64,000 nucleotides of DNA from Squalus acanthias. Lineage: Eukaryota. Within the stretch, counting starts at the first letter, position 1, and the number at the start of each line of letters is the position of its first letter. Below are positions 1-64,000 of the stretch, one piece after another. The notes under the pieces are model-generated. The model was not told the DNA's origin. It searched no databases and worked only from the letters and a program-made list of their open reading frames with translations. Position numbers and translations under genes: made by a program. The DNA lies in assembly GCA_030390025.1 (NCBI GenBank), contig CM059432.1, positions 14,758,001 to 14,822,000 of the forward strand. Reading direction: 5' to 3'.

Positions 1-1990
1 TTTAGTATCATCTGCAAACTTCTTAATCATACCCCCTATATTCAAGTCAAGATCATTGATATATACAACAAAAAGCAAGGGACCTAGTACTGAGCTCTGC
101 AGAACCCCACTGGAAACAGCCTTCCAGTCACAAAAACACCCATCAACCATTACCCTCTGCTTCCTGTCTCCGAGCCATTTTTGAATCCAACTTGACACTT
201 TGCCCTGGATCCCTTGGGCTTTTAACTTCGTGACCAGTCTGCCATGTGGAACCTTATCAAAAGCCTTGCTAAAGTCCATATACACTACATCAAACGCACT
301 ACCCTCATCTACCCTCCTTGTTACCTCCTCAAAAAATTCAATCAAGTTTGTCAGACACGACCTTGCCTTAACAAATCCGTGCTGACTATCCTTGACTAAT
401 CCGTGTCTTTCTAAATGAAGATTTATCCTGTCCTTCAGAATTCTTTCCAATAATTTTCCCACCACCGAGGTTAGGCTGACTGGCCTGTAATTATTCGGTC
501 TATCCTTTTCTCCCTATTTAAACAAGGGTACCACATTAGCAGTCCTCCAGTCCTCCGGCACCACACCTGAAGCCAGAGAGGATTGAAAAATAATAGTCAG
601 GGCCTTTGCTATTTCCTCTTTTGCTTCGTTTAACAGCCTGGGATACATTTCATCCGGGCCTGGGGATTTATCCACTTTTAAAGCTGCTAAACCCTTTAAT
701 ACTTCCTCTCTCACTATGTTTATTTCATCTAATATTTCAGACTCCTCCCCCGATAGCAATGTCTGCTTCGCCCCTCTCCTTTGTGAAAACAGATGCAAAG
801 TATTCATTAAGAACCCTACCAACGTCTCCCGCCTCCACACACAGATTACCCCCATGATCTCTAATAGGCCCTACCCTTTCTTTAGTTATCCTCTTACTCT
901 TAATATATTTATAAAACATCTTTGAGTTTTCCTTGATTTTACTTGCCAAGAATTTTTCATGCTCTCTCTTTGCTTTCCTAATATCCTTTTTAATTGCACC
1001 CCTGCACTTTCTGTACTCGAAAGATTCTGCAGTATTTAGCCCTCGCTATCTGTCATACGCCTCCCTTTTTTTCATTATCCTACCCTGTATGTCTCTAGAC
1101 ATCCAGGGGGCTCTAGATTTGTTAGTCACTCCTTTTTTCTTTAAGGGCACATGTTTGGTCTGAACCCTCCGTATCTCCTCCTTGAATGCCTCCCACTGCT
1201 CTGACACTGATTTACCTTCAAGTAGCTGTTTCCAGTCCACTATGGCTAAATCCCCTCTGAGCTTAGCAAAATTTGCTTTTCTCCAATTTAGAATTTTTAT
1301 TCTTGGTCTATCCTTGTCCTTTTCCATAACTACCTTAAATCTAACAGAATTCTGGTCACTAACACCAAAATGCTCCCCCACTGATACGCCTTCTACCTGC
1401 CCAGCTTCATTCCCTAAAACTAAGTCCAGAACCACCCCCTCCCTTGTTGGGCTTGCTACATACTGGCTAAAAAGGTTCTCCTGGATGCATTTTAGGAATT
1501 CCGCACCTTCTATACCCTTCACACTAATTTTATCCCAGTTAATATTGGGGTAGTTGAAATCCCCTACTATTACTGCCCTATAGTTTTTGCACTTCTCAGA
1601 AATTTGTCAACATATTTGTTCTTCTATCTCCCTTTCACTGTTTGGGGGTCTGTAGTACACTCCCAGCAGTGTGATCGCTCCTTTTTTGTTTTTCAATTCG
1701 ACCCATATGGCCTCGTTTGATGATCCCTCCAACATATCATCCCTCCTCACAGCTGTAATAGTTTCTTTAATCAGTACCGCGACCCCCCCTCCCTTTTTAC
1801 CTCCCTCTCTATCCCGTCTGAAAATCCTGTAACTAGGAATGTTGAGCTGCCATACCTGCCCCTCTTTCAGCCACGTCTCTGTAATAGCTATAATATCATA
1901 GTCCCAAGTATCTACCTGTGCCCTCAGTTCATCTGCCTTGTTTGCTATACTCCTTGCATTGAAGTATATACCATTTAGTACAGGCAAACC
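1..1990 (-). mobile_element. CR1 LINE ORF2 (APE endonuclease plus RT), with disrupted reading frame; runs off the window start
   Basis: ORF fragments NARSIANK..ITETW..YRPP, DKSPGPD, PEDWRTANVVPLFK; split into several ORFs. Confidence 0.95.
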
Positions 1991-2004
1991 TCGTTGTTGA
2001 CTAC

Positions 2005-2826
2005 ATATAGGCCAGATCGGGTAAGGACAGCAGATTTCCTTCCCTGAAGGACATTAGTGAACTAGTTGGGTTTTTACAACAATCCAGTAGTTTCATGGTC
2101 ACCATTACTGATACTAGCTTTTTATTCCAGATTTATTTAATTAACTTAATTTAAATTCCCCAGCTGCCGTGGTGGGATTTGAACTCACGTCTCCAGATTA
2201 TTAGACCAGGCCTCTGGATTACTAGTCCAGTAACACAGAATCATAGAATGGTTACAGCACAGAAGGTGGCCATTCGGCCCATCGAGCCCGTGCCGGTTCT
2301 CTGCAAGAGCACTTCAGCTAGTCCCACGCTCCCCCCACCCCCCGCCCTTTCCCTGTAGCCCTGCAAATTTTATTCCTTCAGGTACTTATCCAATTTCCTT
2401 TTGAAAGCCGCAATTGAATCTGCTTCCACCACTCTTTCAGGCAGTGCATTCCAGATCCTAACCACTCGCTGCGTAAAAAAGTATTTCCTCATGTCGCCTT
2501 CGGTTCTTCTGCCAATCACCTTAAATCTGTGTCCTCTGGTTCCCGACCCTTCCGCCAATGGGAACAGTTTCTCTCTATCTACTCTGTCTAGATCCCTCAT
2601 GATTTTGAACACCTCTATCAAATCTCCTCTCAACCTTCTCTGCTCTAAGTAGAACAACTCCAGCTTCTCCAGTCTATCCACATAACTGAAGTCCCTCATC
2701 CCTGGAATCATTCTCATAAATCTTTTCTGCACCCTCTCTAAGGCCTTCACATCCTTCCTAAAGTGCGGTGCCCAGAATTGGACACAATACTGCAGTTGAG
2801 GCCAAACCAATGTGCTACCGTACCCC
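2005..2826 (-). mobile_element. tRNA-derived SINE whose head is split by a CR1 3' fragment (about 2236-2810)
   Basis: B-box-like gggatttgaac. SINE text actagtccagtaac resumes as gctaccgtaccc after the CR1 piece. The CR1 piece encodes YCVQFWAP..FFTQRVV and ends in an (attctatg)-type tail. Confidence 0.8.
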
Positions 2827-3483
2827 GTGTGCTGTATAATGAGCGGCTAATTCGATATCGCCCAATGTTAAAATTACCCCCGTTGTATCTAGCACGACTC
2901 TTACTTGATTCTCCAGCTCGATTGTAGCAGCCTTGCCACCCAAGCTAACTCAGCAAAGACAAGGATCAAACCATGGGGATATTCCTAACCTGAAGAGCTC
3001 AGTACCCCAGTAGGCAGTGCCATTTATCCACCGAGCGTCTCGTAATCTGAGCAGAATGAATTCAGATACCACTTTGAAAGCTTACTGAATTGCAGTCTGA
3101 AAACAATTGGTTGAAGTGCTCGCTTTACAATCACCAAAACCAATGCAAACAACATCTTAAATTCAATCTATAACATGCATCATCGAAGTCAAACATTTGT
3201 GACTGAGGTCTGTAGCAATGTGTTTGGTCCTGAGGGAACCTTTCATGAGCTGACAAGCTATTCAAGCATGAAATAGTTTTATTTCTCCTCTGGAATGTGT
3301 GATATTTCCGCATGAAGCATGCTATTTCAACGACTTTTGTTGCCAGTTTCTCTTTTGCTTGATGCACGACATAAAAAGAAATTACATTAAGACAGGAGTG
3401 GCCATCACACAGTGCAGTTGATTAGGATAAAAGGTAAAAATTACAAAAGCTGTAAATCTGCAGGAAAACAGAATATGTTCAGA

Positions 3484-4120
3484 GAATCATAGAATCATAG
3501 AATGGTTACAGCACAGTAGGAGGCCATTCGGCCCGTCGAGCCCATGCCGGCTCTCTGCAAGAGCACTTCAGCTGGTCCCAACCCCCGCCCTATCCCCGTT
3601 GCCCTGCAAATTTTTCCCCTCAGGTATTTATCCAATTCCCTTTTGAAAGCAATAATTGAGTCTCCCTCCACCACCCTTTCAGGCAGTGCATTCCAGATCC
3701 TAACCACTCGCTGCGTAAAAAAGATTTTCCTCATGTCGCCTTTGGTTCTTCTGCCAATCACCTAAAATCTGTGTCCTCTGGTTCTCGACCCTTCCGCCAA
3801 TGGGAACAGTTTCTCTCTATCTACTCTGTCTAGACTCCTCATGATTTTGAACACTTCAATCAAATCTCCTCTCAACCTTCTCTGCTCTAAGGAGAACTAC
3901 CCCAGCTTCTCCAGTCTATCCACGCAACTGAAGTCCCTCATCCCCGGAAACATTCTTGTAAATCTTTTCTGCACCCTCTCTAAAGCCTTCACATCCTTCC
4001 TAAAGGCCAGAATTGGACACAATACTCCAGTTGTGGCCAGACCAGTGTTTTATAAAGGTTCATTGTAACTTCCTTGCTTTTGTACTCTATTTGTAAAGCC
4101 CGGGATCGTGTATGCTTTTT
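3484..4120 (-). mobile_element. CR1 3' fragment
   Basis: RT C-terminus FFTQRVVRIWNALP; tail appears as (catagaat)n on the plus strand. Confidence 0.9.
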
Positions 4121-4129
4121 GTAAATATT

Positions 4130-4286
4130 GGGGGTAACTTTCGACCTCGTCCATCCCCTGCGGTAACCTGGAGGGACGATTGCCTGCCCTTTATAGAACC
4201 CGCAAATATAAAGTGGGATGTGCAAAGGGTGGGCGATCTCACTACCTGGCTATCACACCCAGGGACCGAAGTTGAAAATGACCTCT
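4130..4286. mobile_element. 157-bp PIF/Harbinger-type mini-MITE
   Basis: Left end gggggtaactttcgacctcg; reverse complement of right end agaggtcattttcaacttcg; ATT on both flanks (4127-4129, 4287-4289). Confidence 0.7.
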
Positions 4287-4409
4287 ATTGTATCTTCAAG
4301 AGAAAGGTCGGATAATATTTCCGGTTTGACCATTCATTGGAACCATTAACCAGCCTTTCCCTTTGAGGCTATAACTGACCGACCTGCTTTGCATTTGGTG
4401 CATTTAATG

Positions 4410-4620
4410 TTTGCATTTAAAAAAAAAGGAAAGATCTCAGGAAGTCCCGAAGCACTTTACCACCAATGAATTACTTTTGAAGTGCAGTCACTGTTGAAAC
4501 GTGGCAGCCAGTTTGCGCACAGCAAGCTCCCACAAACATGCAATGTGATAATGACCCGATAATCTGTTTTTTTTTAAAAAGATGTTGGTTGAGGGATAAA
4601 TATTGGCCAAGAAACCAAGC
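4410..4620 (-). mobile_element. Deu-domain SINE 3' fragment
   Basis: cagccagtttgcgcacagcaagctcccacaaac..aatgacccgataatctg is the reverse complement of the core of the copy at 7038-7500. Confidence 0.75.
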
Positions 4621-5695
4621 CCTGGGGAGCATGGCCTGTTTTGTGGGCGGGGCCTGATCCGGGCGAACTGACTCTTGACCCTGGGTCAAAGATTGCGGAA
4701 AAGACGAGCGTGAGTGGTTTTGCGCGTAACTCAATTACGTTTAAAATTCCCTGATCTTTTTGCGCTGGTTTGCCCGATACCGCCCGGATGGCGCTGATCT
4801 TACCAGCGGAAACTCGACCCACAAGATATTCCGCAACGCAAAAAAAAAAAGCCCGTTTTACAGGTATGGCAAAAAAAAAAGGAATGATTATTGCTTTGGT
4901 CCGTAGATGGAGTTACAGAACTGCAACTTGCCTTTGGTTGAGCGTGATCAAAGTTTCCACTTTATTCATAGCAAAAGGTGTTGTGATGGCTCCATATGAT
5001 GGCCTTTCAATAAACTGCATGATGAAGAGAAAAGCCCTCAGGCTACACCGAAGCTTACGACTGTGCTTTTCGCAAATTGAATATTTATTTCCACCCCCAC
5101 AGAGCCTGTGTAGCCAATGCTGATAATTATTTCTAATTACGTTGACTTAATACTAAACAAATCAGAACCGATTATATCAGACTCGGCTTTTATCTTCGGT
5201 CCCTCAATATTTGACTGTCAAGGTCTGAGTTGGAGCTTCTTGAAGATCTTATATTTTTTCAGAAATAACTCAGAGTCTCCATGCAGTGAACCATGGGAAT
5301 ATATTTTACCAGCTGAAACTGCAACAAAAAGCACCAACATTTGTTTCTGAACTGCACCATCCTTTTTGCACTATTTTGTAAGATTAGAATTGGATTCCCT
5401 GCCCCCTCGCCCACTGTGTTCCGCAGTATAAAGCAGACACTTCACAGTGAGTTATGACACGAAGAGTAACAGACTCATAAAACCAGAGCTTTTCAGATAC
5501 AAATAAATTGCAATAGTCTTTCTGTCAAGTGGAAGATCTAAAACACTCATTTAAATATATGCTGTCTGATCCAACCAGCCTGACTTACTTATAAATAATA
5601 TTCCTGGTTTACTTTTCATTTAGGATTTTATATACGATCCCCTCCACCCCCCACACAACCCAACCGCTTCACCTACTTCTCTGTAGATTGCCTTT

Positions 5696-5985
5696 CTCTA
5701 TCAACATCCTGCTCTGAACCTCCTTCTCCTATTCCTCCTCTATACCTCCTTCTCCTATTCCTCCTCTATCAACATCCTTTTCTGAACCTCCTTCTCCTAT
5801 TCCTCCTCTATACCTCCTTCTCCTATTCCTCCTCTATCAACATCCTTCTCTGAACCTCCTTCTCCTATTCCTCCTCTATACCTCCTTCTCCTATTCCTCC
5901 TCTATCAACATCCTTCTCTGAACCTCCTTCTCCTATTCCTCCTCTATCAACATCCTTTTCTGAACCTCCTTCTCCTATTCCTCCT
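5696..5985. repeat. Pyrimidine-rich higher-order minisatellite; 68-bp unit = 16-bp + 2 x 26-bp
   Basis: caacatcc recurs at 5702, 5770, 5838, 5906 and 5948; 26-mer acctccttctcctattcctcctctat. Confidence 0.95.
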
Positions 5986-6489
5986 AAACTATAACTCTGC
6001 AAAGCTGCAGTCTTCCTCCTCCCTATGTTGAAAGCAAGACTCGTGACATGTTTTTTGCAGGAGCTGAAAATTGTAACACTCTCCCTTAGTCTTTTTTCTC
6101 CCTTCTACTATCTTCTACTTAGCTGGAAATCGACAACATATAGTTGGCACAATTTGGCAGTCCCACGTAGAGAAGGCAAGAAGGATCGCTACTGTTGGGA
6201 ATTCACACTGGTGCAGTTACAAAGTGCTCTTCTGAGGTTGGGATTCAATTACAACTTTACTCTGCATGTGGCTATGTTATATCTGATATGCCCAAATGGA
6301 AAACTTCAACATTGGCATCCACCACTTTAGCTTCCTCCTCATCCTTTTGATAGCATTCCAAATAATGCAGGGAGTGGAACTCTCTATTATACAATTCATT
6401 GCACTGTAAGAAAGCTTTTGACAAAGCTCCAAATGTAATACTTCTAACTGAACTAAAAGCCCTGGAAATCCAGGGTAGAATTTGAGATC

Positions 6490-7650
6490 TCAGAGGGTTG
6501 AAGGGCTGGAGGAGGTTACAGAGATAGGGAGGGGCGAGGCCATAGAGGGTTTTGAATGCGAGGATGAGAATTTTTAAATTGAGGTGTTAGTGGACTGGGA
6601 GCCAATGGTCAGCGAGCAGAGGGGTGATGGGTGAACTGGACTTGGTGTGAGCTAGGATATGGGCAGCAGAGTTTTGTATAAGCTCAAGTTTATGAGTGTG
6701 GCCAGCTAGGACAGCATTGGAATAAGTTGATCCTGGATGTAATAAAAGCATGGATGAGGATTACAGCAGTAGATGGGCTGAGACAGGGGTGGAGACGGTC
6801 AATGTTACGGAGGTGGAAGTAGGCGGTCATTATGATGGAGAAGATATCAGGTTGCAAGCTCAGCTCTGGGTCAAACAGGACGCTGAGGCTGTGAACAGTC
6901 TGGTTCAGCCTGAGAATGTGCACAGGAAGGGGAATGGAAGCGGTGGTTAAAGAACAGAGTTTGTGACGGGGACTGAAGAAAATGGCTTCAGTCTTCCCAA
7001 TGTTTAATTGGAGGAAATTTCATCTCATCCAGGACTTTGTTAGCCGTGGCTCAGTTGGCAGCACTTTTGTCTCTAAGTCAAAAGGTTGTGGGTTCAAGTC
7101 CCATTCTGCAGACTTGAGCACAAAAATCTAGGCTGACACTCCAGTGCAGTGCTGAGGGAGTGCTGCACTGTCGGAGGTGCCGTCTTTCGGGTGAGATGTT
7201 AAACCGAGGTCCTGTCTGGTCTCTCAGGTGGATGTAAAAGATCTCATGGCACTATTTCGAAGAAGAGCAGGGGAGTTACCCCCGGTGTCCTGACCAATAG
7301 TGATCCCTCAATCAACATCACTAAAACAGATTATCTGGTCATTATCACATTGCTGTTTGTGGGACCTTGCTGTGTGAAAATTGGCTGCTGCGTTTCCTAC
7401 ATTGCAACAGTGACTGCACTGCAAAAAGTACTTCATAGGCTGCAAAGTGCTTTAGGACATCCTGGGGTCATGAAAAGTGCCATATAAATGCAAGTCTATC
7501 TTTTTCTTTCTTTTGGATGTCGGGCAACATGGAGGCAGTTGAGGGATTCAGAGGGGTGGTGGTGAGGTAGAGTTGGGTGTTGTCAGCGTACACGTAAAAC
7601 CTGACATCATGTCTTTGGATGAAGTCGCCGAGGGGCAGCATGTAGATAGG
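6490..7650 (-). mobile_element. L2 LINE fragment interrupted by a Deu-SINE
   Basis: Minus-strand RT remnants YADNTQLYL and YFHLRNI..LIHAFITSR. Confidence 0.85.
7038..7500 (+). mobile_element. Full-length Deu-domain SINE (SacSINE1/AmnSINE1-like) with L2-type tail
   Basis: tRNA-like head with A box (tggctcagttgg) and B box (ggttcaagtccc); Deu-type core; tail atataaatgcaagt resembles the L2 3' end. Confidence 0.85.
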
Positions 7651-7978
7651 GAATAATTTTGTAAAGATTTTTTTTCTAATTTCCTGACTCATGATGAGAT
7701 GCAGTTCCACAGGAATCTGCCTCTCGCCAGTACCTCATAGTGTAGCTTGAGTAACCACTGTCAGCAGGCGAGGCATACGGGATACTTTTCTCATACTTTT
7801 CTTTATTAGCCGAGAATTTAAGAGATAATATAATAGAATATAAGAGCAGGGAGGTTATGCTTGAACTGTATAAAACACTAGTTAGGCCTCAGCTAGAGTA
7901 CTGTGTACAGTTCTGGTCACCACATTACAGGAAGGATATGATCACACTAGAGAGGGTACAGAGGAGATTTACGAGGAT

Positions 7979-8080
7979 CAATAGCAAACGAAGGGTTCGA
8001 CCCGAAACGTTGACTCTGTTTCTCTCTCCTCGATGCTGCCTGACCTGCTGAGTGTTTGCAGCACTTTCTGTTGTTATTTC
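7979..8080 (+). mobile_element. 102-bp Penelope-like element remnant with 14-bp TSD
   Basis: agatttacgaggat duplicated at 7965-7978 and 8081-8094. The insert is homologous to the right arm of the 49805-50008 insert. Confidence 0.75.
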
Positions 8081-8509
8081 AGATTTACGAGGATGTTGGC
8101 AGGACTGGGGAATTTTAGCTATGAGGAAAGATTGGATAGGCTGGGGTTGTTTTCTTTGGAACAGAGGAGGCTGAGGGGAGACTTAATTGAGGTGTATAAA
8201 ATTATGAAGGGCCTCGATAGAGTGGATAGGAAGGACCTGTTTCCCTTAGTAGAGAGATCAATAACCAGGGGGCATAGATTTAAAGTAATTGGTAGAAGGA
8301 TTAGAGGGGAGTTAAGGAGAATTTTTTTCACCTAGAGGGTGGTCGGAGTTCTGGAACTCACCGCCTGAAGGGTGGTAGAGGCAGAAACCCTCATTGCATT
8401 TAAAAAGTACTTGGATATGCACTTGGAGTGCGGTAACCTACAGGGCTACAGACCAAGAGCTGGAAAGTGGGATTAGGCTGGATAGCTCTTTTTCGGCTGG
8501 TGCGGACAC

Positions 8510-8863
8510 AACAACAACAACTTGCATTTATATAGCGCCTTTAACGTAGTAAAACGTCCCAAGGCGCTGCACAGGAGTATTTTAAGACAAAAAAATTTGA
8601 CACCTATCCACATAAGGATAAATTAGGGCAGGTGACCAAAAGCTTGGTCAAAGAGGTAGGTTTTAAGAGGGTCTTAAAGGAGGAAAGAGAGGTAGCGAGA
8701 TGGAGAGGTTTAGGCAGGGAATTCCAGAGCTTAGGGCCTAGGCAACAGAAGGCGCGGCCACCAAAGGTTGAGCGATTATAATCAGGGATGCTCAAGAGGG
8801 CAGAATTAGAGGAGCGCAGATATCTCGGGGGTTGTGGGGTTGAAGGAGATCACAGAGATTACA
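8510..8863 (-). mobile_element. L2 3' end inserted in a CR1 3' UTR
   Basis: (caa)n tail, GGRAF..GPKLWNSLP, TSD ggacac at 8504-8509 and 8864-8869. Confidence 0.88.
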
Positions 8864-9699
8864 GGACACGATGGGCTGAATGGCCTCCCTCTGTGCCGTA
8901 AATTTCTATGATTCTATGCAATTGTGGGATCAATGCAGCCCGATCCTGTGCTCGCCCAACAGAGATTACTGGGTAACATTCTGAAGTAAAATCATGGCTG
9001 AATTTCTTTCCCTCTTTAACCCAGGGTATCTGAAGCCAACTCCAGCTGCCACACAACTACTTGCGCTGCGCTACCTAACTCAGCATTGACTGGGGATTGA
9101 ACCCGAGGGTCCTAAATTTACAAGTGCACCAGGAAGAGCCATATAGCAAGATAATTCTGAATCTCTAACACCTCGTCAATCCTGGAAGCTCTACTTACTC
9201 CATGGATTCGCAGTTACATGCATTCTCGGCTGCGCCGTGCGCTGTGGACTGTTCAGTAATAATTAAATGTACTTAAAGCTCCCCCTCCCCCCACGGCAGT
9301 TAATTATCACGCTTCGGGGCCGTGAGTTTATCAGCAACACTCACAGAATAAAAACATAAAGCCACTGAAGCAATGACTGTTTCTGTTTTCATTCCTTTCT
9401 GTGAAGTCAGATGTTTACAAGAATAAAGCTGCCAAATTTCAGAGTTAATTACTGTCTGTGAGAGATTCAGATTGAAATAGTAGCAAAACATGCTTCATTG
9501 AAATGCTTACTAGATACCAATGTGCATTTCAAATCCCAGGTTATTACTCAAAACTGAGTGTTTCAGCAGGATTGCTTCTATCAAATCTCTTGTTTTTTCG
9601 TTTCAAATATAACATTTAATTGTTTTCAGAAATAAAAAAACATGCCCCTTGCAAACAAAGAGACACAGAGAATGATTCTGAATGTAGATTAAATGACAT

Positions 9700-10120
9700 G
9701 AAAAGAAAGAACATTATATAAGACCTCATCATGTCTCTCTGATATGGCCCAAAACTCTTCACATACACTAAATTATTTTTAAGTCCAGTGACTGCTTTTG
9801 TGTGCAGCCATTGTGCAACGGGATGAATGAACAGTTCATCTGTTTCTGGTGGTGTCAGTTGAGGGGTTAATGTTGTCCAGGACACAGAAAGCTCACTGCT
9901 CTTCTTCAAATAATGCCATGAGATCTTTAACGTCCACCTGAACCACTGGAGCAGGCAGACAGGATTTAACATCTCATCTGAAACACAGCACCTCCCAACA
10001 CTGCAACGGAACCTCAGTGCTGTACTGAATTGTCATCTTAAATCATGTATTTAAGTCCTGGAGGGGGCATAACCCACAATCGCCTGATTCAGGCAAGGAT
10101 GACACTAACTGAGTCAAGCT
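9700..10120 (-). mobile_element. Degraded Deu-SINE
   Basis: atgccatgagatctttaacgtccacctga core; diverged. Confidence 0.6.
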
Positions 10121-10236
10121 CGTACTTGAGTGGGTTATGTGGGTGTAGAATGAATTATTGTGTTACATTCATTGCCAGGCTTTTGTGGTGCTCTGTATCA
10201 TATCAGTATATCAGTCTATATTTTCCTCTATTAAAT

Positions 10237-11007
10237 GGGCCAAAAATTCGGCACTTGCCGGGTGAGTACGCGCTGTGTACTCACCCGTAAGGCGTCCTGA
10301 AGTGCCAGTTTCCTGCATGCACTGCACTGCGCATGTGCGGGAAACCGGAACTTCCGGTCTGGTGAAGGGAACGGTTCATAGGTGAACCGCGTGCGCGGTA
10401 GAGGCTGCGCGCACGCAGCAAACTTCGTTTTTTTTTCAGGTTTCTACGGGAGGGTAAGTATTGAAGAACCTGCGCTTTTAAAAAGGAGGCGCAGGACCCG
10501 TTTTCAACAGGGTAAGTGGTTAATTAATTATAATTTAAAATTTTTTTCAACAGGTTTATCTTTTTTAGATACTTTAAAGAAAGGTAAGTTTATTTTTAGC
10601 ACTGTTAAAAAGCATTTTAATTTTTTCAAAAATTTAAATTTTTGTTTAAAGTAGTTAATTTATTTAACTTATAGTTATTTTATAAATGTGATGGTTTTTT
10701 AAAAATTTATTTTAAGTTTAGCTGTTCTTTTGGGGTCGATTTCAATTCATAGATTTGACAGGTCTTCCTGTCAAATCTATGAATGAAAGATGGTCTGTTG
10801 CCATTGGCTCTCCATGGCCCACGTGATCCCAGGGGACGCATCGCACTAACTACGCCCCTGGGACACGCAAGCACTGCGCGCCGGCACTTGGAGCAGGCCC
10901 AGGAGCTGAAGTTCCCGTGGGCCCAGAGGTCAAAGGCAGGCGCGGTAGGTAAGTGCGCGCGCGATCCTTACCCCCGCGGCAAGGCCGGAGAGGCGAATTT
11001 CAGGGCC
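10237..11007. mobile_element. PIF/Harbinger-type MITE
   Basis: Termini gggccaaaaattcg and cgaatttcagggcc; GC-rich arms around an AT-rich centre; flanks AAT/ATT (imperfect TSD). Confidence 0.7.
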
Positions 11008-12109
11008 ATTATCTCCTCTCCAGCATGCACTGCTTCATGCTGAAATATAGTTCCAAGGACACAGACCAAGGATGGAACCTCAGACTTTAACCGTGTGTCA
11101 GACTTTAACCGTGTGACTGGCTCCAAAAACTCACTTCATAAATTAAAAGGAATAATATTAAACAGTAGGGAGAATGAGCATAAGAATGAGATTAAACTAG
11201 ATGGCTTGTGGAGATAAAGACTGGTGCAGACTTAATGGACTGAGTGGTTGTAACTTTGCATGATTTATGCATCAGAGAAGCCTTCCAAACTTGATCTTAA
11301 CTGGGCTGCCCTGTCTTTAATCAGCCGTTTAATTCTTTCTCAGATTTTGATTTCACATCAAACGCTGTTTTAGTAATATTACTAACTCACAGGATGTAAA
11401 TATCTTTCCTAAGTTTTAACTGCGACCTGTTATAGCTCTAAACTGTTTTGATATCTATAGAGTGCATCCAAAAGAAAAAAAAAAGCATTGCTTCGATTTA
11501 CAGAGTGAAATTTTGGTCCTTTGGTTGAATCTTTATCTGGATTAATGCCAAGGACATTTGTGATCTGTTGGTGTCCCATTAATTTTTAAAGTCCCCATTA
11601 AACCAGTCAAATTTACCGTTATGATTTCCACCATCTCCTCTTTGCGTTAGCTGTTAAGTGCAATGAGTCACCTCGACATGAATCAGAGATTGCTGCTATT
11701 TGTTTTCCGAATCACAAAAGAACTTTCCCAAGAATAATATAGAACAGACGCTATAGGGTTTGTCAATTTACAACTAACCTTTCTCAAGCATGTCGCAAAG
11801 CTTCTGCTGGTACTTCTGTTGCCAACCTTGGTAAAAGGCCAATGGCCATAGTTCAAAGATATCACCAAGGTCGAAAAGAGTGAACAAAAAGATTAGGGCA
11901 ACCATGAAGCAGAGGAATGGGATTAGGATTTTGAAGGAAAGGGTTCAAGAGACACATGTCATATAACCAGCCAGACTGACACACAACTTGCTGCTGGTGG
12001 AGAGAAGGCACTGGTGCAGAACATACAGAATTACATTTTTATATTTTAACCCTTTCACTGGGCAGTTCTGGACAAGGAGATGCTTCAAGAATGGCATAAT
12101 GATTTGGTA

Positions 12110-12525
12110 ACAAAAGAAACCTTACATTTCTATAGTTCTTGTCACATCCTCAACATGTCTCAAACTGCTTCACATCCAATTAATTACTTTTTGTACACAG
12201 CAAGATCTCACAAACAGTAAATCAGATGAATAACCAATTTATCTTTTTTTTTTGGTCGTGTGGGTTGAGGGATGAATGTTGGGCCAGGAAGCTGAGCGAG
12301 CTCCCTGCTCTTTTTCATATCGTGCCCGGGGATCTTTTAACATTCACCTGAACAAGCAGACTCAGTTTTAACATTTCATTCAAAAGACGGCACCTCTGAC
12401 AGTGCAGCACTCCCTCAATACAATGCCAGCCTAGATTATAAGGTCATGTTCTAGGATGGGGCTTAAATCCAATGGTGGGTGGGGGGGGCGGGGGGGGTGC
12501 TATGTCAACTGAGCCAAGGTAACAC
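12110..12525 (-). mobile_element. Degraded Deu-SINE
   Basis: aaagacggcacctctgacagtgcagcactccctca core; aactgagccaagg head. Confidence 0.7.
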
Positions 12526-13689
12526 TGGACAATGATCGTAAAATTCTCACTGATTTCTCATTTAGTTTAGGTTTGAAATTATTTTGTTTTCGTGAGAAAT
12601 AAAAGATTGTGCAGCCCATGTAGGTTAATACTATAATGTAGTGTACCTTGCTTCAAACCTAAAGATAGGTCTGTGTTCATGACAGGTTTAAACAATCACA
12701 GCAAATTAACTTTGTCAGGTTATCTATCACAAGGTTAAAAGAAAAAGCAGAGTCACAAAGATTGCCATCAGCAGTTTGCGTTTGAACAAACTGTGGGCCC
12801 CAGAAAATATGATGCCAGCACGTTACTGCAGATCCCGATGGATAATGCGGTCCGTTTCTATGAATCTCCGATCTTGTGATGGGAGCTTGAGTGAGGACTG
12901 AGGACAGCATGAATGGGCATTATTGAGGTGGGGGTGGGGGGGTGCTCATCTTCTAGAAAAGCCATGAATAGTTCTGTTGTGGGTTGCCCTTCCAATCCAA
13001 AGGACAATTCTCTGTTCCCTCACTTGCCAACCTCATCGGCAAAAAGACTTTCTACACCTGACTCCTCCCATCAGTGCTAAAATGTGCCAATTCTACAGCT
13101 GGATCACCAGACTGAGCGCTACTTATAGCATTTACCTGCACATTAACAGGATTAATGGGCGAGTCAGCACCACTCTTGCAGTTTTTTGAATGGCATGCTC
13201 GGTTGTGTTAGTTGTGATACATCTGGGCACCAAGAATGCACAATGAGTAAACGTGTGAGTTTTTGCAGAGAAAATACAGAGAGAATTAAAAAAATGAACT
13301 CTCGTTTAACATACAATCAGGGGCGTTGATCACTGCACCTGATTCTCCGATTCATGCAAGCCTGGCCTGGTGAAATTTACCTTCGTATCTTATTGATCCT
13401 CCTTCAAAATATCCAGCATTAGAAATGCACAATTACTATTGGTCTTTATTTTGCCAGAATAGACAGTTGAACAGGGTGCAATGGAATCCAACAGCAAAAA
13501 AGGTTAAATAACTCATGAGATTTATATTACGCTGCTCTGATTATTAGTTTGGGGGGCTGTCGTCTCTCCATTCTTGTGTCCTTGTCATGATGTCTGATAA
13601 AAAACGAAACCAGATTTCCTCCAGACCTAACAGAACAGATTGGACTATGATAAGACACTGACCTCTCATACTACAGGCAAGTGTTAAGG

Positions 13690-14066
13690 ATACGTGTCAG
13701 CTGTGGCTCCGTTGGTAGCACCCTCGCCGCCGAGTCAGAAAGTTGTGGGTTCAGCTCCCACTCCAGAAACTTGGAGCACAAAAAATTTAAAGTAATTGGT
13801 CGATGGATTAGAGGGGAGTTGAGGAGAACTTCTTTCACCCAGAGGGTGGTGGGGGTCTGGAACTCACTGCCTGAAAGGGCGGTAGAGGCAGAAACCCTCA
13901 TCGCATTTAAAAAGTACTTGGATTATGCACTTGAAGTGCCGTAACCTACAGGCTACGGACCAAGAGCTGGAGAGTGGGATTGGGCTGGAGAGCTCTTTTT
14001 CAGCCGGCACAGACACAATGGGCCGAATGGCCTCCTGCTGTGCGATAAATTTCTATGATTCTATGC
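13690..14066 (+). mobile_element. Deu-SINE tRNA head joined directly to a CR1 3' end
   Basis: SINE head runs to gagcacaaaaaa (about 13783), then tttaaagtaattgg..FTQRVV..tttctatgattctatg. Confidence 0.8.
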
Positions 14067-14476
14067 AGAGTGTGCCTTGATCTTTTGCTGATATACCATA
14101 TACACTTAGCCCTTCCCACAGCAGAATGACAAGAATATATTTTTGTGCGATGGTATAGTTTGAATAATGAAAAGAAGATTCCGTTCTTTGTACTGAGTTA
14201 GCCGCTCTCAGCCAGGGGAGTGCTAGGGGCACTCGAATTTGCTTCCGTGTCTCAGGGCAAAGGAGAAGGAAAAGCTCACTAAGAGTTTTGAATCCTAATT
14301 TCTGCCCTGTGGCCATTATGCATAGCAGGTGTGCGCAAGGATTTACCTTAATTTGGATGCTCTGACACATCAAGTAGCCTGCTATTACACCCTTCCGGGC
14401 AATTGGGCAGAGTACTGATGGCCTGCAGAGCCTGTGGGCCAGCAAGAAACATTACCTTCAAAAGAAGGGAGCAAGA

Positions 14477-14925
14477 AAGTCTTGCATTTATGTAGCGCCT
14501 TTCATGACCTCAGGACGCTTTACAGCCAATGAAGTACTTTTGAAGTGTAGTCACTGTTGTAATGTGGGAAATGCGGCAGCCAATTTGCGCACAGTGAGGT
14601 CCCACAAACAGCAATGTGATAATGACCAGATAATCTGTTTTTGTTATGTTGATTGAGGGATAAATATTGGCCTGGACACCGGGGATAACTCCCCTGCTTT
14701 TCTTCGAAATAGTGCCATGGGATCTTTCACGTCCACCTGAGAGCAGACGGGGCCTCGGTTTAAAGTCTCATCCGAAAGACGGCACCTCCAACAGTGCAGC
14801 ACTCCTTCAGCACTGCACTGGAGTGTCAGCCTATATTTTTGTGCTCAAGTCCCTGGAGTGGGACTTGAACCCACAACCTTCAGACTCAGAGGCGAGAGTG
14901 CTACCCACTGAGACACAGCTGACAC
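14477..14925 (-). mobile_element. Full-length Deu-domain SINE
   Basis: Colinear reverse complement of 7038-7500. Confidence 0.88.
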
Positions 14926-15207
14926 AAGAGAGAGACTATCAAATAAAGTTTTCAAGTTCCAATATCAGCCAACCAGAAATACTGGACTACTGGAATCTGG
15001 GTCTTTGCTTGCAGGGCTATTGGGAAAGAGCAGGGGAGTGGTATTAATTGGATAGCTCTTTCAAAGAGCCGGCACAGGTATGATGGACTGAATGGCCTCC
15101 TTCTGTACTGTATGACTCTTGATTCTTGTAATAGTCTAGCATTTCTGTTTGGCTGATATTTTGACAAAGTTGATAAATGTAGGTGAGATATTTAGATTCT
15201 CAGTTAC

Positions 15208-16060
15208 AAAGTGAGTGGGCAAAAATTTGGCAGATGGAATATAATGTGGGAAAATGTGAGGTTATCCACTTTGGAAGGGAGAATGAAAAAGCAAAATATT
15301 ATTTAAATGGAGAGAGATTACAAAATGCTGCGGTACAAAGGGATCTGGGGGTCCTAGTACATGAAACACAAAAAGTTAGCATGCAGGTACAGCAAGTAAT
15401 TAGGAAGGCTAATGGAATGTTGGCCAATTGCAAGGGGTATGGAGTATAAAAGTAGGGAGGTTTTGATGCAACTTTACAGGGCACTGGTGAGACCGCACCT
15501 GGAGTATTGCGTACAGTTTTGGTCTCCATATTTAAGGAAGGATATACTTGCATTGGAGGCAGTACAGAGAAGGTTCACTAGCTTGATTCCTGGGATGAAG
15601 GGGTTGACGTATGACGAAAGGATGAGCAGGTTGGGCCTATACTCATTGGAGTTTCGAAGAATGAGAGGTGATCTTATTGAAACATATAAGATTCTGAGGG
15701 GGCTTGACAGGGTGGATGCTGAGAGGATGTTTCCCCTAGTGGGGGTATCTAGAACTAGGGGGCATAGTTTCAGAATAAGGGGTCGCCCATTTAAGACAGA
15801 GATGAGGAGGAATTTCTTCTCTCAGAGGGTCGTGAATCTTTGGAATTCTCTACCCCGGAGAGCTGTGGAGGCGGAGTCATTGAATATATTCAAGGCAGAG
15901 ATTGACAGACATTTGAACTCCAAGGGAGTCAAGGGGTATGGGGAGAGAGCAGGAAAGTGGTGTTGAGGCCAAGATTGGATCAGCCATGATCTTATTGAAT
16001 GGCGGAGCAGGCTCCAGGGGCCTGATTGACCTACTCCTGCTCCTGTTTCTTATGTTCTTA
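15208..16060 (+). mobile_element. CR1 3' fragment with a frameshift
   Basis: ORFs 15183-15449 and 15412-15966; ttcttatgttct tail. Confidence 0.92.
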
Positions 16061-16927
16061 ACTGATGGATAGGGGTACCATAATAGAGAGCCCACTCAGA
16101 ATGTACAAGTACAAACAAAGAAAGATTTACAGGCGACGTCAACTAAGAACCATCCATTTTTGTTTGTCTGAGAAGACAAAGCATTTCCTGCATCGATGCA
16201 ATCACAAAGGATCCTAGGTCAACAGTTCAATTGCACAATTTCACAATTCCTTTCGTCTTGTGACATTCAGGTGGTTTTATCCCTGCTTTTGTACTAGAAA
16301 AACATACAAATCTTTCACAATGAACTGCAGACCATCTGAAGTCTGATACACTCCTACACAGCAGTCTGCTTGTTTGTTGCTATAATATTAGTGCAGACAC
16401 ACACACACATCCTGCAATAAACCCCTCATCAAATCATCATAATGCAGCAACTGTGCTTTGTTGGTACCACACCTTGTCTCGCACACTACCGGGAAACCGA
16501 ATACTTTGATAACATCAGTTGTAAGAATTAATCTTTTGTTCCTGTGTCTTGTACCATTTCAGAGCAGAGAAATTGCAATTCAATCTGATATGTTAACTGA
16601 TGTGACTCATTTATTTTGCTATGCTTGCAGTACCTAAAGAAAGGGCTTTACTTACTACCAATGTCCTGGTCAACATTTAAACCTCAACCAGCACCACCGA
16701 AACAGATTAACTGGTTATTCATCTCAGTTTTGTTAGTAGGACCTTGCAGTGTGCAAACTGGCTGTCGTGTTTGTTTGCAAAACTACAATGATTACACTTC
16801 AAAAGTAATTTATTCGCAGTAAAGCACGTTGGGACGTTGTGAGGATGTGAAAAGTGCTAAATAAATGCAGGTTCTTTCTTTACTGGTTTAATGGACCAAC
16901 ATTCCAGCCTTTTTCTCTTTTATAATG

Positions 16928-17853
16928 CGATAGATTTTCTCCAACCGCATATGTCTTGTTCAGTATCTTCAGTGGAGAGATTGCTGATCTCGCGATGAAG
17001 TTGTACCCTTTGGTTTTTTCGATTCTCTCCGGTTTTTATCCGCTCTCCTGAACTCATTGGACTATCTTCCAATGGGGGTTTCATCTCTGGCATTGCAGGG
17101 CAGGGCTTCTGCCTGGCACGGAGATGCTCCTGATTGTATTTCTGGCCCGGGGTCATTTAAATATATTTATATTTATAAATATATTTAAGAAGGAGATAGA
17201 TAGATTTCTAGACACAAAAGGCATCAAGGGGTATGGGGAGAGAGGGGGAATATGGTATTGAGATAAAGGATCAGCCATGATCATATTGAATGGCGGAGCA
17301 GGCTCGAAGGGCCGAATGGCCTACTCCTGCTCCTATTTTTCTATGTTTCTAAGAGGTGTGCCTCCGCTGGGGTGCCTCACCAGACTCGGGCAGACGATTT
17401 GCTGTGTCAGGCTTTGGGCGCCTGGCACAGAGCTGGAGGAACAAGGGAACGGTTGAAGTGTTTGGAAAAAAATATCGTTCTTTTATTGTTAAAAGATGTT
17501 CTTGGTGCTGATGGAGTTGGTGCGTGGTGGTGACGTCAGAATTGCTTGCACAGGCCTCTCCTTATTCAAATCTCCAAGACCCACTCCACTGACCGTTGAA
17601 TGATGGACACTGAGCCCTAACAAACGGTATCCGATTCAATGAGGGCAAGTGGCAGGAAATACAGCGGCGGCCTGTGTTTTCCTCATTTAAAAGTTAATCT
17701 GCCTGCGCCCACTTGCATTTTAGATCACTAGGGTATGCCCACCAGAAAATGGGGAAGAGGTGGGGACAAGGCAGAGCGCATTCCTGAGCAAGTTTCCATC
17801 TGCCCTGGGTGTGTTGAAAAATCGGTCGGCAGGGGCAAGTGTAAAATCTAGCC
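16928..17853. mobile_element. Probable Harbinger-type MITE containing a CR1 3' tail (about 17180-17351)
   Basis: Termini gcgatagattttc and gtaaaatctagcc; internal CR1 UTR gatcagccatgatc..cctactcctgctcct. Confidence 0.5.
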
Positions 17854-17994
17854 ATTGGCTATTGCTGAGGTACAGTTCCAATTGCACCTTCCTGCAACTT
17901 GTCCATGTGTGAGACTAGGCAGTGAGTATTGACTGTTAAACCATGTGGAAGGAACAAGGAGGGGGAATCACAGACAAACCTGACCCTGTCTGGG

Positions 17995-18925
17995 TTTTTT
18001 TTATATTCGTTCCTAGGATGTGGGCGTCGCTGACAAGGCCAGCATTTATTGGCCATCCCTAATTGCCCCTTGAGAAGGTGGTGGTGAGCCACCTTCTTGA
18101 ACCGCATCAGTCCGTGTGGTGAAGGTACCCCACAGTGCTGTTAGGTAGGCAGTTCCAGGATTTTGACCCAGCGACGATTAAAGAACGGCGATATATTTCC
18201 AAGTCAGGATGGTGTGTGACTTGGAGGTGGTGTTGTTCCCATGCGCCTGCTGCCCTTGTCCTTCTAGGTGGTAGAGGTCACGGGTTTGGGAGGTGCTGCC
18301 GAAGAAGCCTTGACGAGTTGCTGCAGTGCATCTTGTAGATGGTACACACTGCAGCCACGGTGCGCTGGTTCTGGAGGGAGTGAATGTTTAAGGTGGTGGA
18401 TGGGGTGCCAATCAAGCGAGCTGCTTTGTCTTGGATGGTGTTGAGCTTCTTGAGTGTTGTTGGAGCTGCACTCATCCAGGCAAGTGGGGAGTATTCCATC
18501 ACACTCCTGACTTGTGCCTTGTAGATGGTGGAAAGGGTTTGGAGAGTCAGGAGGTGAGACACTCGCCGCAGAATGCCTAGCCTCTGACCTGCTCTTGTTG
18601 CCACAGTATTTATGTGGCTGGTCCAGTTAAGTTTCTGGTCAATGGTGACCCCCAGGATTTGATGGTTGGGGGATTCGATGATGGTAATGCCGTTGAATGT
18701 CAAACGGCGGTGATTAGACTCTCACTTGTTGGAGATAGTCATTGCCTGGGACTTGTGTGGCGCAAATGTTACCTGCCACTTATCAGCGCAAGTCTGAATG
18801 TCATCCAGGTCTTGCTGCATTCGGTCATGGGCTGCTTCATTATCTGAGGAGCTGTGAATGGAACTGAACACTGTGCAGTCATCAGCGAACATCCCCATTT
18901 CTGACCTTATGATGGAGGGAAGGTA
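17995..18925 (-). mobile_element. CR1-clade LINE, second subfamily, 3' portion
   Basis: MFADDCTVF, ILGVTIDQKLNW, YKAQVRSVMEYSPLAW; same family as 48061-50540. Confidence 0.9.
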
Positions 18926-19202
18926 GTTCCCCATTATGTTAAACAATTTTGTCAAAGGCCATCACAGTTAGATTGATCACCGACCTTTGTATTTAACTCT
19001 CTTGCCACTTCATGTCTGAATCAGTCTGGCTTTCATCTGCCCAACGCACAGAGACTGGCCTGGTCAAGGTTACCAATGACCATGTGATCACAACACCCCG
19101 TCGACCATCTTCAATGTTGTGGAGCACACCATCCTCCTCCAGTGCCTTTCTTCTGTGGCATGCCAATCCTAACTATCTCTACAATACACCTCCTGATATT
19201 TC

Positions 19203-22049
19203 ATAAGAACATAAGAAATAGGAGCAGGAGTAGGCCAATCGGCCCCTCGAGCCTGCTCCGCCATTCAAGAAGATCATGGCTGATCTGATCCTAACCTCAA
19301 ATCTAAAGAACACAAGAAGTAGGAGCAGGACCCGGCCACTCAGCCCCTGGGCCCGCTCCGCCACCCACAGGGCCCTGACCGATCCGAACTCAGCCTCATG
19401 TCCAATTTCCTGCCCGCTCACCGTAACCCCGAATTCCCTTTACCTCTAGGAAACTATCTATTTCTGTTTTAAATTTATTTAATGATGTAGCTTCCACAGC
19501 TTCCTGGGGCAGCAAATTCCACAGACCTACTACCCTCTGAGTGAAGAAGTTTCTCCTCATCTCAGTTTTGAAAGAGCAGCCCCTTATTCTAAGATTATGC
19601 CCCCTAGTTCTAGTTTCACCCATCCTTGGGAACATCCTTACCGCATCCACCCGATCAAGCCCCTTCACAATCTTATATGTTTCAATAAGATCGCCTCTCA
19701 TTCTTCTGAACTCCAATGAGTAGAGTCCCAATCTACTCAACCTCTCCTCATATGTCCACCCCCTCATCCCCGGGATTAACCGAGTGAACCTTCTTTGTAC
19801 TGCCTCGAGAGCAAGTATGTCTTTTCTTAAGTATGGACACCAAAACTGTATGCAGTATTCCAGGTGCGGTCTCACCAATACCTTATATAACTGCAGCAAT
19901 ACCTCCCTGTTTTTATAATTTATCCCCCTAGCAATAAAAGCCAACATTCTGTTGGCCTTCTTGATCACCTGCTGCACCTGCATACTAACTTCTGATTTTC
20001 TTGCACTAGGACCCCCAGCTCCCTTTGTACTGCAGTACTTTCCAGTTTCTCGCCATTAAGATAATAACTTTTGGAGTCCATTATTAAGGAAACAGTAACA
20101 GGACATTTGGATAATCATAATTTAATAGGACAAAGTCAGCATGGTTTTACGAAGGGGAAGTCATGTTTGACAAATTTGCTGGAGTTCTTTGAGGAAGTAA
20201 CATATAGAGTGGATAAAGGGGAACCAGTGGATGTAGTGTATTTAGACTTCCAAAAGGCATTTGACAAGGTGCCACATAAAAGATTATTGCTTAAGGTAAA
20301 AAATCACGGGATTGGGGGTAATATTCTGGCATGGATAGAGGATTGGCTATCTAACAGAAAGCAAAGAGTTGGGATAAATGGTTCATTCTCAGACTGGCAA
20401 TCAGTAACGAGTGGTGTTCCACAGGGGTCAGTGCTGGGTCCCCAACTCTTTACAATCTATATTAACGATTTGGAGGAAGGGACCAAGTGTAACATATCAA
20501 AATTTGCAGATGATACAAAGATGGGAGGGAAAGTAGTGAGTGAGGAGGACATAAAAAACCTGCAAGGGGACATAGACAGGCTAAGTAAGTGGGCAGAGAT
20601 TTGGCAGATGGAATACAACACTGGAAAGTGTGAGGTGATGCACTTTGGCAGGAAAAATCCTAGAGCAATTTATTATCTTAATGGCAAGAAACTGGAGAGT
20701 ACTGAAGTGCAAAGGGATCTGGGGGTCCTGGTGCACGAAACTCAAAAGGTTAGTATGCAGGTGCAGCAAGTGATTAAGAAGGCAAATGGAATGTTGGCTT
20801 TTATTGCTAGGGGGATAGAATATAAAAATAGGGAGGTATTGCTTCAGTTGTACAAGGTATTGGTGAGACCGCACCTGGAATACTGCATACAGTTTTGGTG
20901 TCCTTACTTAAGGAAAGACATCCTTGCTCTCGAGGCAGTGCAAAAAAGGTTCACTCGGTTAATCCCGGGGATGAGGGGGTGGTCATATGAGGAGAGGTTG
21001 GGTAGATTGGGACTCTACTCATTGGAGTTCAGAAGAATGAGAGGCGATCTTATTGAAACATATAAGATTGTGAAGGGGTTGGATCGGGTGGATGCGGGGA
21101 GGATGTTCCCGATGACGGGTGAGACTAGAACTAGGGGACATAGTCTTAGAATAAGGGGCTGCTCTTTCAAAACTGAGATGAGGAGGAACTACTTCACTCA
21201 GAGGGTGGTAGGTCCATGGAATATGCTGCCACAAAAAGCTGTAGAAGCTACATCATTAAATAAATTTAAAACAGAAATAGACAGTTTCCTAGAAGTAAAG
21301 GGCATTAAGGGTTACGGGGAGCGGGCAGGAATTTGGACATGAGTCTAGGTTCGGATCGGTCATGGCCCTGTGGGTAGTGGAGCGGGCCCAGGGACCGTGT
21401 AGCTTGATTCTGCTCCTATTTCGTGTGTGCAATTCTGTTAGATGCAGGAGATGGTTCTGTGATAGATAGTAGATTGGCGGATAGGATCAGATCAGCCATG
21501 ATCTTATTGAATGGCGGAGCAGGCTCGAGGGGCCGATTGGCCTACTCCTGCTCCTATTTCTTATGTTCTTATGTTCTTATGTTAACTTGCTCTCTGATTT
21601 TTCCTGCCAAAGTGCATAACCTCACATTTTCCAATATTGTATTGCATCTGCCAAATCTCCGCCCACTCACCCAGCCTGTCTATATCCCCTTGTAGGTTTT
21701 TTATGTCCTCCTCACTTTCTACTTTCCCTCCCATCTTTGTATCATCTGCAAACTTTGATATGTTACACTCGGTCCCCTCCTCCAAATCGTTAATATAGAT
21801 TGTAAAGAGTTGGGGACCCAGCACCGACCCCTGTGGAACACCACTGGCTACTGGTTGCCAGTCCAAGAATGAACCATTTATCCCAACTCTCTGCTTCCTG
21901 TTAGATAACCAATCCTCCACCCATGCCAGAATATTACCCCCAATCCAGTGATTTTTTATCTTGAGCAATAATCTTTCATGTGGCACCTTGTCGAATGCCT
22001 TCTGGAAGTCTAAATACACTACGTCCACTGGTTCCCCTTTATCCACCCC
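19203..22049 (-). mobile_element. CR1 (RT half) interrupted by an inverted CR1 of a close subfamily
   Basis: ORFs 21582-22082 and 19396-19983 are consecutive RT segments. Confidence 0.92.
20071..21582 (+). mobile_element. 5'-truncated CR1 with an open 423-aa RT frame and 6-bp TSD
   Basis: QHGF, YLDFQKAFDKVPH, GVPQGSVLGP, FADD; (ttcttatg)n tail; taactt at 20065-20070 and 21583-21588. Confidence 0.95.
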
Positions 22050-22772
22050 CTTCCTTGCACAATCATTCCCGGATTGCCCCACAATTCCAATCCTTGGCCT
22101 GCACCTATTCTTCCTTTATATGATGTCCCTAAAGTGACATTGTCTGTAAGCATGGGGCCAGCTTTCCGAGGTATGCTGATGATTCCCAGCTGAACCTCAG
22201 CACCATCCTTGCTGCAGTGACTGACATGCTGCTATCAGACTGCCTGTGGCTGAGGAAGAATTCCTTGTAGTTTAATATTGGCAGTACTGAAAATTTCCTG
22301 TTTGATCACAAACAAAAACTTTGAGCACTAGTGTTTGATCCCGCCCCCTTCCTCATCCACTACTGAAACTCTCATCCACACCTCCAGACTTCACATTGCA
22401 AATACTTCCCAAGATCCACCCTACGTAAAAAGTCTAACTCATTCAGAACTCTACTACCCACAAAATCACACTCACCTATCATCCTGATCCTTAACAATCT
22501 CCATTGGCTTCCCATCTCCCAACACATTAATTTCAAAATCCTGCCTTCATCTTCAAGTTTATCCATGGCCTCACTCCTCCCTAGTTTTGGCTACATCCTC
22601 CAGCCAAATATCCCTGTCTGCACCATCCTCTCTAATCGACTGTTTTGCTGTCTCTCTCTCTCTCCCTCTGCTTTATTTTCAATGGCAGAGCCTTTGTACA
22701 TCTTGCCCCCATAAAGGGGTTCCCTTCCCAAACCATGTTCTCTTGCGACATCAATCCTTTTTAAAAACTACA

Positions 22773-23661
22773 GGCCTGATTTTAACTCAGGGCGAGAGTG
22801 CAAAGCGCGGGGGCCACAGTGGGACGGAAGTGCCCATGTTAGCATGAGGCCCAGGCCATTTTAACTCCAGGGCCTCATTTGAATGTGGGAATGTTGACTC
22901 CCACCCGAAAGTGGCGAGAAAGACGGGGAGGCCGTAGCCAGGGATCCAAGGGAACGTCCCCTGACATTAATGTAAGTGGTAAGGCGGGGTCCGATAGGAA
23001 ACACGGTCGGGGGAGGGAGAAGGAAGTCCAGGGCACTGGAGGCCTAAGGTGTTCTTGTGGGGCCCGGAGGAACACTCCTGCTTCTCCTGGCCCCACAAGG
23101 AAACTTTAAGAAAAATAAACCTTGCTTGGGCCTTTTCTGGCCACGGTCCTTCCTGTTGCCAGGTCTCAGTGGTGGGACCAGCACTGGGAGTCGCAGCCAT
23201 GATCCAGTGTTAAAATCGCGCCGGTGTCTGAATGATCTCATCCAGACCCTGACATTTAAATATCAATGAGGCCCCTGCCTGACTGTGGTGGGCGCCTGGC
23301 CCAAGTTACAAAATGGTTAAAACAGCGGCAGAAGGGAATGGTGTGATAAGCACCCGAATGCGATTTTAACTCCCTGGACTCACCGGGCTGGATTTTGATA
23401 CTGGGGCGGGTTGGGGTCGTGTCATCTGCATTTCGTGTTATCCACCCGCCTGCAATTGGATGTGGGAGATTGATGCAATTTTCACTTAATTGGGCAATTG
23501 AGTTCCAGCATGTGGGAACCCATGAACCAATTAGTGGTTTCAGTCTGAAAGTCGCCTCTGATGATGTCATCATTGCAGGTCAGAGACTGCCTGGTCTCAG
23601 AGATTGCCTGGCCTTTGCTGTGAGAAGACCTGGATGCAAAATGAGCAGCATCTCAGAGACA

Positions 23662-23697
<36 letters not shown>

Positions 23698-24205
23698 AAA
23701 AAACAGAGAGAGAGAGAATTTTTTTTGCAACCAAGTCCTCCCAGGCAGTCTCTGAAGACATTCAATGCAGCAGCATCAGAGGCGACTTTCAGACCTCATA
23801 CTACTACTACCTTCATCACATCTCCGTTGTAATAGTGGACCTGCAGCTGATAGTCAGCTATCCACTTGTGCTCCCGCCAGGTTTCACTGGCGTGTTTCAC
23901 ATCAGGCGTACTTCACGTCGGAAAAGGGTTAAACTAGCTAAAATGTTTCAAAATGGCATTACAGAGCTAATTTAGGGCTTGTTAAGGGCTTTAATGGCCT
24001 CTCCTGCCTCTTGGAGGCGGGACGGAGTCGGGAACCCCGCGACCGATTTTGTCAAAATTGCGTGGAGGCGGAATGGAGTCGGGATGGGGTCGGGACCCCT
24101 GAATCTGCAACTTTAACCCCCCACACGCCTCCAAACCTGACTCCACGGGTCATTGAAAATCCAGCCCACCAGTTCTGCTGAGCAGGAAGGGTTAAAATCG
24201 GAGGT
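22773..24205. mobile_element. Harbinger-type MITE (outer)
   Basis: Termini ggcctgattttaactc and gggttaaaatcggaggt; interrupts the L2 3' region. Confidence 0.65.
23385..24167. mobile_element. Harbinger-type MITE nested in a MITE
   Basis: TIR gggctggatttt / aaaatccagccc; TSD ACC at 23382-23384 and 24168-24170; internal (GA)n-like tract. Confidence 0.88.
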
Positions 24206-24417
24206 TTCCTCTTTGGGCACCTCCCGAACTCCCTCTCCTGCTCCTGCTCGGGTTTGACTCCCAAATGTGAAGTGCCCTGGGAGGTTTGCTATGCTAGAGG
24301 CATGAAAGAAACAAAGATTACGGTCGCAAACATTTCTCAATAACTCCCGCAAATATAATCTGGTGTGTACTTGTGCCCTCAGGCAAGGGGCATTGTGGGT
24401 TATTGTCGATGGTCTCT

Positions 24418-24730
24418 ACAACAACTTACATTTATATAGCGCATTTAACGTAGCAAAAACCTCCCAAGGTGCTGAACAAGAGCGCTATCAATAAAAACAT
24501 TTTTGACCCCAAGCCACAGAAGGACAGATGACCAGAAGCTTGGTCAAAGAGGTAGGTTTTAAGGAGTATCTTAATGGAGGAGAGGGAGGTAGAGAGGCGG
24601 AGATGTTTAGGGAGGGAATTCCAGAGCTTAGGGCCAAGGCAGCTAAAAGCACGACCGCCAATGGCGGAGCGATTAAAATCAGGGATACATAAGAGGCCAA
24701 AATTGGAGGAGCGCAGAGATCACGAAGGCT
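24418..24730 (-). mobile_element. L2 3' end
   Basis: acaacaacttacatttatatagcgc tail; colinear with 8510-8863. Confidence 0.85.
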
Positions 24731-26789
24731 CAAAGATCTGATTAAAAATTGTAGCACTGGCAGACATTGAACAAGGGATTCCGGATGGTGTTAAAGAAAG
24801 GGTGGACCATGAGCATTACAAGATCCTATTACCTCAGCCACAATCTTTCCAGATGTTATCTCTCCGCTCCCTCAGAAACATAACCATTTTCTCACATTCT
24901 TAGTCCATGCATCACTCAGGGAACGGTCCCTGACACTAATGTAACCTTTATAGTGACAGTGCTTTAAATCATAGAAGGAACAAAACGACATGCTGGTCCA
25001 TTAAAACAGAACAAGTAAAGTCAATTGCATCGAGTAGACTTGGGGGGAGATCAGCAAAAATAAAATAAAATGATTCTCTGGGTAAGTGACCCTTGAGTAA
25101 GCTTCTCCTAGCCTGGTCTTGTTATTCAGTGGAAGCGTGCTGAAGTAAGCAAAAAAAAAATCTCTTAGGAAAATGGCTCTAAAACCATTTACTGCAATTT
25201 ACTGAAAGTAGCTCTATCACACCATGGGACCTGCCTGCAGGACTCTTACTCACACTTAAGCGATAACTATTTAACTCGCGCTGTTCATTTATTATTTCAT
25301 GCATGAACACAACTCTTGCAATCAGACTGTACATGACACGGAAGAGGCTCTCTTAAAGGCCAAGAGTGCCATCTTTCACCCTCCTGCTCTCTCACTGGAT
25401 TGTAAAAACCCGGCTAATATTTCCCTTCCCTCGCCCACAAAACCCAATCCTGTCAAGCTATTGATCTTATAAATATAAATAAGAATAATGGGAAGTGAAC
25501 CGCCAATAGTGACTATGTCAGTGTTAATTAATGTACAGTTGTTTAAACTAATAGGATTTTAATTGGTGTAGAAAGGTGTTAAGGGATATATTATTGTGTT
25601 TGTCATTTCCCTGCAGACAACAATGACACTGATCAGTGCAAACAGGAAAGACAAAAATGCAGTTGCAAATCATTGGGTTTTATTTATAACTATACCCAAT
25701 GTCTCAACCATGTCCCTTGACATCTATTACCTTGATCTTTAAAATATAAATTAGCAGATGGTTGACTGAAATTAAAGATACCGAGTGGCAGGCCTCTCGT
25801 CACAAGTTCCTGACAGAAATTTACATTTTAGAATACATTTTTGAATGCTCATCAAAAGAGATAGAGTGAAAATATTCAGCTACCAATAAGGATAAAAGTA
25901 GTCAGTTCAAGTGATAAGTATAAAATTGGTCCATCCTGAGCAGAACGATTACAAAGTGTTTGTGGCTATATCGTAAGGGTGGAGAGTTACTCCTGCAACT
26001 TCCATTGTGGCGACTATTCAAAACAGTTTTACGTTCCATTTACCCACTTTTATTCTGTGTCCAACATGACCAGCCCATTGTACACTCGTCTAAATGTCCT
26101 CCTCTTTTCTCTGAAGGCACTAACTTGGAATGCAACTCCACAGGGCCCAGCAGTCTTTCATTACCCACAATTCTTCAGCCCAGTTTCCCAGTTGACATTG
26201 CTTTAATGCCAGTGGTAACCCAGGTAACTAAGCCTGGCTGACATTTCCCTTTCCTCGCCCCTTGGTATTGGGCATTCTATTGCAGCCCCAGTTGCGATCA
26301 ACTCATTATAGATTTGGCACCAAAAGTAGAGCCTTTCTGATGTCTATGATTAGTCCCACACTGGGCGGAAGACTTTTAATTAAAGCTTTGTATTTTTATG
26401 TATTCTTTTTGTTGACTTTTCATTTTGTTTCATCTCTCCTTTCCTCTTAGGTGGTAACATGAGCTCAGGTACAATTGCACTGGTGGTGGCAGCCTCTTTC
26501 TATTCTTTTTCGTTTGTGAGCACGAATGAGATAATCAACTGTGGGAGTATTACAACTGACCCTGCTGGTAACTCAACAAAGTCGAGTAGCTGGACAGCAA
26601 TCAAGAGAAGAAATCCTGGCTGATTTCCTCCTCACTGGATCAGGTATGCTGTAATGGCCAATTGGTTCCTTAGTTTGAGATCAGCTTGCCCGAATTTAAC
26701 CTAGAACCTTCTTCGTCTGTGTGGCTCAGTGCCACATCACATCGCACACTGAACTTTTACTTTTCTCAGGCTAGAACACATCTTGTATT

Positions 26790-27772
26790 TGCTCCTGTGA
26801 TGTGGGCAATATTGGAAAGGCATTAAGAGCCACATATAGGCCAGACCAGTTAAAGGTGGTATACTCCCTTCCCTGAAGGACAATGGGGGAAAAATTCAGT
26901 TGGTTTGCGCCTCCCGTTAGCGCCTTAAGAGGGCGCAAATGGGGCGCAAAGCAACTAGCGCCCGGGTGCGGTGCCGCCCACGCCTCCCACGAAATTCAGT
27001 GGGAGGTTAGCGGCGGCGCTAATCGGTAGCGCCCTGTGGCGCTGCACCGCCGGCGATGATGTCATTGCCGTGCGCAGCGCCCCGCTCGCGCTCCGGCCGC
27101 GATCTTCGGTAGCGCCCCTTGACTTACCGCCGGACACTATGTCCGAAGGGGTCAGGGGGGCGGCGCTAGTTAAAGGGGAGTGGCGGGCGGCCATTTTTGT
27201 TGCTGGCCGCCTGCCAGCACCTGCCCCCATTGCTGTCACCGGCCCCCGTGAAGCCCCCCCCCGCGAAGTGCCGGCTGCGCTCCGAGTGCCGGCACTTCTC
27301 TTGAGTGCCGGGCTCTTTTGCCAGGCACTCCCGATCCCCGGGAGCCCAGCTGGGCCCCAGTTCACGCTGCGCAAGGCCCCTCCCCTTTAAGAAGGGGAGG
27401 AAGGCCTGCAATACCACGGTGCGACGTGCCGCAGCGACATAGCGCCACGATATTGACTCGCAGCGCCCCAAGAGGGATGCGGGCGCTTCCAGTAGCGCCT
27501 CGCTTCCCTCTTGGGGCGCAACCACTCAATTTCTGGCGCGGGGGCGCTAGTTTTTATGGGGCGCTAAAAGTAGTGCCCCGGCGAAGTTAGCGCCCCAAAG
27601 GGGGCACAACTCAATTTTTCCCCCAATAGCTTCACAACATTCTGGCAGCTTTCAGGGTCGTATTCTGGTGCTAGCTTGCAAATTACACAATTTCCAAGGT
27701 GCAGTGATGGGATTTGAACTCACAACCTTGAAGTTGCTAGTCCAGTGCTATAACCACCGGGCTACTGTACCC
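26790..27772 (-). mobile_element. tRNA-derived SINE (family of 2005-2826) split by a MITE
   Basis: ataggccagacc..cttccctgaaggaca lies left of the MITE; gggatttgaactc..ctagtccagtg..gctactgtaccc lies to the right. Confidence 0.7.
26885..27624. mobile_element. PIF/Harbinger MITE
   Basis: 18-bp TIR gggggaaaaattcagttg / caactcaatttttccccc (1 mismatch); TSD AAT; CpG-rich with many tagcgcc/ggcgcta motifs. Confidence 0.92.
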
Positions 27773-28146
27773 GATAGGGTCAGCTCCACATTCAGAGTTA
27801 GATTTAGATGCAGAAATTCCAATATTCAGAAAATCTGAATTTGAGTTACAGAATATAAAGCATTATCTACTGGGATACACGGCTTCTATGTGAATGTCTC
27901 CAAGTGCTTTTTAATTGACTTTTCTGATGGGAATCAGTGGATTTCAGTCAGCAGAAGCAGTTTGCACTATGCTATACTATTTGTTATTGGAGTGGAGACT
28001 GAGTTTGTTTTTATTAGCAAAATACACCTGTATTTTTGCAGAAAGTGCTATAACTTTATCATGTTGGGGAAAGGCCAATCTCTAGAGTGAGTATGGGCCT
28101 CTGACTCTCCGGTCTGCACTAAAAATCTAGGTACTAAATCAGCTCA

Positions 28147-31100
28147 ACACTAGTTAGGCCACAGCTAGAGTACTGCATACAGTTCTGGTCATCACATTAC
28201 AGGAAAGATGTGATCGCACTAGAGAGGGTACAGAGGAGATTTACGAGGATGTTGCCAGGACTGGAGAATTTTAGCTATGAGGAAAGATTGGATAGGCTTG
28301 TGTTGTTTTCTTTGGAACAGAGGAGGCCGAGGGGAGACTTAATTGAAGTGTATAAAATTATGAGGGGTCTAGATAGAGTGGATAGGAAGGACCTATTTCC
28401 CTTAGCAGAGATGTCAATAACCAGGGGGCATATATTTAAAGTAATTGGTAGAAAGATTACAGGATATAGAGGATATATAGGATTATAGGATATATAGGAT
28501 ATAGAGGAAAAAACAAGTCCGCCTGGAAGGCAGAGCAAATATGTAACGGCACAAGGGAGTATGGCAAGGCTGGATGGCATTTATATTAATGCAAGGAGTC
28601 TTGCGAGTAAGGCAGATGAATTGAAGGTGTTGATGAACACATGGGAGTATGATATTGTTGCTATCACAGAGACATGGTTCAGGGAGGGGCAGGACTGGCA
28701 GCTCAATATTCCGGGGTATAGAATCTTCAGGCGAGACAGAGGGGGGTGTAAAAGAGGAGGGGGTGTCGCAATATTAATCAAGGAGTCAATTACTGCTGTA
28801 AGGAGGGATGATATCTTAGCAGGTTCCTCTAATGAGGCCATATGGGTAGAACTTAAAAACAAAAAGGGGGCAAGCACTTTGCTGGGAGTGTACTATAGGC
28901 CCCCAAACAGTCAGGGGGAGATAGAGGAACAGATATGTAGGCAAATCTCAGAGATGTGTAGAAATAATAGGGTAATAATAGTAGGGGATTTCAACTTCCC
29001 CAGTATTAACTGGGATAGTCAGAGTGTGAAAGGCTTGGAGGGTGCGGAATTCTTAAAGTGCATCCAGGAGAGCTTTGTGAGCCAGCATGTAGAAAGTCCT
29101 ACAAGAAAGGGGGTGGTACTGGACCTAATTCTAGGGAATGTAGCCGGGCAAGTGGTAGAAGTGTCAGTAGGAGAGCATTTTGGTGACAGTGACCATAATT
29201 CGGTGAGATTTAAGGTAGTCATGGAAAAGGACAAAGATGGACCGGAAATAAAGGTTCTAAATTGGGGGAAGGCCGATTTTAATATGATAAGGCAGGATCT
29301 GGCCAAAGTGGATTGGGATCAGCTACTTGTAGGAAAATCCACATCAGAGCAGTGGGAGTCTTTCAGAAAGGAAATAGAGAGAGTACATCGGCAACATGTT
29401 CCCGTAAAGGTCAAGGGTGGGACCAACAAGCCCAGGGAACCCTGGATGTCAAGGGATATACAGGAATGGATTAGGAAAAAAAGGGAGGCTTTTGGCAGAT
29501 ACAAAGGACTAAAAACAGTGGAAGCCCGAGAGGAGTATAGAAAGTGCAGGGGGGTACTTAAAAAAGAAATTAGGAGAGCGAAGAGAGGGCATGAAATAAC
29601 ACTGGCGGGCAAAATAAAGGAAAATCCCAAGGTGTTTTATAAGTATATTAAGGGCAAGAGGATAACCAGGGAAAGAGTAGGGCCCATTAGGGACCAAAAT
29701 GGCAATCTGTGTGTAGAGCCGGAAGATGTGGGTGAGGTTTTAAATGAATATTTTGCATCTATGTTCACTATGGAGAAGGACGATATAGACACAGAAATCA
29801 GGCAGGGGGATTGTGATATACTTGAACAAATTAGTATTGAGAGGGAGGAGGTACTAGCGGTTTTAGCGGGCTTAAAAGTGGATAAATCCCCAGGCCCAGA
29901 CGAGATGTATCCCAGGCTGCTGTGTGAGGCAAGGGAGGTGATTGCAGGGGCTCTGACACAAATTTTCAGAACCTCTCTGGCCACAGGGGAGGTGCCAGAG
30001 GACTGGAGAACAGCTAATGTAGTACCATTATTCAAGAAGGGTAGTAGGGATAAACTAGGGAATTACAGGCCAGTGAGCCTAACATCAGTGGTAGGGAAAT
30101 TATTGGAAAAAATTCTGAGGGACAGAATTAGTCTCCACTTGGAGAGGCAAGGATTGATCAAGGATAGTCAGCATGGCTTTGTCAGGGGGAGATCATGTCT
30201 AACCAATTTGATTGAATTTTTAGAGGGGGTGACTAGGTGTGTGGATGAGGGTAGTGCAGTTCATGTAGTCTACATGGACTTCAGTAAGGCTTTTGACAAA
30301 GTCCCACATGGGAGACTGGTTAAGAAGGTAAGAGCCCATGGGATCCAGGGCAATTTGGCACATTGGATCCAAAATTGGCTTAGTGGCAGGAGGCAGAGGG
30401 TGGTGGTCGAAGGTTGTTTTTGTGACTGGAAGCCTGTGTCCAGTGGTGTACCGCAGGGATCGGTGCTGGGTCCTTTGCTGTTTGTAGTGTACATTAATGA
30501 TTTAGATATGAATGTAGGAGGTATGATCAGTAAGTTCGCAGATGACACGAAAATTGGTGGAGTGGTAAATAGCGAGGAGGGAAGCCTCAGGCTACAGGAC
30601 GATATAGACGGGTTGGTCAGATGGGCAGAACAGTGGCAAATGGAATTTAACCCTGAAAAGTGTGAGGTGATGCATTTTGGGAGGACTAACAAGGCAAGGG
30701 AATACACAATGAATGGTAGAATCCTAGGAAGGACAGAGGATCAGAAGGACCTTGGTGTGCATGTACATAGATCCCTGAAGGCAGCAGGACAGGTAGATAA
30801 GGTGGTTAAAAAGGCATATGGGATACTTGCCTTCATTAGCCGAGGCATAGAATATAAGAGCAGGGAGGTTATGATGGAGCTGTACAAAACGCTAGTTAGG
30901 CCACAGCTGAAATACTGTGTGCAGTTCTGGTCGCCACACTATAGGAAGGATGTGATTGCATTGGAGAGGGTGCAGAGGAGATTCACCAGGATGTTACCTG
31001 GGCTGGAGCGCTTCAGCTATGAAGAGAGACTGAACAGGCTGGGGTTGTTTTCCTTAGAGCAGAGAAGGCTGAGGGGGGACCTGATTGAGGTGTACAAAAT

Positions 31101-31700
31101 TATGAGGGGCATAGATAGGGTAGATAGAAAGGAACTTTTCCCCTTAGTAGAGGGCTCAATAACCAGGGGGCATAGCTTCAAGGTAAGGGGCAGGAGGTTT
31201 AGAGGGGATTTGAGGAAAAACTTTTTCACCCAGAGGGTGGTTGGAATCTGGAACTCACTGCCTGAAAGGGTGGTAGAGGCAGGAACCCTCACAACATTCA
31301 AGAAGCATTTAGATGAGCACTTGAATCGCCATAGCACACAAGGCTACGGACCAAGTGCTGGAAAATGGGATTAGAATAGATAGGGCTTGATGGCCATCGT
31401 GGACACGATGGGCCGAAGGGCCTCTTTCTGTGCTGTATAAATCTATGACTCTATGATTAGAGGGAAGTTGAGAAGAAATTTTTTCACCCAGAGGAACTCC
31501 CTGCCTGAAAGGGTGGTAGAGGCAGAAACCACTCATCACATTTAAAAAGTACTCAGATATGCACTTTAAGTGCCGTAACCTACAAGGCTATGGATCAAGA
31601 GCTGGAAAGTGGGATTGGACTGGATAGCTCTTTTTCGGCCAGCACAGACACAATGGGCCGAATGGCCTCCTTCTGTGGCGTAAATTTCTATGATTCTATG
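28147..31700 (+). mobile_element. Older CR1 3' fragment (28147-28459 and 31455-31700) hosting a young CR1
   Basis: gtaattggtagaaagatta continues as gattagagggaagttgag after the insert. Confidence 0.88.
28561..31374 (+). CDS. Uninterrupted CR1 LINE ORF2, APE endonuclease plus reverse transcriptase, 937 aa (element about 28508-31454; ORF1 absent)
   Basis: EN motifs NARSL, ITETW, YRPP, GDFN, SDH; RT motifs YRPVSL, QHGF, DFSKAFD, PQGSVLGP, FADD; 3' UTR with (ctatgact) tail. Confidence 0.96.
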   Translation: MARLDGIYINARSLASKADELKVLMNTWEYDIVAITETWFREGQDWQLNIPGYRIFRRDRGGCKRGGGVAILIKESITAVRRDDILAGSSNEAIWVELKNKKGASTLLGVYYRPPNSQGEIEEQICRQISEMCRNNRVIIVGDFNFPSINWDSQSVKGLEGAEFLKCIQESFVSQHVESPTRKGVVLDLILGNVAGQVVEVSVGEHFGDSDHNSVRFKVVMEKDKDGPEIKVLNWGKADFNMIRQDLAKVDWDQLLVGKSTSEQWESFRKEIERVHRQHVPVKVKGGTNKPREPWMSRDIQEWIRKKREAFGRYKGLKTVEAREEYRKCRGVLKKEIRRAKRGHEITLAGKIKENPKVFYKYIKGKRITRERVGPIRDQNGNLCVEPEDVGEVLNEYFASMFTMEKDDIDTEIRQGDCDILEQISIEREEVLAVLAGLKVDKSPGPDEMYPRLLCEAREVIAGALTQIFRTSLATGEVPEDWRTANVVPLFKKGSRDKLGNYRPVSLTSVVGKLLEKILRDRISLHLERQGLIKDSQHGFVRGRSCLTNLIEFLEGVTRCVDEGSAVHVVYMDFSKAFDKVPHGRLVKKVRAHGIQGNLAHWIQNWLSGRRQRVVVEGCFCDWKPVSSGVPQGSVLGPLLFVVYINDLDMNVGGMISKFADDTKIGGVVNSEEGSLRLQDDIDGLVRWAEQWQMEFNPEKCEVMHFGRTNKAREYTMNGRILGRTEDQKDLGVHVHRSLKAAGQVDKVVKKAYGILAFISRGIEYKSREVMMELYKTLVRPQLKYCVQFWSPHYRKDVIALERVQRRFTRMLPGLERFSYEERLNRLGLFSLEQRRLRGDLIEVYKIMRGIDRVDRKELFPLVEGSITRGHSFKVRGRRFRGDLRKNFFTQRVVGIWNSLPERVVEAGTLTTFKKHLDEHLNRHSTQGYGPSAGKWD

Positions 31701-31844
31701 AATACCATCTCCACATCATAGTTCACCCATCAGACTCTCGTCCTTTTATTATCATATAAATCAGCCATTCTTAATAATAAGTATTGTACAACCTCCTTCT
31801 TATGCTGTGGATATCAAATTAGCTCAACCCAACAAAAAAGACTG

Positions 31845-32161
31845 TGGCCTCGATATAACTCTCTCCACAATGGGCGGGAGAGGGTCAGTGGGTGGGAGGT
31901 TTAAATTAAAAACCGAGGAACCCGTCATCAGCCCGTCGAGTACGCGCCCATTGCCATTTTTGCGGTGGCAGGTAACGTGTCCTGCGAGTGTCCCGCCCTC
32001 AATTTGGCTGGCTGCCAGGGGAGGAACGGAAGAAAAACATTAAAATGAGGTCCTGCCGTTAAATTCGGCAGGACCTCCGCGTCCCCGGCCTTGCCCGGAT
32101 TTCCCTGCGCTGCCGTGCTCCCCCCGCACCCTTCCCCGCCTCCCCGTAAATGTCAGGTCCC
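31845..32161. mobile_element. Probable short Harbinger-type MITE
   Basis: GC-rich island with termini ggcctcgatataac and gtaaatgtcaggtccc; internal hairpin gaggtcctgccg/cggcaggacctc. Confidence 0.5.
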
Positions 32162-33671
32162 GTGTGTGCTCGTTCTATATTTCTAAGCTGTCTGCCCCGC
32201 ATTGGACTTAGTGATTTCAGACCTGTTTTGCTTCACATTGGCAACCAGCTCTCTACTCGTTGGTTTGTGGCAACCTAACGATTTATAAAATTCACACAAT
32301 GCGCAAATGCAAAGGAAAATGGTTGATTTTTTAAATAAAGTTCCACGATGGGTGACAAATGGAGTTGTTTGCGAAAAATGCAGGCTGCCAAGAATGAATA
32401 TAAGGTAGCGCAGCCGGTGCAGGGATTGGTGCTCTCAGAGTCCTGATCCTTACCAGATCAATCTATTCCAATTGCAGAAAACAAATCCAATAGCTTAGAG
32501 AGAATCTGCATTCCAGCCAAGTCGCTGAACACGGTTAAGGCTAAATTGGACTCGGTGACAATAATTTTGCAGATGCTGATGTTTTTTAAAAAAACTTTGT
32601 ACACATCCTACTTGAGTTCTTCCTGCACCATTGCACAAAGCAGCATTACTGCTAACAGTGGTGTAGTGATCCACAACTTTCAGTCAGAATGCCCGAGGAA
32701 CTGATCTTCAATTCAGAATATGAGTAAATAAGGACTCTTTAGATGCTGTTTTCTAACTTAAAGTATTGTTTTCTCACAGCATTCAAAAATGATCCATACT
32801 GTTTTATACCAATTATGTGATTAACTCTTAATGGATAAGCACCTTGGGACTCTTTACTACTTTAAAGGCGTTTTATGACTGCAAACTGTTGTTGTTAAGA
32901 ATAAGCTCATGTCAAGGGTGCAGCCTGAACATTAATCTTCTACTGCATTGATTGGGGGTAATTTTGACTTTGGGTGAGGTTTAAAATGGGCGATATCGAT
33001 TCAGATGCCCATTATGTATCTCTCCTGATTTTTATTTCCACTGACTTCCCTCCATCCCAAAACAGAAACACAAATGAAAGCAATTGGCTCTGAACAGCAA
33101 ATGGTTCAACTGACAGCAAAGGGTTAATCTCCTGAGAAAAGAATTAAAGCACTTACGCGACTGAACAGTTCCCCCACACTGTCATATTGCTCAATGAGAT
33201 TTTCTTCTTCGTTTGTGCTGATTATTTCCCCGTGCTTAGCTTTCTAAAGTCTATTAAGAGCATATTAATGATAATAATTATCTATAGTTTTAATGTTGAA
33301 ATGATAATGTAGCTTCTTAACCAAAGCCATTTTCGGCAATTATTTTAATTGGTGCTGATAAGATAGTGATCCGGAGTGATTGCCAGACTTGCTGCTTTCT
33401 ACTTGAAATCATCACCCAATCTCTTTGTCTGACTTAAGGAAATTGCTCTTTATACAACTTTCTCTTTTTTATTGAGAAATGTTGCTGCGCTTGCTGCTTG
33501 AATATAACTGAGCCTCTCTGAACACTGGCTCTCTGCGTTCTTCCCCATTTTCTTCTCTGTCCTGTTGAATGTGTTTTTTTTAAATGTGTGGATGACAGGT
33601 GAGGACAGGATCAGACTCAGCTGTGGCGTTCTCCATGGTCATCGAGCCTCAAGAGACTCCTAGATAAAGAA

Positions 33672-34240
33672 CTTAAGGCCATAAGAACCAGGAGCAGAAG
33701 TAGATCATAACGCCGCTCGAGCCTGCTCCACCATTCAATCAGATCATGGCTGGTCTTCGACCGCAACTCCACTTTCCCGCCCGATCCCCACATCCCTTGA
33801 TTCCCGTTAGTGTCCAAAAATCTATCCATCTCAGTCTTGAATATACTCAACGACTCAGCCTCCACAGCCCTCTGGGGTAGAAAATTCAAAAGATTCACAA
33901 CCCTCTGAGTGAAGAGATTTCTCCTCATCTCAGTCCTAAATGGCTGACCCCTGATCCTGGGACTGTGACCTCTCGTTCTAGACGCTCCAGTCATGGGAAA
34001 CAGCCTCTCAGCATCTACCCGGTCAAGCCCTCTAAGAATTTTACATGTTTCAATGAGATCACCTCTCATTCTTCGACACTCCAGAGAATATAGGCCTATT
34101 CTACTCAAGCTCCCCTCATATGACAACCCTCTCATCTCAGGAATCAATCTAGTGAACTTTCGTTGCACCGCCTCCAAGGCAAGTATATCCTTCCTTAGGT
34201 TAGGAGACCAAAACTGTACAAAGACATGAGTTCTCACCAT
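33672..34240 (-). mobile_element. CR1 3' fragment
   Basis: ORF 33617-34240, VQFWSP..RRMRGDLIET. Confidence 0.9.
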
Positions 34241-34492
34241 CAGCTATTGTAACTTCAGTGGAAGACTGGCGGAAACCCCTTTTACGCATCTATTCAGGGC
34301 GTCCGTTCATCGTCCACCGAAGTTATGGTGGCTGATCAGGAGAACGGCAGAGAAAATTCCCAGCGATGGTATCAGAGAGCGCCCAGCTGCTGTGAAAACT
34401 TATACCAGCAGGAACCAGCAACTTTAGGAAAAGAGGGAAAAGAATTGAAGAAAAAAAGTGGAACTGAGAGAGAGCAGCGGCAGCAACATACA

Positions 34493-34703
34493 GAGCGGGA
34501 GCGGAGGAGGCCCAGGACACAGTGGACCTGAGCAGGAGCGGAGGAGGCCCAGGACACAGTGGGCCTGAGCGGGAGAGGAGGAGGCCCAGGACACAGTGGA
34601 CCTGAGCGGGAGCGGAGGAGGCCCAGGACACAGTGGACCTGAGCAGGCCCTGGACACAGTGGGCCTGAGCAGGAGCGGAGGAGGCCCAGGACACAGCGGA
34701 CCT
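34493..34703. repeat. 37-bp GC-rich minisatellite (5 full units plus one 26-bp deleted unit)
   Basis: Unit gagcRggagcggaggaggcccaggacacagtggRcct. Confidence 0.95.
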
Positions 34704-37700
34704 GAACATAAGAACATAAGAAAATAAGGCCCCTCGAGCCTGCTCCGCCATTCAATAAGATCATGGCTGATCTGATCTTGGCCTCAACTCCACTTTTCTG
34801 CCTGTTCCCCATAACCCTTGACCCCCCTGTAGTTCAAAAATCTGTCTATCTCAGCCTTGAATATATTCAATGTCTCAGCCTCCACAGCTCTCTGGGGTAG
34901 AGAATTCCAAAGATTCACGACCCTCTGAGAGAAAAAATTCCTCTTCATCTCCGTCTTAAATGGACGACCCCTTATTCTGAAACTATGCCCCCTAGTTCTA
35001 GATTCCCCCACGAGGGGAAACATCCTCTCAGCACCTACCCTGTCAAGCCCTCTCAGAATCTTATATGTTTCAATAAGATCACCTCTCATTCTTCTAAACT
35101 CCAATGAGTAAAGGCCCAACCTGCTCAACCTTTCCTCATAAGACAACACCTTCATCCCAGGAATCAACCTAGTGAACCTTCTCTGAACTGCCTCCAATGC
35201 AAGTATATCCTTCCTTAAAAAAGGAGACCAAAACTGTACGCAGTACTCCAGGTGTAGCAAGACTTTCCTACTTTTATACTCCATCCCCCTTGCAATACAG
35301 GCCAACATTCCATTGCCTCCCTAATTACTTGCTGTACCTGCATGCTAACTTTGTGTTTCATGTACGAGGACACCCAGATCCCTCTGTACCGCAGCATTCT
35401 GTAGTCTCTCTCCATTTAAATAATATTTTGCTTTTCTATTCTTCCTACCAAAGTGGATAACTTCACATTTTCCCACATTATACTCCATCTGCCAAATTTT
35501 TGCCCACTCACTTAACCTTGGGGGTGATTTTGCCAATGGGGAGCTTTTGGAGGCGGGACTCCCACTTGTCAAGTTTCAGTCCCGCCTCCATCAACTTCTG
35601 GCCAACCCACGCTATTTTCCCTTGATTGACCTTGTTAAGCCCGCCCAGCGTGCTGAGCAGGCCAATTAAGGGAAAGCCGGTTGCAGAGAACGTCAACGTA
35701 TGATGTTTCATCTGTCAAAATTGTCATCGTTTCACAGCTCTGTGAAGCTGTCAAACAGTGACATTCTCTGTAGTTTGATGAGGTCTTGAATTCAAGACCT
35801 CATCAAACCTCTTTCTTTTGCAGAAATTAGATGGTTGTTGCATTGGAGAATGCAACGGCCATCTGTCATCTCTGCCGCGGAGGTGTGAGACTCTCCGCAT
35901 ACCCACCGACTGAAGCCTGCAGGAAGAAACAAAGGTAAGTACACTTTTTCTAACACTTTGCACTTACCTCAGATACTCACCTCTCCACACTTGCACCCAT
36001 CACTCACCTCCACAGCGCACTTTTGGACCCCTCCGACCCCCGCAGACCCCTTACTTGCCTCGCTGACCTGGCGGGTTTCGGAGCCTTCGGGAAGCCCGCA
36101 CTTGAGGGCAAAAAGGGGATAATCCTATTTTCTGTCTGTTCACTACCTGTTAACAGGCAGTTAATTGGCTTTAATCCCTTCCCGCCTCCAAGGAGACGGG
36201 ACCCGGCGCGGGACGGCTACTCGCCTCCTGGCAAGATGGCATGGAGGCGGGTTGGGCACCAGCCCCCAAATTCTGCCATTTTCCCGGCAGTCCCGCCTCC
36301 AAACCCGCCTCCCCAGGGCTGGCAAAATCGCCCCCTTTGTGTCCTCCTCACAACTTGCTTTCTCACTTATCTTTGTATCCTCAGCAAATTTGGCTACAGT
36401 ACACTCGGTCCCTTCATCCAAGTCATTAATATAGATTGGAAATAGTTGAGGTCCCAGCGCTGATCCCTGTGGCACCCCACTAGTTACAGTTTGCCAACCT
36501 GAAAATGACCATTTATCCCGACTCTCTGTTTTCTGTTAGTTAGCCAATCCTCTATCCATGCTAATATATTACCCCCAATACCATGAGCTCTTATCTTGTG
36601 CAGTAACCTTTTATGTGGCACCTTATCAAATGCCTTTTAGAAATCCAAATACGCGACATCTACTGGTTCTCCTTTATCCACCCTGCTCGTTACATCCTCA
36701 AAGAACTCAATAAATTTGTCAAACACGATTTCCCTTTCATAAAACGATGTTGACTCTGCTTGATTGTATTATGATTTTCTAAATGTTCTGCTACTACTTC
36801 CTTAATAATGGATTCCAGCATTTTCCCAATGACAGATGTTAGGCTAACTGGCCTCTAGTTTCCTGCATTCTGATTCCCTCCTTTCTTGAATATGGGCTGG
36901 GACATTTCCGGAGTCTAGGGAATTTTGGAAGATTACAACCAATGCATCCACTATCCCTGCAGCCACTTCTTTTAAGACCCTAGGATGCAGGCCATCAGGT
37001 CCACGGGGAGTTTTCAGCCTTCAGTCCCATTAGTTTGCCTAGTACTTTTTCTCTAGCGATAGTGATTGTTTTATGTTCCTCCCTCCCTTTTGCCCCTTGA
37101 TTTTCCACTATTATTGGGATGCTTTTAGTGTCTTCTACCATGAAGACAGATACAAAATATTTGTTCAAAGTCTCTGCCATTTCCTTGTTTCCCATTATTA
37201 ATTCCCCAGTCTCATCCTCTAAGGGACCAACATTTACTTTAGCTACTCTCTTCCTTTTTATATACTTGTAGAAGCTCTTACTGTCTGTCTTTATATTTCT
37301 TGCTGGTTTACTCTCATAATCTATTTTCTCCCTCTTTATTTTTTTTAGTCATCCTTTGCAAGTTTCTAAAAATTTCCCAATCTTCTGGCCTACCACTAAT
37401 TTTCACAACATTGTATGCCTTTTCTTTCAATTTGATACCCTCCTTAAATTCCTTAGTAAGCCATGGATAGTTCATCCTTCTCATAGAGTCTTTCTTTCTC
37501 ACTAGAATGTATCTTTGTTGAGAGTTATGAAATATCTCCTTAAACGTCTGCCACTGCTTATCTAATGTCTTACCTTTTAATCTATTTTCCCAGTCCACTT
37601 TAGCCAACTCTGTCTTCATACACTTGCATTTGCCTTTATTTAAGGTTAAGATACTAGTTTCAGACCCACGTTTCTCACTCTCAAACTGAATGTGAAATTC

Positions 37701-37912
37701 CAACATGTTATGATCACTCTTCCCTAGAGGATCCTTTACTATGAGATCATCAATTAATCCTGTCTCATTACACATTGCCAGATCTAAAATAGCCTGTTCT
37801 CTGGTTGGTTCCACAATGTATTCTTCTGAAAAACTGTCCTGAATACGCTCTATGAACTCATTCTCAAGGCTACCTTTGCCAATTTGATTTGTCCAATCTC
37901 TATGAAGATTAA
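34704..37912 (-). mobile_element. Long degenerate CR1 (end of EN through RT) interrupted by a MITE
   Basis: ORF pieces 37314-37964 (SDHNM), 36995-37195, 36161-36475 (PQGS..FAED) and 34784-35308. Confidence 0.92.
35520..36335. mobile_element. Harbinger-type MITE inserted in a CR1
   Basis: TIR gggggtgattttgcca / tggcaaaatcgccccc; subterminal ggaggcgggact / agtcccgcctcc; probable CTT TSD with 1-bp ambiguity. Confidence 0.85.
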
Positions 37913-38243
37913 GTGCAGAGGCAGCAAGGGAGAGCATGACAAGAGAGAATACGAGAGAAGACAAAAAAACAATTAGGAACTATGAAATTAAATTATCAAG
38001 GAACATAAAACAAAATAGTAAAATATTTTATAGGCACATAAATAAAAAAAGGAAGGTCGGGATGGGAATAGGGCCACGAAGGGATGGACAGGATAATACC
38101 ACAGGCAACGACAGAGAGATGGCAGAGATATTAAATAATTACTTTGCTTCAGTATTTACCAGGGAAATAGAACAGGTGGAGATGGCATCGGATGATGAGA
38201 TTAGTAATGAGAAAATGCATTTAAAGTAAAATGAGGAGATATA

Positions 38244-38609
38244 GGGGGAAAAATTCAGTATCACCCCATTTGGGGCGCAATTATCGGCCGGGCGCAAAGA
38301 TTAGCGCCTGGCGCTAATTATCGCCTCCGACTGCAAACTTGGCTTTTATCGCCCCTGGAGGTGATTGGAGCGCTAAATCAGGCGCTTCACACCTGTCTTA
38401 AGGCGCAAAGGCCGAGGAGCGAGGCACTACCTCAGAGCGCTGGCAAAGCTCATGTGATGTCAGTCAGCAATGGAACAGAGACAAAATGGCGCCGGCCAGT
38501 TCTTAAAGGGGAGGGTTGATCTTGCTCTCCATCCACATCCTGCTCATTGCAGCCGTGAATCTCGGCCTGGAGAGACCTGTACATCAAATCTGCAGGAAAG
38601 AACAATGGA
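38244..38609 (+). mobile_element. Left arm of the Harbinger MITE family seen intact at 61749-62640
   Basis: Colinear with 61749-62114 up to gaaagaacaatgga. Confidence 0.9.
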
Positions 38610-40347
38610 AAATCCCAAGGCTTTTTACTCTTATGTGAGAAATAAAAGAATGACCAGGGTGAGGGTAGGGCCGGTCAAGGACAGTAGTGGGAACTTGTGC
38701 ATGGAGTCAGAAGAGATAGGAGAGGTGATAAATGAATACTTTTCGTCAGTGTTCACCGAGGAGAGGGGCCATGTTCTTGAGGATGAGAGTGTGATAAAGG
38801 TGGATAGGCTGGAGGTGGTAGATGTTCTGAGGGAAGATGTTTTAGCAATTTTGAAGAACCTGAGGGTCGATAAGTCCCCTGGGCCAGATGGGATATATCC
38901 TAGGATTCTTTGGGAGGCAAGGGAGGAGATTGCAGAGCCTCTGGCTTTGATCTTTGGGTCCTCACTGTCCACGGGGATGGTGCCAGAGGACTGGAGAGTG
39001 GCGAATGTTGTTCCTCTCTTCAAGAAAGGAAATAGGAATGACCCTGGTAATTATAGGCCGGTTAGTCTTACTTCGGTGGTTGGTAAGATAATGGAAAAGG
39101 TCCTGAGGGATAGGATTTATGACCATTTGGAAAGGGGCAACTTAATCAGGGATAGTCAACACGGATTCGTGAAGGGTAAGTCTTGCCTAACAAATTTGAT
39201 TGAATTCTTTGAGGAGGTAACTAAGTGTGTAGATGAAGGTAGAGCAGTTGATGTCGTATACATGGATTTTAGTAAGGCGTTTGATAAGGTTCCCCATGGT
39301 CGTCTCATGAAGAAAGTAAGGAGTTGTGGGATAGAGGGAAATTTGGCCGATTGGATAAGTAACTGGCTAACTCATAGAAGGCAGAGGGTGGTGGTGGATG
39401 GAACATTTTCGGACTGGAGACCAGTTACCAGCGGTGTGCCACAGGGGTCGGTGCTGGGTCCTCTGCTGTTTGTGATTTTTATCAATGACTTGGAGGAGGG
39501 GACTGAAGGGTGGATCAGTAAATTTGCTGATGACACCAAGATTGGTGGAGTAGTGGATGAGGTGGAGGGCAGTTGTAGGCTGCAAAGAGACATTGATAGG
39601 ATGCAGAGCTGGGCCGAAAAATGGCAGATGGAATTTAACCCTGATAAGTGCGAGGTGATTCATTTTGGTAGGGCAAATTTGAATAAGGATTACAGGGTCA
39701 ACGGCAGGGTTCTGAGGAACGTGGAGGAGCAGAGGGATCTGGGGGTTCATATCCACAGATCTCTGAAGGTTGCCACTCAAGTGGATAGAGCAGTAAAGAA
39801 GGCCTATGGTGTGTTAGCGTTTATTAACAGAGGGTTTGAGTTTAAGAACCGTGAGGTTATGCTGCAACTGTACAGGACCTTGGTGAGACCACATTTGGAA
39901 TATTGTGTGCAGTTCTGGTCACCTCACTATGGGAAGGACGTAGAAGCATTGGAAAGAGTGCAAAGGAGATTTACCAGGATGCTGCCTGGTTTGGGGGGGA
40001 GGTCTTATGAGGAAAGATTGAGGGAGTTGGGGCTTTTCTCTTTAGAGCGGAGGAGGATGAGAGGCGACTTAATAGAGGTTTATAAGATGATGAGGGGGAT
40101 AGATAGAGTGGATGTTCAGAGACTATTTCCTCGGGTAGAGGCAGCTGTTACAAGGGGGCATAACTATAAGGTGCATGGGGGGAGATATAGAAGGGATTTC
40201 CGAGGTAGATTCTTTACTCAGAGAGTGGTTGGGGTGTGGAATGGACTGCCTGCTGTGATAGTGGAGTCGGACACTTTAGGAACTTTCAAGCGGTTATTGG
40301 ATAAGCACATGGAGCACACCAGAGTGATAGGGAGTGTGATAGCTTGA
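38605..40347 (+). mobile_element. 5'-truncated CR1 with an open RT frame (580 aa from ATG 38605); 3' UTR absent
   Basis: DKSPGPD, YRPVSL, QHGF, DFSKAFD, FADD, FFTQRVV; part of ORF 38470-40347. Confidence 0.93.
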
Positions 40348-41577
40348 TCTAGAGGGATAGAATTGAAAAGTAGTGAATTTATGCTAAACTTGTATCGAAC
40401 CTCGGTTAGACCACACTTAGAGTACAATTCTGGTCCCCATACTATAAAAAGCATATAGAGGCACTGGAGAGGGGCAGAGAAGATTTACAAGGATGATACC
40501 AGAAATGCGAGGGTATACATATCAGGAAAGGATGAACAGGCTGGGTCTCTTTTCTCTTGAAAAAAGGCTGAGGGGTGACCTAATAGAGGTCTTTAAAATC
40601 ATGAAAGGTTTTGATAGAGTGGATACAGAGACAGTGTTTTCACTTGTGGGGAAGAGCAAAACTAGAGGCCATCAATATAAGATAGTCACCAAGAAATCAA
40701 CTAGGGAATTCAGAAGAAACTTCTTTACCCAGAGAGTGGTGAGAATGTGGAACTCGCTACCACAGGGAGTGGTTGAAGCGAATAGTATAGATGCTTTTAA
40801 GGGGCGGTTAGATAAGCATATGAGGGAGAAGGGAGTAGAGTGTTATGCTGATAGATTTAGATGAGGAAAGACGGGAGGAGGCTCGGGTGGAGCAGAAACA
40901 CCGGCATGGACTGGTTGGGTTGAATAGCCTGTTTCTTTGCTGTATATCCTATGTAAAAGGGCAACCGTAGCAGAAAAGGAGCACTTTTTTTTAAAAAACA
41001 TACCCTGCTCTCTTGCCCTTTAGAATTGCTGGAATAGTGATTGCATCAACTCCCCAGCCTGTGGAATTTGTGTTGAAACTATGGCTAGAGAAGGCAGCCT
41101 GAACTGATAGGTTACAGTGCTGATATTAAAAATTGCATGCAGGGAGGATTCTACTTTTAGACATGTATCAGTACTTAGAGTTAAAGGTCAGTTCTTTTTA
41201 CGCATTTCAGCAGATCCGGCAAAATAAATGTTTCCGGTTAATGAATATCAATGCCGCTGTATGCCAGTGATTACCTAACTCTAAAAGTTCTACTGTGCAC
41301 TTTGCAATGTTCCTTCCATTGTAAGGAAAGAGCAGTACTTGCTGTTCTCTGCATGCGTTTATTGACTAGATTGAGACAAAAAAAATGCAAGTATTGTTGG
41401 CTACATTGCTGAATATTCTGACCTTGAGCTGAAAATGATTTTAGAAAAGGTAACGTGAATGAAGGTTTGATTATAATGTTGAAAGTCAGCGTCTGTAATG
41501 TTGTGCGTATTAACCTCAGCTCTATGTGGGTGAATATCTGCATTGGCTCCTCTGCTCCCCCGAGTTGCTGAAACCCC

Positions 41578-41895
41578 AGAATAGAATCATAGAATGGTAC
41601 AGCACAGAAGGAGGCCATTCGGCCCATTGTGCCTGTGTCGGCTCTTTTAAAGAGCTATCCAATGAGTACCACTCTCCTGCTCGTTCCCCCCATAGCCCTG
41701 TAAATGTTTCCCCTTCAAGTATTTATCCAGTTCCCCATTGAAAGTTATTATTGACTCTGCTTCCACCACCCTTTCAGGCAGCGCATTCCCGATCATAACA
41801 ACTCGCTGCGTAAAAAAAAAATTCTCCTTATCTCACCGCTGGTTCTTCTGCCAATTATCTTAAATCTGTGTCCTTTGGACTCTTCTGCCACTGCG
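41578..41895 (-). mobile_element. CR1 3' end
   Basis: (catagaat) tail; colinear with 2236-2540. Confidence 0.85.
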
Positions 41896-42185
41896 TAAAC
41901 ACAGTGAATGAAAGGGAGAAACCCCCACATAAATTCACCCCCTATATATCATGCACACGTGAACAGACAGTAAAACCAATAAATCTTTCCCACAAAAATT
42001 AGACTTTGGAATGTAAAATGCAGACTGAAAGATTAGTAGAGGATTGGGTGGTGCAGTGTGTTAGCACCCTAGCCTTTCAATCAAGGACATGGGTTCGAAT
42101 ACAGACTCAACCGAGATAAACTCTTCCATATTAAGGGTATATGAAATGAGTTTGCACAGTCATTCATTCATTCCCTAACAGACAT

Positions 42186-43676
42186 GGGGGGGGGGGGGTA
42201 ATTCAGTTGGTTAGCGCCTCACATTAGCGTCTGCAGAGGCGGTAACAGGGCGCTGATGCAGTAGCGCCGGGGCGAGGTAAATTCAGCAGCGCACGGCAAA
42301 TCCAGAACCCCCGTTGCACCGCCGGGGACTTCAACGGCAAGCAGATCGTGACGTCAGTGAGCGTGCAACGTTCACTGGGCACCCGATCTGCAAAATTGAT
42401 TTTCGCCACTTACCTTTGCACCTCGGCCATACAGCGACAGGGAGAGCAGGCGCACAGCTGCAGGATTCCGGCTCCAGGGACGTTATTTAAAGGCATCCAC
42501 ATTAATCACTCGCAGCTGTCAGGGCAGGTTAGTTTCAGTAGTTTCTTGTCAGTTTCAGCTAGTGGATCACTTTGTATGAGTAATTTCAATCTTCTTTTCT
42601 ATCAGCAGTGTTCTGGCAAGTGCAAAGTGCCCACATTTATTGTTCAAAGATTCAAACTGCTACACTTGGCAACATTAATGGGGGCTGTACTGGAATGCCA
42701 CCTCGCCCTCCAGGATCTATGGCGGAGGGAGCGTAGGCAGTGAGAAATATGGGAACAGGTGCTCAGGCAGGGCTCACACCAGTCGGGCTTACCCTCCGAG
42801 GGTATTCCGACAGCACTTCTCCTACCTTCAATTAAGTGAGGAGCAGTGTATTAGGCGGCTCCACATCACCAAGGTGGTGGTTACAGAACTCTGCCACCTC
42901 CTCCAAACAGACCTCCAATCTCACAGCAGGATGACTTAAACCCCCGATCCCTTTTGTTCACCACATGCCCATCGTACCATCCCTGTGTCATGCTATATCA
43001 CAGCGTCCTCCTGGGCGCAAAAGGTGAAATGAGAGAGACCACAAAATATTGCAAACTCCATTAATAAATGTATGCATAAACATATCACACTCATTCTAAT
43101 AACTGATGACCCTTGCACCTGCCATAGTGAATAGCTGTCATTGTGTGCAAGGCGTGAGATGTGGGTGTGAGTGTTGGTAGGTAGAGATTGTTGGTGGGTG
43201 AGCGCTGGGGGTGTGGTGCTTTGGGCAGTGTGTGAAGCTTGTGGTACAGTTGGTGGTATGCAGCATTTGTTGAAGCATTCAATCATTCTGACCACCTGAC
43301 TGAGGTGGATCTGCCATGAGCACACCTGCTTCAGTCCTCCGGCTCCTTCTCCTTGTTGTGCTTCTCCTTGCTGAGGCAGCTGCACAGCCAGCAATGCTGA
43401 GAATGAGGTGCTGCAATATCAATGAACCTCCCCTTTAAGTACTGGGAAAAGCCTGTGGCAATGATGAGTTGAGATTAGGTTGCACCCAATATTGGTCCAC
43501 CCTTTGAGTGTAACCCCACTGAGCTAGGCCTTTAAGACTTGATTTAGCGCCCCAATCATTTCTATGAGCAGTGAGAATGAATTTTGCGTGCAGTCTAAAG
43601 CATTAGCGCCTGGCGCTAATTCTCAAACTTTTCTAAAGATACCGCCGATTCCTGGGCTATAATGAATTTCTAGCCC
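42186..43676 (+). mobile_element. Internally deleted PIF/Harbinger transposon with a transposase remnant
   Basis: Termini ggggggtaattcagttgg and gaatttctagccc; catgg at both junctions; 42790-42930 translates to YPPRVFRQHFSYLQLSEEQCIRRLHITKVVVTELCHLLQTDLQ, like a HARBI1-type N-terminus. Confidence 0.8.
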
Positions 43677-44762
43677 ATGGTCTCACGAGGCAAATTTAGG
43701 ACTGATATCAGGAAGTTCTTTACACAAAAGAGTGATCAACTCATGGAATAGACTTCCAGATAGAGTACTTTTGGTGTAAACCCTGGAATCATTTAGGAAA
43801 CAATTGGATTCTGCAGTGGCGTAGGGAACTGTATGGCCTTTCTGGACGGATGAATTTAGAATGGCTAAATGGCCTTCTTCACCTGCATTTATTTTGTGAT
43901 CTTGCGATTTTCCTTTATTTGAAACAAGTTATAAATAATGTGCAGGTTTTCTTTGTTCACTGCTCCCAAACAATTATGGTTTTCGTGCTACTTCACACGA
44001 AGGGGCGATCAACACAATTGACTGCACTTTGTCTTTTCATTCTAAGTCATCACTTATTCACACTTTACAAACTTTGCAAAGGCTGAAAAATTGTCTAAAG
44101 CATTACTGAGCCTTTAAAACATTTCAGCGTTTTTCATCAGCCTATTTGAAACCACCTACCTTTACTTTCGAGCAGCAACCTTCGCAGGGCTGCAGGTTTG
44201 CAAGACTTTATAGGGTCCCTCCATTTCACTCCTTGTGCAAGGCTCAACCTACACAGGGAGCGTATTTAGGAGTGAGCAGGAAAGTGGGATTAGACTAGAG
44301 GCCTCATGTGAAGAAAATCACTGGCGCAGACTTGCAGGCTGGAATGGCCCAGTTCTGTGCTGTGATATTCTATGATTTTATGATAACTGATATTGCTTGA
44401 CGTGCATTATATTATGAGCACTGTTATGTTAATAGAAAGATATCCCTTCCTATTTAGGCATGCCATGGATTGCTAGCCTGTGCATAAATGACTACATGTG
44501 TAAAGACGGCAATATCCTGCACCTTTCGGATGTAAGCAATCTGGTAAAATTACTGGTTGTCTCTGTTGAAGTGTATATAGTGGGTATGCAGTGAAACAGT
44601 GCTTCAATTACCCCCTTAACATAACGGAGGATAGCACAGTGACAAACTGCAGGGGAGTCCATGTGGGTGTCTGGAAAAATCATGTCGCTTAAAATTTGAA
44701 TGCAGTGGACCATCTTCACTCTCACTGGTAGAGCAGTGCTGATTGAGCGGCTGTCCCTGCAT

Positions 44763-47710
44763 CAACAACAACAACTTGTATTTATATAGCGCCTTTAACG
44801 TAGTAAAACGTCCCAAGGCGCTTCACAGGAGCGTCATAAGATAAAAAATTTGACACCGAGCCATATAAGGAGAAATTAGGGCAGATGACCAAAAGCTTGG
44901 TCAAAGAGGTAGGTTTTAAGGAGCGTCTTAAAGGAGGAAAGAGAGGTAGCGAGGCGGAGAGGTTTAGGCAGGGAATTCCAGAGCTTAGGGCCTAGGCAAG
45001 AGAAGGCACGGCCACCAAAGGTTGAGCGATTATAATCAGGGATCCTCAAGAGGGCAGAATTAGAGGAGCGCAGATATCTCAAGGGGTTGTGGGGCTGGAG
45101 GAGATTACAGAGATATGGAAGGGCAAGGCCATGGAGGGATTTGAAAACAAGGATGAGAATTTTGAAATCGAGGCATTGCTTAACCGGGAGCTAATGTAGG
45201 TCAGCGAGCACAGGGGTGATGGGCGAACGGGACTTGGTGGGAGTTAGGACACAGGCAGCCGAGTGTAGGATGACCTCAAGTTTACGAAGAGTAGAACGTG
45301 GGAGGCCCCATGGATGAGGGTTTCAGCAGCGGTGGAGCTGAGGCAAGGGCAGAGACAGGCGATGTTACGGAGGTGGAAATAGGTGGTCTTAGTTATAACG
45401 CGGATATGTGGTCGGAAGCTCATTTCATAGGATTACATAGGATATACGGCACAGGAACAGGCCATTCGGCCCAACCAGTCCATGCCAGCGTTTATGCTCC
45501 ATTCGAGCCTCCTCCCGTATTTCCTCATCTAACTCTATCAGCATAACCTTCTATTCCCTTCTCCCTCATATGCTTGTCTAGCCTCCCCTTAAATCCATCT
45601 ATACTATTTGCCTCAACTACTCCCTGTGTTAGCGAGTTCCACATTCTCACCACTCTCTGGGGAAAGAAGTTTCTTCTGAATCCAATATTTGATATCTTGG
45701 TGACTATCTTATATTGGTGGCCTCTAGTTATGCTTTTCCCCACAAGTGGAAACATGCTCTATATTCACTCGATCAAAACGTTTCATGATTTCTATTAGGT
45801 TACTCCTCAGCCTTCTTTTTTCAAGAGAAAAGAGACCCAGCCTGTTCATCCTTTCCTGATAGGTATACCTTCGCATTTCTGGTATCATCCTTGTAAATCT
45901 TCTCTGCACCCTCTCCAGTGCCTCTATATTCTTTTTATAATATGGCGACCAGAACTGTACGCAGTACTCCACGTGTGGTCTAACCAAGGTTCGATACAAG
46001 TTTAGCATAACTTCACTACTTTTCAATTCTATCCCTCTAGAAATAAACCCTAGTGCTTGGTTTGCTTTTTTATGGCCTTGTTAACCTGTATCGCTACTTT
46101 TAGTGATTTGTGTATTTGTACTCCGAGATCCCTTTGCTCCTCTACCCCACCCAGACTTGCACCCTCCAAGTAATAAGTGACTTCCCTATTCTTCCTACCA
46201 AAATGTAATACTTCACATTTATCTGTGTTAAATTTTATTTGCCAATTATTTGCCCATTCTGCAAGTTTATTAATGTCTTCCTGTGATTTGTTGCAGTCCT
46301 CCTCAGTATTGACTGTCACCCCACCCCCAATTTGGTGTCATCCGCAAATTTAGAAATTGTGTTTTTGATTCCAAAGTCTAAATTGTGAACAGCAGTGGTC
46401 CCAGCACTGATCTTTGTGGAACACCACTACCCACCTTCTGCCACTGTGAATAGCTACCCTTTACTCCCACTCTCTGCTTTCTGTCTTGAAGCCAGCTAGC
46501 AATCCATTCTGCTACTTGTCCCCAGACTCTGCATTCTCTGACCTTATTCATTAGTCGATTATGTGGTACCTTATCGAAGGCCTTTTGAAAATCTAGATAA
46601 ATTACATGTACTGCATTACCCTGGTCTATTCTCTCTGGTACCTCTTCAAAAAATTCAATGAGGTTGGTCAAGCAAGACTTTCCCTTTTGAAATCCATGCT
46701 GACTATTCATTATTATATTTTTGGCTTCTAGATGTTCTTCTATTTTCTCCTTTAGTAGGGATTCCATTATTTTTCGTACCACTGATGTTAAGCTGACTGG
46801 TTTATAATTCCCTGGACATCTTCTATCCCCCTTCTTAAATTTTGGTATTATGTTAGCTATCCGCCAGTCATCTGGCACTACAGCTTTTTCTAATGAATTA
46901 TTAAATATGTATAGTAATACCTCTGCTATCTTTTCCCTAGATTCTTTTAAAATGCCTGGATGTAATCCATCCAGACCAGGGGTTTATTCCTCTTTGAGTT
47001 TGATTAGTTTATTTAATATATCCCCTCTTTTTATTTTAAATTCAGTTATTTCTTTACTAATCAATCATCTAATGCCATGTTCACCTGTTCTATCTCCCTG
47101 GTAAATACTGAGGCAAAGTAATTATAGTAAATTAAAGTAATTTCAGGGTCAAATATGATACCAAGGTTGCGAACAGTGTGGTTCAGCTTCAGACAGATGT
47201 TAGGGAGAGGGACGGAGTCAGTGGCTAGGGAATGGAGTTTGTGGCGGGGACCGAAAACAATGGCTTCGGTCTTCCCAATATTTAATTGGAGCAAATTTCT
47301 GCTCATTCAGAACTGGATGTCGGATAAGCAGTCTGACAATTTAGAGACAGTGGAGGGGTCGAGAGAAGTGATGGTGAGGTAGAGCTGGATGTAAATCAGT
47401 GTAGATGTGGAAACTGATGCTGTGTTTTCGGATGATGTCACCAAGTCGCAGCATGTAGATGAGAAATAGGAGGGGGCCAAGGATAGATCCTTGGAGGACA
47501 CCAGAGGTAACAATGCGGGAGTGGGAAGAGAAGTCATTGCAGGTGATTCTCTGACTACGATTAGAAAGATAAGAATGGAACCAGGTGAGTGCAGTCCCAC
47601 CCAGCTGGACAACGGTGGAAAGGCATTGGAGGAGGATAGTGTTGTAAACCATGTCAAAGGCTGCAGACAAGTCAAGAAGGACGAGGAGGAATAGTTTACC
47701 TTTGTCACAA
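44763..47710 (-). mobile_element. L2 LINE (44763-45427 and 47140-47710) hosting a CR1
   Basis: (caa)n tail, GGRAFSCLGPKLWNSLP, LQLNIGKTEAIVFG, SAAFDMV..QGSILGPLLF. Confidence 0.92.
45428..47125 (-). mobile_element. CR1 RT half inserted in L2
   Basis: ORFs 46378-46878, 46050-46319 and 45724-46026; TSD atttca at 45422-45427 and 47140-47145. Confidence 0.92.
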
Positions 47711-49804
47711 TTAAATTAACTGAAATTAAATTCCTCGGCTGCCGTGGTGAGATTTGAACTCACGTCCCTGGATCATTAGGCCAGGCCTCTGGATTACTAA
47801 CCCAGTGACATTACCACTATGCTACCGTTCCCAGAAAAAGGAGCTGAATTCCAGAGGTCATAGAGTCATAACATCACAGGAGGCTGCCATTCGGCCCATC
47901 GAGTCCGTGCCGGCTCTCTGCAGAGCAATCCAGTCAGTCCCATTCCCCCGCTCTATCCCCGTAGCCCTGCAAGTTTATTTCGCTCAAGTGCCTATCCAGT
48001 CTCCCCTTGAAAACATTGAGTGTGTCCGCTTCCACCACTTCCGTCAGCAGCGAGATAGAGTCAGGTAAGGTGAGAGTGACTGCCCTTGACATCAAGGCAG
48101 CATTTGACCGAGTCTGGCATCAAGGAACCGATGTCAAAAACTGAAGTCAATGGGAATCGGGGGGGAAATTCTCTACTGGATGGAGTCATACCTAGCACAA
48201 AGGAAGATGGTTGAAGATCAATTATCACAGCCCCAGGACATCGCTGCAGGAGTTCCTCAGGGCAGTGTCCTAGGCCCAACCATCTTCAGCTGCTTCATCA
48301 ATGACCTTCCCGCCAACATAAGGTCAGAAATGGGGATGTTTGCTGATGACTGCACAGTGTTCAGTGCCATTCACAACTCCTCAGATAATGAAGCAGTCCA
48401 TGCCCGCATGCAACAAGACCTGGACGACGTTCAGGCTTGGGCTGGTAAGTGGCAGGTAACATTCACGCCACACAAGTGCCAGGCAATGACTATCTCGAAC
48501 AAGCGAGATTCTAACCACCGCCCCTTGACATTCAACGGCATTACCATGGCCGAATCCCCCACCATCAACATCCTGGGGGTCACCATTGACCAGAAACTTA
48601 ACTGGACCAGCCACATAAATACTGTGGCAACAAGAGCAGGTCAGAGGCTAGGTATTCTGCGGCGAGTGTCTCACCTCCTGACTCCCCAAAGCCTTTCCAC
48701 CATCTACAAGGCACAAGTAAGGAGTGTGATGGAATACTCTCCACTTGCCTGGATGAGTGCAGCTCCAACAACACTCAAGATGCTTGACACCATCCAGGAC
48801 AAAGCAGCCCGCTTGATTGGCACCCCATCCACCACCTTAAACATTCACTCCCTCCACCACCTGCGTACCATGGCTGCAGTGTGTACCATCTACAAGATGC
48901 ACTGCAGCTGTAAGCATCAACGCAGGCCCCAAAGAGGTTTTTTTTGTATCGGACATTTTGAATGACTGTTACTGCTGATTTGACCAACTGCCTGTTTGGA
49001 GAAGATGGGAGGGGCCCAGGTGTTCGTGGACAGGAGATTCCAGCCAGGCCTACAAACTAATTATAGGAGAATGTCTGGGCGGACAGAATTCTCTGGGAAG
49101 ACAATGGGTCCGGGGAGATGACTCATACGGTCACAAGCACCTGGATGAGATAGCCCCGAAAGGCGGGAACCGGACAAAAGAGGGCCATTGTAAATTAATG
49201 GTAAGCCACTTAACCCAGGATCAGGTGAGTAGTGCGGCCCATCATCAGCCATTAACACCAGCACCTAGATGGGATAGCCCCGAAAGGCGGGAAACCAGAC
49301 AAAGAAGACAAAGAAGGGTGATTAAAAAGACATCACTGCAACTACACAAAGCGGAATGAACTTTTAGGATATAGAGAAGGCAGCTTTGCCATTTTTCTCT
49401 CTCTCTCTCGCTTGCTCTAAACCACCACGAGCGAAAAGAGCCTCACCTTGCTCTTCGACTGTAGGAACGAACCTTGAAACTGGGACTAGGATACTGCATC
49501 GGTGATACGGAACCAGGAGACACGCTCTACACAGGGAAGCAGCGAGCAAGAAACCGGACAATCGGGGTGAGCATTGTCCAAGCCCACGCATCCTTAAGAC
49601 CACCGGTACTGTGTGAGGGAGTGTTGTGTGTCCCAACCAAGCCAGAGGGGTTTAGTGGGGAGGTTTTGTGTGTATTATACAGTGTATGTTCCGGGGTTTG
49701 TGGAACAAGTCCATGTTATACTCTGTATAGCAACACAGTGTGATTTTAGGTGTCTTAACACGAGATAGGGGCCTGTTCGACGGGCCAAGTTGTATTGTTG
49801 TACT

Positions 49805-50008
49805 ACGATAGCAAAATACTGCGGATGCTGGAAATCCGAAATAACAACAGAAAACGCTGGAAAAACTCAGCAGGCCAGGCAACATCCGTGGAGAGAGAAT
49901 GAGAGTTAACGTTTCAGGTCGAGTTCCGACGAAGGGTTTCGACCTGAAACGTTAACTCTCTTTCTCTCTCCACGGATGTTGCCTGGCCTGCTGAGTTTTT
50001 CCAGCGTT
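49805..50008 (+). mobile_element. Palindromic Penelope-like mini-element with 15-bp TSD
   Basis: ttgtattgttgtact at 49790-49804 and 50009-50023; inverted arms 49851-49922 and 49939-50010. Confidence 0.8.
49921..49958 (+). ncRNA. Putative minimal type I hammerhead ribozyme motif (variant core)
   Basis: Stem I GAGUU/AACUC; core CCGACGA (consensus CUGANGA); stem II AGGGU-UUCG-ACCU; GAAA; palindromic ACGU in place of helix III. Confidence 0.6.
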
Positions 50009-50539
50009 TTGTATTGTTGTACTGTTTGTTTTATGCCACCAGGTATTTTACGTACTGGAAGCGGGTGTGTGTATTAACCTTATTAAACACCGTACGGTTG
50101 AGTCCGAAAAGCTTGTCTGTGTCCCAATCCTGTTCACTGAAATTCCTGGCGTATAGAACTAAGTAGGAGGGGTGATTCGAACCACCAAAGCAAACCACCT
50201 ACACAGCAACTCACCAAAGCTTCTTCGGCAGCACCTCCTAAACCTGTGACCTCCACCACCTAGAAGGACAAGAGCAGCAGGCGCATGGGAACACCACCAC
50301 CTCCAAGTTCCCCTCCAAGTCACATACCATCCTGATTTAGAAGTATATCGCCGATCCTTCATCGTCGCTGGGTCAAAATCCTGGAAGTCCCTCTCTAACA
50401 GCACTGTGGGAGTACCTTCACCACATGGATTGCAGCGGTTCAAAAAAGCGGCTCACCACCACCTTCTCAAGGGTAATTAGGGATGGGCAATAAATGCTGG
50501 CCTTGCCAGTGATGCCCACATCCCATAAACGAATTTTTA

Positions 50540-51275
50540 AAAAGTCACAAAGGATGTCATTTGTGACTTTGATGAGAGCCGTTTCGGTACTGTGGCAAGG
50601 GCGGAAACCTGATTGGAGGGATGCAAACATGGAGTTGCGGGAAAGATGTGCACGGATTTGGGAGGCGACAGCATGTTCAAGGACTTTGGAGAGGAAAGGG
50701 ACGTTGGAGATGGGGCGGTAGTTTGCAAGGACGGAAGGGTCAAGAGTTGTTTTTTTGAGGAGGGGGTTGATAACGGCAGATTTGAGGGAGAGGGGGGACA
50801 GTACCTGAGGAGAGCGAACTGTTAACAAGGTCAGCTAACATTGGAGCCAGAAAAGGAAGTTGGGTGGTCAGCAGTTTAGTGGGAATAGGGTCGAGAGAGC
50901 AGGAAGTGGGTCTCATGGACAAGATGAACGTGGAGAGGTCATGAGGAGAGATCAGAGAGAAACTGGAGAAAGATGTGAGTTCAGGGTTAGGGCAGGGGGG
51001 AACCTTAGAGGAGTTTGGCCCGGTGGGCTAGGGGAAGGAAGGGAAGTGGCAGAGGCAGCCGATTGGATGGTCTTAATCTTAGAGAAAAAGAAGTCATGAT
51101 CTCCTTACACTTGTTGTTGGAGGTGAGGGTGGAGGAGACAGGGGAGAGGGGTTTAAGAAGACGGTTAGCAGTAGAGAATAGGAGCTGGGGTTTATCTTTG
51201 CATTCCAGAATGATTCTGGAATAGTGAGCAATTTTGGCAGACGAGAGCAGGACCCGATAATGCAGATAATCATAC
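50540..51275 (-). mobile_element. L2 LINE ORF2 mid-portion
   Basis: LDPIPTKLL, PLLKK..LDP..NYRPISN, QSGFRPCHSTETALIKVTND. Confidence 0.9.
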
Positions 51276-52039
51276 ACTAGATATCACAGATCAGTAGCAA
51301 CCTCCATGCTGAACCTGAGCTTCACCAGATACTGATCCTCCATGTGACCTCGCTGCACTTGTTAAGAACATAAGAATTAAGAGCAGGAGTGGGCTGTATG
51401 GCCCCTCGAGCCTGCTGCGCCATTCAAGAAGATCAAGGCTGATCTTCGACATCAACTCCACTTTCTGTGCGACCCCCATGTTGCAGTAGACTCTGCCCCC
51501 GACAGTCAATTCAGCGAATGGTGCACCTCCCACGCCCTCTGCACATGTATGACCTCTGAACAAATTGACTATAGACAACACAGTGACTCAAATGTAATTA
51601 TTGGTCTGCTTTGACCCCATTTACACTGGGTGGTGTGAGAAGAAGAAACACAGAGAGGAAACCGTGCCCCTAACTCTCCAGAATATATAGAAGTGATCTG
51701 ATTAAGTGAAGTAAACCTCAAACCTTCCTCAGAACTCAATGTTTTCTCTCTTCCTTTCTTCTTGTAATCTACATTTTTTTAAAAACCCATCGCTGAGTCA
51801 ATCTAATCTTCTCCCACTTTTCTCAGCTTTATGATGTCCTGACGAGGATTCTCAATATTGTCATCCATTATTAGGTGGCACTTCTAATCACTGTAATCAA
51901 TTGGCAGTGTGAAATGCACATTGTGTAATGTGCATTCTACAACCATTCATGGGAATTTAGTATTGGCTATATATTTGTAATTCTTATAAATCTGTACCAG
52001 TGAACAATTTAACTATTTTGAATGCACTTCTTCTTTAAG

Positions 52040-52420
52040 AGATCTTTAATGAGTTCACTGTTGTGATGTAGGGAAACGCGGTAGCCAATTTGCGCACAGC
52101 AAGGTTCCACAAACAGTAATGCGATAAATGACCAGATAATCTGTTTTTAGTGGAGTTGGTTGAGTGATAAGTATTGGCCAGGACACCAGAACAACTTCCC
52201 TTCTCTTCTTCGAATAGTGCCATGGGATCTTTTACGTCCACCAGTGAGGGCAGATGGGGCCTCGGCTTAACGTCTTATCCGAAAGACTGGCACCTCCGGC
52301 AATGCAGCACTCCCACAGTGTGTCGGCCTGGATTATGTGCTCAATTCTCTGGAGTGGGACTTGAACCCACAACCTTCTGACAGAGGCGAGAGTGCTACCC
52401 ACTGAGCCAAGGCTGACATT
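52040..52420 (-). mobile_element. Deu-domain SINE
   Basis: Colinear with 14477-14925. Confidence 0.85.
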
Positions 52421-53842
52421 GTTCACTGATCTCAGAGCAGCAGTAGGCTGCTAGAGTTGACTGCAGTGCTGAAAGGCTAAGGAGGTAAATATACGTCAAA
52501 GACCTCGAACGGCCTGGTCCCCAGTCCAGTGACCAAAGCTTGGAGGGATGTGGATGGAATTAAGTTATACCTGTGATGACCCCCACTACCTGCTGTCCAG
52601 CCTTACACAGAAGAATGGCAATTTGAATGTGTCCCAGAAGGCTGTCTGTATTTGTGAAACTATTCCCAGCAAGACTCAGCACTTTGAGCAGAGAAAGGGA
52701 AAACATTGTAGGGAAAAAGAGACATACAATGTCCTTAAGAGACTTCCTTCCTATTTTGCAGCAGCAGGTTTGATAATGTACTATTGCATCTCCGCAATAG
52801 ATTCCCACTGCTCACGCTGATTAATTATAAAGCTCCTACTTTCAGTCTGAGTAGATGTGATCTACACACTGACACATTACTGAACACACTGCATTTTGTT
52901 TCTGGTAAGTCACTGTCAGTCTGAACTTGAAATATTGATTTCTATGTGTGGTCTGTCATGTCTGCTAAATGTAGATCATCTTTCAGTGCCAGAGTAACAG
53001 CTGTATCATGTTCAGTGCAGCTAATCGTTATTCTCCACTGGGGATGACCTCCCTCTGAGGTTACAGCGAGTTGTAACTTGTAACTGATTGGCAGTGTAAT
53101 TGCGGCTGTCGGTAAGATATATCTTTTATTTTGCATGTCCATATTAGTTTAGCACATACCTATAGTACTATAATTGCCCAGTTAAGAAGCAGTGAAATAA
53201 AAAGTGATATCACTGCATTTCAGATCAGTTGAAACTGCCCAGTATCACAGTAATTTACTTCAAAATGCGCGATTTAATCACGAGGCATGTCCATCACTAT
53301 TTGCCAATGCACTGGGGGGGGGGGATAAAGAAACAAACTTATCCAAAGTTCGCTCCCTTTCAACTCCAAATGGGTAAATTTTACAAAGGCCCATCACCAC
53401 CACAGGGGCCGTACTCGAGTTGCCATGCCAACCCTCCAGGATTGCCAGGAATGAAAGACTATTTTCTCCAGGGCACTGCTGCGAGCAACCCCGGGAAGAA
53501 ATCATCAGGGGCATCAAAAAAAAAGTGTGTTTTTAAAAAAAAAAACATTTTCTTTGAATACTTTTGTTTACTAGTTTTAAAAATATTGGGCAGGGGGGGA
53601 AAAAAAAGGCTGTTGGACTGAGAGTCGAAGAATCATCCAATTGAGCAATGAGGAGTCAATTCACTTTCCGATTGGCGTTGCACCGTGAGGATGGACATGT
53701 CTGGCGCCCAAAGGCGAGAGTATGGGGTCAGGGCAGGCCGGAGGTCAGGCAGGAGGTCAGGCAGGAGATAAAACCTCCAGGAATACGTCCAAACCAGGAT
53801 TGACAACCCTCGGCCTCGTACGCAGCCAGTGCATAGTAGGAC

Positions 53843-54530
53843 CATAGGAACAGGAGTAGGTCATTCAGCCCCTCGAGCCTGTTTCACCATTCAATGAGGT
53901 CATGGCTGATCTGCGACCTAACTCCATATCCCTTCATACCTTTGGTTAACAGAAAGCTATCAATCTCAGATTTAAAATGAACAATTGATCTAGCATCAAT
54001 TACCGTTTGTGGAAGAGAGTTCCAAACTTCTGCCACCCTTTGCGTGTAGAAGTGTTTCCTAACTTCACTCCTGAAAGGCCTGGCTCTAATTTTTAGACTA
54101 TGCCCCCTAGTCCGAGACTCCTCAACCAGCGGAAAGTGTTGCTCTCTATCTACCCTATCAGTTCCCCTTAATATCTTGAAAACTTTGATCAAATCACCCC
54201 TTAACCTTCTAAATTCCAGGGAATACAACCCTAATTTGTATAATCTCTCCTCGTAATTTAACCCTTGGAGTTCAGGTATCAGTCTGGTAAACCTACGCTG
54301 CACTCCCTCCATGGCCCATATATCCTTCCTAAGGTGTGGTGCCCAGACCTGCTCACAGTACTCCAGGTGTGGTCTAACCAGGGCTTTGTATAGCTGCAGC
54401 ATAACTTCTAACCCCTTGTATTCTAGTCCTCCAGATATAAGCCTTTTTGATTATTTTCTGTACCTGTCCATGACATTTTAATGATCTATGTGCCAGGATC
54501 CCCAAGTCTCTTTGGACCTCCACTGTTTCC
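53843..54530 (-). mobile_element. CR1 3' fragment
   Basis: ORF 53884-54402, LYKALVRPHLEYC..FYTQRV. Confidence 0.9.
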
Positions 54531-55218
54531 AACAAAATTGATTGTAAAATCAACGGCTGGAGATTCACGAACAGTACAGCGGCAATTTTCCGATATGCTC
54601 CGACTGCATGCGAGGCCCTAGCACCAAGCCGTGTAAAATTGCCCAACCAAATCACGTGGACAAACTCTTTCCATTACTCAAAAGCTAAGACCGCAAACAA
54701 CAGGGACTGTATGGCGCAGCGACTCGTTTACCTCTGAGCCTTGCCTTCAAAACAAGCCCACACTGAAGCTGTCATCTGTCTGCTGACCTCGGCCACCTGA
54801 TGCACTGCTGAAAATTGCTTGTAATCTGGCACAAAATTGCCATTCTCACTTAAGGAAGCCACACCGTGGTGATGTGGGAAATGGAAAAATACCATACTGT
54901 GTGTTTCTTTTCTGAATTAGGGCTGAGGCACATTGTGGCAGAGTCAAAAGAGAGAGAGATTTGCTCGGCATCTAACTGTGCTGTACCTGCCCTGAGTCTG
55001 CTTGATGCTGACACTGGTCGCCCAAAATAGAAAACGTTCCCTTCCGTTCCCTCACAACATAGCAATTAAGGCCATTTTTGTGAACAGGAGATATTTGGGA
55101 TGTGCGCCGGTATCACTTTGTAGAGTTAGCCCAGCTGTTTCGCTACGTGTTGGAGGAAGCGTGCACTCAGGACGAGACCAGGTATCGCACTCCTTTACTC
55201 CCGAGGCTCTTCACTTAC

Positions 55219-55406
55219 CTCATATTCCTCTTTGAATCCGTAGCCTTCGGCGCATTTCATCTGTGTAATGTGCTGCAGCAGGTCTGCGACTCGTATGGCT
55301 GGATGGAGCTGCCCTGTTTGATACGGCACATCCACAGGCTCTCGCTTCTTATAGGGGTGGGGCTGCACCAAGCTGTTGGCCTCGTTGGCGACTGTGTGAT
55401 TTTCAT
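55219..55406 (-). CDS. PTPRM: PTPRM internal coding exon (juxtamembrane/wedge region just before phosphatase domain D1), 188 nt
   Basis: Minus-strand translation (D)[62 protein letters not shown]. Acceptor tgtctgcatgtAG, donor GTaagt. [14 protein letters not shown] and [11 protein letters not shown] point to PTPRM rather than PTPRK/T/U. Confidence 0.96.
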
Positions 55407-55883
55407 CTACATGCAGACAACGACAGTTATGTTAGCTCTTCCTCAGCTGAACTGGTTTCTAAAAGCTTCACCCCCCCCCAAGTAAATTAGTTTCACGTTT
55501 TAATTAATCAAGCAATGTGAATCAATATATCGTTCTATGTATTGCTTTGGATGGTCATTTTAAAGCTGCAGTATTATACACTCATTCGCGTATTTAATAC
55601 AAATGTAACAAAGAACATTGATACTAAAGGTTTCAATTTTCATGATCAAAGGGCAATTTGCTCAAATTATACACATGGATAAGATAAAGGGAACTCACTA
55701 CTGTTTATTTAAAAAAAAAACCTGTCATATCGGCCAAGGTGGTCTCAGGTTTATAGAATCATAGATCATAGTTGAACTCCATTCTGTAATAAGTTAGTTG
55801 GGGAGTTAAGGGATAGAGGTTTAGAGAACTATTAACAGCACTGCTTGAGGTAAGGGAAGGATTTATATCTTTGGTACATAATG

Positions 55884-56292
55884 AGAACATAAGAAATAGG
55901 AGCAGGAATAGGCCACTTGGCCCCTCGAGCCTGCTCCGCCATTCAATAAGACCATGGCTGATCTTGGGCTCAAAGCCACTTCCCTGCCCGCTCCCCATAA
56001 CCCTTCACTCCCTTATCTTGCAAAAATCTGTCTATCTCCACCTTAAATGTATTTAATGGCCCAGCCTCCATGGCTCTCTGGGGCAGAGAATTCCACAGAT
56101 TTACGACCCTCTGAGAGAAGAAATTCCTCCTCATCTCAGTTCTAAAAGGGCGACCCTTTATTCTGAAACTATGCCCCCGAGTTCTAGATTTCCTCACAAG
56201 GGGAAACATTCTCTCTGCATCTACCTTGTCGAGCCCCCTCAGATTCTTATATGTTTCAATAAGATCACCTCTCATTCTTCTAAATTCCAATG
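55884..56292 (-). mobile_element. CR1 3' fragment
   Basis: LEFRRMRGDLIETYK..FFSQRVVNLWNSLP; gaacataagaa tail. Confidence 0.9.
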
Positions 56293-57673
56293 GCAGTGGT
56301 GGGAATGCTGCTGGGGGGAGAAGAGGTGGAGTATATGAGAGCGCGATCATACACAGACTCAGGATGGAGTAGGCTTTGATGGGTTGAATGTCTCTTTTTT
56401 GTTCCAGTTTCTTGTGTTTTAATCTCAGCTGGGGGCATCAGTTGGGGTGCTGGAATTGCGCTCAGTGCTCATTGCTATTCAATGACTCCTGCTGGAAGGT
56501 GGAAGTGTGTGGATGGTTGGTTGAGGGCACAATTGAGGTCAGCTGTGATGCTGCTTGCAGTTGAAGAGCCTGCCAACGTTCACTGTCTATACTCCCGCCC
56601 GTATAATGGATATTTGCTTAAGGTACATGAAAGGTTGCTGGTACCAGCAAAAAAGAGTCGGCACCTTCAGAAACGAAAGGGGAGACAATTGCAAAAAACG
56701 CAAACAGAAGTTGTGTTTAAGTGAGCTATAATTTGCTGAAAGAGAGGTTTTTATTTGAAAGAAGCCATTTTTGCTTGCTCAGGAAGTTACGTTACATCAT
56801 TTCCTGGGGCAATAATAATATACCACAGCTTTAAAATACTATAAAACATAGTAAAGGTTCTGTGAAGGAAAATAAAATGCATCCCCTCCCCCAATGGTCA
56901 TGCCAATAATCAAACAGGTTACAACTCATTGACAAGATGACCACCGATAGTCAAAAATGTTCAATATTCATACCAAGTACAAGAAAATACTGTGTAAATG
57001 ATATGCTCATCAATTAAAATGAAATCTAGGTCCAGAAATTATTACGGTTCTTTTCATTTAAAAGGATCAAGAAGCAAAAAAAGTAATAAAATAAGCAATT
57101 TTTGTCCTGTTGAATAAAACGCGCTCAAGTAAAATTTCCTTAAGTTCGGGGCAAGTCCTCTTTTTTTTTCAATTTTTGCAACAAAAAAAAAATCGATCAA
57201 GCGTCAACAGATCCAAATACATTTGTTCAGAACAATTTGCAAAATCGGTTTTAATTTCCAGCCTTGATTTCATTCAAAAAAATATTCACAGCAAGCCGTA
57301 ATACTGCACATCAGAAATGAAGATGAAATGGTCAATGACACTCCAAGCTCAGCTTAAAAAATAAATTACAATGAAAAGGCCAGGCGCAAAAAAAAAAACA
57401 TTCAACAGAATATAAAATGGCAAATGCAAGAGGTAGTCCATCGTGGGGGGTGTGGAGGCAGTGGGGAGGGAAGGGGGGAAAAAAGGGGGCAGCGAGGGTT
57501 AATGTCTTGAATAATTGCTTTGCATGCCACGTAAATCAATGGCTTTATGGATTGTCACACAGGGCATGAAATGCTATATGTCAACTGCCATGCAAGTCAA
57601 CACACAACAGAACTGGCCAGAATCGGGTGAGTTGTACAAGCTGCCTCTGGTACAGGGCAAACAAGGAACTTAC

Positions 57674-57685
57674 CATTTATTGGCA
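57674..57685 (-). CDS. PTPRM: PTPRM 12-nt microexon (V)PIN
   Basis: aaaaAG|TGCCAATAAATG|GTaagttcc. Phase 1-1. Joins the flanking exons in frame to give DPFVPTAIL-VPIN-DENH. Confidence 0.88.
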
Positions 57686-58379
57686 CTTTTTTTTTTAAAG
57701 ATACATAACAGGTTAATGTGGAGAAAAAAAAAGGAGAAAAGGAAACAGGGCATAAGCAACAATACTGTGAACATCGTCAAAAATATTTTAAAATTAATTT
57801 GAGATAACTTTGTTTTAAAAAAAATGAACAGTTGTTAACTAGCTCAGTAACAAAATCATGGAAACGGTTATGTTATAACTGATTTGATTTTTCATCTTGT
57901 TGCTATGTAAAACCAAACACCCCACTGGCGCCCTTAACACTACAATAGTTATGCAGTTACTGGTCAACTTGCTTGAAGGCTGCGGGGGTGCCCAAGTTGT
58001 CAAATGATGGGAATATCCTTTAATCCGATACAGTACAAATCTAGATCTCAGTACAAATCAATGGCAATGATGTCTAGTCTTAGAAACTGTGACAGACCGA
58101 TGGTGTGGGGGGACGTTGCATCACAATTCCAATAGCAAGTCATGCTTGATTCCTTTAAACCAGCAGTTCAAACATGCCCGGTTCTATCATTTTCAGCTTC
58201 GATTAAATAAACAAAAACGAAAAAGAAAGAGCGGCTGTTCAAAATAAGAGAAATTAGATCTCCAGTTTCACGGGGACGGATAGGGAATATTGCTTTTTAA
58301 AAAAAAATACAATCTGGATCGCTGACTTCAAGATAACATCAAATGCAATGTGACAATTGCGTGCATTTGATTTTCGGAT

Positions 58380-58740
58380 TTTCTTCCCCTTTTTTCCCCT
58401 TCTCCTTTCCTGAAGGCGCCGGCTCTTGCTGGAGTACGGCCCCATGGGTGCCAGCAGCCCTCCGGTACCTCAACAAGCGGCCATTCTCCACGTGTGAGTG
58501 TCGCCGAGCATCACAGCTGAGCCTATCCTCACGTGACGTCCACACATGTGCAATTTTGGGGCGGGAGGGTTGGTCACAGGACAGCGGTCAGGAGCAGGAA
58601 CCCCGGCTGATTTTCTCCTCCCTGACCCATTTGTCGCGCCCCTTTCTTTCACCCTGGCCGAGATCAGGTAACTCAGCACAGACCAGGGATTAAACCTGGG
58701 AACTTCCTGGGTTGTACGGCTCAGTACCATGCCGGGCCAT
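58380..58740 (-). mobile_element. AmnSINE2-like tRNA-derived SINE; degraded copies at about 2900-3030, 8930-9120, 26150-26740, 56420-56690 and 60760-61100
   Basis: Head ggtactgagccgtacaacccaggaagttcccaggtttaatccctggtctgtgctgagttacctgatctc. The family name is from recall. Confidence 0.6.
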
Positions 58741-58891
58741 GCATCAGGGAAGCTGAACGTATTATTTACGAGAGATGTGTTAAGTTAATTTCCTGTTTGC
58801 CAGGTAACAAATGAGACACAAGCCACTGCATCAATGTATTTCATCTGCTTGACTTGCAGTAAACTGGGAAAAACAGAAGAAAGGTCCTCAC

Positions 58892-58918
58892 CTAATATTG
58901 CTGTTGGCACGAATGGAT
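58892..58918 (-). CDS. PTPRM: PTPRM 27-nt microexon (D)PFVPTAIL
   Basis: cacc-AG|ATCCATTCGTGCCAACAGCAATATTAG|GTgagg. Phase 1-1. Matches the DPFVPTAIL juxtamembrane insert of R2B receptor phosphatases. Confidence 0.92.
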   Translation of the reverse strand: MHSCQQQY

Positions 58919-60119
58919 CTGGTGACCAGCCATTAAGTAGAACCAAGACACAAGGTGGTACCATACCAGAGAAAAAACTACAGTTAGTTTCCATCTTAAT
59001 TTTCGGCACAGCATTTATATCTTAAACCTTTATTAGAACACTATTAATGTACTAAAGCTAGTGACATAGTGGTTAACCCTTACATCACCAGACTTGTACT
59101 CTATACATAAACCTATAGGCTTGTTATAATATCATTACACCGAAAGTAATGGATACCTGGAAGTGACTGCAAGGACTAATTGAAGGGTTCAGAAGATTTA
59201 AATGCAGAATAATTTACACCTGAAATTAATAACAATGCAGGGGTCTAACCTCTATCTAATCTATTACAATTTACATGGAACGGAATGGATAACTAGGCAT
59301 GATTACAATGCAGTAATCTAACCAAGGATTTACACTGTTTACAACATGATGGTTTGGTGACATGCATACTTTGGGCCAAGGATGTTAAATCAGGTATTCC
59401 GGAGTTTTTCTAGAATTACCTTTGAGGGCAGGAAAAAAAAACCTCTCCAGAACCAGGAAAACAAAATGTGTAGAACTGAATATAGATCAGATCGTACATG
59501 GTTTACGGGCCTTTTCTGTGCCCATTTAAAAAAAAATTCTTATAGGCTAGAGATTAATGTTGGCAATATTAGCGAAAGATATATCTCTGTTATTTTGATG
59601 GAGGAATTACCCCATTAAAATTAACGTCACCATTGATATTGGATCGGGAGATGTGATGTGAACTCGTTGAGTTCATTGACTAATGGCACCAATGATAACT
59701 TGTAGCCTACAGAGAATAATGACCGACAGTGTGCGCCATGTCTTCATGTGTGATGACTTCCACACAAAAAGATTAAGGAGTGTAATGTTGCTACTCTACA
59801 TTTGTTAAGAAATAATCTGCAGCTTATCATTTGGAAATTGTACTTTCAAATACATATTCTATTGCCTACCCAACAACTGTCACTGCTTTCCAAAAATAAC
59901 TCGTTGGTTGTGAAGCGCTTTGTAAAGCCCTGAGGATGTGATAAGGTGTTATATGAATGCGAGTTCTTTTTTCCTTTTTCTCCTGCACTGTCCCAATGCC
60001 CCCTTTACTAAAACCTTTACAAATCATGAATGAGATATGCAGCGCAAAAAAAAGGTCAAGAAATAATGGCTTCATTTCCCAGGGCATCAAACATTTAACT
60101 TTGAGCTCCAGTGATTATT

Positions 60120-60617
60120 AAAGAAAGAACTTTAATCCTATTTTTGCACCTTTCGCACCTTGAGGACATCCCAAAGTGCTTTGCAGCCAATGAATGACTT
60201 TTCGAAGTGCAGTCGTTTTGTTGTTTTATATGCTGATGCAAGGGCCTGCAAATAGCAAATGAGATAAATGACCAGTTCATCTGTTTTTGGTGATGTTGGT
60301 TGAGGGAGAAATGTTGACCTGGACACTGGGAGAACTCCCCGCTCTTCTTTAAATAGTGCCATGGGATCTTTTACATCCACCTGAGTTAATAGTACTCACC
60401 TAGTGCACATTCTAAAAGATTATCATATCAATAAATTAATTTTTATTAGTTCCTGGGATGTGGGCGTCACTGGCGAGGCCAGCATTTATTGCCTATCCCT
60501 AATTGCCCTTGAGAAGGTGGTGGCGAGGCGCCTTCTTGAACCGCTGCAGTCCGTGCGGTGAAGGTACTCCCACAGTGCTCTTAGGGAGGACCTTCCAGGA
60601 TTTTGACCCAGCGACGT
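60120..60617 (-). mobile_element. Deu-SINE fragment (60120-60385) plus CR1-clade 3' tail (60440-60617)
   Basis: Colinear with 14480-14740 and 18000-18175 respectively. Confidence 0.8.
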
Positions 60618-61748
60618 ATTGCGACATTCCTACAGCAATCTTTCAGATGATGTCACTAACAGCTAGCGTTTAGTACTTGTGCGTTTGTTACTATGCTCCA
60701 ATTTTATCAGTATCCTCCCTTTAAGTCTGTGATGATGCTGAAAGAGCACTCTATTACTTTTTGATTCCCTTCTCCAATTTTCTCCCCTCCTCTTCACTGA
60801 CCCTTCTTGCAGCACAGTTCCACAAGTAGGATGTCCTCTGGTTTCTCACCCCGAGTGATAACTGTTCATGTTTCAGCCGAGGAAATGAATGTTGACAGGC
60901 TATTTGGCCAAGGAGAGCATCAGAAGCAAGCCTGATGTGTGATGTCCAGATACAGGCGTTTTCTAGCCGCGATCACTGGATAGCAGTCAGGAGCAGGGAG
61001 CCAGGCTGTTCTTTCCCCCACCCTAACCCACAGTTGCTAAAGCACCTCTGATGCTAACCCAGCTGATGTTAGAAAACTCAGCGCAGGCTGGTCTTTGTAC
61101 TCAGATGGTAAATTGAATCTCACAACTGTACTGTTTCTGAAAATCTGATATCCAATTAGATAATCATCACCCCCATAATAATCCTGTGCCGCAGTAAGAG
61201 TCATTCTGTATGAAGCTGGTGAGGGAGTTGCTGAACTTATACAATGTTAAACCGTTGGATGGACGAGGATATTGGGACTCTTTGATGACAGAAAGACAGA
61301 AGAATTTCATTCACTATGTATTAAAACCTTACATCTTGTGTGCGTTTTCTGTCATCTTTTTCCATTATAAATTTCGATGTCCACAATGATAATGAATTTG
61401 AATTTGAAACATTAAAATAAGGACAGAACTATATGACTTTAAAATGGAAAATGAATTGAATCTGCATGCCCTGGTCCAATTATCCCTCACCCTCTAACCT
61501 TGCATTACTTGAAGACTACACTTGGTCTTGACTCCCCATGTGCAATGCCAGTGGGTGGACTGGTGTGTGCAAGTTTTGAGACATGCCCCTGTCACACTAA
61601 CATCCATGCAATGTTCTTCCATACTGGTTATTGAGCTGTATGCCAAAGCATCCTTTCAGGGAAAAGTTATGGAGCAGGTGACAATTATCCTTGAAATCTT
61701 GGAGGGATGGGGTGTACTAAGACTGCCCTTGATTGGTCCAGACACTTA

Positions 61749-62640
61749 GGGGGAGAAATTCAGTATCGCCCCATTTGGGGCGCAATTATCGGCCGGGCGC
61801 AAAGATTAGCGCCTGGCGCTAATTATCGCCACCGACGGCAAACTTGACTTTTATCGCCCCGGGAGGTGAGTGGAGCGCTAAATCAGGCGCTTCACACCTG
61901 TCTTAAGGCACAAAGGCCGAGGAGCGAGGCGCTACCTCAGAGCCCTGGCGAAGCTCATGTAATGTCAGTCAGCAATGGAACACACACACAATGGCACGGG
62001 CCAGTTCTTAAAGGGGATGGTTAATCTTGCTTTCCATCCACATCCTGCTCATTGCAGCCTTGAATCTCGGCCTGGAGAGACCTGCACATCAAATGTGCTG
62101 GAAAGAACAATGGAGAGTACCAGGCCAATAGCTCAGAATGCAGCCCCCACAGTCTCTGCTAAATCGATACAAGGAATGGCAAATCAAAATGAACCTGCAA
62201 AGTGCTGCTCAGTACCCAAAACTCCTTCACACAACGTTGAATCTCTCCAGAAGTCTCTCCCTCTCTCTCTCAGAATGCGTAGTTCAAAAATGGCACCAAC
62301 AATAAAAGGCAGGAAGCGGTCACCTTTAAATAGCGCTCCCCCTTTCCCTTCATGACTGCAGAACGCTCCCCTCAACCTGTCGTTGCTAGCGTCAGGCGGT
62401 AAGGCAGGGGACGCCACTCAATATCCGCTCCGGGGCGATACCGGGGCGTTGCGCACTCGAGTGACGTCATGATCTGCCGGCGCAGGAGATCGTGGCGATA
62501 GTGTTTAGCGCTGCCGCAAAATGTCTAGTTAATTTCGCGAGCGGCGCAAACTTCGCCGCGCCTGGGCGCTAGATGCTTTGCGCCCATTAGCGCCCTCTTA
62601 AGGCGCTAACGGGAGGCGCAACCAACTGAATTTTTCCCCC
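61749..62640 (+). mobile_element. Complete PIF/Harbinger non-autonomous element, 892 bp
   Basis: TIR gggggagaaattcagt / actgaatttttccccc; canonical TTA TSD at 61746-61748 and 62641-62643. Confidence 0.93.
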
Positions 62641-64000
62641 TTAAAGTGCTACTTCGATGTACCACTGGTATATTTGATGATAATTCTGGCTGTAGAATGA
62701 GCTTCATTTCACCTGTGCTTTGCTTCTATCCATGGTTGGTATGTGTTGTAAGGTAGCCTTGGTCTTCTTGGTATCATTCTGTGACTCTCTATCCCCCTTT
62801 AAACAAGGGTGATTGTCTTAAAATGAAGGCACCATGCGAGGTTCTGGGGAACAGGCATTACCCAGTTTGATTCTGTGCTGGTGGTCACATAAATGGCCAC
62901 AATGAGATAAAAACAATCCTTATTTGGTAATATAGGGCACAATATTCTGCAGAGGGGCCTAAATAACAACATGGGTGTTTAGTGATGACCTGCTGAACTC
63001 TAGGAGAACTCTGTTGTCCTTTCACTTTGTTGCTGGCGGTTAGTAGTGAAAGTGCTGGAGTATTTGATCCTGTTGAATAATGTCACTGTGGTCTGCTGGA
63101 TACATGTATGGGCAGCAAATTGGCAGACACTGGAAATACTCTTAGTGTTAACCTGGAAGGAGCCCCCAACATGTAGAAATTGAGGGCCATGCTGAGTTTG
63201 ATGGCCACTTGCCTTGTACCACACTACCTGTACTGACTTTACAGATTGTGCGGAGATCTTTGCCACAGCCTCCCTTATAAATCTCAGCCTGCATAGGCAT
63301 CTCTATCATTGCCAGTAGCTACTCTTGGTTCAGAGGACATGCTATGTAGCGGAGTGGTGGGGACTGACGGTATGCCACACCTGCCTGTCACAGTTCTGTG
63401 CTGGTGATCAAAGATCATGTCCGGTCGTGTATGAGCCAATTTCCTCCAGTTAAACACGGGAAAGACTGAAGCCCTCATCTTTGGCCCCCTCCTTCGATTC
63501 CATCCCTCTCCCCGGCCATCTCTTTCTGGTCAAATATGGTACAGTATTATGTACACTGGCCTAAATGGCAAGTAAGTATAAGCGCATTAGGGCTTGAGCA
63601 CCATTTTTGAGCAGCGGCAATATTGTTCATGTCAAGGTCACGTGTAGTGTGCAAGTGGTGTACCACACTCCCAGCATGGCTGCCTCCCACCGCTCAATTC
63701 CCATAATGCTTTGCACTGACATGAATGTCTACACTTATAAATCAGGTACTGGAGGTAAATTAGAAAGAGATATTTAGAGCTAAGTTGGTCGTGGGCGCCG
63801 CTCAAGGTCAACATATCTGGAATCATCCCTGACCCGCCATGTCTTTGTGTAACAGGCACAATTTTCTTTCCCCCCCCCCCCCCTTTGCTTCTGTTCACAT
63901 AAAATTGCCAGCTGCAGCATGGACCTTATTCAGAAACTTAGGTGAAGGGTTAAGTTCCATAGTGCAAGACAGCTCCAAGGTTGGAAAGAGTAAAAGAGAA

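Follow-up and report, generated by a model that had tools for sequence, protein, structure and literature searches.

What is a 204-bp hairpin with a hammerhead ribozyme motif across its apex doing inside a repeat of Squalus acanthias, and how did it come to be there? The sequence-only reading took it for a tiny palindromic Penelope-like element (PLE) that might alternate between a long hairpin and a hammerhead fold. We followed up this proposal in the window, i.e., the whole 64,000-nucleotide stretch of DNA analysed, to which all coordinates below refer, and in public runs. Our reading, to which we assign a probability of roughly 0.88, is that the insert combines two strongly truncated copies of one end of a high-copy repeat, namely the end with the hammerhead and likely the pseudo-LTR (pLTR) of a Penelope-like element, and that the hairpin is a likely by-product of insertion and not a working RNA switch.

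Setting and anatomy of the insert

The window is repeat-rich vertebrate DNA in which LINE reverse-transcriptase (RT) frames, presumably of CR1/L2 type, dominate; a Pfam search of 97 of its 247 open reading frames returned four RVT_1 matches, two of which read as LINE-type, and no match to GIY-YIG. At the locus itself, the order of arrival is a LINE (RVT_1 on 48108-48962), then a TG...CA repeat of about 1076 bp that sits in the LINE's 3' end and whose ends suggest something like a solo LTR, and then the insert. The insertion interrupts a repeat that itself lies within a LINE, and the locus has no sign of conservation. Within the host repeat, an internal repeat occurs twice in nearly identical form, near 49141-49175 and 49262-49300. 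Elsewhere in the window, an uninterrupted 958-codon LINE frame (28498-31374) has endonuclease and RT motifs recognizable by eye and is apparently young, two perfect short inverted repeats have 18-nt arms 0 and 4 nt apart (35773-35808 and 10745-10784, respectively), two stretches are MITE-like, with inverted repeats of 24-29 nt about 140-200 nt apart (14961-15160 and 23543-23794), and a tandem repeat with a period of ~68 bp occupies about 5696-5980.

Four public runs (X1, X3, X4 and X21), whose species may differ from that of the window, were aligned on 49560-50260 at 80% likeness. X1, X3 and X4 each contributed 21,658-60,006 aligned contigs and X21 only 14 reads, which leaves the latter nearly uninformative, and none of the four runs spans this locus. 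Compared with the letters of three runs, the host repeat differs at about 14 of some 410 positions aligned. An empty site is represented by five X3 contigs, in a flank that is itself a repeat, that join 49789 to 50009 and thereby skip 219 bases, with 15 letters at the joint fitting either side. Since the skipped length is exactly the insert (49805-50008, 204 bp) plus 15, the identical 15-mers that bracket it are a true target-site duplication, just as had been proposed from the letters of the window.

Table 1. Features of the insert, its second copy and its host repeat in the window.
Feature	Position	Strand	Basis or remark
Second family copy	7965..8094	+	14-bp duplication 7965-7978/8081-8094; within a LINE
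Host repeat, TG...CA, ~1076 bp without the insert	48909..50203	.	4-bp duplication 48905-48908/50204-50207; repeat depth; loose end at 50204
Left copy of the 15-bp target-site duplication	49790..49804	.	Identical to 50009-50023; X3 empty site
Element tail, 28-34 nt between the distal and proximal 3' ends of the family	49805..49838	-	Inverted arm only
Remainder of the inverted element-end copy, 5'-truncated	49839..49922	-	Sequence comparison
Left hairpin arm, within the inverted copy	49851-49922	-	Contains the hammerhead 3' half only
Minimal type I hammerhead motif, U4C, G-U at 10.1-11.1	49921..49958	+	Consensus in the PMC4209133 supplement; descriptor scan
Sense 5'-truncated copy of the element end	49922..50008	+	Arm comparison; family sequence upstream of the motif
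Right hairpin arm	49939-50010	+	Arm comparison
Right copy of the target-site duplication	50009..50023	.	Identical to 49790-49804; X3 empty site

Structurally, the insert consists of two pieces of one element end placed head to head (Table 1). The sense piece runs from stem I of the hammerhead to 55 nt past the predicted cut, and the inverted piece begins 103 nt past that cut and runs back to stem II, with A49922 assignable to either (a 1-base overlap). The outermost base of stem I, G49921, is contributed by the inverted arm, which leaves the element itself with a stem I of 4 bp. Between them, the pieces form arms of 72 nt with one mismatch (49900/49961) around a 16-nt loop; the right arm reaches 2 nt into the target duplication, and 46 nt at the left (49805-49850), including the family tail, have no partner arm. 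The description of this structure as a near-perfect hairpin is well founded: the predicted folding energy of the insert is −151 kcal/mol (z = −21.6), none of 200 shuffles was equally stable, and the arm pair is the longest of the 21 inverted repeats listed in the window.

The insert has no reading frame, and the stub looks young: its duplications are identical, its arms differ by one mismatch, and it holds 13 CpG, with an observed/expected ratio of 1.1 vs 0.44 window-wide. The sense arm ends ~14 nt before the proximal end of the family, a gap that the target duplication nearly fills, with 9 of its 15 letters matching. Microhomology between target and RNA at the sense end was considered and is not claimed for these insertions (9/15 here and 6/14 in the second copy, permutation p ~0.10 and 0.09); for the first copy, the match stands at 0.8% against the window background and is not significant when letters are permuted with composition controlled. 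At the proximal 3' end (49836-49852, minus strand), a pyrimidine-rich run ends in CAG in many copies and in CGG here. Introns can occur in Penelope-like elements, and judging from its letters this run could be a splice acceptor look-alike, a resemblance that may be due to chance.

The second copy in the window is built along the same lines and has the same polarity. In its body (7979-8080), 10 nt of inverted tail (7979-7988) are followed by a sense piece (7988-8080) that starts inside the hammerhead core and reaches the proximal end of the family. The inverted piece does not overlap the sense piece, which rules out plain self-copying for this copy. Thus, in both window copies the tail stands on the inverted arm only, and in both an inverted 5'-truncated copy lies beside the 5' end.

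The family in public runs and the route to the hairpin

The insert belongs to a family with a very high copy number. Summed depth, which is not the same as copy number, amounts to 3-10 million over the arms and tail vs roughly 1,500-41,000 over the flanking repeat (X1, X3 and X4). Family ends cluster before 49804, 49810 and 49838 (138-559 contigs per row, among the rows listed), i.e., 103, 97 and 69 nt past the predicted cut, and give way to unrelated AT-rich flanks (agreement 0.34-0.45). The 28-34 nt between these clusters match the 30-40 bp Penelope tail, and such a tail on one end together with an adjoining inverted 5'-truncated copy is described as standard for PLE insertions (PMC8557442, PMC3846280). 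Taken jointly, the tail, the inversion, the duplication and the hammerhead make a Penelope-like origin likely, in line with the original view of a non-coding, Penelope-like retro-insertion, and the insert is likely a dead-end stub of a very abundant element of this kind.

The joints between arms speak to how such stubs form. Among the 15 joints listed (137 were found), in 12 the inverted arm runs into the hammerhead region, no two of them at the same place (1-3 contigs each, with short sides of 19-28 letters); the others are two empty-site joints and one flank deletion. Given these varied junctions, the palindrome is most likely made anew at each insertion and not multiplied as a unit.

As for the route to the hairpin, we lean slightly toward two-ended priming. 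The GIY-YIG/RT protein of an intact element elsewhere would cut an AT-rich site on both strands, 15 bp apart; one DNA end would prime at the distal of the two start sites on the RNA and yield the inverted arm with its tail, and the other would prime near the proximal start site and yield the sense arm without one. Both cDNAs would halt at the hammerhead and be joined there with the 1-base overlap. This route resembles L1 twin priming but differs from it in that the two primers are extended over one and the same stretch of RNA. One support is polarity: the apex loop has the sense orientation and the inverted arm alone bears the tail, so that neither arm by itself can have served as template for the other. 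To this are added the non-overlapping pieces of the second copy and the anole PAc protein, a predicted dimer that extends both target strands in vitro and whose element has two RT start sites bounding the tail, as described in PMC11167929.

Fold-back or template switching, in which a cDNA (or a self-primed antisense RNA) copies itself and an endonuclease trims one arm to leave the tail on one end, is a possible but doubtful route. It has precedents in the literature, in that Arkhipova et al. (PMC3846280) interpret palindromes at junctions as the outcome of self-priming on antisense templates and Craig et al. (PMC8557442) ascribe the tail to endonuclease resolution; at this locus, a palindrome, TCGA, does lie at the junction (49919-49922), and the arms are identical at 71 of 72 positions. 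The arms also have non-majority letters in common, such as the C at 49960 (G in 68-86% of depth), a pattern that fits one source element and arm-from-arm copying equally well. However, the loop-bearing strand starts without a tail, so self-copying needs an extra trimming step, and neither the second copy's inverted piece nor the both-strand extension by the anole protein suits this route. Tail side, loop polarity and junction overlap scored across thousands of stubs could separate two-ended priming from fold-back, and for this purpose the insert is a clean example of how Penelope-like elements form inverted ends and a one-sided tail, even if on its own, given how many stubs of this already known class exist, it matters little. 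In literature searches that covered sources outside subscription, no paper among the matches listed joined 'pLTR' with 'twin priming', Penelope with Chondrichthyes and palindromic retrotransposons gave no match, and Penelope with shark and hammerhead gave one review only.

It is improbable that the insert represents a palindromic, non-autonomous mini-element that resembles a retrozyme or MITE and has its 204 bp copied as a whole. Short, non-coding and young, with inverted arms, it does have the look of one, and non-autonomous repeats with hammerheads are known to have arisen from Penelope ends (bioRxiv 10.64898/2026.07.22.740005). Yet its junction occurs in no listed contig and the 12 listed junctions all differ, weak evidence given that hairpins assemble poorly from short reads; moreover, retrozymes are arranged head to tail, not head to head, and the inverted repeats here are not terminal, given the unpaired stretch at the left. 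The notion of a tiny palindromic element that spreads as a unit is not supported, since the junctions of other copies are different. Two narrower candidates were rejected on similar grounds, namely a non-LTR retrozyme (excluded by the single complete motif and the head-to-head arrangement) and a MITE or DNA transposon (arms not terminal, varying junctions, duplications of 15 and 14 bp).

The hammerhead motif and its competing fold

The apex reads as first described, with stem I at 49921-49925/49954-49958, the core at 49926-49933, stem II at 49934-49937/49942-49945, GAAA at 49946-49949, an ACGU palindrome at 49949-49952 and a predicted cut after 49953. It matches the published consensus (CUGANGAH - stem II - GAAAN palindrome NUH, from the PMC4209133 supplement) at every core position except for C in place of U4. 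A relaxed minimal-hammerhead descriptor, composed after the motif had been seen and accepting C or U at position 4, found this motif as its single match on both strands of the window; the rate in simulated 64-kb sequences was 0.025 matches per sequence, and none of 40 gave a match with both stems of at least 4 bp. Pattern scans found no match in viral contigs and none in prokaryote genomes, and the sole match in metagenomes (L001), an unrelated sequence that lacks the core and stem II, was set aside as chance.

Not every check was favourable. The covariance-model search suggested earlier gave no hammerhead match in Rfam at E-values up to 10 (11 matches over 3 kb and two over 61 nt), a failure that the missing helix III would probably account for. 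The matches over 3 kb are generic miRNA-type hairpins below their gathering scores, products of the long stem, and the two over 61 nt were dismissed as chance.

In stem II, three pair types occur at 10.1-11.1, namely G-U in the insert, G-C in its second copy and A-U in the majority loose-end strings of X1 and X3 (147 and 199 contigs, respectively, at agreement 0.52-0.54), and pair 10.4-11.4 is U-A here vs A-U in three X21 reads, a double change. Stem I had no double change in the two window copies and the loose ends of the runs. The covariation that stem II suggests is modest, drawn as it is from a few loose-end strings and not an alignment of copies.

The core position 4 (49927), at which U had been named as the consensus base, is U in 96% of depth in X3 and 98% in X4, so that most family copies keep it in two of three runs. 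In X1, only 47% of depth has U there, and among the rows listed the remainder has no letter other than C. C at this position may be a subfamily trait in X1; a few deep contigs could yield the same signal. A U4C change cuts in vitro activity considerably and still permits viroid infectivity (PMC3088659), and minimal hammerheads of this kind are reported in PMC4209133 to show no cleavage in vitro as single motifs and weak cleavage as dimers. The motif of the parent element would be a weak ribozyme, assisted by dimerization or by protein.

We tentatively raise one further idea, which we consider unlikely: U4C could be the mark not of decay but of a young subfamily that spreads with a crippled core, and the stubs could record two-ended priming from one RT start site per target strand, which would explain both the inverted pLTR and the one-sided tail. 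Were this so, the subfamily would supply natural evidence that inefficient ribozyme cleavage does not keep Penelope-like elements from spreading in vivo; provided that it is real, a U4C subfamily would amount to an in vivo test of whether spread requires the hammerhead.

From an energetic perspective, the motif competes poorly with the hairpin. With stems I and II forced and the core kept open, in an energy model that omits tertiary contacts, the hammerhead fold lies 38.2 kcal/mol above the ensemble for any RNA that starts at or before 49880 (P about 1e-27) and costs 28.7 kcal/mol in a nascent RNA that ends at 49958. Tertiary contacts cannot plausibly offset 30 kcal/mol. The cost falls to 8.9 kcal/mol if the RNA starts at 49917, with four extra upstream bases, and to 3.1 kcal/mol if it starts at 49921. 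For two isolated motifs, the active fold is again disfavoured under the same model without tertiary contacts (−9.5 vs −24.5 kcal/mol). These calculations predict that the hairpin is a trap that keeps the ribozyme unfolded, not one state of a switch, and that the motif in this copy, being single, U4C and masked by the hairpin, is inert. Thus the proposed regulatory RNA switching between the two folds, which can both be drawn and are mutually exclusive in sequence, is not supported and is very improbable: the active fold is 29-38 kcal/mol above the ensemble in any transcript with the left arm, that arm is transcribed first, the motif occurs once, has no helix III and carries U4C, minimal motifs on their own gave no cleavage in vitro (PMC4209133), and the locus, as described above, has no sign of conservation.

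Comparison with known systems

The motif has its closest counterparts in the minimal hammerheads that Cervera and De la Pena described in 2014 from pseudo-LTRs of metazoan PLEs (PMC4209133). In common with these, it has the CUGANGAH core pattern, an extra base before stem II, no helix III and an ACGU palindrome, and the published set likewise includes stems I of 4-5 bp, widespread single truncated copies and some opposite-strand pairs. This copy differs in having C at position 4 and G-U at 10.1-11.1, although non-G-C pairs also occur in the published alignment, and its stem II of 4-5 bp is at the short end of the range; a term search of supplement file 2 of that paper gave no shark entry.

The layout also has known relatives. 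A head-to-head, tailed arrangement of PLE copies is already described in print, and the complex insertions of EN+ PLEs (PMC3846280, PMC8557442) have in common with ours the head-to-head order, a tail at one end, a target duplication, strong 5' truncation and an AT-rich target. Unlike in those insertions, no reading frame lies between the pieces here, and the duplications are 14-15 bp vs 8-10 bp in the rotifer examples of the same papers.

Cervera and De la Pena reportedly described, in 2020, non-LTR retrozymes as hammerhead repeats related to PLE pseudo-LTRs. The non-LTR retrozymes of Li, Clavereau and Pollet 2026 (bioRxiv 10.64898/2026.07.22.740005), which include one cartilaginous fish, are similarly short, non-coding repeats with type I hammerheads and related to PLE pseudo-LTRs. 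Whereas these form head-to-tail arrays with one hammerhead per unit, the insert is a single head-to-head stub.

For the ends and the proposed mechanism, the best parallel is PAc, an element of the Poseidon clade from Anolis carolinensis (Frangieh et al. 2024, PMC11167929). Both PAc and this family have two 3' ends bounding a tail ~70-100 nt past the hammerhead, and both have AT-rich targets. The start codon of PAc lies at the junction of hammerhead core and stem II, whereas the nearest core position here reads ACG. In that system, as described in the same paper, the hammerhead cleaved only with the element's protein, and cleavage was dispensable for insertion in vitro.
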